This document shows positions 1-64,000 of a DNA stretch of 64,000 nucleotides, piece by piece. The position numbers and the translations under genes are program-made. The notes under the pieces were generated by a model. That model was given only the letters and a program-made list of their open reading frames with translations. It was not told where the DNA came from and did not search any database. Source of the stretch: Pelomyxa schiedti (lineage: Eukaryota > Protista > Evosea); contig JAHLWZ010000197.1 of NCBI GenBank assembly GCA_020536535.1, forward strand, positions 1-64,000, read 5' to 3'. How positions within the stretch are numbered: the first letter of the stretch is position 1; each line of letters starts with the position of its first letter.

Positions 1-647
1 ACTGCGAAAAGGAAAGAAAAAAAACCAAGCAAAGGAGACAGTGTTGGTACCAACACAAACAACCAAGAGTAGCGGGGAAAGGGAAAAAAAAAAAAATACT
101 TTCGATGAGCAGAGTTTCACAATCTTCTGCCGTCGCCATCAGAGAGGACAAGGCTCTTGCACTGTGTCGTGTCGTTACGATGGCAAAGGGGAAAAAAACA
201 AAGAAACGGTTGTGTGTCGATCGCACCTTTTTTATTTTTTATTTTATTTTTTTGACTTTTTTTTCCTTGCAAGATGCCAGTGTTCTACTAATTTTAGGGG
301 TAATACATCGGTTCCCGGCGTTTCTTCCAACACCACTTGCTTTGTGCCAGTTCCCATTGTGCTCCCTCGGAATTGAATCTCAAATCACTCGAATTGGGAC
401 GTCGTGTCACGCACAACAGACGTAGACATTTCAGCATTTTACAAAAAAAAAAAACCGAACCCTGGGACACGAGACGTATGTGTGGCTGAGAAAGTATAGT
501 TACCAAAGAAAACAACAAGGAGCCACGTACACTGCTGTTCATTGACAGGCGGGCATGGCAAGTGTGACATCACGCGCCGATTGGATGGGAAGAAACCGCG
601 CCGCCCTGGCCGCACAACAACTGGTATCCACATCGCTACCAGGGACA
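1..647. repeat. Near-identical copy of 26775-27469 (5' end of the kinase, shared promoter, 5' end of PLCXD); probably an alternative haplotype or mis-scaffolded contig
   Basis: Direct match actgcgaaaaggaaag...ccagggaca with a few SNPs, homopolymer differences and a 54-bp indel; ends at the N gap. Confidence 0.9.
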
Positions 648-747
648 NNNNNNNNNNNNNNNNNNNNNNNNNNNNNNNNNNNNNNNNNNNNNNNNNNNNN
701 NNNNNNNNNNNNNNNNNNNNNNNNNNNNNNNNNNNNNNNNNNNNNNN
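648..747. other. Assembly gap (100 N)
   Basis: Run of N. Confidence 1.
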
Positions 748-920
748 GGCACCGGCGCCTTGGCACGCAGCGTGATGCGCCACACGCCCACGAGCACCAC
801 GAACACCACGAGGCCCAGCCACCACGAGTGCAGCATCGCGAGGGCGACGGAGCCGGCCACCAGGAGAAGCAGGGTGACTGCGGTGGGACGAAGGGGGTTA
901 ACGTGCCTAACGAACCGCAT
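748..920 (-). CDS. 5' fragment of a membrane protein, truncated by the gap
   Basis: GC-rich ORF with hydrophobic stretch TLLLLVAGSVALAMLHSWWLGLVVFVVLVGVW, divergent from HSP90. Confidence 0.4.
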
Positions 921-1341
921 TTTATCCAAACGGTTTTGTTTTTGGAATCCTCGTTATTAGAAGTGATCAGGGGCGAAGCATTTGTTGGTGCCTGGGACAC
1001 GCGGCTGGTTGTTCTTCGAAGAACCGCCCAGCAGTTCAAGGATGAAGATGTACACAGAGGCAGGATCGGGCTCTGGAGTCTGAGTGTCCTTTCCACATCA
1101 GGCACCAAGGTGTGTCGCTCTCTGATTGGTCAAGTTTGTGGTTTAAGTTCCGCTGAAAAGTGGCTGAAATTTAGGGGGATTCCAGGTAAGATCTTGCGGG
1201 AAAACAACTCCCACCAACTGCAGAAGAGACAAGTTGGCTTACCAGTCATTTAAAAACATTCGAATAGGAAAAAAAAATTATTCAAAATAAACAAATACTA
1301 AGCAACACCCGTTTTTACGTCTACAAGACCATAAAAACTCA

Positions 1342-3768
1342 ATGGCAAGCACAACTGAAACCCCATCTGTTCCCGCCGAGGTCCCAAGCACCGTCGCACC
1401 AGGAGGCGAGCACACCGAGACCTTTGCTTTCCAGGCCGAGATCAACCAGCTGCTTAGTTTGATCATCAACACTTTCTACACAAACAAGGACATTTTCTTG
1501 CGAGAGCTGATTTCCAACTCTTCTGATGTATGTTTTCCTTTTCCCCCTAACCCTTTCTATTTCATTTTTTAACCACTGTTTCTTTTTTCTTTATTTTACT
1601 TACCGGCACTATAAATCTTTTTTTATATATATTGTTGTTAACCTTTCTCTCGCCTTTGTAACAAGATTTTCTAATTTTGTTCAGGCCTTGGACAAGATCC
1701 GCTACAAGGGACTCCAAGACAAGACCCAGCTCGAGACCGAGCCCGATCTCTGGATCAGGGTCGTTCCCGACAAGGAGGCTGGAACCATCACCATCTGGGA
1801 TACCGGTGTCGGTATGACCAAGAGCGAGCTCATCAGCAACTTGGGTACCATCGCCAAGTCCGGCACCAAGTCCTTCATGGAGCAGCTCACCCAGGGAACC
1901 GCCGACATCAGCATGATCGGACAGTTCGGCGTCGGCTTCTACAGCTCGTACCTGGTCGCCGACAAGGTCTCGGTCGTGTCCAAGGCCAACGAGGACGAGC
2001 AGTACTTGTGGGAGAGCTGCGCCGGGGGAGAGTTCACCATCACCCTCGACACAAGGGGCGAGCGCCTGAAGAGAGGTACCAAGGTCGTCCTGAAGATCAA
2101 GGAGGACCAGCACGACTACCTCGACGTCAAGAAGATCAAGGACATCATCAAGAAGCACTCTGAGTTCATCCAGTACCCAATCTCGGTCTACGAGACCAAG
2201 GAGAAGGAGGAGGAGATCACCGACGACGAGGCCGAGGCTGCCGCCGCCACCGAGAAGCCCGCGACCGAGGAGGAGCCCGCCGCCGACAAGCCAAAGATCG
2301 AGGACATCTCTGACGACAAGGCCAAGCCAGCAAAGAAGAAGAAGAAGGTCAAATCGGTCACACACGAGTGGGTGCAGGTCAACAAGCAGAGGCCAATCTG
2401 GACCCGAAACCCGAGCGAGATCACCAAGGAGGAGTACGGCGCTTTCTACAAGACAATCTCCAACGACTGGGAGGAGCACCTCGCCGTCAAGCACTTCAGC
2501 GTCGAGGGCCAGCTCGAGTTCAAGGCCATCCTCTTCGTGCCAAAGAGGGCTCCTTTCGACCTGTTCGAGTCCAAGAGGAAGCTCAACAACATCAAGCTCT
2601 ACGTGAGGAGGGTCTTCATCATGGATGACTGCAGAGAGCTCATCCCTGAGTACCTCAACTTCATCAAGGGAATCGTGGACAGCGAGGACCTGCCGCTCAA
2701 CATTTCCCGTGAGATGCTCCAGCAGAACAAGATTCTCAAGGTCATCAGGAAGAACTTGGTCAAGAAATGCATCGAGCTGTTCATCGAGCTCCAGGAGAAC
2801 AAGGAGGACTACAAGAAGTTCTACGAGGCCTTCAGCAAGAACCTCAAGCTCGGAATCCACGAGGACACTCAGAACAGGTCCAAGCTTGCTGAGCTCCTCC
2901 GCTTCCACTCCACCAAGGCTCTCGACGAGATGACCACACTCAAGGACTACGTCACCAGAATGAAGGAGGGACAGAAGGACATCTACTACATCACCGGTGA
3001 GAGCAAGAAGGCCGTTGAGAACTCACCATTCCTTGAGGGACTCAAGAAGCGCAACGTTGAGGTCCTCTTCCTCACAGAGCCAATTGATGAGTACGCCGTT
3101 CAGCAGCTCAAGGAGTTTGACGGCAAGAAGCTCGTTGCAGTCACCAAGGAGGGACTCAAGCTCGACGACATGGACACAGCTGAGGAGAAGGCCAGGCAGG
3201 CTGAGCTTGTCCAGCTCAACGAGACCCTCTGCAAGACCATCAAGGACATTCTTGGCGACAAGGTCGAGAAGGTCTTTGTCAGCAACAGGCTGGTTTCCTC
3301 CCCATGCGTGCTGGTCACTGGCGAGTACGGCTGGAGCGCAAACATGGAGAGAATCATGAAGGCTCAGGCACTCCGCGACTCATCCATGTCCACATACATG
3401 ACATCCAAGAAGATGCTCGAGCTCAACGTTGAGCACCCAATCGTCACCGAGCTCAAGAAGCAGGCCGATGTAAGTCCATTTCCAACTTGTTTTTCTCCTC
3501 CACTAATCACACTATGCAGAGGGACAAGGGTGACAAGACAGTCAAGGACCTTATCTGGTTGCTGTTTGAGACCGCACTCTTGACCTCTGGCTTCTCACTT
3601 GAGGACCCAACCTCCTTCGGCTCCCGCATCCACAGAATGATTAAGCTCGGACTTTCCATTGAGGACACACCAGCCCCTGAGCCGTCGACTACCACCCCAC
3701 CACCACTCGAGACCGCCACCTCAACGGAAGAGGCTGCTGAGACCACCAAGATGGAGGACGTTGACTAG
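1342..3768 (+). CDS. HSP90: Cytosolic heat shock protein 90, copy A; introns 1528-1684 and 3470-3519
   Basis: [43 protein letters not shown] motifs; C-terminal MEDVD; GT-AG introns restore the frame. Confidence 0.99.
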
Positions 3769-4390
3769 AAACAACTAACTGCCTCTTTGGTGTAAATTTG
3801 TGAGTTGTACCCACTTATTTACTCCCTAGTATCAGTCCAATAAAAGACTGTTTTTGCATATCTTTGACTTTTTTTTTTTGGCCCGTATTCCTGCTGGAGA
3901 GCACAACCTGGCCAGTAGAACAGTATTTACAGCCAATTAGATATCTCGTGTGCTGGGTTGTTCCTATCTGCAGATGTTGGTGATGGAATTGGGGACTGTG
4001 TGCGCCCAGCCGCCCCTGGGCAAGACAACCAGCATTTCGCAGTGTTATCACCTACGGCGAAGTGTGGTGTTTCAGAACTGGGAAAAGTGTGTTGGGATCA
4101 CTGGAGTGCGTCTAATTTCCACGTAGAACCAGTGTGGCTACGCGCGTCTCTACGGCTGGGAAGCGTAGGATAGCACCGAGACCAAAGCTGGGTTGATCTT
4201 CCGGCCAGAACCGCAGTCCGCAGTTGCATTTCATGGATTTATAAAGGCTTCGGTTGCTTTTCCCTTTTTCATTTTTTTAATCAATTTCCTGGTCGGTATT
4301 TGTGGGAGTTTTGTCATTTTTTTAAAAAAGAAGAAATAATTAAGAGGTACCAACCGCACCACCGGCACGTTGTCGTATTTAGTGGTAGCG

Positions 4391-7300
4391 ATGGAAACCC
4401 GTAAAGTACATCATGTACAATTTGGTGTCCTCAGTCCCGATGAAATTGTAGTACCCCTATTCTTTGTGTAGAGTTTTTAGTCTTTTTCTTTTCCTTCGCG
4501 CCCTTTTTCCACGCTACGAAGGAGAAAAAAAAACCACTGGACCGATACTTTGTGTTTTATTTTTTATATTATTTTTTTAAGTTATTTTATATTGTTTCTG
4601 GATATGTTTATGCCCGTTGTGCTATTGAATTTGTTTCCTGTACAAATCAACTCAACACTATGCTTTCCACGGACAGAGAGAAATGGCTGTTGTAAAGGTA
4701 CTTCATGCCGAGGGATATTCCAACGGCATACCCAAGTCGGAAGGCCTGATGGACCTGCGTATGGGGAGTGGCAGGCACATGAAGTGCCTTACTTGTAGTG
4801 GACTCGAGAACTGCCCTGGCCATTTTGGGTGCATCGAGCTGGCTAAACCTATGTTCCACTATGGCTTGATGCCTTACGTGGTGAAAGTGCTTCAGAGTGT
4901 GTGCTTCACTTGCAGCAAGCTAATGAGTGATAAGGTCCAATTACCGACAAACTTCCGGTATTGATGTTCTAAACTAATCTCTTACAGTATGACCCCAAAT
5001 TCGCTGCCGCTATTGCTGTTACAAATAAGAAAAAACGATTGGATGAAGTTCATCGTGTCTGTTCAGCCAAACAGATTTGTGAGGTAAAATGCGTGTGGTG
5101 GAGGGTGCACACTGACTTTTAAACAAAGCAAGAATCCATCGTTCAAACTAAGAATGCAAATGGAGAGCTCCCTCCCAAGCATGGTGGGTGTGGAAACATG
5201 CAGCCAAAGATAACCCGTGAAGGGCTCACTCTTATGGCTGAGTGGACTAATGCTGAAGTTGAAAATGGCGAAAAGAAGCAGCAATTATCCGCCGAAAGGG
5301 TGTATGCCATTCTGAAGCGCATCAGCAATGCAGACTGTGAACTACTTGGTCTCAATCCAAAGTACGCGAGACCTGACTGGATGTTAGTGAGCGTACTACC
5401 CGTTCCTCCACCTTGTGTGAGGCCCTCCACCCAAGTCGATAGTGCTGCACAAGGGGAGGACGATTTGACACATAAACTAGGCGATATAATCAAGGCATTC
5501 TAACAACCAGTAACGTCCTCTCTAAAAATGTATAGGCAAATGCAGACTTAAAGAAAAAAGAAGAAACTGGTGTAGCACCACATATCATCAACGAAGTTAT
5601 CACTGTTTTACAATGGAATTTAGCAACCTATTTTGACAACGACATTCCTGGCATTCGCCAATCAACAACCAAGAACGGGCGTCCTCTTAAATCAATCCGA
5701 CAAAGATTGAAGGGCAAAGAAGGAAGAATCAGGGGGTTTTTGATGGGAAAACGTGTCGATTTCAGTGCCAGGACAGTCATTACACCAGATCCAAATATCT
5801 CCATTGACCAAGTGGGGGTGCCTCGGTCTATAGCTAGAAATATGACTTTTCCTGAGAGGGTAACTCCACAAAATATTGAGCGGTAAAAAAACTCCTTTTT
5901 ATTTCTCTAGGCTCAAGAATAACACAGATTGCAGCAACTTATTCGTAATGGACCTCAGGAACACCCGGGTGCTATGTATATTATAAGAGATGATGGGCAA
6001 AAAATCGACTTAGCCCGTTCTCATAAACCAAACGATTCGTATTTGAACTATGGTTATATTGTGGAGAGGCATATTCAAGATGGAGACTACGTTGTATTCA
6101 ATCGGCAGCCTTCCTTACACAAAATGAGTATGATGGGACACAGAATCAAAATCATGCCCTATTCCTCCTTTCGGTTAGTACAATTAGGGATGCAAAATAT
6201 CTAACTATATACAAAACATAGATTAAATCTCTCTGTCACTACCCCCTATAACGCTGACTTCGATGGTGATGAAATGAACCTGCATGTTCCGCAGAGTTTG
6301 GAAACTGTTGCAGAAATCCAGCAGCTCATGATGGTTCCCAGGCAGATTGTAACTCCACAGTCTAATAAGCCTGTGATGGGAATTGTACAAGACACTCTAC
6401 TTGGATCCCGGCTGATTTCATCACGTGATACATTTGTGACGCGAGACGTTCTCATGAATGTGTTGATGTGGTTGCCTTCCTGGGATGGGAAACTCCCAAT
6501 TCCCGCAATTTTGAAACCCAGACATCTTTGGACAGGCAAACAAATATTCTCACTCATTTTGCCACCAATAAACCTGTACGTGAATGCAAATCTCCAGCCT
6601 CCTGCTGATGCTCTCAAAATCACAGCCTCTGATGATGTTGATAAAAATATGGTTTAGTTTTTTTCTTATCAGTTAATGTACCCACAGTTTACAGGTAGTT
6701 ATCGAGTCAGGTCAACTCCTAGCTGGAATCTTAAATGTGCAAACCTTGGGAAGATCCACAGGAAGTGTTGTGCATGTTGTCTGGAAGGACTATGGCCCTG
6801 AAGAAACCAAGCGCTTCCTCTCTGAAACTCAAACCGCCGTTAATCATTGGCTTCTGCAGCACTGCTTTTCTGTTGGGATTGGGGACACTATTGCTGATCC
6901 GCAAACAACTCTTGACATAGAGAACACCCTTAAAACAGCCAAAGTATTTTGCACCTCACACCTTTTTCCAATGCGGCTAATTCTTTGCAAAAAGGAAAAA
7001 GTGTCACAGCTTGTATCAGACCGTTACCAGGGCAATGGGATGGAGCCCCTTCCTGGTCGTACAATGGATGAGTCTTTTGAAGCCCGTGTGAATAAAGTTC
7101 TAAACAGTGCCGTGGACACAGCTGGGAAGTCAGCACAAAGATCACTCACAGATTCAAATAACGTAAAGATGATGGTAGTAGCTGGCTCCAAAGGAGTAGC
7201 AATTAACATTTCTCAAATGATTGCCTGTGTTGGACAACAAAATGTGGAAGGTGGGTTCTTTTGGAGCTATTCCAACTTAATCCTGTACAGGGAAACGAGT

Positions 7301-10300
7301 TCCCTTTGGATTTATTAACCGTACTCTTCCACACTTCACCAAGGAAGATTATGGTCCAGAAAGTCGTGGATTTGTACAAAACAGTTATCTGAGTGGCCTG
7401 ACACCACAGGAGTTTTTCTTCCATGCCATGGGTGGACGTGAAGGTCTGATTGATACTGCTGTAAAGACATCTGAGACTGGATACATACAAAGAAGATTGA
7501 TCAAGGAAAGCTTCATTTAGTTTTCTGTCTCCCTTATGTTGTTTAGGCAATGGAGGATGTTCAATGTAAATATGATGGCACTGTACGTAATTCCACAGGC
7601 GATGTGGTTCAGTTTTTGTACGGGGAGGATGGAATGGATGGTGCTTTCATTGAAAAACAATTCATCGACTCTATAAAAATGGGAGACCAGGCTCTCGCGA
7701 ACACGTGTGTCATTTGATTTCTCCCAAAATACTTATACACGCCAGATTCCAACATGACTATCACGATGTAAGATACTTGGAAGGTGCATTACTGCCTGAG
7801 CTCATTGACGATATCAAGAAAGACCCAGAGGCTCAACAAATCCTAGATGCGGAATACGAACAAATACGTGCTGATAGAGATCTTCTTCGTAGGGAAATAT
7901 CACCAACCTGTGAGGAGACAATTTACCTGCCTGTGAACATCAGAAGGTTGATTCTCAATGCACAGAAGATGTACCATATCGATCCCCGCAAACCAAGCGA
8001 TTTGCACCCCAAAACAGTTGTAACAACTCTTGCCGCTCTGACAAAGAAACTGGTTGTGGTTCCTGGTGAGGATAATTTGTCGCGGGAAGCTCAGATAAAT
8101 GCCACTGCTCTCTATGACATATTATTGAGGTGTACCCTTGCCTCCAAGCGTGTTGTGAAGGACTATAGGCTTTCCGCTCCTGCCTTCAAATACGTTTGCG
8201 GAGAAATTGAAACCAAATTCGCACAATCCATTGTCCACCCTGGAGAAATGGTGGGAGCAATTGCTGCACAGTCTATCGGGGAGCCGGCAACACAAATGAC
8301 GCTAAATACGTTTCACTATGCCGGTGTTTCAGCCAAGAATGTCACGCTCGGAGTTCCTCGTCTCAAAGAGATTATCAACGTTGCCAAGCAGCCAAAAACC
8401 CCTACTCTGACAGTTTTCCTCAAACAACATTGTAAGTATGACAGTGAGGCAGCAAAGAGAGTGCAATGTAGTTTGGAACACACTACACTGCGCAAAGTTG
8501 CATCTGCTACAGAAATATACTATGATCCAGACCCAATACTCACAATTGTTCCAGATGACAAGGAATGGGTGCAGCAGTACGTCCTCTACCAATTAGTGTT
8601 TGCACTCATTTTTTGAATAGGTATTATGACATCCCTGATGAAAGCATGCAAATTCCAAATCTCTCCCCGTGGCTTCTGCGCATTATATTGAACCGTGATA
8701 TGATGACTGATAAATCGCTGAGTATGGAACAAATCACAGGCTGCATTGAAAACGAGTTTGGAAGGAATCTGAATGTCATCCATTCGGATGATAATGACGA
8801 CAAACTAATCTTGCGGGTTCGTATTGTGGAAGATGACCCCAAAGAGGAATCAGTTCCAGCTGATGTATTCCTGAAAAAAATCGAGACTTCTATGCTCTCT
8901 GACCTCACTCTAACCGGAATTCGTGAAATTCAGAAGGTAATTGTTTCGTTCCTTGGGCTCCACTTTGATATTGGCACAGGTGTTCATGAGAGAAGAATCC
9001 CGCACATATTTTGATGCGGAGCAGAACCCTAAAGAAGAAAAAGAGTGGCTACTAGACACGGAAGGCACAAATATTCTTGCTGTAATGAGTCACCCAGATG
9101 TCGATTTCACGAGGACAACATCCAATGATATTTTTGAAGTATTTCTTCCTCATGAAATTATGTTAACGACTTTTAGATTCTTAACGTTCTTGGTGTGGAA
9201 GCAGTCCGAAGTGCACTCCACAAGGAATTAAAAGGAGTTATATCATTTGATGGCTCATACGTAAATTACCGTCATCTCGCCATACTTAGCGACGTGATGA
9301 CATATCGAGGAACCCTGATGGTTTTATGTTTTCCACCCTCTTCAAGAATTAAGAACTCTCTAGGCCATAACTCGTCATGGCATTAATCGCACAGAGGCAG
9401 GTCCTCTCATGCGCTCCTCCTTTGAAGAGAGTGTTGAGCAACTTCTTTCTGCTGCCGCCTTTTCGGAGCGCGATGACTTGAAAGGCGTCAGTCCCAACAT
9501 CATGCTTGGCCAGCTTTCACCAGTTGGTACTGGCTCGTTTGACCTATTTTTGAATCAAGACATGCTCCAAAATGCAATAACTTGGGAAGACCAACTTAAT
9601 CCTGCATCAGGCAACACCTGGGCGGCAGATGATGTAACATTGAAAAATAATCTACATCGTATGTAACTTCACTTCTCAGGTCATGTCTCCTGCCAGGCAT
9701 GATTTCCTGTTGACACAATCCCCTGCCTATACATACAGTCCCCGCAGTCCTTTGAGTGGAGGGGCTATGTTTTCGCCGCATGCATCCCCATCACACGACT
9801 TATCAGTTTACAAGTTTGAGTCTAGATTTAATTTTTCCTACTAACTTGCACTCTTAGTTCCACTGGGCTTTCATCGCCAGCTCATGCAAGTCATTCTTAT
9901 AGTGCGGCAGTCAATTATATTCCCTCTTCCCCTTCCTATTCACCATCGTCGCCATCCTATACACCGTCATCTCCTGGGTACTCTCCTACCTCGCCATCCT
10001 ATCAACATGCATCCCCTCAATATTCCCGCTCACCCGCTAGTTATTCTCCCTCGTCACCAGCGTATTCACCAGCGTCTCCTTCATATTCACCAACTTCACC
10101 GTCATACTCACCAAGTTCCCCTTCATACTCGCCAACTTCCCCATCATATTCTCCTACGTCACCCCGTTACACCCCAAAAAGTCCCTCTTATTCAGCATCA
10201 TCACCACACTATTCCCCAACTTCGCCTCATTACTCCCCCACATCCCCACATTACTCCCCAACTTCCCCTCACTACACACCAACATCACCTCACTACTCAC

Positions 10301-10916
10301 CAACATCACCCCATTATACTCCCGCATCCCCCAACTACTCACCCACATCCCCGCGGTACTCACCCGCTAGCCCCAGTTACTCTCCCGGCAGTAGTCCTCA
10401 CTACTCCCCTTCCTCACCCAAGTACACCCCAAGCTCACCCAATTACACTCCTACCTCTCCTGGGTACTCCCCAACATCACCAGGTTACACCTCACCTGGT
10501 TACTCACCCACCTCTCCAAACTACTCACCCAAGTCGTCCTCGGCCAGTTCGCCGTCATACACCCCGAATAGCACCGCCTCGTCTACCACATCGCCGGTCT
10601 ACTCGCCTTCCTCACCAATATACTCCCCCAAGAAAGCTGACACGTACAGCCCCTCAAATGTTTCCTACAGCCCCAGTAGTGAGGCTCCCCGCACTGGGTA
10701 ATGACTCCTTATTTGGAAACAACAAAACTCACTCCTCTAAACAGGACACAAGGGCACAAGGGAACGGAGAACTACTCGCCGTCATCACCTTCGTACAGCC
10801 CTGCCTCTCCCCCAAAAAACGCCTCACAATCATCATTAAACTATAGTCCAACATCATCCACACAGGACGATTCAGCCACACAACCCAACCACCCTGACAC
10901 ACACTCCCACAGCTAA
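4391..10916 (+). CDS. RPB1: RNA polymerase II largest subunit, about 18 introns
   Basis: [51 protein letters not shown] catalytic motif, [20 protein letters not shown] heptad CTD. Confidence 0.99.
9916..10860 (+). repeat. RPB1 CTD heptad repeats (YSPTSPx), degenerating distally, with an intron at 10698-10744
   Basis: 21-nt periodic coding repeat; manual translation gives [21 protein letters not shown] and variants. Confidence 0.95.
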
Positions 10917-11724
10917 ACCTGGTGGCCAAATCACACTGTACACTTTTTTTTGAAGACAAGAATAACAGGATTTTTTTTTTTACGATAGGAAAACCTTGCC
11001 CAACATCCGATCTGGGACCCAATGTACCACCAGCTTCAGGGGTGTAACTGCGATGGTCCATCCGCGACTACCAGTGTGTCGGTCGCCCGCTCTGGTTTCG
11101 TTGGACTGTCCCACAATTGCTGTTGCTGGTGGTCACTAGACTTACCCCAAAAAACGCTTTTAGCATGTTCCCGCGCTTGTGGCGCCAGGAGATGCTAGCA
11201 GATCGTTTTCTTGTTCGCAGTGCTTTCTGGCTTTCTGCAGGAGATGGCAAGCTGCCAGACCAGCTGCCCAAAAAACGCAGCACGCAGTTTGCAGCACGCT
11301 GCCGAAAAAAAAGCAGGAAATGGAATACAAAATGCCTTTTTTTTCCGGTTTTTGTGGTTATTTGCTTATGCTTTGGCGTCGTACCATTGGTGTTCCGTGT
11401 GTTTGTTCTCGCATTCGTTCCTTAGGAACGAAACACAACGTAAAGTCGTTTCAGGCTGGGTGTAGGTGCGGGAAAAAAACCACAACAGCCGCGACTTAGG
11501 AAGCACCTACAAATATTGCGGTACGACGTCGCGTGGGCTACTCCCCGCAGCACCGGTCGGTGGACTTGGGTTTTTTTTGTGCCTGTGGCGCAGGGGAAAC
11601 GTCACACCTCGCCACATCTCCCATCAGAAAAAATAAAAAAGTGATTACTGCAGCGAAAGCAAACAACAATCAAAACCCCACCAACCGTCAACGCGGCAGA
11701 GTTGTTCCTGAAAAAACCTTAAAG

Positions 11725-13640
11725 ATGCAACTCGGAGCTACACACCTCGGGGCGCCAGAAGAATCATACACCACCAACGCCAACAACTCGTCTCCTGGTC
11801 TCCAAGGTACATCGTTTGTGCAGCTGCCCTGTGGCAAATGCCAAACCAAACTAAATATGCAAGGTGAGTTCTCTTTTGTTGCGGTTGGTAAATTCTTGTC
11901 TGGCACAAACTCGGTGGTCTTTCGATGTTTCATGTGCGGCAGTGGTGTCACAATTTCTCCAGCCGACCTCAAAGCCCCTGAAACAACATCCACCAAAACC
12001 AGCCCAAAACCCACCAGCCAGTTGCTGACTCAAGACTTATCCATGGTGGATTGCAACAGCAACCAGACGTCATCAGCTTCAACAGAAAACTCGGACTCCC
12101 AAACGGAATTAAACACGGGCAAACGCAATCATACAAAGGCAGAGACGCCCATGGACGACAACAGCAACGAGACACTGGTGTCTCCGGTACAATCTGTTGC
12201 CACATCCACAACTGCAGCCACCAAGCCGCTGGCTTCTTCGCCACCAAACACCGCAACAAAACAGCGAGGCATAAAGAAATCACCTGTGGGCATAAAGCAG
12301 TTCCTGTCACCACTTTTCATCCAGAAGAAAGACTCAGCACCAGGACTCCCCAAGAAGGCGTCATACAGCCCAAAGTTCCCACTGAGGCTCAAAGTAGTTC
12401 GATCTGACTGTGTGCCACCTTGCGTTCCACGTGTTGGATTGCACAATGGACAGACCTTGATTGGTGTCCCTGATCGCACAGCCGTGGACTTCAGGATCGT
12501 GAACATCACGAGAGTGCAGGATGGAAACAGGGAAAAATATGAAGGAAATTTGAAGCTTGCCTTGTACGTGAAGAATGGTGAATCTTTTGTGGTAACTGGC
12601 ACCAGATTTCGTGTGTTTCGTCCCCCTCCCCCCTCCCTCTTCCTGCTTTTTAACACCATTTCCACAGTGACATCAACGAAACTAAAGAACACACCTCAGT
12701 CCCAAAGACCTTGTGAACAACGGGCATTTGAAATGGATCCAGTGATGACGCTCCCCTCCATGCTTCTTGCTGAGCAGTTGTGGCAACGTCTTACCAAGGG
12801 TGCCCCATCTCTACAAGTTGCAACCCTTGATAAGTTGTATCCCTGTTTTCCACATGAACAAGGACTGCAAATGTGGAGCTCCAACGACATCAATTCGAGT
12901 AACATTTCTGTTTCTTTGGTTCCTTGCCAACAATTCTCTCACAACAAACACACAGTTTTCCCAGGTGCGACCATCACAAAGGAGAAATTCTTCCAGCTGT
13001 GCACGTTCTGGCTGTCAGAAGCGAATCCCGCAGTTGTTTCCTTTGATATGGTGAGCCTTGACACCCAACAATTAATCCAATACAGTTTTTTCTCACTCTG
13101 AAACCCCCCTCACAACAGGTGTCAGTCGAATATTGGAGATCACACAGGTGTGTAGTGCCAAACAACACTTTCTTTTTGCTCATTTCTCCATCACCTGCAG
13201 TTGGATATGTGGGTTCTTTGATGACAACGACTATGAGAGACTCTTTTCAGTGTTTCCAGACCACACCCTGCTTCACTTCTGCAATAAATTTTCAGGGAGA
13301 TATGTGCTCAAGTGCTCACCAACACAGGAAGAATTCTCTATATTTTACAAAGAACGTGACAGCCCATACATGGTGGCAGCACATGAAGGAACACTCATAC
13401 ACGTCAAGCTGCACAGCACCCCAATAACAAGTTCATCCACTGGAATACCACCAGTGCAGATGCCAGGATGGTACGTGCCTGTGCCAATTGGAACTCTGCC
13501 CTCATTCTTCCCATCACTCCAAGAGGTGATTGAGAGCATCCTCCCTGTTTGTCATGGCTGGATCACCCGTGAAATACTCCAAGGTTATGTTTACAAGAAA
13601 CAACACCACCTTCTGTAATGCTGTCTAAGATAACACATGA
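11725..13640 (+). CDS. Unknown protein: N-terminal C4 Zn ribbon, S/T-rich linker, C-terminal STAT-linker/SH2-like domain
   Basis: CGKC...CFMC; ITKEKFFQLCTFWL...WICGFFDDNDYERLF...LLHFCNKF resembles the STAT linker-SH2 pattern (W..G.I.GF...FLLRFS). Confidence 0.55.
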
Positions 13641-15231
13641 ATTCCAAATGCAACTGTGGAAGTTGATGATGAAGAGTTCCTCCACCAAAAAGAAGCCAGC
13701 ACCGAGTTTCCAACCCAGGCCAAAATCCAAACAACCACTATTGTTCACCCAACTGGGAATGACAGATATGGGATTGGGAGGAATGAATGGTGGCCACTAT
13801 GGTGGGTTATTTGGTTTGTGTGCTTTGTTTGTTTTGGGTTGTTATGTGTGTGTGGCTTGATGGAGGTTTGGCAGTTCTGGTACCATACCAGTATCTTGTG
13901 CTGGAAATGCTGACCATCCATCATCCACTGCCCCAACGTGTCTGAATCCAGTCTCTTCCTTGGTTTCATACCCAGGCTTTTCCAGTCTGGGAAAGAAAAA
14001 ACGAATTTGAAGGGAGTTGGTGCAACAAATGGGATGGGGATTCCAGAAAAAAAAAAACAGTAACAAGATGCTATGAAGACAATTAATACATTTTAGACCC
14101 TGAGCCTATTGATGACCCTTCAGCTATTGCAATTACTAACAACAAGATGGGAAACTCACTGCAATAGCTAAGCAACACCCTCCCACTTTTTTTTTTCACA
14201 CAACCTCCCACCACTTTTTTTTGCAAAAAAGTACACTTCAAGACAGTACTGTCCTTCAACACCACAATGGGCATGTTTTCCCAGCTCTGAATTATTTTAA
14301 AGAGGATTGTCTCAGAAAACAAGAGTGCCACCATGGACACCCATGTCTAGAGTGTGCACCATGGGTGTCTACAGTGTGTTTTGCTTTGCTTGGTCACTCT
14401 GTTTTTACACAACATGCCTGTTGTCTTTCTTGTCCTTATCTTCCTTCTCCATGTTTCAGGAGGCCTGTGTTTTGTGTGATTGGGGACCCCATTGAGTGAG
14501 GCTGCCTTACACCCCAAAAACAGAGGAGTTTGCGGATTTACAACATGGTTAATTACAAGCACCACCACCTGTAAGAATAACACATAAGCAATTACAGCTG
14601 GTTGATTATTTTATCTTTGGCACTTTTAAACCGAGCAAGGTTCTGAAAGGAATGGAGAATAACCAAAGATGCCAGCCAGTAGTTTGATTGCACACTGACA
14701 ACTCTTCTGAATGGTGGTATCTTCCACAGTTGATTCTGAGGAGGCTCTAGTATCATCAATGAATGCTCTCCACAGCATTTGTCAGAGAGCTTGGGAAACT
14801 TAGTTCAGGACATTCAGAGGAATGGCTGGAGCATTCATTCTAATGGCTTTTCCTTGAATCCCCCACCATTGTACCACAGAAAGATTGTAAATAGGAATAA
14901 TAACAAAAATAATTCTTCTTGATAGACACACACACAACTCAAATGGGAACAAGAGTCTTATCACATTCCCCACTGATGTCAGATCATCTTCACCACCCAT
15001 TACACAGATGTCATGGTGTAAACCCCATGGGATTTGGAACTGTGCCCACGTTCTTCCCATCACTCCCAAGCGGATCTAGAGCCTCCTCCTTGTATTCTGC
15101 CTTCGCCCCTTGGAATGCTCCGAGGTTTTGTGTCTAAAAGGCAACACCAATGATGGGGCTGCTTGTTCCGAAATTTTTTCGCCTCTGATCACTCTTCAGC
15201 GAAAGTCAGCTCTTTTGGGTTCCTTTTTTCC

Positions 15232-17336
15232 ATGTCGCTCGGTCCGGCTTATGGGCGAGGCCTTCTCAAAGGGGACGGCGACCATCTCAACGTCGCAATT
15301 GAACTGAAGACCACCACTGTGACTCTGCACACAAGGGGCGAGCAGGGAGACGCAGGGGATTCAACAACATCGCCACAGCCGAGTGACGGTACCAACAGCA
15401 ACGATCCCACAATAGCCCCAAGTCCGAGCGGCAGTGCCCACAAAACAGACCCCGAAAGTGTGGTGGGAGGGGAGGAGAAGGACGGAGGGGGAGGAGGCAA
15501 CACGGTGGCAGGGGGGGATGCTCGACCGCCTCGGGGTCAGAGGCCGAGCGGTTCCTCGATGTTTTCCGCTGTGGCCAACTTTAGCAACACTATTTTGGGA
15601 GCTGGGATGCTGGGAATCCCGTTTGCTTTTGCACAGTTGGGTCTCATTCCTGGAATAATGTACGTACCATCTTTTCCTAGTAGCATGCATATGCTTTTTT
15701 TTTTTAAAGAAGTATTTTGTACTCATTCTGGACAGATTACTGGTTGTGTTTGGTGGGTTGTCATTATCTGGACTTCATTTACTCTCGTGTTGTGGAAATA
15801 AGAATGAGCAGCACATGCAAGAAGGCAGCACCTTAAGTGAAGTCAACTACTACTCTGTTGCTTTTATGGTCAGTTTTCATTTTTGTTTGATAAATACCGA
15901 ATGGTGCCATTTTCTGTTCCAATTGATAATATCTAGATCATTTTAAGGTGCATAGAAGATTGCCAATTGTTGTTGACCTTGCAGTTGCGATCAAGTGCCT
16001 TGGAGTCCTGATATCTTACCTTATTATTGCCAGTACTTTTTCGTTATTTTTATTGCCAGTCTAAGTAACGGAAAAGGTGATCTACTTCCTGCTATTATCG
16101 CCAATATCTGGAGTGACAGTCCTTCTTTCCTTCAAGATTACCGCTTCTGGCAGCCAGTTGTCTGGGCGTTTGCCATGGCTCCACTGTCTTTTTTAAAAAA
16201 GATTGATTCCCTGAAATATGCCTCGTAAGTTTCAAGCTTGAATCAGAACATAAGCTAATCTCCCCTCAGTGTAGGCGCCCTCATATCTGTCCTTTACCTG
16301 GTTGCGTTGACTACTACTATTTTCTTCATGAAATCAGTCGAGGGTGACCCAATAGAGCTATTCACTCTTTCCATAAAAGCTGTTGCTGTTATCCCAATAT
16401 TTGTGTTTGCTTATACGTGCCATCAAAATGTATTCCAGCTATCCACCCTCAGCGGGTTTTCCATTAATATCTCTCCAGTTATTTACAATCTTCTCTGAGT
16501 TAGGATATGATCGATATAGGAGGGTCAACATTGCAATACTTACTTCTATTACCTTTGCTGGAGGTTTGTAGACACAGATTGCATACGTTTTTTCCATCTC
16601 AGAACCTCCTAGCAATGTACATTACAATTGGTTCCATGGGGTATTCTACAATTGGCCCTGGTGTAAAATCCAATGTAATAAACAGCTGTATGTCTGTTTC
16701 TTCTTTTTACCGAGTCTTTTCTCTGAAAATATCCTAGATCCCACTGACATGCCAGCTGTCACTGTGGCAAGAGTATTCATAGTATTCTTGGTTACCTTGT
16801 CATATCCAGTTTCGTGCTTACCTCACTCTTCAATATCCTCACCTTTCTTTCAGTTGCTTCTGCATCCTTCTCGCAAGTGCTTCGATTCATTGTTTTTCAG
16901 TAGCAAGCCCGCAACATGGTGGCCAAGGCTCAGGCATCTGATTATCACTGTAGCTCTTCTTATGACCAGTTTTTTGATTGCTTTCTTCTTCAGAAAGCTG
17001 GATGTTGTATGTTTGTCAACATGATTTTCCTTAGTGTTCACCACGCCAGGTACTTGGTCTCGTTGGAGCCACAGGAGGAACCCTCATCTGCTTCATCTTG
17101 CCTGGATCATTCTACTTGTTTGTAGTCTTCATATCACTTTATCACTGACACCAATTAGCCGGCTCCATCCACTACCTCGATTCCATTTCCGGCGTATCAT
17201 GGCATTTCTATTGGCACTCTTTGGTGTTATTATGGCATTAGTTTGTGTTACCACAATTTTGGTCAACGAGTTCTTCTTCAAAAGACAACCCACACCAACC
17301 AACTCCACGTCTCTTTCTTCATTCAGTGCCACATAA
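15232..17336 (+). CDS. Amino acid/auxin permease (AAAP, SLC38/AVT-like) transporter, multi-exon
   Basis: NFSNTILGAGMLGIPFAF, PLSFLKKIDSLKYAS, FAYTCHQN, LVGATGG motifs. Confidence 0.93.
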
Positions 17337-17430
17337 AATAGCACCATACATACTGTCTCTATTTATTCTAAAATTTTCGAGTTTTCTATTCTGTCTTTGA
17401 ATGAAAGTCAAAGAAATTTTTTTATTTCCA

Positions 17431-19815
17431 CTAGGAGCGGGATACAAGTTTACGTGTGAGGTTTCTTGTTCCCAGAATGCGAATGACAGAGGAATCAGGC
17501 CCTCCAATGTGATCATCTTTCTTCATCACTCTAATCTCAACCTTGGTCGGAGCTACTGACTTTGTTTCCGCGGTGGAGGTAACTGCCGATTCTGCATACA
17601 CATATTCGCCATCAACAAGGCCCAGGAACTTGACTGTGTCAAACAGCATGCCTACAGTGCAACCCTGCCGCATCACGACGCATTCTCGGAGTCCTGGGGC
17701 TGTGAGTGTGGCTGCGGATACTGGGTCACACCCAATGGGAGCAAAGGTCTCAAAGTCACAGATGGGGTAGGCAACACATGGAGGCCGGAGTGATATGGCT
17801 GCAGTGAGTGCTTTTCCAACTCCGGTGGAGAGGGGTGCTGTTGCTGGGATAGTTGAGGTTGCGGTTGCGGAGGTTGTTGGGGATGTGGGTTGTGTAATTC
17901 CAAGAACGGTCATCAGTTGCGGACAGAATATTCTTACAAGCCGGTGAACTTCCTCAAGCTGTTTGGGTCCCTCTGGTATTCCGGAAGCTGTTGCTGCTGC
18001 CAGGGCCAGTCTATTGACTGAAGCATTGGGAGTGGAACCTGTTGTGGTGAGCCGAGCTTTCAAGTTTGCTATAAGTAAGTCGGCCAAAGCACAGACTTCC
18101 TCACATCTCTCATGTGGATAAGCTACTTTAACGCGGGCAATGTTGGCTGCTGAACTGGGTCGATCGCACTTGTTCAGTGCCACTAAAATGGGAAATCTAA
18201 CTCTCAGGAAGTGCGCAACAATGCTGTGCAGATGAGAGGCTGTCCACTCCGTAATTGGAAGTCCGTTGAGTTGCATCAAATGAGTGTTTACCCCAGCGCG
18301 TTGCAGGGAATAGTTCACCATAGCACGGTCCGCATCATAACCTGATTCCTGATTAAATAAAAAAAGCGGGAACAAAAGTGTCTTACCCGAGAACATATCC
18401 ATTAGCTTCTGAGGTTTCCTCACAATGGCAGACCATTTGGCGCAAACATTTTGAAAGATCCACAGATGTAGCTCTTCCCGTACCCAAGCAATGTCTTTTA
18501 CAGGATCACCTTCGGCGTCAGGACTGAACCTCCCTTCCGAATCTACAAAGAGAACAAATAAAATATGGAGAAGAGAAGGAATATGAGATGGACTGCGAGC
18601 TAAGCATAAGAACCTTGCCCGTCTCTCCAGAGGAATCAACAACATGAATCAGAACGTCAGCACGTCGTACATCATTAAGGAACTGATTTCCTCGTCCTCT
18701 TCCCTTGTAGGCACCAGGTACCAAGCCTGCTACATCCGTAAAAGACACTGGTATATATCGCATTCCAGGTGGGGCACCACCATTGGCCGCACCGATTTGC
18801 TCTGCATAACATGATAATGACCTGGCACCAGCTCTTTTTAGACTTTCACACATGCATTGAACAGCAACTGCTCCAGGTGAATTATTTGGGGTGATTGTAG
18901 TAAATGGGTGAGCAGCCATTTTGGCAGACTTCCCTATTGTATGAACAGGGTCATTTGGGCCAACTGAATCGATCAATTTTGCAGAAGCATTGAATAATGT
19001 GCTTTTCCCAGAAGATGGTTTTCCCACGAAGCCAATCACATAGTTCCAAGTACCGTGTTCTGGACCACCCATTGATTGCAGACTTACATCAGATACAGTG
19101 TGGTCCGCAGCCGCAGCAGAAGCTTCTGTAATTGCAGCCGAGAAATCAGCATCTTGTATTTCCCACCAACGTGTCTGTGTCGGGTTCTTTTTTTCAAAAC
19201 CACAAGGACCTTGTTAGTTATGAAGAACGAAAAAATAGGGAGGGGACTCTCCACTTACAGGGGGGGCATTAGCAGAATCCGGCGACGGAGCAGAAGCTAC
19301 AGTAGAACCACTTTCCAGAGGTTGAGAATTCAAGCTCCCGGGAATCCCCTGAGACTGAGGCTGAGATGCCGCCGATCCCACAGCCCCAGTCTCCGACGTA
19401 GACGATGAAGACGACGCTTGCTGCTGAGGAGACGGCGGAGAGGCCAGCCACTCCTGAACGGCGGAAACGAGCTCGAATATGATGGGCTCGTCCGACGCGC
19501 GCGAGGAGCGCAGAGACGCGAGCTGGGATTTCGCGAAGGCTTCGAGCTGTACGTCCGACTGCGTAAGGCGGTCGGTTCGTACGGCGACCGCTGGCGCTGG
19601 CTTGGACGCCGAAGAATACTGCTGCGGGATTCTGAATACCAACAACAGACGAGGAGACACCCGAATGCTGCGTTTGGTGTTGTCGAGTTACTATGGGGGT
19701 TGGTCGGGAAAAGAAAAACACACCTAAAGCAATATTTGTAGGGCTTGGTGGCTTCCAGGGGCGTAAAGTCGTCACCGTAAATGGCCGGCAGTACCTCTTC
19801 CACTTCGGATTGCAT
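17431..19815 (-). CDS. RWD domain fused to an Obg-family (YchF/YGR210-type) GTPase with a C-terminal TGS-like domain
   Basis: N-terminus QSEVEEVLPAIYGDDF...RIPQQY...EPIIFELVSAVQEWL (RWD); GFVGKPSSGKST, HPFTTI, DVAGLVPGAYKGRGRGNQFL, LNKCD; exons are joined in frame. Confidence 0.88.
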
Positions 19816-19922
19816 TGGACCAGGATTAGGAAAAAAAGCGAAGTCCGTGATTTCGTTGAAACCAGCGTGATCAGGAAGATCCTCCGCTCGAATTACCAAC
19901 TGCAAGGTTTGTTTTTACTGGG

Positions 19923-23191
<3,269 letters not shown>

Positions 23192-23442
23192 TTTTTTCCT
23201 GTTTGTTCAGCGGTGACCTTTATATCGTTTTTCGTGGAAATCCAAAAAAACCCAAAGAACTGTTCGTTTCTTTCCTTTCAGAGATCGGTACTTGTTTTCT
23301 CCTGATTTGTAAAAGCCGACATTCAAATGAGGTCAAGGCACAAGGGATAACAACCAGGAAAAGAAAAAGGAGTAAAAAAAGAGGAGTGCCTGTATTTAAG
23401 TATATTTTTGCAAGTGCCCTGAACTCTCTGCCTTCCTCTGTT

Positions 23443-26400
23443 CTAGAAGGAAGGTTCTCCAATGCGGGGGTTGACAATGGTGCTGTCCCACTGCTCTTTG
23501 TTTACGCGGTAGTCTTCTTTGAACTCTTCAATACCCTGGAAGAGGCCCTCACAGCTGGGGCGAAGGTCTTGATCCTTGACAATACACTGCCGGATCATGG
23601 CGGCCTGATTTTGATGTTACAAAGCTTGTTGTAGTGGATTTATTTAATACCAGTGGTGGAGGAGTAGAGGGAGGGATAGTTGGCCTCAGTCCTTGCTTGG
23701 CTGTCTTGATAATAATTTGATAGTCCATCTTCAGTTCGGGAAACTCCTAAGCTTACATTAGACTTGTCCCAACTCCCGAAATTTAGAATGATACCGCATA
23801 TGGTCTTTGATATTTTTGGTTAATGCACCGGTAAACAAGTTCCCACAGGAGGATGCCAATGCTCTACGAGAAGTGAGGCCCAAGAAAACTGTATTAAGTG
23901 AACTCACAAAAACATCAGATTTGGCTGTATATCTGGCGCCGAAATACACTTCAGGTGCTTTGTGTGGTAAGGATAAATTTAAGGCATTTTCTCTCAACCT
24001 GCGTATGCATAAGTGCCTCGAAGTCTTTGAAGAGTTTTCATGTTACTTCCAGTATCAAATCGACTGAGACCTATTTGAATTATTGGGAAAAGACGGACTG
24101 CTTTGAGTAGCATACCAAAGTCGCAAACCTAATACAAGGTTTGTTTAAAGGCCTATGAGAGAGGAAGGAAACCTTGACGTGCCACTCTTTTGTAACAAGG
24201 AGATTAAGTGACTTCAAGTCTCGGTGCAGGATCTGTGGATCATGAGAATGAAGAGCTCTCATTCCCATGAGCAACTGTGATGCAAAATGGAACACTTGCG
24301 GCCAGGCAATCTCAGCAACGCCTTTGCTGTTTTGGTTGTTAATTTCCTTTCAATAGTTTGTGGATTGAAGAACCTCAACACATCATAAAGACTGCCTCTA
24401 GCACAGAACTCCATGACCATGCACAGCTTATCACCCACAGCTTTGTCTGCCATGATGGCACCAAAAAGTTTGACAATGTGAGGAGAGCTTATAGAGCTAT
24501 AAAACAAAAAGTTAGTACCAAAGGTTGATAAGTAATTGTAACCTAATGATATCGAATTCTTGCTTGAACTCTTCGATTTCTTTGGTAGCACCAGCTTTTA
24601 AAACCTAAGGATTGGGATTTGTGGGAGAAGGTATGTGCTTTGCGGTTACCTTGATGGCCACAACGTGATTTTTGTACAAGCCTCTGTACACCTTACCTGA
24701 ATAAGATAAATGTAAGGTTTGGTGAGATGCATAGAAACAATACCGGCGGCACCCTGCCCGAGAAGTTCTGTGAACTCCACTTCACCTTCGGTGATCAACC
24801 ACTGCTTAGTACCGGCTATAAGGGATGAATGGAAGAAAGCAGCAAGAAGGAGGGTTTAAACATGTTAGAGAATTCCTGAAATCAGAAGCGTCTGCCGGTC
24901 TGGTTGGTTCTGCAGCCTCAACCGCAGCAGTAGATGGATCCACATCAGCTGGAAAAAAATTGGTTCAACTCAAGTGTGGGTAGCAAAGTACTTAGTTTCT
25001 TAAATTCCTGAACAAGTCGGAGACGAAGACCAGCAGGTTGTATATCTAGCTTTTGTAAAGCCTGCAAAAGTTAATGCTTATTAATTCTTGCATGAAAATT
25101 ACAGGTTCAGTGAGTTCACGAAGTTTCCATTTGAAAAGATTGCTTTTTATCAGAATGTTCTTCACATTTGTCAACTGGTCCGCATATTCAGGAATCGGGA
25201 GTGTATCCACATATTGAGCGAGGTCTTATTTGACTGTTATAAATGATACCACAACTACATTACAACCTTGATACTCTGTAAGTTTTTGAAGTACAGGTGC
25301 AAATGATAGTGTCCTGCACAAGTCCATTGCGGTTCTCCCTTTGTCATCCTGTAAAAGACGTGGTTGAAAGGAGTTCTTATATATGGAATTCATGTAGTTG
25401 TCGAAAATGTACCAGTGCCGTGAGTAAGCTGGCGTCACCTTGGATCAGAATGGACACCAAGTCCGTTCTGCAAAAATACATAGAATAATGCAACGCTGTT
25501 CCCCCTCGAAGTGCTGCAGCGTTCACTTGGGCACCATTGGCAATTAAGTGTTCCACGAGCATGATACGAATACTGTTGTTGAAGACTGCCTGTTGAAAGT
25601 GAGTGTGAGGACGCTTCGGGACAGTAACCTTGTGAAGGGGCGTTTCATGTTGCTTATTCCTGGCATTGACATCAGCTCTTTTAGCAATCAAAAGATTGAA
25701 AGCTTCCTCGAAGTTGGGGTTTCGGAAAAACTGGCAGAACGCATGGAGAGCAGTGTTAGAGTCAACGTTTGTTATGTCCGCACGAACAGCTGTGTTACAA
25801 GAGGGTTCAGTGAAGCAAGTGCTGGGGAGTGAAAATTCTACCTGGGTGTGACAACAATGTTAAGATGATGTGCTCGTTTTCCCAAGCAGCACAAGCCCTG
25901 TGCAAAGGTGTATCGCCTCTGGGGAGCAAAAAACAAAACGGAAAAAAGACAAATGGAACAAATGCGAATAAATTAAGAAAAGGGGCAGAATAAGAAAGGA
26001 ACGTTACCGTTTATCTTGTGCATTAGGATCGATTTTAGGATTTTCAAGGCAGTTCATGATAGTAAGTAAATCACGGTGCTTAACAGCTCGGAAAAGAGGA
26101 TTCTGTGAATAATGAGAACTCTTTGAGGGGAAGAATACCCAAAAACCTTGGGTTTTGCCCCCTTCTTTGGCACGTGTGCATCCTTGGTCTTTCTTGGGAA
26201 TAAATACAAGCGCAAATGAAGCTCTCCACTAGCTTTGTCACCCTACTGGTGAGTTGATGACATGCATCTGAAATTAACGAAATACCTCTGCCAAAGCCTC
26301 AAGGGCGTACCACTTATCATGAAGGGTGTTGTAGGGTTGCAAGCTGCTGACTGGAATATGAACAATGCCCAAATGGTCATCTTCAAGATTTAAGACTTGA

Positions 26401-26913
26401 AGAATTGCCAGCATTGTGTCATACCTTTTAAAATCATGGCGTGGTCAAAAATTTCACAAACAATTTCAGTGGTTTCTCTTGCAATCAAACTGAAGGGAAG
26501 TTGAAAAGTTGGAATGTGCAACCAAACAGTCATACAATTTGAATCGGGCATCCTCAAAGCGTGGGCTCTGTTGATTTGGTTATTTGTTTGTGAGCGTAGT
26601 CAAATAGGAAAAGACCAAAGTATGCCTAGCAGTTTTTGTCTTTTTTTTCTTGCCTCCAACAGTTACAACCACCTACGCACAATCACAAATTCCCAATAAA
26701 GCTTTTTGAGGAGATTTACATAGGGGTCACTGACACCTGTGGGATCCGCAGGAACTAGGCCCTTTGCCTCCACAACTGCGAAAAGGAAAGAAAAAAAACC
26801 AAGCAAAGGAGACAGTGTTGGTACCAACACAAACAACCAAGAGTAGCGGGGAAAGGGAAAAAAAAAAAAATACTTTCGATGAGCAGAGTTTCACAGTCTT
26901 CTGCCGTCGCCAT
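23443..26913 (-). CDS. C2 + ankyrin + SAM-like + tyrosine-kinase-like (TKL) protein kinase
   Basis: C2 VVEAKGLVPADPTGVSDPY; ankyrin NKQHETPLH, GGTALHY; kinase GQGAAGKVY, VAIK, HRDLKSLNLL, DFG, APE. Confidence 0.92.
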
Positions 26914-27376
26914 CAGAGAGGACAAGGCTCTTGCACTGTGTCGTGTCGTTACGACGGCAAAGGGGAAAAAAACAAAGAAACGGTTGTGTGTCGATCGCAC
27001 CTTTTTTATTTTTATTTTATTTTTTTGACTTTTTTTTCCTTGCAAGATGCCAGTGTTCTACTAATTTTAGGGGTAATACATCGGTTCCCGGCGTTTCTTC
27101 CAACACCCCTTGCTTTGTGCCAGTTCCCATTGTGATCCCTCGGAATTGAATCTCAAATCACTCGAATGGTGACGTTTGTTGTCAGCTGTAAAGAAACCTT
27201 CGAATTTTTGGCATTAGTTCCCTGCACTTCGTGTCACGCACAACAGACGTAGACATTTCAGCATTTTACAAAAAAACCGAACCCTGGGACACGAGACGTA
27301 TGTGTGGCTGAGAAAGTATAGTTACCAAAGAAAACAACAAGGAGCCAAGTACACTGCTGTTCATTGACAGGCGGGC

Positions 27377-28642
27377 ATGGCAAGTGTGACATCACGCGCC
27401 GATTGGATGGGAAGAAACCGCGCCGCCCTGGCCGCACAACAACTGGTATCCACATCGCTACCAGGGACACACGACTCAGGAACCGCCACACTGCGTGAGA
27501 CGAACGAGCTTGCACCACCTTACGACAAAGTGGGGATATTTGCGCGCCCGACGGTTGCTTCTTGGTCAAAAACACAACAGTATGGCATCTTTGGTATGTA
27601 TTCAATGCATACTATAAAAAGTTGTGATGGATGGGAGGTTCCTTACACTTGCATGGCAGACCAACTGGAGAGAGGCGTGCGCTATCTCGATCTGAGGTTG
27701 GCGTGGAGACCACTTCTAAGGAGTGCCGTGGTTGTTCATGGGATGTACGGCGACCCACTTGTATCTGTTTTGCGGGATATTAAAGCCTTTATTGCAAAAT
27801 ATCAGTGGGAGATTGTGGTACCTTCTCGTTTCTGTGTCTCTTTCTAGAACTAACAAAATAGCAAGATTTTGGACATGAACCATCTATATGACTTCACCAG
27901 TGATGGGCACGCTCGCACGGTGCAACTTATAGAAAGTGAACTCGGAAATCTTCTCATAGAAAGGACCACTTGCTCTTGTCCACACACTCATATCCAAGGT
28001 GGCTTTCCAGGAATGTGCATGACATTCGGGAGTTTGTGGGCAACACCTCACAGAGTACTCGCTGTGTATGCTGACTCCTCAACAGCATTATCTCATCCGC
28101 AACTCTGGCCGGCAGAGGTGGTGTGCTCACCTTGGCCTCGTACTACTGATGTCAAGAAACTCCTCAAGTACCTCGATGTGCAATGTCAAACAAGAATATT
28201 CTTCAATGCAATTGGGGCTGCACCACATCCATGCCCTTTGGACTCTTCTGAGACAACTAGTGGGACATCCACTACAGCCAGCGGTTCTCCACTCACTATA
28301 TCCCCAGTGTCATCGACTGTGGAAGGCAAGTCGTCACATCAACTTCATGTGCTCCAAGGTGTTCTCACCCCAGACACGTGGATGGTTATTGGAGCGATGC
28401 TGCAGGGGGCGGATGTTGAATCCATTGAAGGGACTCCACGCAAGGTTCGCTCCCTTGAAGAAATGGCTACTGTTCTTAACCCAAGTGTCCTTTTGTGGCT
28501 GAAAAGACAAGGGTACATACTAATTCACGTTTCCCTGCCCGATCTCAATTTATTCAGGAAGGATGCGCCAATCAATATTGTTGAGATGGACTGGTTCACA
28601 ACAGAATTTATTGATACACTCATTCAACGAAATTTTCCCTAA
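27377..28642 (+). CDS. PI-PLC X-domain-containing protein (PLCXD-like)
   Basis: LPGTHDSG, WSKTQ, QLERGVRYLDLR, VHG, EIVILD motifs; 3 introns. Confidence 0.9.
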
Positions 28643-28769
28643 TAAGCCCAAGTATTGTTATGATTTCTTTTTCTTTTTTTCAAAAATAAAAAAATGTTAT
28701 GGTATCTGTATTGTAAGTGTTTGCGTCAGACTGAGGGTTAGTATCATGTTGTCAAAATACGAATGCTTC

Positions 28770-29790
28770 CTAGTGCCTTTTATTAGGGCAACCCCCGCAC
28801 CCTCCACCAGGGAACCCCCCACATGAAGCCTGCTGACCAGGACACCCTCCACAGCCTCCAAATGAGCCACAAGAACCAGGGAATCCACCACCGCAACCAT
28901 ATCCAGGGAATGCGGAGTTTCCAAAGTTGGGTGACCCACCACAGCTGGTTCTCCTTGGGCACCCCCCACTACAGCAGCCTCCCCTTCCCTGGGAGAATTC
29001 CGAGGCCAGCCTGGCTGCTTCTTGCTCTGCTTCTTGTTGTTTCCGGAGTTCTTCCGCGGCTTTCCGGGCTTTGGCGGCATCTTCTTCCTTCTTCACTCTG
29101 ATTGCCTCTTCAACTTTGTGTTTGGTAGCATCTGTGGATTCATCCCAGTCTAGCTGACACGCTTTCCTCAGATCGTCCAGAGATTGCTCGTACTTGTTCA
29201 ACTGGAAAAGTACCGTGCCTCTTGTCTTGAGGGCCCTGGTGCAGTTGCAATTGCACTTGATTGCGGCATCACAGTATCTCACAGCGGCTAATTTGGAACC
29301 GGCTGAACTTGCCAATGATCCCAGTTGCGCGTATACGCTGGCAATCAGTGCAATCATTCTGGGACCAAAACCCGCCGGTTGTGTGGTTCCCTCACACGTG
29401 TCTCTTACAGCACCCAATAGAACAGATATAGCCTCCTCAGTGTTTCCAGAAGAACCCATTGAAGCGGCACTCTCACGTGCATTGCGTATCGTCTCCTGTG
29501 CTACGAATTACATTTTAAGCGTGCTGTCTCGTAAAAAAGCAATAACCTCCATTCCGTACTCTCCATCGAGTGCATCGCCGTTCTCATCGCCAGGCGACTC
29601 GAGTGCAACCAAAATGCATTGTGGGAGCTCCACCGGGCCTGGGTCTCGCTCTTGGTCGCCGTCAAGAAGGCCGTGGTCTGGGTGAGTATTTTTGAGCATA
29701 GCACCAACAACATCACGGTAGCAACTCACCTCTCATGAAACATGCAAACTTCAGAAGTACGTCCATTCCCGTGTCACATGTGCTGTCCAT
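28770..29790 (-). CDS. Hsc70-interacting protein (Hip/ST13)-like TPR co-chaperone with a Gly/Cys-rich tail
   Basis: TPR AAVRYCDAAIKCN...RALKTRG...DLRKACQLDWDE followed by a charged coil and GGFPG repeats. Confidence 0.75.
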
Positions 29791-29855
29791 GGTTTCGTTC
29801 AAAGTGTTTCTTTTTACACGCAAAACAATAAATTTTGTTGATGGTGCGCCGCGGT

Positions 29856-32800
29856 TTAGTTTGAAGCTTCCCAAGTGTAAACACACCCGGACTTATCCAC
29901 AGAAACCACAAACTTTCCATTGGGTGAAACCTTCACTGCGGTTATCTGTGCACCATGGTGGGCAGTACCCGCAGCCACTGCGCTTCCGGAGTCGGAGTTG
30001 TACATCTGTGCCACAGTTACAGTTATTACATCAGGTTGGCTGCCTACCTTGATTGATCGGTCCTTCTCTGCAGAAACAATATATTCACTGCTGACATCCA
30101 GGTCAGTGATGGGCGAGTTGCTTGTGAGGTTAATTTCTTCCAGCAATACCCCTGATTCAACAGCCCAGACAACAAACTTTCGAGGGTAAGGGCATAATGG
30201 GGAAGCCAGTTTGCGTTATATACCTTGTTGTTGGTTCCAACTGTTATGACAGTTTGCTCATCCGCACTGAAAAAGGCCCGAAGAATGGGAGTACTGTAGA
30301 AGAAAACAGCCCTGTGGGATAGGGTTCTGAGATTCCATATCTGGCGAGAGGTTATAATGCGAGAGGGAGATTAGGACTCTACAATACACGACCCATCATG
30401 GCTTGCTGTGAGAAAGTCATCTCCACTCTCACTGAAACTTAGAGCAGTTATCATTTCTAAAAAAAAAAAAAAAGGGTAACAAGTGCAGCTAGAAAGGGGG
30501 ATCTCACTTTTGTGGTCCTTTAGAATTGCTTCCACGCCTCTGGATGACTTGCCTAATGTCCAAACACATACTTCGCCATTGGCCCCTCCTACAACGGCAA
30601 TGGTACTGGAAGGAGCTGTGGCGACCGCTGTTACTCCCTGAGGACATGTATTTACTTCCCACTTGAACCTTCCTGTCTGTGGAGTGTGAGCACGTAGCTT
30701 GCCATCACTCCAGCCTTTATTATGCATGAAAAGTGTGAGGAAATTGAGAGCGCCCTTTAGGAAGACAAACCTGAAAGAATGCTTCTACCGTTTTTGGGGA
30801 TATGAACACATAGGCATTCAACGCCCAATACTGATATACGCAGCAGTTCTTGCGAGGTTGAGGAATTCCAAACACAAATATCACTTCCAGAACATGTTGT
30901 AAATAAATCACTGAAGTTGCTAAAAGTAACGTGAGATAGTTTTTAGGAAAACTAACAGAGTTATTACTGAGGGAAGCAGATCCCGTTGACACGGGCGCAA
31001 GGCGCACTCTCCAGTAAAGTTGCTTGTAAAGTTGTACTTTCAACAAAGTATATTTTGGATTTCTCCGTCCCAACCCAGAGTCCACCCTGACCACTGTCTG
31101 AAATCGAGTTTATAGCTCCCTCTAACTGCACTTGCCTGGTGGTTGAGATTAGTCCACAACAAAAAGGGTTAGCAAACCGTTTTATTGTAAGCATTGTATT
31201 GTCTATTGCATATAATACACCATCTCCAGAACCAACATAGATCTCACACTCCGGATTGGACAGAGCAATGGCGCGAACTCCGCACTGTATAAGAGGTGCC
31301 TCCGCTCTGTCAGCAAGTGCTGTCTGCTGAAATACGCGTCGGCGTGGAGCATCTTGTCTTTCACAAGGTCCCGAATTCTTGAACACTCTATTTTTTAGGT
31401 CGACCTGGTTGTGAGGAAAGGAAAAGAGATGAGATTGGGGTAGTGGTTGTATAATAATCAGGAAAGGGCAATCACATCTAATACATCTCCACTGGTTGTT
31501 GCACAATATACTCTGCTATCAGTAGAATTAATGGCAAGCTGGGTGATCACTCTTCTCAAAGACCCAAATTGAAATTCTTCCGGTGTTATTATCTTTTGAA
31601 GTCTTAAACTATTTGCATGTCAAGTATTGAAGGGAATTTTTTACCTTAGCCTGTTCCTGCACATTCCACTGCTGTATAGTGTGTTCTCCTGCAAGTTAAC
31701 GTTAGATCAGGACTCAGACACTGTGAAAGGGTGGTAAAAACCTGCAGTAAGGAACATGTTATCAGCCCGGTTAAAAAAGCAAATGCACAGTAACCTTTCC
31801 CTGTTAGGTAACATTAGGTTCATGAGAATTTATTGCTGAAGAGGAAGAAGAACCTTGAGGAAGTGTAAGTAAACAATTTGCCGCTGAATAGATTCCATAC
31901 AGATATTCTATTGGCAGTTACTTCATATAAATCAGATGCATGAGGGTACTGTACACATTATCGTGCCCCAAGCTTAGTAGATACTTTTCAGAAGGAGAAA
32001 ATGATAGTGATCTCACTCCACCGCGATGTTGTGTGAATTTGTGAATGCATTGCAAGGTGGCATGTTTACAGACAAAAATGTCAGCCTGGAACATTATGAA
32101 AGGGTGGAAGTATTGGCAGTGAAAAGTACTAGTACACTTGGCTCTGCATTGGTTCCATAGGCTACAAGAGTCCCAGACTTGGATAAGGATACACACGACA
32201 CATCTCCTCCTAATATATCGCCTTCCAGTACGCCACCAACGCTGCTCCCTTCACTGTTAAACTTGCGCAAAACCACACTTGAACCACTCGGCACAAGCAA
32301 TGTCTGAGTTTCGTAGTGGTAAACCAGGCCGCCATTAACCCTTCCTACACAGAGAATGTTATTTCGCTGTACGAAATCCCCTCACTGAGAGGGAAGGCAA
32401 GGTTACCAGAAAAGCCTATGCAGGATTTGAGTGACAGTACGCTATTCGTTAACTGTCCCGTGGTTCTGTTTCCAACCGCCCTCCCGCTCTCGGTTGCGCT
32501 CTTCCCAGGAGGGGAAATCGCCGTGCATTTTGTAGCGGCAGCGCTACTGGCGCTGGTTGTGACAACCGAGGCGCCACAATCAGGATTTGCAACCGAGGCG
32601 GTAGACGAGATCCCGATGCGGCGTTCTCTCCTCGCGACACCCGCTGACTTTGCTTTCTTTGTTGATGCAGTCTTTGTCACCGAAAATGACGATGTGGTAG
32701 TTGTTGTAGTCCTAGTGGTGGTTGTGGATCTCCTCCCTTTAGTATTATTGACAGTGGGTTTTTGTTTGGTGTTTGTGACGCTGCCACGACTGGACGCCAA

Positions 32801-32884
32801 ACTGCTCCGTGATGACGTGGCTGCAGAACTAATTGGGGTAATTGCTCTGCTTGAATTATTGCTGCGACCTCCGAGGGCGTTCAT
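29856..32884 (-). CDS. CFAP52: Cilia- and flagella-associated WD40 protein CFAP52 (WDR16)-like, with an S/T-rich N-terminal extension
   Basis: LKSCIGFSGRVNGGL, GWSDGKLRAHTPQTG, VDLKNRV, HGAQITAVKVSPNGKFVVS match the CFAP52 pattern. Confidence 0.75.
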
Positions 32885-33146
32885 CGCTGTTGGTACAACG
32901 CGGTTATTTGAAATTTTCAATTCGTAGAAACAATCAGTCTCCAAAGAAAGCCTGACACCTCGACAGCTTGGAGCTGTTTAGACTTTGTCTTGAGCCCTCC
33001 CTGTGATGTAGTGTGTCGGTTCTACATGGTTGTTCGGGGGGGTGCGTTTGCAAGAGGAAATTTCCCCGATTGGAAAGCCTGTCTGACAAAAGCACAGAAA
33101 GTGACTTCCCAACTCCGTCACAATAACCGACACACTCACAGCAAGA

Positions 33147-33752
33147 ATGGGCTACACGTCCGGGCAAGTACACAACGACACTCGCGCCACGGGGAAGGCG
33201 TCGGTGGCGCCAACGTGGGCTACGTCAGGCATCGGCCTCAACGAGTACACGGCGTGCCCAAACACGGCGTGCAGGGCTCAGGCGCCGGGGATGTACGCCG
33301 GACGCGTCGTGATCCAGCTGGGCAAGGGCAACTTCTGGCTGTGGGACATTGTCAACTCCCTCAAGTGCCCTCTGTGTTCCTCGCCAGTGACTCATCAGGA
33401 GCTATTTGTTGCTTCCGTGCGTTTGCCTTTATCTCCGTCTCTCTCTTTTTTTCATCAAGTTGATTGTTATGTCTCTGTATTATGGGATGCGGACACTAGC
33501 AGCTGTTATTGTGGGCTTTGAAATCGATTACTTGATTATATTAACAACGCCTATACGTTATGCAAGTTACATTGCCACTGACCCTTTTACAAATAGGCGT
33601 CGTGGAAGATGACTGTGTATGGTGAAGATAACAGCACCACAGTCACACATGGCACTGTTACTGGCCCCAAGTACACTGTTTTGCACTCTGGTGAAGGTTC
33701 CACATCCACCAGGTCAACATCCAGAACATCCATAAACTTCGAAATAAGCTGA
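33147..33752 (+). CDS. Small unknown Cys-rich (putative Zn-binding) protein, 2 exons
   Basis: APTWA..GLN...CPNTAC....V.I..G.G.F......KCPLC; second exon ASWKMTV...NFEIS*. Confidence 0.6.
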
Positions 33753-34198
33753 TACTTTCCCACATGCGGCACAACCACACTACCCTCTATCACACACACA
33801 ACTTCAAAAAAAAAAAGATGGTGTATTTTTTTTCCTATCCACTGACTTCCTGTTTGTATATTTGACATGGGGCACTAGTGTTACTGTGAGTACTGGATGC
33901 ATTGCAAGAAGCCAGAAATGTGGTTCATGGCATTGAAGGAGAAAGTGTTGTGGCTGTTGGGCAGTTACAACGCCCCCATATCCTCTGACTTGGTGTAAAG
34001 GTATTGGTTAACTTTCAACTTCTTCACATTCCCATGTGGGAAGCAAAGTTTTTCACATCCAAAATGAGTACTTACCCGCAAAGAATAAGTCACTTTGACA
34101 CAACTGCTGTTCCCTTGTGAGTCTGGCACATCATGTTATACGAAATCTAGTTCCCAAAAAAAGTCCAATTCTGATAGCAGATCCGTTAAAAAAAAAAA

Positions 34199-36925
34199 AT
34201 GCGAGAAGATGAGGGAGCGACGCAAAAAAGGGGAATCAGTGTGACGCTAGACGGGACGGTGCAAAAATGTGCAGCAGACCTGACCCCGATGTTTCCCATA
34301 ACTCCGTTCGTGTGCCCCACGCAGCCGCGGTGCCGGCCCCGCTACGCCGTCCTCGGCCTCGCCACGTCTCCGCAGGACCCCGAGTCCGTCGCCGTCTGCC
34401 GAATCTCGTTCGACTACGACCGCGACGTCGACGTCGTCCGCGCAGGCGGCGCCCCGCGCGTCTGCGTCATGCGCGCCTCGGACGTGGCGTCGCTGGCCCG
34501 CGCCGTGCGCCGCCGGTGGACCGACCAGCTGCGCGAATTATGGGACGCCGAGAAGAGCGCCGAGGAGCAGTTCCACCGCGCCAAGTCCGTCTCCGCCATC
34601 GTGGGCGCCGGCGAGCGCGCCGACGTGGGCGCCGACGTCGCCGCCTCCGCCGCCGCCGACGCGGTCGCCAGCGCCGCGGCCACCGCCGCCGCGACGGCCG
34701 CCGCCGCCCGCGTCGCCGAGAACAAGGTGCCGCCCTTCTGGAGCGCCGACGACGACAGCGACGAGTGGTGGGACTCTGCCCAGGTGTGGATCGCGTGCTT
34801 CGACGCCTCCCCGGTGTTCGGCCGCCTCGTCAGCGAGATGCGCCGCGTCTCTGGTGGTGGTGGTGGCGGCGGCGGCGGTGCCGCTGCTTCTGGTGCATCT
34901 AGCGGTGGGAGCGGGAGCGGGAGTGGAAAGGACGACGCCACGATGTTGTCGATTGTGGATAAGGGGTGCCTCAGGGACGTGGCTCTGCTGGATATGCTCA
35001 TCAAGCTGAGTGAGTGCGATGCAATCAAGCCGGAGCCGCACTCGTTGGCTGAGATTGTGCATGACTATGCTCCTTGGGCCGAGGCCATCGTGGGTGAGGC
35101 GGCGTCGGGATCGGGCTACCCTCAGCACGTGCTCGACGCGTTCTGCTGCGCCGCTGCTTACGAGTCTATGGTGGTGAGGGCGGCGCACAACATGGATAGG
35201 TACAGGGACGAGTACTTGCCTGGAGTTTTGGCCAAGTACGGGTTCCTTACTGACGTGATCCAGGTGAAAGGTAGCCTTGCTCTTTCCCAAATCACCCAAA
35301 ATGGTATTCATGTGGATTTGCCCTTGCTTCACAAGCGTGCTGAGGAAGTGGAAGCAGAGGTGAAGAAGATTATTTCTGAGTTGACTTCGCATGCAGACTA
35401 CTCTTGTATCTTCCACAAAAATGCTGATGGTACCTTTGCCACTGAAGAGGGGCACCTCCGGCCTCGAATCAACCAGGACAACCTAAGGGAACAACTAAAG
35501 AAAGCCGCAGCCGAAGTGGACCCTGCAAAGGGATTGGAGCTTCCTTGTTCAAAAAAGGATGGTATTGTTGATATCTCCACTTGGAAGTGGAAGAAGTATT
35601 GCACATTCCACCCATTCGTAAAGCTGTGGTTTGACATGGAACACCTTTCTAAAGTTATGACCTATGTGACATCATTACTGCAGACTATCAATACCACCAC
35701 TACTCCAAATGGCCCCTTGGGGATAGTGCACCCTATATACTTCCCGCTCGTGAGGAATGGCAGAGCAAGTTGCCATGGGCCAAATATTCAAATAACTCCA
35801 GCGAGTGGGGGATTCCGTGAGATGTATATTCCATCTCCCGGGAGCGTCTTTGTCATTGCCGACTACAGTTTTATTGAGCTCTGCACTCTTGCTGCCGTTT
35901 GTGAATCTAGATACAAGTTCTCTGTTCTCGCTCAGGTCATTCGGGACGGCACAGATCCCCACTGCTTCACAGCTGCTATGTTCCTTGGCATGAGTTTGCA
36001 GGCGTTCATGGCACTGAAGGAGTCTAATGATCCGGAAGATAACCATAAATTCCATGATTGGAGACAGAGGGCCAAGTCTATCAACTTCGGTATCCCTGGT
36101 GGATGGAGCCCTCAAGCTTTAAGGGAGTATGCACTGACAAGTTATGGAGTAGAGCTATCACGCAAAGAGGCCATCAATTTCCGAGACAAGCTTGTTGGCG
36201 AAGTCTACCCCGAGATTGGCTTCTATTTGTATGAAGATAGTTTCAGGCTGCTTGCTGCAAACTTGAATGCAAGCCTAGGGGAAACATGGACTGTACTATG
36301 GGGCAGAAGGCGATCAGCCAGAGCCGGTGGTGCCATACGCAGTGTCTTACGTGGTAACATTCGCAGGAAGGATGGAACCCCTTTTGAAGAAGAGTTTGTC
36401 AAGGAAGTGTGGGCTGGAATCACCCAACTCATTGCAAAGAGCAACAACCCGACCTTGCAGAAACTATTAGCCGCCGTAGAAGCCGGCCCGCAAGCTGAAG
36501 GAGACGAACGCAAGGCTCTGTGCACGGCACTCCACGACGCTCTGTTCGCCGCCGACGCGGTCACATCCACCGGAAGAATAAGGTGCGGAACAACATTTAC
36601 CAAGGCAAGGAACACACCATTCAGCGGTCTGGCTGCGGATGGCGCCAAGTTGGCAATGTGGAATCTGACCCGCACTGGATACAAGGTGGTTGCGTTCGTG
36701 CATGATGAAATAGTTGTGGAAATACCGGATGCTGAAGACCACATTCTCACCAGAGAGGTGACTATGATTGAGAAAATACTGTGCACTTCCATGCAGGAGT
36801 TGACCAGGAAAGTCCCAATAAGTTGCAAGCTAGCTTTATCACGCCGTTGGTGCAAGGACCCACAGAAGATCAAAAACCCCTTCACAAACTACCTTGGTGT
36901 TTACGACCCTCCTCTCAGTTTCTGA
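34199..36925 (+). CDS. Family A DNA polymerase, intronless, with a degenerate 3'-5' exonuclease region
   Basis: VRNGRASCHGPNIQ; motif A IADYSFIELCTLA; DPHCFTA; motif B RQRAKSINFGIPGG; ARNTPFSGLAADGAK; motif C VVAFVHDEIVVE; true start codon uncertain. Confidence 0.95.
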   Translation: MREDEGATQKRGISVTLDGTVQKCAADLTPMFPITPFVCPTQPRCRPRYAVLGLATSPQDPESVAVCRISFDYDRDVDVVRAGGAPRVCVMRASDVASLARAVRRRWTDQLRELWDAEKSAEEQFHRAKSVSAIVGAGERADVGADVAASAAADAVASAAATAAATAAAARVAENKVPPFWSADDDSDEWWDSAQVWIACFDASPVFGRLVSEMRRVSGGGGGGGGGAAASGASSGGSGSGSGKDDATMLSIVDKGCLRDVALLDMLIKLSECDAIKPEPHSLAEIVHDYAPWAEAIVGEAASGSGYPQHVLDAFCCAAAYESMVVRAAHNMDRYRDEYLPGVLAKYGFLTDVIQVKGSLALSQITQNGIHVDLPLLHKRAEEVEAEVKKIISELTSHADYSCIFHKNADGTFATEEGHLRPRINQDNLREQLKKAAAEVDPAKGLELPCSKKDGIVDISTWKWKKYCTFHPFVKLWFDMEHLSKVMTYVTSLLQTINTTTTPNGPLGIVHPIYFPLVRNGRASCHGPNIQITPASGGFREMYIPSPGSVFVIADYSFIELCTLAAVCESRYKFSVLAQVIRDGTDPHCFTAAMFLGMSLQAFMALKESNDPEDNHKFHDWRQRAKSINFGIPGGWSPQALREYALTSYGVELSRKEAINFRDKLVGEVYPEIGFYLYEDSFRLLAANLNASLGETWTVLWGRRRSARAGGAIRSVLRGNIRRKDGTPFEEEFVKEVWAGITQLIAKSNNPTLQKLLAAVEAGPQAEGDERKALCTALHDALFAADAVTSTGRIRCGTTFTKARNTPFSGLAADGAKLAMWNLTRTGYKVVAFVHDEIVVEIPDAEDHILTREVTMIEKILCTSMQELTRKVPISCKLALSRRWCKDPQKIKNPFTNYLGVYDPPLSF

Positions 36926-37093
36926 AACCAGCCAACACCCCCAAACTCTTTTTGGAAAACAAAGACAATTTCTCATTTTCGGCATACAAAAACAAAACCT
37001 CAGCGCTCCTCCGCACCTAAAACCTGCGCACACCCAGGGGGAGCAACCCTCCTCCTTTCCGGAAAAAGTTCTCAAGTACAGTACGGGGAGCCC

Positions 37094-38415
37094 ATGAGGT
37101 ATTCTACTACAACCACACGAGGAGCACTCCTGGACTTACACACGGAGCTTGACACTCCTCGAACTCCTCCCGCGGTTCGGAGCCTTCCCCCTTCCCTCCC
37201 GTTTTTAGGTGTTTTCCCACGCGCGTGTGTGTTACAGACTCGACCCCGATGCCCCATTCTTTTGCAAAGGGCACACGCCTTTCAAAGGCGTGCATCGCTG
37301 GCCAAGTTGGAAATTGTTGTGGCCATATTCGCGGCCGTCTGCCTTGTGGCATTTATGACACCGAAGGATGACACGGGCGTGAGGATAGCGTTGGACGACT
37401 TCTACTCTAGGCCAATGTTACCGTCGACGGTGGTTTCGTTGTATGAGATGGCGAGGTGCTGGATTGGCATTATTTCCATTGCTAGTATGTTATACCAGAA
37501 GTTGATTGTTGACGCTGTTTTCCTGTGCTTACAGCCATATTAAAGTTTCCTCTGTGGTAGTTCTCTGCTTTGTGGTATGGAGGAGGGGATTTTTGGGAAG
37601 TCATGAGCTCCTAATACCTGCCCGCCAATATGCAAGTCTTCACCCTTTGTATTTGGAAGTCTAACGGCGTGACAAGGTTGTGGTGAAATTCTTCTCCAAT
37701 TTTCTGTTGTGGATCCTCTTCTTTTACATCTTCTCCGTTCTTGGCAAGGTGATAGACCACACACAGGGAGACCCTGTGAAGATGGAGGCCATCTTTCAGT
37801 TGTGGAGGAGCGGTATACTTTTCGATTCTCTCATGACGAGCAGCTTCATTGTTGCTGTTCTTCCTGCTTACCTTATTGGACTTGCTGACTCGGTTACGTG
37901 CACCATTGCTGCACTAGTTGTGTTCCTCTACACCATGGGGTTGCTGTATGGTACAGTGCTGCGTATTTTTATTGCCGCGAGCTCCATGAATGCTCAAGGC
38001 CTCCTTTACCGTTGCAAAGCCACTCACATCGAAGGTAATCTCTTACTCCCTCTTCTAAGCTGCTCATTCTCTCGCTTTAGGCTACGAAAAGATTCAGTCG
38101 CGCACTGCTATGGCCAGTATAATGCTCAACATAGTCATGTTTGCATATGTGGCTGTTGCTTACCATGGTATGATGCCACATTTCCACTGGCAACACGTGT
38201 GTGGTGCATCACACTCACACTTCTCCCAATCAGGTGTGGATGCCCACTATCGCCCAATTATGTTGTACGTGAAGATAGCTCTGGCTGTACATGGAATAGA
38301 AGTATGCCGCAGGTTTCTCGAGTGGGCACTGCAGCCGAGGCCCCCGGCCTTTGACGACCACGTAGACTGCAGTGAATTCGATGCAGATCTTTTTGCTGGT
38401 GTAGACTTCAGATAA
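37094..38415 (+). CDS. Unknown multi-pass membrane protein, multi-exon
   Basis: Several hydrophobic segments in consecutive ORFs linked by short intron-like gaps. Confidence 0.6.
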
Positions 38416-38698
38416 TTCTTAATGACTGTTGTGGGATTCAGAAGTGCCCAAGCTGTAAGAGGCAGGGGTGTTGTGGTGTAAATAATTAAAGCAGATTTCA
38501 TGTTGTTCTTTTCTTTAGTTGATTTGGGTTTTTTCGGGTTCGGTTAGCTTGACCTTGTTCCTTTTGTGAATTGTCCATGGAACGAGTTGAGTCGTGAACT
38601 CATCATTCGGCAGTATTTACAGCACTCTCAGGCCTCTGAGCTCAACTACGTTCGTTCTGTGTGTTTCACTTCTCTGTTCCTCCTGTCAGACCCTGATG

Positions 38699-40078
38699 TC
38701 AAGTTTTCTTTGGTGGAGTGGGCTTTCCCCCTGATTTAACCCACTTCACCTCCACAACGCCAATTTTCATGCCAGTAGTGACATCAAATAGGCCAGTAAG
38801 CACCGAGATCGCAGTTCCCTCCTCAGGGACGGGTGGCGCCACTTGACGCTCTGGGGGTGCTGTGTAAGGCACAGCGGGGATGGCAACAATTCCGGTCCTA
38901 GTACCCAATCGCGGGTTGGATTCCAGGGCACCAAAGGAAGTGAATGACATGCACGGATTATAATCCATAATGCCAGGGACATGGTAGATGAAGAGTGCCC
39001 CATCATCGCGGTGCCTGCAAACGTGTTCCTTTCCGACTATCTCGAGGAAGCAGGGGCGGGTGAAGAGCGTGGTTTTGCCTGTCCCTATGTCGCATATGAT
39101 GTGTTCGGTTTCGGTAGAGAAGACTGTGAACACATCGTCACCAACGCACATGCAGCTTCCGCTATCGCTAAGAAAGCCTGAGGCGCCAAAGCCTACCTCG
39201 GGAACTTCGACGTATCTCACCACAGTAAGAAGCCCGTCAGCAAACGTCTGTTCCAAGTCCACAAATATCACGCAGGGTCGGCCTCTCCCCCCTCCGGCTG
39301 CCATGATCACCAGCGTATTGCTCCCGCTGTCGTTCACCCCCTCGAACGTGGCGCCACCGCCAAAACCTGCATACAGCGTGTAAGGCAAGTCCGTCACCTC
39401 CTTGTTTCCCCACAGCTCGCCCCCGACGACCTTCCACACCAGCAGCGACTTCCTGCCAAGGAACACAATCCACCCGGAGCTGCACACGGCGGGGTCGTTG
39501 GTCGCGTGGAAGTCAGCCACCGCGACGTCGCCGCCCCAGTCCACGACGTAGTACCTGGTGACGCCGCCCACGCCGCCCGTGCCGAGCCTCGCGGCCAGGA
39601 ACCGGCCGTGCCCCAGCGACCCGCGGAGGTGCAGCCCGCGCCCCTGCGACGCCTCGGGCGACAGCAGGCAGCAGTCGGCGCGCACGACGCCGCCCGACGC
39701 GGAGAGCCCCAGGAACACGTGCACCAGGGCGTCCCTGTTGACGGGCTGGGCGCAGGCGACGCGGAGGGTGCAGCCGACCTCGCGGGCCACGCGCATGACC
39801 CAGTGCGCGCGCAGGTCCATGAGCACGGGGCAGGGCAGGTGGCGCACGGGGCTGGCGGCGCCGCAGCGGGGCACGAGGGCGCCGGCGGCCAGGGCGAGGA
39901 ACTGGTCGCAAGTCATCACCCTGCAGTCGCTTGAGAACGACGCGGACTCCTCGTACTTGTGCTCCCAGGCGAGCAAGTTGCTGTCGTAAAAATAGTCGTC
40001 GTTGATGTCCATCAGTGGAAGGCGGTAATAAGAGGCATGGGCGGAGTAGTCGGGGTCTGGGTCCCACGAGGGATCCAT
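38699..40078 (-). CDS. Intronless hypothetical protein of a lineage-specific F-box-like/beta-propeller family (paralog of 49148-50869)
   Basis: 459-aa uninterrupted ORF; DQFLALAAG..SP..LP..HWVM, LGLS..GVV, VDLEQT motifs shared with the second copy. Confidence 0.75.
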   Translation of the reverse strand: MDPSWDPDPDYSAHASYYRLPLMDINDDYFYDSNLLAWEHKYEESASFSSDCRVMTCDQFLALAAGALVPRCGAASPVRHLPCPVLMDLRAHWVMRVAREVGCTLRVACAQPVNRDALVHVFLGLSASGGVVRADCCLLSPEASQGRGLHLRGSLGHGRFLAARLGTGGVGGVTRYYVVDWGGDVAVADFHATNDPAVCSSGWIVFLGRKSLLVWKVVGGELWGNKEVTDLPYTLYAGFGGGATFEGVNDSGSNTLVIMAAGGGRGRPCVIFVDLEQTFADGLLTVVRYVEVPEVGFGASGFLSDSGSCMCVGDDVFTVFSTETEHIICDIGTGKTTLFTRPCFLEIVGKEHVCRHRDDGALFIYHVPGIMDYNPCMSFTSFGALESNPRLGTRTGIVAIPAVPYTAPPERQVAPPVPEEGTAISVLTGLFDVTTGMKIGVVEVKWVKSGGKPTPPKKT

Positions 40079-40411
40079 TATTGCTGGTCACGTACGGTTT
40101 TTTTTCCTTCAACGAAGGGTCACTTCCACAAAGACGCTGATTTGGAATGGCTAGTTCAATTTCCCTTGTGGGTACTGCAAGCAAGGTTGCGACTGGATGG
40201 GGTCTTAGGAGTAGTGAGCCACTACTGATCGCCGGTGGCTCTGTGAGTGTAAGAATGACAAGGAAGGCACAACAAAGATCAATGAAAGTGCCCGGGCTTC
40301 GTTGACCGCGGGGGTGAAGTGTGGTCAACACAAAGAAGGAAACAAACTTGGTTTGGTGCTAGTGGCATCTCCGGCACTTACCGACGCAAGATCTTTGGTT
40401 GTGGGTTGTAG

Positions 40412-42430
40412 ATGAACTTGCTTATCGTGTTTGCGACTGTGATCGTGTTGGTTGCGTCGCTGGTGTGGCGGTGGATTCGCAAGGTCAAAATATTACCGCG
40501 TCTTTGCGTTGTTATATTATTTTTATATTTTTTTTCTTAAGCAAGACCAGCCTCGCATTCCTAAGGATGAGAGTTTCACACTACCGCCAGTCATGCCCGT
40601 AGAACAACCCGCTACAGCAATTTCAGAGCCTGACAAAACTCTTGAAATTTCCTCTCCTCTGCCTGAATCCGCAAGTCCGCTATCCGAAAGTCCGCTTGAA
40701 GCAAATAAAGAAACAGAACAATGCGTGCTAATAAAAGAAGCAGAAGTGTCACCTGAAGCACTAACCTCTACTGTCGTGACGCCAACGAAACCTGTGGAAG
40801 ATACAACACCAGTTCACTTAGTTGCTTTTGACCATGTATCACCTGACTCGGCGAATATTACCCCTAAGGAGCCAACTGTCCCTCCAGCAGAGTTAGTACC
40901 ATTGACAACGGAACCACACGAAGAGCAAATTATCGTACCAGTAGAACCTGCGGCCAAACCCCCTGCAGTAGATATCCCTCTACAGCATGAAGCACTCTCA
41001 AGTGAACCTGAAGCTCCAGCAATCTCTCATGATGACAAGCAAATTGGAGAGCTAGTAACTAAAGAATCCGTCATAACCAACCAAAAAGACTCAGAAGTGG
41101 TTGTTTCTCCATTGTCTCCAGAGGCACAAACGGTTGCATTGTCTTCAGAGACACAAACGGTTGTCGCCACAGGTGATACGAAAAAGGAGCCTATACCTTC
41201 CCAAGAGTCCACCCACTCTGAGATTAAGCCTGCCCCGAAACCTGTGGAACCTTCAAAACCATCACCAGCAGTACCGGTTCCAACACTGTCACAACCTTCA
41301 TTGCCAGCACAACTACCTCATTCCGTTCCTAAGACAGTTCCTCCAACCCCACCAACACACTCCCCTGCCCCACCCCCTAAAAGTGCGGCAGCACCACCTC
41401 AAGTGTTACCTGTGGTGAGATTCCAAGGTGGAGAGCTATTACAGCGACTACCTTCATATTCAGCTGATGGTCCAGCCAACCACTGGTTCCCTATGGATGG
41501 CACATCACTAAGTGTATGCTTCAATCCACACATTTCCCAAAGTGACTGTATCCAGGTGCGTGGACTCCACTATCTTACGGATAAAATCAAATACCCCTCA
41601 GCACCAGCTGGGTTGGATCTGTTTGCCTTGGATATTATCAAAGTAAGTAATGGACTTACTGGTACAGATAACCAAAAACCCTTAGTCATCACGGAGGATA
41701 GATCACATTATGGATCACGCACAGTGCCCATTGAAGCCCGTCATCGGAAAGACGGCAACCAAATACTTTGTAGTTTGTTTCCAGGTAAAGTATTACCTTG
41801 ACAAATTCAAAAACTGACCCTCTTCAGGTTCCCATGGATGGCAATGTATTGCACTTTAGTGCTTATTCAAAGATTCCAGATCCACCAAACCCTCGATTAT
41901 CAGAGCCAGCGTACTTATTTTTCTTAACCAAATACTCTTTGACGCACAAGTTAGATGGAGGATGCTTCAGAAGTGCATGAATCCTTCAACACCAGATTCC
42001 TACCGAAACACTCGTCTGAAGATCATTCCATCATTGGCAGTTGGGAGTTGGCTAGCAAAAAAAGCAGGTTGCGTTTTACCAATAATAACCTTGTCTGATT
42101 TGGTCAAGTTGGAAACAAGCCGGCAATTCTTGGTAACAAGCTAACTTGCAAGTAAGTCCTCATCTGTGCTAAAACTCAACTAAGTGGTTATTGTCCAGGT
42201 ATTTTGCACGGCCAGACTACCTTGAAATAGATGTGGATGTGGGGTCAAGTTACGCCGGCACCTCAGTTTTCAGTGTAGTTCGCAGTTACGTAAAGGGACT
42301 AGTGGTTGACTTGGCAATGCTATTCGAAGGACAAGATATATCTGAACTCCCAGAGCAAATTCTATTTGCAATGCGGTTGTATCACGTGGACTTGGAGACG
42401 CTTTTCCAGAAGATACCGCGGTACAACTAA
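40412..42430 (+). CDS. EDR2 C-terminal (DUF1336) domain protein with an N-terminal signal anchor and Pro/Glu-rich linker
   Basis: MNLLIVFATVIVLVASLVWRW; VRGLHYLTDKIKYPS, RNTRLKIIP, YLEIDVDVGSS, ELPEQIL. Confidence 0.85.
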
Positions 42431-42589
42431 GCCCAGCACACAGTTGTGCCCTTGTGCCTGCAACACAAGGTGGACCAAACACAACTAAAATCAGTGCCCT
42501 TCAGTTTTGCCAAAGAAAAAAACCGCCTTCAACACATCAACTTCAAAAAAAAATCAAAACAATTCATCACGTCTTTGCGTGGTGTAGAG

Positions 42590-43531
42590 ATGTTTTTTGT
42601 TGACTGGGTGTATTGGGCACTCAACAAGTACTTTGGTTTTTGGGAGAAAAAGGCGACTCTGCTGTTACTTGGTCCGTTTCGTGGTTTCATTCGCACCGTG
42701 ATTGGGTTTTGTCTCATACTTGTATTTTTCTAGGGCTGGACAATGCTGGCAAGACAACCCTCTTGTTCGTTTTGCTTTTTTTTTCTTTTTTTGGGTGGCC
42801 ATTAACTTGCGTGGTCACAGGTACAAACTCAAAAATGATACAATTACCTTTTTCTCTCCAACACAAAGGCCTTCACTAGAACAGCTGGCATCTCTCTTTT
42901 CCCTCTGTAACAAAACCAACCAAACTCAAACACTAACGCCACATTATCCAAACTCCCGACAATTACCGTCTGATACCAAAATTCTAACATACGGTACACA
43001 CACAACAGCGTATTGGAACATGCACTCTCACTACATATGACCTTGGAGGACACAAAATGGTTAGAGAAATGTGGCGTGACTATTTCATGGGCACAGACGC
43101 TATTGTTTTCATGGTTGATGCTGCAGATACTGCAAGAATCCCCGAAGCTCAAGCGGTTTGCCCCATTTTGTTCCTTTGTTTGCCTTATCTTATCTGTTAG
43201 GAACTTGCTGGTCTTCTTCAGGACTCACAACTTAATGATATTCCAATAGCAGTTTTTGGGAATAAGTGTGACATTTGGGTGCATAAAACAAAAAAACTTA
43301 GATCCCACTCACTCCTCACTAAGGACAAAGCTCTACCTGGTGAGGAATTTGTGCGCTCAATGGGACTGGAACCATATCTAAGTCCTGGAAACACACGGCC
43401 AGTCAGGGTACGAACCCACATTCTGGTCCCAGTCTTATATGGCTCTTACACAGGTTTTTATGACCTCTCTGGTACAAGGCACTGGATATCCTGATGGTTT
43501 GGAGTGGCTTGTCTCACAAATAGGAAACTAA
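42590..43531 (+). CDS. SAR1: Sar1 small GTPase (COPII), 6 introns
   Basis: MFFVDW, LLLGLDNAGKTTLL, SPTQRPS, YDLGGH, GNKCD, GLEWL. Confidence 0.92.
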
Positions 43532-44174
43532 TTTGGAGTTTAAAAAAAGAAACCCAGTTTTGTTTTACCCCTTATTTCAAAAGTTTTGAACTTTGAATGG
43601 TGACGCAGGACTTGTTGACGATTGAGGTTCACTTTTGCCAGCCGCCGTCACCCACACCAACACACAGTGATCATGATGCCTTTCATTGATTGAATGAACT
43701 AGAAGAATCCACTTTTGCAAATATCTTTTCTTTCTTTGTACATGTTCATGATATCATGTCACCCACCACCCACCCACCATGTCAACCACCGTGCCAAATT
43801 GACAGAAAAATAAAAAAAAACAAAGGAGCACGGAGAGGAGCGGGGCTGAGGCAGCAGCACCGCGAGCGAAAGGTTCCGGTGCGGGACTTGGGGTAAAATA
43901 CAAAAAACACCCCCGTTATTGAGGCCACACTTCCCGTTTTTCTCCCACTAACAGCAAAACCATTGTCACACACGACGTTAAGAACGAAACCCATGATGGG
44001 TGTTCGGATTCTTGTCTTTTTTTCAAGCAAGCGCGTCTCGTATCGTCAGAAAATTACAGGGGAATGCGATTGGGGTGGGAAAACGAGAGGGAGTTTGTGG
44101 TAAAGGGAGCGGGAAAAGCAGGAAGAAATGCAGAAAAAGATGCGGGAAAAGCACCGGTCAGGGTTTCTAGAAAC

Positions 44175-44274
44175 NNNNNNNNNNNNNNNNNNNNNNNNNN
44201 NNNNNNNNNNNNNNNNNNNNNNNNNNNNNNNNNNNNNNNNNNNNNNNNNNNNNNNNNNNNNNNNNNNNNNNNNN
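44175..44274. other. Assembly gap (100 N)
   Basis: Run of N. Confidence 1.
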
Positions 44275-44788
44275 TGTATAAAATGATTTCTCATAGGCTT
44301 CAAAATCAAGATTTTCCCCAAGCAAGGCAGTATAACTGGCGGGTTGATGTTATGTACTTTTTACAGTTCTTCCCCTCTCACTTCTTTTCCTCTCACATGC
44401 TCTTCCAGGTCGATGTTATGGGCGTATTTCCTCATAATCCTAACTTAGCCAGCGTGTTTTGTAAGTTTGGCAGTACTATAGTTCCTGCCAGACTCGTATC
44501 AGAGTAAGTCCCTTCTTTTAATCCCCACCCTCACCACATTCAAGAGACCTCATTAAAGTCATTACACCTCAACATCCCGCTGGAGTCGTATCACTCGAGG
44601 TTTTTGCACTCATATCTGCCTTTATATCTTGCATGTTAACCAAACTACAGGTCAGCATAGACGGCGGGATTAATTTTACTACCAACGGGAACCTCTTCAC
44701 ATTTTTTGAACCCACCCCACCTTGGTTGACAATCCCCGTTCCTTCTCACGCTGCTGGTGCCGTACCACTTATTGGTGAAGGCCACTAA
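44275..44788 (+). CDS. 3' part of an IPT/TIG-domain protein (5' end lost in the gap)
   Basis: IFPKQGSITGG, VFCKFGSTIVPA, ITPQHPAGVVSLEVSIDGG.NFT typical of IPT/TIG. Confidence 0.75.
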
Positions 44789-44852
44789 AACAAACTAGAA
44801 ATAAACACAAGAAGAAAAAAAATATTTTTTTTGGAAAACAAAATTCCCAAAT

Positions 44853-47583
44853 TCAAGAAGAGGTCTTAGCTTTTCTTGTGTTGTAGCTCTTAACTAACTT
44901 CAGGAATCGTTTGTCCTCAAGGGCCTCTTTGTTGTTCCGTTTTTTCTTCTTCTGAAAACATGTGAGTGTGATAAAATGCAAGTGAGTTTGTACTGGTGGT
45001 GCTAGTGGCTTCTCGGCATAGTATTTTTCCAATTCAGCATCAAACGGGTCTTGGTTTCTAGGAGGAGGCCGCTTTTTCCCAGCAGCGGGGGTCTCTACTT
45101 CTTCTGTAGTGGTATTAGATTCCTGTTCCAAAAAAAAATATAAAGGTGAACATTTGGCACCTTCTTGGCGTTTTTTCTTGTTCTCACGGTGGCGGAGGTT
45201 TTTTTGTTTCTGCTTCTCTTTTTTGGAATCACTTATTGGTGTTGCTTCCTTAAATAAAATTAGTTGGTCCTGTGTACAAAAGTGCTAGAGACCAAATTCA
45301 ACTCTGCTAGAGCCTTTTTTGTCTTTTTTGCTTTTTTTTGTTGTTTTTCAAGCAATTTTGCCTTCGAAGTTTAATGGTTAAAAGTAAATTAGGATGAGTA
45401 CCTGCTTTGCTTCTTCTTTCCTTTTTTTTCCTACAGCCAAGATTTTCCTTTATCTTATATTACTTATTTGTGACCCTTGTTTATAACTTCTGAAGTATTT
45501 CTTCGAAAGAATGAAATACATACTCCAGTTTGGCAACAGCTTGGGCATTTTCAATGGAGAATTCTGGATTGGTTTCATTTCTTCAAAATTCGAGAGGTTT
45601 TCCCATACCCACAATAGGTCTCTTTTCTTCTCCAAATATATCAGGATTATTATTGAGATACTCTAGGGCGGTCATAGCATCATCATGCTCACGGAAATCT
45701 AAGAACCCAAATCTGTTGGGTTGCTTAGAGACTAAGTTCAATGAGAGAGGAGTCTACCCAAAGGATCTAGGTTGACCAGATTCTGTTTTTCTTTCGCTAT
45801 CTCGTTTCAGCCATACCCTCTTACCTTCATTAGATCATACAAGTAAAAGCAATGAATACCCAAAGGGAGATTTTTCCCAGCTTATCAGTAACTAATTGTG
45901 AGAGCTCTTTTTCAGTAACTTTTATGGGAATGTTTCTTATACTCAATCTGTGTCAAAGCGAATTAAACATGTACCACTAGATTGGTATTGACAAACCTAG
46001 TACGGCTAACAAAGTAATTTGGGTTCTTCAGCTTGAATTTCTGTTTAGAAAGACATTAAACTCAATGCAAGTAAGTAGGTATTTGCCACAACTTTATTTT
46101 GATAGGCAGCAAGACGCTTCCGCATATCATTTTCAGAAAGGCCCATTTCCTTTCCTTCAGCAGGTGAAATGTCTACAAGTATAAGATTGAAAAGATGTCG
46201 AGTAGTTGCATACATCCTACATCTGCCAGATGCAAGTTTCTCTTGTCTTCTTTTTCCTTCACAGTTTTTTTTGACAAGACAGCTTGAGTGGCATCTTGAC
46301 GTGAGAGCGCCCTTGTGGACAAAGGATTGAGAGTAAAGCAAACTACTAAGAGGATACTTGGAAATTATAAGATTTCTGCCATCGACGATAATTGAACTTT
46401 CTGCCACTTGATCACTAGAGGAACCTCCAACTTGAAGGTAGCTAGGATATGCTTCAAGCATAACTGCTCAATCTGTGAGTCAAGGGAATATAAGAAGGTG
46501 TGTAACCTTTAGTGACAGAATCGGGTCTGTTGAAAGAAACAAATGCAGTTCCGCGGGATCGTTGCATCTCCTCATCCATCACTATTTTGCAGTACTTTAT
46601 GGTCCCATATTTATGCATCCTGTTTGGAAGATAAGCACAAAACAGATATTGAATCCAAAGTAAGCACTTCTCAATCAAATCTTGCTCTGTTGTATCAAAT
46701 GACAAATTCCTGATAAAAATTGTGCATTGCAACTCCTCTTTTTTTTTTTAAAGAAGGAGTAAGTGGACAATTACAAAAAAGATGTCTTACTTTTCTTATC
46801 GACATCGCCTTCATTCTCACTTTCTCTCTTTGGAACTGGGGCACGTTTCCCGACTCCAGATTTAGTTCTGTTGTCAGTCTCCTCGTCATAATCTTCTTCA
46901 TCCTCTTCGTTGTCCTCGTCCTCGTCGTCATTGTCATCGTCATCTCCCTCTTCAGTATCATTCCCATTTTCATCTTCGCTGTCGGAGCTATCATTAAAGT
47001 TCACACCATCATCTTCACTCTCGTCCTCATCCTCATCCTCGTTCTCGTCGTCATCGTAACCGTCTTCGTCACGACTGCTCTGTCTCGTTGGCTTCCCACT
47101 CATTCCACCTCTTCCCCTCCCCCCCATTGTGGGATTCCCCCGTCCCCTAGCCATTGGCACCCCTCGCCCTCTGCCTCGTCCAGGTCTTCCCCCCCTCACC
47201 CCCGACTCGGCGCCGCGCCCTCTTCGCTCCTCGCCACCCCCGCCCCGCGGGGCAGCAGCAGCAGCACCTCTCCTCGGTCCCAGCCCGCCCCTCCCGGTCC
47301 CCCTCCCCCTTTCGCTTCCTCTGCCAGTGCCCCTGCCTGTGCCTCTGCTGATTCCCCTACCACCCCGCGACGCGTCGCCTCTTCCACGAGTCCCACGGAG
47401 GGGCCTTCCTGCAGTTGCATCTCTTGCAGCGGGGGAAGCCCCGCCGCGACCGCGAGCACTGCCGCGGCCCCGACCGCCGACGCCGCGCCCGCTACCGCGA
47501 CCGCCACGGCCACGAGAAGGCAGACCACGTGAGCCACGCGCAGCACCCCGCCCTCGAGAGCCGCCCCGACCTCTGCCACTCAT
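44853..47583 (-). CDS. RBM28: RBM28/Nop4-like nucleolar RRM protein with an N-terminal RGG box and acidic tract
   Basis: TIFIRNLSFDTTE, RSRGTAFV, DKRNLHLA, KLKNPNYFVSRTRLSIRNIP, NNPDIFG, RPIVG motifs. Confidence 0.85.
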
Positions 47584-47668
47584 GATTTTTATTGTTAATT
47601 AACGGGAGCAACTGCTACGAGATCAATCACAGAGAGGAAAACAAATAGCTTTTTAGCGTAGACACGAA

Positions 47669-48975
47669 ATGTTTGGCGTTGTATTTTGTGCGGTTGTGAC
47701 GGTTGGCCTTGTGAATATCGTCGCGGCCGCAGCGGACGTGACAGCCGGGAATTTGTTGATCACCCAGCCCAATGAAGTTTTCACACAGAACTATCTGGCT
47801 GAAATGACACCCGAGGGCAAACTCGTCCAATTCCTTGATCTGGGTGGCACAACGCAACCAATAGGCACCTCTAATTGACTTTCAATTAAAAGTGTCCACG
47901 TATGGTTATTGACCACCTACGTACCTCCGTGTTTTTTTTTTTTTTTTGAAGATGTGGGCTTTGATATAGAAGGCACTCTCATACTTCTGGACTTTAGAAA
48001 TGGTGTCCATCAATTCACAAGGAGTGGGGAGTATCTGGGGTTCTGGGGTGATGCTAATCCTACATATTTGACAGGTACATTACCTGTTCGTCAATATAAA
48101 AATAATATTTCTCTGATGTTGACAGGGGAATCTTTCTTTGACATGACATTGGACAATGAAAAGCAGGTCTATATTATTGACCTCGATCCTACAAATCAGC
48201 CTTATGCACGAAAGCCTGTTATTTACAAGTTCAATAATGTACAAACTTCACAGTTTTTGTGTTAGACTCACAATTTTAGACAGGCGGATATGCGGGAGTT
48301 GCTGTATCCCATGATGCTGGTCTTGTTTCCCCAGATATGGTTGCAGGTAAAAGACTAACAGAAAAACGGCGAGTTAAAATAACGTTCACAAAAAGTTGAT
48401 GACTTTGGGTCTATTTGGGTTGTTGACTCTGGCTATGTTAAAAAGTTCAGTGCTGATGGAGAATTTATGAATGAATACCAGTATCCTATCGCCGATGCCT
48501 ACATTCTATCTGGAATCATGGCAGAAAATGGACTCATCTTTGTTGGAGGTACCTTTTTTTTCCCATTCCTGAGAATTTTATACCTGTTGCCACTCCCCTA
48601 ACAACCAAAAGTTGATTGTGAAGAAAATGTTCATCCCGATAATGTTCTTGTGATTGACTACGAAGGCAATCTGTTGCTAGATATACCCCTTGAAGGCATG
48701 CGATACAGCAAATAAAAACCCTCCTTAACTAGTAGTAATGGAACTCTTAATAATCCCGGTTCTCAGGAAACGGAGGTGGATGCCCAGCCGGAATGGCCCT
48801 TGAGCCAGAAACAGGCCTGCTCTATGTTGAGAATTCTGACTCAGAGATAATTGGAACACAACACATTCAGGTCTACAACTATACCTCAGGAACCTTTGTG
48901 AGGGACTTTGGGGGTGCTGGTTGTGGTGTTCCTCTGTGCCAGACTTTCAATGGAATAGCCTTTGTGCCCTTTTAG
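47669..48975 (+). CDS. Secreted NHL/6-bladed beta-propeller-like protein
   Basis: Signal peptide; repeats such as PIDVGFDIEGTLILLD, PDMVAVDDFGSIWVVD, PAGMALEPETGLLYVEN. Confidence 0.75.
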
Positions 48976-49147
48976 GATTCAAGAATCCATCTAGACCCAC
49001 AAACACTTGGTGGTTCCATCGAACTCACCAGTCAAAAGGGCTTCTTGGAAGAACCATCAAAAACCCAAATTAAAAATCCTTCTTTATTTTTCACCGTTGG
49101 ACACAGATGCCCTGCCATAAGAAAGAAAAGAAAACAGCACACCTGAG

Positions 49148-50869
49148 ATGATGCGTCGCGACAAGGACAATGGTCGCCAACACTCGGAACCAACGCCAGT
49201 TGCTCGATCTAGATCTAGTTCCCCCCATGGAATCGTCGCTCGTACAACAACACCCAGTGCCGCAGAGATCTCCGTGTCTTCACACGTGTCGGAGATCCAA
49301 ACTAGCGCAACGACTACCACAAATCAGCAGGTCCCACAATTGAGTGAGAGAGGAGCCCCGTCGTCGATATTTCGCACTAGAGCGGTACCAGCACTCACAG
49401 CAGCCGCTTCTTGGAGCCCCTTGGCAGGCACTGATGGCGTCGGACCAGACCAGAGTGAGATGACGACCAACTTGCAAAGGAAAGAAAAGAGATCTCCCGA
49501 ATCACGTGTCGAGAGCAAAAACGAGACCAAAAGATGTCGTACAAGGAACCCAGTTTCACGATCTCGCCCGATGGTCAATTTCGTCGCGCGTCCAATACCC
49601 AATGCCGAGATCCGAAGAAGAAACCCACTTCGTGCACGTGCCCCAGCTGCTAGATCTAGATCTCGCCCAACGGTCAACTTCGTCCCTCCTGCACTCTCCG
49701 AGATCATAACATCGCCACCTGAATCAAAGCCTACAGACTTCCCACAAGCAGAGCAGTTGCCGCCGCCCTGGGGGCGTTGCGAGATGGCGGCTTCCTACCA
49801 CGCCCTGAGGGCGAGGGATCAGTTGTTGGCCCTGCTAGCAGGAAGCGTTGGCCGGAACACCAGCCCAGCCAGTTACCTGCCAGCCATTCTGATCAAGTCC
49901 GAGATTGAGCACTACGTGATGCACGTTGACACTAGAGTAGTTGTGGCGAGAACTTACAGGTACTGCGTCAACTTGCCCCACTTTTTGATTGGCATTTCCC
50001 AGACACTTGGTGTGGTGGATTTGCTGGCGGTGGGCATCCCTCAAGATATGTATTGGTTCGGGCACTATGCCTGCACCTTCGAGCTAAACGACGAGATTGC
50101 TATCACTGACTACAAATCCATGAGCGTTTGTGAACCGGTGAAGCTGGAAATTGACCTGGAGCCGGGCCTGAACTGGCATCTATGTGCTGGAAGAAAGTGG
50201 ACAGTTGTTTGGTTCCGAGGCTCATCCTTTCTGGTGATTATTCCATCCAATGGACTGCAGCCTTGCAGGACATCAAAGAAAGTTGTGGATTGCCTAACTA
50301 CTGCGTTTGCCGTGTTCACTCTGGGCGACTACGAGGTAGTCGTCCTTGGAATCAATATGGCTGGGACTGACGTAGTGTGTGTGAACTTGGAAAAGACCTA
50401 TGAATCTGGCTATCTCTCTGTCTCTGATAAGTTTGCACGCCAACAAGTCGCCAAGAGGTGCTTCGTTCTCCACTCAAAAATCCACCACGTGGTACTGTGT
50501 GAGTGGGATGCCTCAGAAAAAATCTGGATACTAACTGGGTTGAGGAATCCTCCGCAATGCAGCGAGGTGGTTGGCAGATTCTATTCTTGGTGGATGGCGC
50601 ACATAGACAGTACCCACTTTATTGTTCAGGAAGCCTGGTACCGTGTATTTTCCACTGATGACTTCCTCAACCCACTGTGGGAGTTTACAACGGGCGACGA
50701 CGGCGAGTTCGTATTTGGAAGCTTGGGATTTCTGGTCATTTCTTGGGCTCCGGGAAGAATTGACTTGGTGGACCCTATCTCCCGCGTTTGTATTTTGCAG
50801 ATACTAGGCGGTCCTGTGCGGTGCTCCCAGACAGTGCTGTACGCCGTCTATCCTATTGTCCCCTTCTGA
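49148..50869 (+). CDS. Intronless hypothetical protein of the same family as 38699-40078, with an R/S-rich N-terminal extension
   Basis: 573-aa uninterrupted ORF; ARDQLLALLAG..SP..LP..HYVM, IGIS..GVV, VNLEKT. Confidence 0.75.
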   Translation: MMRRDKDNGRQHSEPTPVARSRSSSPHGIVARTTTPSAAEISVSSHVSEIQTSATTTTNQQVPQLSERGAPSSIFRTRAVPALTAAASWSPLAGTDGVGPDQSEMTTNLQRKEKRSPESRVESKNETKRCRTRNPVSRSRPMVNFVARPIPNAEIRRRNPLRARAPAARSRSRPTVNFVPPALSEIITSPPESKPTDFPQAEQLPPPWGRCEMAASYHALRARDQLLALLAGSVGRNTSPASYLPAILIKSEIEHYVMHVDTRVVVARTYRYCVNLPHFLIGISQTLGVVDLLAVGIPQDMYWFGHYACTFELNDEIAITDYKSMSVCEPVKLEIDLEPGLNWHLCAGRKWTVVWFRGSSFLVIIPSNGLQPCRTSKKVVDCLTTAFAVFTLGDYEVVVLGINMAGTDVVCVNLEKTYESGYLSVSDKFARQQVAKRCFVLHSKIHHVVLCEWDASEKIWILTGLRNPPQCSEVVGRFYSWWMAHIDSTHFIVQEAWYRVFSTDDFLNPLWEFTTGDDGEFVFGSLGFLVISWAPGRIDLVDPISRVCILQILGGPVRCSQTVLYAVYPIVPF

Positions 50870-50919
50870 ACATAACAAGAAATTTCTTTGTGCAAGACGA
50901 AAACAACAGAAAAAAGAAA

Positions 50920-52050
50920 ATGAAAGGGGCAGGCATCGATTACTCGAAGTGGGAACACATCGGCGAGGACACGTCAGGGGAAGAGGGCGATAATGATGAT
51001 GGTGACGATTGGACACCCAAAGTACTTTGATTTCGATGTCAGACCATGACCTTGTTTTATGCATTTAAATGTCACTGTGGAGTATCTATTGCCTCTTTGT
51101 TTTTTTCTACATTTTCTTTAGGTGCACAAGTTGGATGGCAGCAGCAGGGTTACTTTTGGCAAGGGCGAGGTCGCGGTGGAGCCCAGTTGCACAACGAAAG
51201 CTGCAACAGTCCATACCACCACTTGCTCTCGTACAAGTGACAGAGAAGATACCCCTATTGTGAAGGGAAGTGGTTATGTGGCTTCATCTCCAAACCCAAA
51301 CTTGCATTACCCTTCCACTACACTTCTGTATGGCGTTCTTCTTTTAGACCTTCCCTATTCTCACCTTCAAATAGTGCCAGTTATTCTCGAAATGGATGCC
51401 AGTATCCCACCCATCTTTGGTCACAAACGAAACGCGAAGTTTATATCTGTGTGTTTGTTCCTATTGGCACACGGGCGCGTGATGTACGTGTGCGTGTCAC
51501 TTTGCACACAGTCAACAAACAGGCACATCTCTCAGTTCTCCCCGTTGCGCCAAATAAAGCTGCCTATGTGGATGCCGACTTGGCTTACGCTATTTCTGAC
51601 AGTGAAGAAGACCTTGTATGGCAAATCCGGTTTTCTCCATGCCCTTCCTCTCCCGCAACAAATACTATCTCTTCACTACTTCCGCTCACACTACAACCAC
51701 ACCAGGAGTCCTGCTACAGCTTAGAAGACTGGGATGCCACTCGCCGCATTGTGCGAATAGAATTGCACAAAGTTCTGTTTGAAGGAGTTGCTGTTCACTG
51801 GTGGGCTCGTGCCCTTGCCACTGACCCGGAGCTACCTGAAGGTGCCCTTGTGGACCGTGACTCTCGCCCTTCTACTACTGAGGCCAGTGCAAAGTGGAAA
51901 AGTGCTTGGGATGAAGCTCATGCAGCATTCAGACAAAAGGTAATTCCTCACTCCAAATGCTAACCAAGTGCCTTATTCGTCCTATAGGTGGCTACAAACA
52001 AACCAATTGAACTGGACATGGAAGAAAGCGATGAAGAACAAGAACCTTAG
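50920..52050 (+). CDS. NudC-type CS/p23-domain protein
   Basis: IDYSKWEHI; NG...LWSQTKREVYICVFVP.GTRARDVRV; IELHK...WW..AL. Confidence 0.75.
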
Positions 52051-52176
52051 AATCAAAAATCCAAAGAATTCCAAAATTAACACAAAAAATACTATCATCA
52101 CTCATTTCGGTCAGATTGGTTGTGACTGTTGTCCCTGAAAAACACTTAGTTCCAAAAAACAAGAAGAAATGAGTGC

Positions 52177-55100
52177 TCACGTCACAATGTAGTCTCCTTC
52201 TTCTGTGTCCTTGTGAAGCACGCGTAGTGATACACTTACAGGAAAAGGCTGTAGTTTGTTGTCTAGTAGCATGACCGGCCTCACTTTTTCCTCTTCTGCT
52301 AGCAAGGAGGAGCACTTGAAGTGGTCAATAAGTGGCACGAGACCCTGAATTCGGGCGTAGGTGATTTCACATATCTTCTCTGAATTGAAGCGTGACCAGT
52401 GCTTGTTGTTGAACTCCTTGTAGAACGGAGCTATCTTGTTTGTGCTGACCATGTTAATAAATGCGTAGCCGACATTGCATTTGTTCTGTTTCTCTCTTAG
52501 TGGAACAGGAGGAAATGGAAGGAGGATACTTTGAAATCGATTGGAAGGTAAAAGAAATCGTATACCCCAGGATGGTTGGTGTCAATTTCTTCAAGCAGCA
52601 TCTTCTGAGAGTATTTATTCGGAATGTTCTTAATCATGAGAGTTGTCCGCGTGTCTAAGGTTTCCCCATTACTATCAAAGTGCAGAGAATAACTCTGCCC
52701 GTTTTCAGTGCTCCCCTGTGTTAGAATTAGTTGGCAAACGCAGAGTAAGGAGACAAGTTACTGGTGGTCTTCCGGTTGATGAAGAATTACCGTAACTTGT
52801 GGGGCGTTCAGTCTGTTGAAAAAGTTAAGGGACAGAGAAGTCAAGAGGCAAATTGTTACATTGTCACGGTGCGTGGGATAATTTTTCACAGTGTACTGGG
52901 AAGTCCTTGGCTGCACAAAATGTGATGAATTTTGGGTAACCAAAGAAGAATAGGGAGAACCAGTGGCTCAGATTGAGTAAGACGACCATTTGGAGCTATT
53001 CGATAAAATCTTGGTGTACTAGACCGCTGCTGTGGCAACGTCTGTTGTGAGCATTGTACTCCACTGGAGGAGGTTGTGCTAGGGGTATTGTTTATTGTCA
53101 CATGTTCTTGTGGCGAAGGACTGTGCGGTGGTGGGTGAGTTTCTTGACCTGGTTGTTGTGACTGTACAATTTCAGTTTGGGGTGGGAGAGTTTGTTGGTT
53201 GTGTGAATGTTGTTGTAACTGGTCTTGCGTTAAATGCACTGTGTGATTTTGTGGTTGTGTGGGAATAGATTTTGCCAGCAGTTGTGGACTACTTCGCAAT
53301 ACTTGTGCCAATACCGGTTTCATGGGTCCAACCTGGGATTGCAGTTGGTTTTCTTGCAACGGGGGGGAGGGTACATTAGTTGATTGGGAGATGTTGTGGT
53401 GTTGTGGCTGGATGGAAAGTGGAGGGTGAGCTCGAGGTGCTTGTGCCATTTGGGAATAACTTGGTGGCACCTGTACAAGTTTGTTGTTGACACAAAACTG
53501 GGGAGGTGGTTGTCTTTTTGATGACAGTGTGTATTGCTGTTGTTGGTTGGCCATTTGGTCTCCATCTGCCTGAATTTGTTGCTGGGTGTGATACAGTGAT
53601 TTAGGGGTATAGACTGTTTGTAATAATCTGGTAGGTGCTTGTAAGTTGGTAAGTGGTGAAACAAGGGGTTTGGAGGTGGACTGAATATACTGCCTTGAGG
53701 AAATGAATGATGGAGATGTTGGGTTAACATGATGGGTCTGGTTGATAGTACTTGTTGTAGAGCCGTCTGTTTGCTGGCTGAATCGAATTGGATACGAAAA
53801 AAGAGAATCGGCTGATGTGCAGAGTACGAGATTTCTATTGTGGTGTTCCCCAAGATCTGGAACGGATGACGCAGGAGCAGCTGTCGAGTGAAAAACAGGG
53901 AAAAAAGAAGGTGAGGTTTGCTGGGGGGAGTGTATCTCTGGGTCTGAAAAGGAGAGGGGATTGAACGTGCGGCTTAGATTTGATGCTGGTGGAGGCTTTA
54001 CTGGTTGAGTGTGTGGAGTCTCAGCAATCACTGGGAAGGGCGTAAAATCGGGACCTGTTTGACATTATCTTCGACGACGAATTAGATATGCATAAACTGA
54101 CCGCCAAGGGAGAGGTTTGATTCAAGTAGTTCAGCAATTTTATTATTCCCCAGGTCACCTTGGCTGGTGGTACTCGATTCTGTATGCAGTTGGAACCACT
54201 GAATAGATAATTGAAATGATGATGTACCCAATGACTGTAGAAATTCTTCCATTGGACTCTTACCCTGCATGATAGAAACACAACAAAAAGTGGGTAAGGA
54301 AGAAAGTTGGGAAGAATCAGTGAGATGGTACCATAGGAGATGTTATTACGGATCTGGAAGGTGATTAGCACTGTAGGCAATTGAATTATGGTGTGTGGCT
54401 TCTTACTGTGTGGGAACGTCTTGGTTAATTATATTCCCAAAGAGTGCCTGCATTGAAGGATCTGTTCCCCCCTCTGTATGGATTTCAGGTGAAGAAAGAT
54501 AGCCTCGAGTTCCGGGCATAGAAGGATTCTTGGCATGGCGAGGTTCCTCGGTTGTAAAACCACCAACAGTCGGAAACGGCAAATCGCGAGAAAAAATTTT
54601 GTGAAGGCCTTCTTCCTCAGAATTCGTTTCCTCAAGGTTCCTTCCCGGAGGTAAAAGAAAGTGTGAAGAAGGCATTTCATCGTAAGTCATCACAGCTGTA
54701 GATGGAACAGATGTAGAAAGGAATTGTTGATTGTTCGAGCAGCTTCCCCAGGCAGAGGAATTAGATTGACGGGTTGGTGCAAGTAAATATGGAGGAGGGG
54801 ATAATGATGCGGGAGAGGAACTGGGGGAAGGTGTGTGGGACGAAGCAGGTGACGTGGTTGCAGAATGGGACTTCGGCACCCCCAGAGGTGGTGTGTGATA
54901 AGTTGGATGATGGTGATGCGAAGGCGGATACTGCTGAGACGGCGGGAGAATACAACAACCACTTGGAGATTGTTGGACAAGTATTGGTGACGTCTGCTGT
55001 TCGTGGTGAACCTGTGAAAGGGATTGCGTGTTTTGTTGTAGTAATTGCTGCTGTTGCTGTTGCTGTTGTTGATGCTGCTGAAAAGGAGACGGCTGCTGTG

Positions 55101-55428
55101 CTGTAGTCACAAAACTGGTCGTTAGAGACGACCTCACTCTTCTTCTCTCGGCCTGCCTTGGTTGTTGCTGTTGTTGTTGTTGAATCAACTGAGGACTACT
55201 TTGACCATGTATGTGCAGACCAGAAAAGGTGTCCACGGCACTGGAAATCGCCGGTTGCGTGATTGTGGGAGCATCAAAATTGTGTGCCGGGGGGAGCGAG
55301 AACGCCGGCGGCGCAGAAAGAGCAGCAACAGAACCGAGGCCCCAGATATCGTCGACGCAACCCTCTGTTGTATTCGGCGTAGACGTGGCACAACAAGAAG
55401 GAATATTGCCCAGAGACAACGACAGCAT
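52177..55428 (-). CDS. Mei2-like RNA-binding protein (C-terminal RRM3 only) with a long Q/S/P-rich region; start approximate
   Basis: [51 protein letters not shown]. Confidence 0.88.
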
Positions 55429-55769
55429 GGGTGTTAGTAAAGACGTCGTCGTGTCGTCAAGTGACGCAGATCCGGCCGTCAAGATCTCAAGATCTCCTCC
55501 TTCCCACCCTCCCGCAGCGACCTCCTTGCTCCCGTCGTCCTGTTGGTGTTTGCTTCCCAACGAAGAAAAAAAAAGACACACACCGTTTCACACCTCAGAC
55601 GCCAAACCGCCGCCGGCAAATTAATTACGAATTACGCGTAGCGAAAATTTGATTAAATTCTCACAAAAAAGAACAAATGGGGATGATTACTGCAGTAGGG
55701 ACAATAAAATAAGACGCGAGTCGTGACAGGACCAGCGATGTTAAAGATCTGGGGATAATCTTTGTGGAG

Positions 55770-57559
55770 ATGTTGGAGAGGCGGCACGGATCTCGCCTTT
55801 CGTTCGTTTGCTGGGTGTTTCTGGTGTGCTCGTCATTGGCTGGAGTGCAATTCGTGTACTCGGTGCAATTCGCTGTTGGTGGTCCCTTGCTTCATGACAG
55901 ATTGAAGGTAGGTGCCATTTGCCATTTTCTCTCCGTCTTGATTTTCCTGCTTTTTTTCCCCCAGGTCTCCATGTCCTCTGTTTCTTTGATCATGGGGACA
56001 GCTGGCCCACTCAGTGGATTCTTTGCTCAACCAGTTGCTGGAGCCCTCAGTGATCAGTGCTGGACTCGTTGGGGGCGCCGGAGGCCATTCATTTTAATAT
56101 CATCTGCTTTGTGTGCTTGCGGGATGCTGCTGGTGGCTTTATCCCATGACCTCGGAATGAGACTTGGTTCAATTGCTTCATTTGACACAGTTGTGAAGTA
56201 ACCTCCAAGTCCAGGTGATGTGGAGCATGGTCTGTCACCTTCTGAGCACGTCTATGGATTAATCATAGCAATTGGTGGACTTTGGGTCATGAACATATTC
56301 AATAACACCGCCCACGCTCCTGCTCGAGCCTTGGTTTCTGATATCATCCCGCAGGAAGAACAACAGGTTGATCGCCCCCACATCCAAATACGTTTCACCC
56401 ACATAACAGAAAAGTTTGCTAACTCGGCAGTTTCCTCTGTAATGGGATTCTCGGCGATATTTGCCAATGTCGTTGGGGCACAAACTTTTTCTCTGTCGAA
56501 TCCATACCGCACCACATTTTGTGTTGGAGCTGTGGCCGTTATTTGTCTTGCAATCCCAACAATCATCTTTGGGAAAGAAGAAGTCAAACAAAAAGTCGAA
56601 CCCGTCGCAGGAGGTGAAGAGGAGGAAAAATGTCGAAGAGCTCAGCTCCAATCAAGTCAGGAGGCCAGGTCTCTTATATCCGTCTTCACTACTGTATGAT
56701 CCAAGAGCTATTTAAGCTTGTGTTCATTAATGATCCATATGTCTCTGACAGATCCCGCATACGATTTTCACTCTCCCAAGAAATATGATAGTCATAGTCC
56801 TTGTTTATTTTCTCTCATGGTGTGCCTTTTCTCCCTTCCTCATTTATGGGACCAGTTTCTTTGGAGAGGTAGTACATCACTCTTCTGTCACAAAATTGAA
56901 CATTTCTCATAGAATATTTATGGAGGAGGTCCAAGCAAGATGCAGCTCTTCGAACGAGGTGTACGCATGGGAATGTATGGCTTTGCACTTCTTTCTGCCG
57001 CTCAGTGGTTATTCTCTCTTATACAACCGTCAATTGTGGCCAAACTCGGACCCGCGATTGTATACTGCTCTGCCCAAGCTTTTGCTACTGTAATACCCTC
57101 TAGTCACCCTCTTTACTCACTGTTTTCTCCCCCGTCAGTTGGGATTTGTGCTTCTGGCCGTATTGCCAGATATTGTGTGGGATCTCACGTTGCAGCTTAC
57201 CTTTGCGTATATCATTGCCACAATCTTCGGGATAAACTATGCGGTGATGAACAGTATTCCCTTCGCTACAGTCAAGTCCTTAACTGAAGCACAACACTCG
57301 GCAGGACTAAGTTTGTTTCCACTTTTCACTTCCGTTGTACCTAACAACCTTTTCTCATATTTCTCAAGTCATGGGTGTGCTCAATGCCGTATGTGTTCTA
57401 GCCCAGTCACTTGTGAACATTGTTGCTGGCCAGATAGTACACCTGCTTCACGAAGACCTATCCTACGCACTTCTCTTTGGGGGCCTATTTTCCATAGCAG
57501 CAACCGCTGGGGCACTCTTCATGAAAAGGTCGGAGGATCCTCACTACTTGCCCCTATGA
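55770..57559 (+). CDS. MFS sucrose/H+ symporter-like (SUT/SLC45) transporter
   Basis: GVQFVYSVQ, AGPLSGFFAQP, SDQCWTRWGRRRPFI, PARALVSD, GVRMG, MGVLN. Confidence 0.9.
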
Positions 57560-57754
57560 GACCCACTTTGTGATTCCGGGCCCAACTGTGATCTGTAATC
57601 TTCTCGTTCCAAAAAAGAAAAAAAAAACGGAAATTGCCCTTCATTTCGCAGTTGCAACAAAGAAATATAATAATATTTCATAAACCAGGACCATCAACAA
57701 AGGAGCCCCCGCACGTCTCGATCCCCACTCGAACCCTGCACAACATCACACATC

Positions 57755-58839
57755 ATGGAAACCGAGGACATGTCAGTCGAAGAAAGACCCGTCGCCGCCG
57801 CGCCCAAGACACCGTCGGCAACCACGCCCAAGCGCACGACGACGGCCGCGGCCAAGCCCAAAGCAACACCCACTACGGCGGCAGCGACCCCCAAGGCCGC
57901 CGCGACGACCACGCCGAAGCCCAAGCCCGCGACGACCCCAAAGGCCGCGACGACCACACCCAAGCCCGCCACGACGCCCAAGCCCGCGGCCAAGCCCGCG
58001 ACCCCAGTCGCGGCGAAGAAGGTGGCTGTGAAGAAGGAGCCCGAGCCGCAGCCAGAGGAGATCGTGCCCGAGGAGGCCCCGGCGGAGGAAGCGGAGGCGG
58101 AGGCGGCGGAGGAGGAGGAGGCAGCGCCCGAGCCCATCGCGGAGGACACTGCGGAGGCACCGGCTGCCGAGACCACATCGGCGTCGGCAGAGGTCAGCGC
58201 CCGGGGTGCGTTCACCATCGCAATTGCGCACCCTCTGGCTGGTGTCAATTTGAGCAAGAAACTGATGTCTCTTATAACTATCGGTATTGTCTTTATGCTT
58301 TTTGTTTCCTCCCCCCCCACCTGTTTGTACTTTTTAAAAAAATTTATCGACTATTAATATTTTCAAAGATATAGCTCCTAACATTACTTAGCGGCAGAGA
58401 ACCCAAACAAGAAAGAGCCAACCATTGTAAGAGGAGTACGCGATGTCACCAAGGCTATTAGAAAGGAAAAAGCTCCGCTAAGAATGTCCCACAGGTACTT
58501 CATTTATTCGGTTCCCTTCTAGTTTTTGTGTCCCGATTATTTTGTGTTACCGTCTCTTTCTTTTACCCTCGGTTATTGAGCTCATCAAACCTATTTAGAC
58601 TCTGTGTCATTGCCGGAGACATTTCACCCTTGGATGTTGTTTCCCACCTTCCTGTATACTGTGAGGATAACAACATTCCCTACATCTGGGTACGCTCTCG
58701 TGAGGACATTGGAGCAGCCTGTGGAAGCAAGAAGTCTTCTTCCTGTGTTCTTATTACAATGGTACCAACTGCTAAAGGCTTTAGCACCTTCCAGCAATGC
58801 AGGGCAAAGGTTATTGAAATGCAACCAAAGTACTCTTGA
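57755..58839 (+). CDS. NHP2: H/ACA snoRNP subunit NHP2 (L7Ae family) with a long Ala/Thr/Lys/Pro- and Glu-rich N-terminal extension
   Basis: IAHPLA..LSKKL, RGVRDVTKAIRK, IAGDISPLDVVSHLPVYCED.NIPY. Confidence 0.9.
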
Positions 58840-58958
58840 AGAAAGAATAAAAAAAAAAAGTTTTTTTTTGTGAATTTCCTTTTCTCTCTGCCTGGTTTAC
58901 AGAAGAGAAGAAAAAAGGAGGATTAGTTTTAACAAAAGGGGTGCTGGTGTGGTGTTAT

Positions 58959-61347
58959 TCAGTTGCAGTGATAGGATGGAATGCCCATGTCGTTGTGGAG
59001 TGCTTCCACGAGAATAAGAAGTACACTGAGTACGCCGTAAAGTGCTATGAGTGCAATGCCGTATTGCCGTATAAGCCGGAATCTGAAAACTGGAATGACA
59101 ATAACGTGGACTAGAATTACAAAGCCGAGCGCCACGAAGGCGATGAGAAGATTGCTGGGTAGGCAAAGATCGGTTCCACCATTGTGGGTCCTTATGGAGG
59201 AGATAAGACCCCCAACACCAACAGAGACACTCCATGCTGCAAAATATTTAGAATAAACTTACTGGGATCAAAAAGATACTTATTATGGCACTTATGAGGG
59301 TAGCTCCAACCGCCTTAAGCAACGTCAGTAAGGGGAAAGTACAACGAACGTACCATTCTAGTGATTCCATTCTTTGCTACAATGACATTTGCGATGAGGT
59401 CTATTGGGGTTGAGATTTGCATCACTTGTAAAATTTTGATTACCTATAATACAAGTTCCCCACACAATAATGGTCAGTCCAAGTATGGTGTCAGATACGC
59501 CAACAACTCCTCCAACTGACTGGAAGGCACTGTAAATCCCAATATTAAAAAAGAAGCATACCCTTATTGATGACACAAACTCCGAGGCTAGTAAATACAG
59601 CCAGATTCCTGACATCAAGAATGCTGGGAAAGCAACCACCTAGATGGAAATAGTCCGTATACAAAGACCACCAGACAAGAAATACCTTTCCATAGTACTT
59701 CTTTGTTTTTGGCATTTGGCATAAAATACACACAAATGGTGCAACAAAGATTCCGATGATAACAAGTAGAAGCCACACTGGAATTACAATGCCAACGTCA
59801 ATCTTGTAGTTATATTCTGAGGAAATGTAAGACGTGGTTCCTGTAATAGTTAAACATACGTGGCGTGCACAAGAGGATCAGGAGAGGGCAGTTGATGCAA
59901 CACATAGCTATGAAAAAGATAGACCCAAATTCGTCGAGAGACAACGGAGGAATGCTACAATGCCGAATAAATAGAGATGGTGCCAGTAAAACGTAAAATA
60001 TTTTCCCCAACAAACTTTTATCATGCCAGGAAATGGCCTGTGCTAGACTGATGGGGAGGAAGAGAAAAACTTTAAGGGTACAGTTGACAGGATTCTAATT
60101 TTTTACCGCCACAGAAATCGTTTGTAAAAAACAGTTTCAGATCCACGGAACTGTAAGGAACCTTGACAAGGTGACCACATTCCAGGTAATGTAATAGCAT
60201 ACCTGAGATGTACATATTTGGTAAATTGGGAGGACTCAACCGTTTAGAAGGTTTTCGCCCCCAGCCACGGAAACTGTAGATAAAATCCAATTCGTTCAGT
60301 GGTGGTGCATCATACGGGCTTCCCTGTATTCCGCAGGTATCTTCAGTTACATAAGTGGTGTCAAACAAGCTCCGCGGCTCTTTTTTCCTGTAGTAGTTCT
60401 GGTATATAAATCTTGACGTCACGAGAAAGGCAATAAACCTGGCCATTGAAGTTATTCTTGTTTCCAGGGAATAAAGATAACAGAGATACCGCACAATATG
60501 AAAAAGACAAGTACAATACAGCATATCCAAGTTTTAAGATAGTCGAAGTATGCAATTAAAGCCAAGCTTGTCATGCAGATCACGTAAAATATGATATCTC
60601 TGAAGAAGGGACGTCTCGAAATAGCTTGTTTTCTATGAGTTAAAGCAATGCCACCCATCACGACCATTAGAAGGAAACACCCAGCACCTGCGAAATTGTC
60701 AATAACTTTTTGGTGCGAAAGGATTGTACCAACAAGGATGTTGACTGCGAATTGGGCTTCTTTATGAGCAAAGGCTACTGTGGCAGTAAATGTTGTTGGG
60801 GCACCATTGCCGAAAGCAAGGAAAAGTACCCCCTTTGAGGGGAAAAAAAAAAGAGTCAAATGCACAGTAGAAGACATAAAAAAAAAACCGGACGGAGATG
60901 AAGACATACCCCAATGTAATTGGAAAATCCAAAGCTATTGGAGATCTGCGCAATTGACTCACAGAACCACTGGTCAGTTGTAGACAACATCATATAAGCC
61001 AGAAACAAGGCCCACGCCGAAATCAGTGGGGCACTAAGCCAGTGCATTCCGTCAAACGCGCACTGATCAGTCACGTAGTAGTCGATAAGAAAGTAGTTGT
61101 AGCACTCGAATAGTGAATTGTTTCTCGCACAAGCACATCCATCATCGCAATCATCCGCGTCTACGCACAAGCCACCAGAGGTGCTACTAATGCTGCTCAC
61201 CACGCTACTCGTATTGCTTATGCGGGTGCTGTCGTAATACGAAGAAGGCACTGCCTCCGACGAGATCTGCACAACAGCCAACACCAGCATTATAAACGAC
61301 ACTGCCCACAGCCGCCAGTTCACCGGCTGACGGCCAGATCCCGACAT
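58959..61347 (-). CDS. Cation/Ca2+ exchanger (CaCA superfamily; CCX/NCLX-like)
   Basis: alpha1 LFLAFGNGAP, RPFFRDIIFY, alpha2 TILGLTIIVWG...DLIANV. Confidence 0.88.
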
Positions 61348-61684
61348 CGCCGCCCTTGTTTGATTTCCTTTTTGTTTTTCCGATATTGCGGCGAACAACG
61401 GGAAATTTCACTTGGATCAGCCTTTCATTTCTATCAGGGTTGATCTCGCCTCCTATTGGCTGGACACGTTAAGGGTAGTTCCAAAAGATGCCAAGGAAAT
61501 TTCGAGGGGATCTTTTATGGAGATAGGGGATAAACCCTGTGGTACCTATCTCGCTGGCTTTATAAACGGTTCCAAATTGCACAACAACAATAATTAAAAA
61601 AAAAAGCTTACTCAAGCCTCGACAAGCAAAAAAAACCAAGGCCAACAACAAACAAAACAAATTAAACAACAAGCGACCAAACAA

Positions 61685-64000
61685 ATGTCAACAACCACTG
61701 AGACAACCACAACACTACCAGCTGAGGCCCCAAGCACAGTCGCACCAGGAGGCGAGCACACTGAGACCTTTGCTTTCCAGGCCGAAATCAACCAGTTGCT
61801 CAGCTTGATCATCAATACTTTCTACACCAACAAGGACATTTTCCTTCGAGAGCTCATTTCCAACTCCTCTGATGTACTTACCCTCCCCTTATCTCTTAAC
61901 TCCCTCTCCGATTGATTAGATGTTAAGAAATTACGCTAACATATAATCAAAAACCAATCAAACAAAAACACAACACCGGCTGACGATGACAACAGGCCTT
62001 GGACAAAATACGATACAAGGGACTTCAAGACAAGGCGCAGTTGGACACTGAGCCAGACCTGTGGATCAGGATCGTGCCAGACAAGGAGGCGGGGACCATC
62101 ACGATCTGGGACACTGGCGTCGGCATGACCAAGAGCGAGCTCATCAGCAACCTGGGGACCATCGCCAAGTCCGGCACCAAGTCGTTCATGGAGCAGCTCA
62201 CGCAGGGGACCGCCGACATCAGCATGATCGGCCAGTTTGGCGTCGGGTTCTACAGCTCGTACCTGGTCGCCGACAAGGTGTCGGTGGTGTCCAAGGCCAA
62301 CGAGGACGAGCAGTACTTGTGGGAGAGCAGCGCCGGCGGCGAGTTCACGATCACGCTGGACACGAGGGGCGAGCGCCTCAAGCGGGGCACCAAGGTGATC
62401 CTCAAGGTCAAGGAGGACCAGCACGACTACCTCGACGTCAAGAAGATCAAGGACATCATCAAGAAGCACTCTGAGTTCATCCAGTACCCCATCTCGGTCT
62501 ACGAGACCAAGGAGAAGGAGGAGGAGATCACCGACGACGAGGCCGAGGCCGCCGCTTCCGCTCCTGAGAAGACTGAGGAGCCGGCGGCCGCTGACAAGCC
62601 AAAGATCGAGGACATATCTGATGACAAGGCCAAGCCAGCAAAGAAGAAGAAGAAGGTCAAGTCTGTGTCCCATGAGTGGGTCCAGGTCAACAAGCAGAGG
62701 CCAATTTGGACGCGGAACCCGAGCGAGATCACCAAGGAGGAGTACGGCGCCTTCTACAAGACTATCTCGAACGACTGGGAGGAGCACCTCGCCGTCAAGC
62801 ACTTTAGCGTCGAGGGCCAGCTGGAGTTCAAGGCCATTCTGTTTGTGCCAAAGAGGGCTCCGTTTGACCTGTTTGAGTCTAAGAGGAAGCTCAACAACAT
62901 CAAGCTGTACGTGAGGAGGGTGTTTATCATGGACGACTGCAGGGAGCTTATACCAGAGTACCTCAACTTCATCAAGGGAATCGTGGACAGCGAGGACCTG
63001 CCGCTCAACATTTCCCGTGAGACGCTCCAGCAGAACAAGATTCTCAAGGTGATCAGGAAGAACTTGGTCAAGAAGTGCATTGAGCTGTTTGTGGAGCTGC
63101 AGGAGAACAAGGAGGACTACAAGAAGTTCTATGAGGCGTTCAGCAAGAATATCAAGCTGGGAATTCATGAGGACTCGCAGAACCGCGCCAAGCTGGCTGA
63201 GCTGCTCAGGTTCTACTCCACCAAGTCGCTGGACGAGATGACCACCTTTAAGGACTATGTGACCAGGATGAAGGAGGGGCAGAAGGACATCTACTACATC
63301 ACCGGAGAGAGCAAGAAGGCCGTAGAGAACTCTCCGTTCCTCGAGGGATTCAAGAAGCGCAACGTGGAAGTACTGTTCCTCACTGAGCCTATCGACGAGT
63401 ATGCCGTGCAGCAGCTCAAGGAGTTTGACGGCAAGAAGCTCATTGCAGTCACCAAAGAGGGTCTGAAGCTGGACGACCTTGACACGGAAGAGGAAAAGAG
63501 AAAGCAGGCCGAACTTGTTCAGCAGAATGAGACTCTTTGCAAGACCATTAAAGATATTCTTGGTGACAAGGTGGAGAAGGTATTTGTCAGCAACAGGTTG
63601 GTCACTTCGCCCTGCGTCCTCGTTACCGGTGAGTATGGCTGGAGTGCAAACATGGAGCGCATCATGAAGGCACAAGCTCTGCGCGACTCTTCAATGTCTA
63701 CCTACATGACTTCAAAGAAAATGTTAGAGCTGAATGTTGAGCATCCAATTATTACAGAGCTCAAGAAGCAAGCCGATGTGAGTAACTCAAACCCTAATAA
63801 CATATCTTTGCAACTTGGACTAATTCTTTCCGCAGAGGGATAAGGGTGACAAGACCGTGAAGGATCTTATCTGGTTGCTCTTTGAAACCGCTCTTCTCAC
63901 ATCTGGTTTCTCACTTGAGGACCCAACTGCGTTCGGCTCCCGCATTCACAGAATGATCAAGCTTGGGCTGTCCATTGAGGATACACCGGCACCAGAGGCA
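61685..64000 (+). CDS. HSP90: Cytosolic HSP90, copy B (3' end runs off the window); introns 61874-61995 and 63778-63835
   Basis: Highly similar protein to copy A with the same two intron positions. Confidence 0.99.

What the first reader, a model, noticed from the sequence alone, without database searches (positions are those of the whole stretch)
34199..36925. Intronless phage-like family A DNA polymerase with a non-canonical motif B in an intron-dense nuclear genome
Seen: a 2.7-kb uninterrupted ORF among neighbours that mostly carry an intron every 100-300 nt. Motifs A (DYSFIEL) and C (VHDE) keep the catalytic Asp residues. Motif B reads RQRAKSINFGIPGG, so the conserved O-helix YG (Klenow Y766) is missing. 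About 110 aa are inserted between motif B and the TSTGRIR/NTPFSG block. Known: the usual eukaryotic family A enzymes (Pol theta, nu, gamma, POP) have Y-G here, and Pol theta also has a helicase domain, which is absent. Inference: this is a distinct PolA lineage, probably acquired from a phage, virus or bacterium. If the host is an archamoeba with a genome-less mitochondrion-related organelle, its substrate is unexplained; options include nuclear translesion/repair synthesis, an extrachromosomal element, or a role linked to endosymbionts.
Basis: partly seen in the sequence, partly recalled or inferred. Interest (0 to 1): 0.8.

Follow-up and report, generated by a model that had tools for sequence, protein, structure and literature searches.

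The report
Domesticated mobile-element DNA polymerase (abanPolA)
This is a transcribed amoeba gene for a DNA polymerase that very likely belongs to abanPolA, an already named but untested protist family; the family likely came long ago from bacterial mobile elements, lacks the usual proofreading residues, and is predicted to do nuclear DNA repair.

Summary
In detail: a 908-codon frame (34199-36925) encodes a family A DNA polymerase with motifs A and C intact, Gly at the Klenow Y766 position and a ~85-105-aa fingers insertion. It is the annotated Pelomyxa schiedti 'DNA polymerase family A', contiguous with spliced host genes and transcribed at its 3' end. It is not a Pelomyxa oddity. Orthologues occur in Mastigamoeba, Tubulinea, Discosea and the apusomonad Thecamonas, forming one clade (100/98) that matches abanPolA of Harada et al. 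2024, which is predicted nuclear and uncharacterised. Findings I did not see in that paper: (1) the bacterial relatives are not housekeeping PolI but polymerases of integrative elements and phages beside a primase/helicase gene, in genomes with their own PolI; (2) Y766 loss and the insertion come from that donor; (3) the eukaryotic clade lost the exonuclease residues and carries Q849S. Best reading: a domesticated, non-proofreading nuclear repair polymerase; function inferred. NCBI's model removes one untested 39-nt intron. The scan had not noted this gene, but had noted planctomycete PolA islands. New member of a known kind; interest 0.4.

The parts
34199..36925 (+). Open reading frame, family A DNA polymerase (abanPolA-type), 908 aa; identical to the annotated P. 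schiedti protein apart from the 5' intron call
34239..34277 (+). 39-nt in-frame, stop-free GT..AG segment removed as an intron in the NCBI gene model; not covered by RNA contigs, untested
34340..35188 (+). Degenerate 3'-5' exonuclease-like domain (about aa 48-330), interrupted by Ala-rich and Gly/Ser-rich low-complexity stretches; Exo I DxE and Exo II Asp not found, Exo III Asp kept
   Evidence: structural alignments to Klenow-type enzymes start at model residue ~64-70; pLDDT <50 for aa 1-128, 135-160 and 222-239
35753..35764 (+). RNGR: the TGR hairpin motif with T to N; the Arg equivalent to Klenow R668 is kept
35861..35881 (+). Motif A DYSFIEL: catalytic Asp555 and steric-gate Glu560
36062..36103 (+). 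Motif B (O helix) RQRAKSINFGIPGG; Gly634 (36098-36100) sits at the Klenow Y766 position, preceded by Pro
36230..36547 (+). ~105-aa mostly helical insertion in the fingers region, confidently modelled in the full protein and shared with planctomycete element and phage relatives
   Evidence: no fold match when folded alone
36611..36628 (+). NTPFSG: Asn kept, Ser809 at the Klenow Q849 position
36698..36709 (+). Motif C VHDE, catalytic Asp
36035..36936 (+). Region covered by RNA-library contigs (X3 one piece 36119-36936; X4 four pieces)
33117..33807 (.). Upstream neighbour, spliced host transcript (GT..AG intron 33417-33596); no Pfam hit in the exon tested
37760..38400 (.). Downstream neighbour, spliced host transcript (GT..AG introns of 46 and 66 nt)

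Best explanation
This is a transcribed Pelomyxa gene for a family A DNA polymerase, very likely of the abanPolA class, that lacks the standard proofreading residues and likely works as a low-fidelity, gap-filling or lesion-tolerant repair polymerase in the nucleus. Shown: intact catalytic Asp residues in motifs A and C, the dNTP-binding R/K/F of motif B and the steric-gate Glu; a Klenow-like predicted fold; one clade with orthologues from Archamoebae, Tubulinea and an apusomonad, nested among polymerases of planctomycete integrative elements and phages. Inferred history: the PolA of a primase/helicase-PolA(-integrase) element replisome, already carrying Y766G and the fingers insertion, entered an early amorphean once, lost its replisome partners and exonuclease chemistry, gained Q849S and was inherited vertically. 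Inferred function: without proofreading, the O-helix Tyr and the minor-groove Gln, it would extend damaged or mismatched termini in short patches, like Pol nu or EhDNApolA. Localisation and activity are untested.
For: Identity to the P. schiedti protein; next-best hit Mastigamoeba, 44%. Further named orthologues: Copromyxa, Rhizamoeba, Arcella, Pyxidicula, Thecamonas, Clydonella, Acanthamoeba. Careful tree of 39 rows: eukaryote-type clade 100/98, Pelomyxa+Mastigamoeba+P0004 100/98, Tubulinea group 100/99, canonical PolI outside at 100/100; a 76-row quick tree agrees. Harada 2024 defines abanPolA by Apusomonadida, Breviatea, Amoebozoa and Nebulidia, with Novipirellula artificiosorum as a nearest relative; that species is hit P0108. 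Donor context: 35 of 59 bacterial loci with room have a primase/helicase-family gene directly upstream (20 F1, 16 F14, one with both) and 25 of 42 have a tyrosine integrase; 5 of 5 planctomycete genomes tested have a separate canonical PolI. Exonuclease residues D,E,D,Y,D are kept in 79 of 80 prokaryote-type rows, but Exo I DxE is intact in 0 of 21 eukaryote-type rows (by eye). The N/C/S signature is complete in 36 rows and in none of the 121 others. Klenow Y766A/S are mutators (PMC3715850, passages). DNA linkage and RNA cover.
Against: No activity, fidelity or localisation data. Y766G is shared with hundreds of element and phage polymerases that keep proofreading and sit in replication modules, so it is compatible with replication and may be compensated. 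Q849S also occurs in 10 prokaryote-type rows, and the review PMC10520511 (passage) reports Klenow Q849A as less prone to T:G misinsertion, which cuts against simple low fidelity. No clear NLS or PIP box by simple patterns. Harada's Table S1 and Fig. S7 could not be read, and no breviate or nebulid sequence was identified among my hits. Most eukaryote-type rows are unnamed metagenome proteins. The sister group of the eukaryote clade is unresolved (88/59). The exonuclease alignment of this protein's N-terminus is weak.
Confidence: 0.6

Rival explanations
1. Same abanPolA identity, but an accurate specialist: Y766G, the preceding Pro and the fingers insertion form a co-adapted alternative template-handling surface, used for strand displacement, end-joining or modified bases rather than for error-prone synthesis.
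For: No Tyr at this position in 352 matched motif B sequences of 405 listed hits, including proofreading element and phage enzymes in replication modules. The insertion is ordered in the model and conserved from bacteria to amoebae.
Against: Eukaryote-type rows lost the exonuclease residues. Y766G also occurs without the insertion in 41 of 46 viral loci L115-L160, so the insertion is not required to compensate for it.
Confidence: 0.22
2. It serves an organellar genome (mitochondrion or related organelle), or is a relic of such a role.
For: Many other eukaryotic PolA classes are organellar (PMC10877234, Table 1 passage). The 5' end of the gene model is uncertain, so a presequence cannot be excluded.
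Against: Harada reports abanPolA in breviates with genome-less organelles and little sign of targeting signals. Archamoebae organelles are thought to lack DNA (recalled, not checked in a call). Loss of proofreading is unfavourable for a replicase.
Confidence: 0.07
3. It is still part of a resident selfish or extrachromosomal element in the amoeba and replicates that element.
For: Ancestry among element polymerases; intron-poor gene in an intron-rich genome; several unnamed eukaryote-type proteins were called as long single ORFs on long DNA contigs.
Against: The flanks are spliced host genes, with no terminal repeats in 33600-37400. No primase, helicase or integrase Pfam hit among the 17 other window frames scanned. 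No N/C/S-type sequence among the 105 viral loci rows checked. The tree partly follows host taxonomy.
Confidence: 0.06
4. It is a bacterial or phage contaminant, or a chimeric join.
For: Phage-like ancestry; the 5' part is GC-rich (0.64-0.77); one DNA run breaks at the GC repeat 34770-34895.
Against: One 28.7-kb DNA contig spans 33000-38400 (it may be the source), and a second run links each half to its flank. RNA contigs cover the 3' end and stop 11 nt past the stop codon, with none on the intergenic stretch. The nearest named relative is another archamoeba.
Confidence: 0.02

Closest known systems
abanPolA (Harada et al. 2024, PMC10877234)
   Same: Host range includes Amoebozoa and Apusomonadida; nested among Planctomycetes sequences including Novipirellula artificiosorum, with deltaproteobacterial rows further out; present in hosts with reduced mitochondria; predicted nuclear.
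   Different: The passages read call the donor gene a Planctomycetes 'PolI' and describe neither motifs nor exonuclease state. Here the bacterial relatives are element- or phage-borne accessory PolAs, and Y766G, the fingers insertion, exonuclease loss and Q849S are documented. Whether this Pelomyxa sequence is among their 27 could not be seen.
PolA of planctomycete primase/helicase-PolA-integrase elements and related uncultured phages
   Same: NFGxPGG motif B, fingers insertion, 36-44% identity over the polymerase domain.
   Different: They keep exonuclease residues (79 of 80), mostly TGR, ELR and FQG, and sit in replication modules; the amoeba gene stands alone between spliced host genes.
EhDNApolA of Entamoeba histolytica (PMC2919377) and Pol nu / Pol theta
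   Same: Nuclear, exonuclease-less family A enzymes used for lesion bypass; a likely functional analogy in a related amoeba.
   Different: No Entamoeba-named protein among the listed hits of three homologue searches. Pol theta chains match only at 14-20% structural identity, and there is no helicase domain.
Aquifex PolA / apicoplast PREX (Hot Spring 1 cluster of Czernecki 2023)
   Same: Best solved-structure matches (8jrb E 7e-21; Z 23.8-24.6).
   Different: They keep the motif B Tyr and the Gln and lack the insertion; about 21% identity.

Membership tests
Family A DNA polymerase | Motif A Asp, motif B RxxxKxxxF/Y and motif C HDE on a Klenow fold | tested here: met
Family A DNA polymerase | Motif B Tyr (Klenow Y766) | tested here: not met
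   Gly634; a family-wide substitution, so it does not exclude membership
Family A DNA polymerase | Templated DNA synthesis in vitro | not testable with these tools
   needs an assay
abanPolA | Strongly supported clade with amoebozoan and apusomonad sequences | tested here: met
   100/98 with Thecamonas, Mastigamoeba, Copromyxa, Rhizamoeba and Arcella
abanPolA | Nested among Planctomycetes PolAs, close to N. artificiosorum and T. plasticadhaerens, within a larger clade that includes deltaproteobacteria | tested here: met
   P0108 is in the enclosing clade (95/87) and the Bradymonadales row lies further out; the exact sister is unresolved and Tautonia was not retrieved
abanPolA | Clade also contains Breviatea and Nebulidia | tested here: inconclusive
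   none identified by name; two EukProt hits (P0362, P0424) stayed unnamed after the look-up cap
abanPolA | Direct match to the 27 published sequences | not testable with these tools
   supplement archive cut at 4 million characters, no term hits
abanPolA | No organellar targeting signal, nuclear location | not tested
   no predictor available; only simple pattern checks
Pol theta | N-terminal superfamily 2 helicase domain | tested here: not met
Bacterial PolI | 5'-3' exonuclease domain and grouping with PolI | tested here: not met
   far below the TIGR00593 cut-off (67 vs 600 bits); canonical PolI outside at 100/100
Proofreading PolA | Exo I DxE, Exo II D, Exo III YxxxD | tested here: not met
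   only the Exo III Asp aligns; the N-terminal alignment is low-confidence, and an ISFDYD stretch at aa 69-74 is an unexcluded alternative Exo I

The most novel reading that the evidence does not exclude
A mobile-element replisome polymerase was captured once near the base of Amorphea, stripped of proofreading and retooled (O-helix Tyr to Gly/Ser, Q849S, a ~105-aa helical fingers module of unmatched fold) into a third nuclear family A repair enzyme. It would be independent of Pol theta and Pol nu, do lesion bypass or end-joining by a Y766-independent template-gating mechanism, and have been lost in animals and fungi.
Probability: 0.3. Interest if true: 0.68.

Novelty: new member of a known kind. 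Interest (0 to 1): 0.4.

Why it matters
The class is named, but its authors left it for future study and no follow-up appeared in one library search. The anatomy found here gives testable predictions: no proofreading, and a natural replacement of a residue treated as a core fidelity gate of family A enzymes. It also changes the likely donor from a housekeeping PolI to a self-replicating element or phage of planctomycetes, making this a case of early domestication of a selfish replicase for nuclear DNA maintenance. Acanthamoeba and Mastigamoeba carry orthologues and can be cultured. The Pelomyxa copy itself is an ordinary member.

Tried and rejected
No whole genome is held for the window, so copy number and the presence of Pol theta were not checked; only one Pelomyxa protein appears among the listed hits. 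The metagenome scan saturated on canonical PolA (1 of 64 parts scanned) and gave no context for eukaryote-type members. Cultured phages: the best of 85 records cover at most 37% of the query; of four examined, three have canonical motif B with Tyr and one did not match the pattern. The insertion-less viral type has only 26-28% matches among the 15 rows listed. Plasmids: the 10 rows listed of 107 were at most 27% identical. The insertion folded alone was poor (pLDDT 58.6) with best Z 4.8, so a new fold is not shown. RNA contigs do not cover 33905-36034, which shows nothing about expression or splicing there. One non-canonical CA..CG joint (36399-36511, depth 3.9, run X4) is read through by the X3 contig and is treated as a likely artefact. 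The careful 76-row tree did not finish; a 39-row subset did. Rows at 62-70% identity or above were thinned, and six rows lacking an anchor were skipped. TV-Pol (PMC2579912, passages) was considered and dropped: a different primase-like family. Czernecki 2023 has no 'Y766' and one 'position B4' passage, on DpoZ; Nasko 2018 (PMC6302109) and PMC9069017 have no '766'. These are term searches, not full readings.

Full report
Observation. The frame 34199-36925 is open for 908 codons, against at most 259 in 200 shuffles. Pfam finds only DNA_pol_A. The alignment to Aquifex PolA places D555 in motif A, R622/K626/F630 in motif B and VHDE at 834. It shows Gly634 where the O-helix Tyr (Klenow Y766) normally lies, Asn for Thr in the TGR motif, and Ser809 where Gln (Klenow Q849) lies. 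Klenow numbers follow the review PMC10520511 (passages) and recall. About 85-105 extra residues lie between motifs B and C. AlphaFold gives a Klenow-like model (pLDDT 79.8, pTM 0.83) with the insertion ordered and helical and the N-terminal 160 residues mostly unreliable. The best structural matches are Aquifex PolA and the apicoplast polymerase.

Host and reality of the gene. The C-terminal 579 residues are identical to the Pelomyxa schiedti 'DNA polymerase family A'. That model differs only by removing a 39-nt in-frame GT..AG segment at 34239-34277. The window also encodes RNA polymerase II Rpb1 and two Hsp90 genes. Four runs (at most two samples, one study, all contigs) were laid on 33000-38400. 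X1 spans the stretch in one contig and may be the source; X2 links each half to its flank, breaking at a GC repeat. RNA-library contigs cover 36035-36936 without a GT..AG joint and end 11 nt past the stop. Intergenic 36982-37705 has no RNA cover, and both neighbours are spliced. So the gene is linked to host genes and its 3' part is transcribed. The 5' part, including the annotated intron, is uncovered and untested. The Mastigamoeba model spans 5744 nt for 1365 codons (name) and shows short gaps at conserved sites, which suggests introns in that orthologue. Intron poverty may therefore be secondary in Pelomyxa (inference).

Family. Named eukaryotic relatives are Mastigamoeba and Copromyxa, Rhizamoeba, Arcella, Pyxidicula and Thecamonas, Clydonella and Acanthamoeba ACA1_322130. 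In a finished IQ-TREE LG+C20 tree of 39 rows and 488 columns, the 12 eukaryote-type rows form one clade (100/98). Pelomyxa, Mastigamoeba and an unnamed protein group at 100/98, and the Tubulinea group at 100/99. The clade nests among planctomycete and viral sequences, including Novipirellula artificiosorum, and the canonical PolI of three planctomycetes lies outside (100/100). The immediate sister is weak (88/59). Amoebozoa are not recovered as one group, since Archamoebae join Thecamonas and unnamed rows at 96/94. Trees of 105 and 76 rows agree on the eukaryote clade. Harada et al. 2024 (PMC10877234; all eight abanPolA passages read; preprint passages) define abanPolA as a 27-sequence clade from Apusomonadida, Breviatea, Amoebozoa and Nebulidia, closest to N. 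artificiosorum and Tautonia, predicted nuclear and left for future study. The match is very good. Their table and figure could not be read, and I identified no breviate or nebulid, so I put membership at about 0.9.

What the donor is. Of 80 bacterial loci, most are Planctomycetota. Neighbour clustering and scans show a primase/helicase-family gene directly upstream in 35 of 59 loci with room. A tyrosine integrase occurs in 25 of 42 loci with both flanks, and terminase or portal in 0 of 42. Among insertion-type viral contigs, 19 of 21 have the helicase and 14 of 18 have terminase or portal; many of these are near-copies. All 5 planctomycete genomes tested carry a separate canonical PolI. The relatives are therefore accessory replisome polymerases of integrative elements and phages, not housekeeping PolI. 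I saw this architecture before reading the scan's earlier notes on planctomycete PolA islands, which agree but are unchecked.

Which oddities are old and which are eukaryotic. Of 405 listed hits, 352 matched a motif B pattern: 314 Gly, 26 Ser, 10 Ala, 2 other and no Tyr at the Y766 position; 53 did not match. Of 46 viral loci L115-L160, 41 have NFGFPGG without the insertion, so Tyr loss is broader than the insertion. Eukaryote-type rows share NGR, ELC and FSG: complete in 36 rows, partial in one fragment, and in none of 121 others, although FSG alone occurs in 10 of those. Group labels for later hits were assigned partly by these motifs, so that count is not fully independent; the trees support the rows included. 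Exonuclease residues are intact in 79 of 80 prokaryote-type rows (80 of 97 had the anchor). In 21 eukaryote-type rows (of 28 given), Exo I DxE was intact in none: unaligned in 20, partial in one. The direct alignment shows non-acidic residues there. In Pelomyxa only the Exo III Asp aligns.

Mechanism. Catalytic and dNTP-selecting residues are intact, so DNA synthesis is likely. Klenow Y766A/S are mutators (PMC3715850, passages), and the Entamoeba family A enzyme is a nuclear, exonuclease-less lesion-bypass polymerase (PMC2919377, abstract and passages). With proofreading residues lost and no replisome partners nearby, a nuclear short-patch repair or bypass role is the best inference (0.6). Against it, the same Tyr loss is tolerated by proofreading enzymes in replication modules, and Q849A is reported as less prone to T:G misinsertion (PMC10520511). 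An accurate specialist role therefore stays open (0.22). Organellar, resident-element and contaminant readings are weak.

Literature status. A search for 'abanPolA' gave the paper, its preprint and one irrelevant hit. Searches and term look-ups showed no description of this motif B variant. PMC12926913 (section 15 read) notes a prophage-linked PolA3 group that I did not compare. The library lacks most subscription journals, and Harada's Fig. S1 may show the domain structure.

Verdict. A real feature and a new member of a known but uncharacterised kind, with a refined origin and testable enzymatic predictions. Interest 0.4.

Noticed in passing
window 1511-3580 and 61990-63840 (+): Two Hsp90 genes about 60 kb apart, each a long open frame (690 and 617 codons).
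   Followed up: partly
window 7654-10843 (+): RNA polymerase II Rpb1 with a heptad-like C-terminal repeat region.
   Followed up: partly
window 38699-40078 (-): GC-rich (0.62) 459-aa open frame with no Pfam hit; another apparently intronless gene close by.
   Followed up: partly
window 33147-33416 (+): Well-covered spliced upstream gene with a Cys-rich exon and no Pfam hit.
   Followed up: partly
L115-L160: Group of uncultured viral contigs with a compact ~566-aa proofreading PolA lacking the Y766 Tyr, beside a Prim-Pol/DUF3987 gene, PD-(D/E)XK nuclease, DUF669 and a dATP/dGTP diphosphohydrolase; best listed cultured-phage matches 26-28%. The diphosphohydrolase may hint at modified DNA.
   Followed up: partly
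L027:755-5899 and P0187: 1715-1738-aa proteins with a ~980-aa N-terminal region without Pfam hits fused to this PolA type.
   Followed up: partly
P0054, P0073, P0082, P0100: Prokaryote-type members fused to a DNA adenine methylase domain (PF02086).
   Followed up: no
P0003 (Mastigamoeba m51a1_g9246): The gene model has ~680 N-terminal residues unrelated to the polymerase and short gaps at conserved sites; probably a fused or mis-spliced model.
   Followed up: partly
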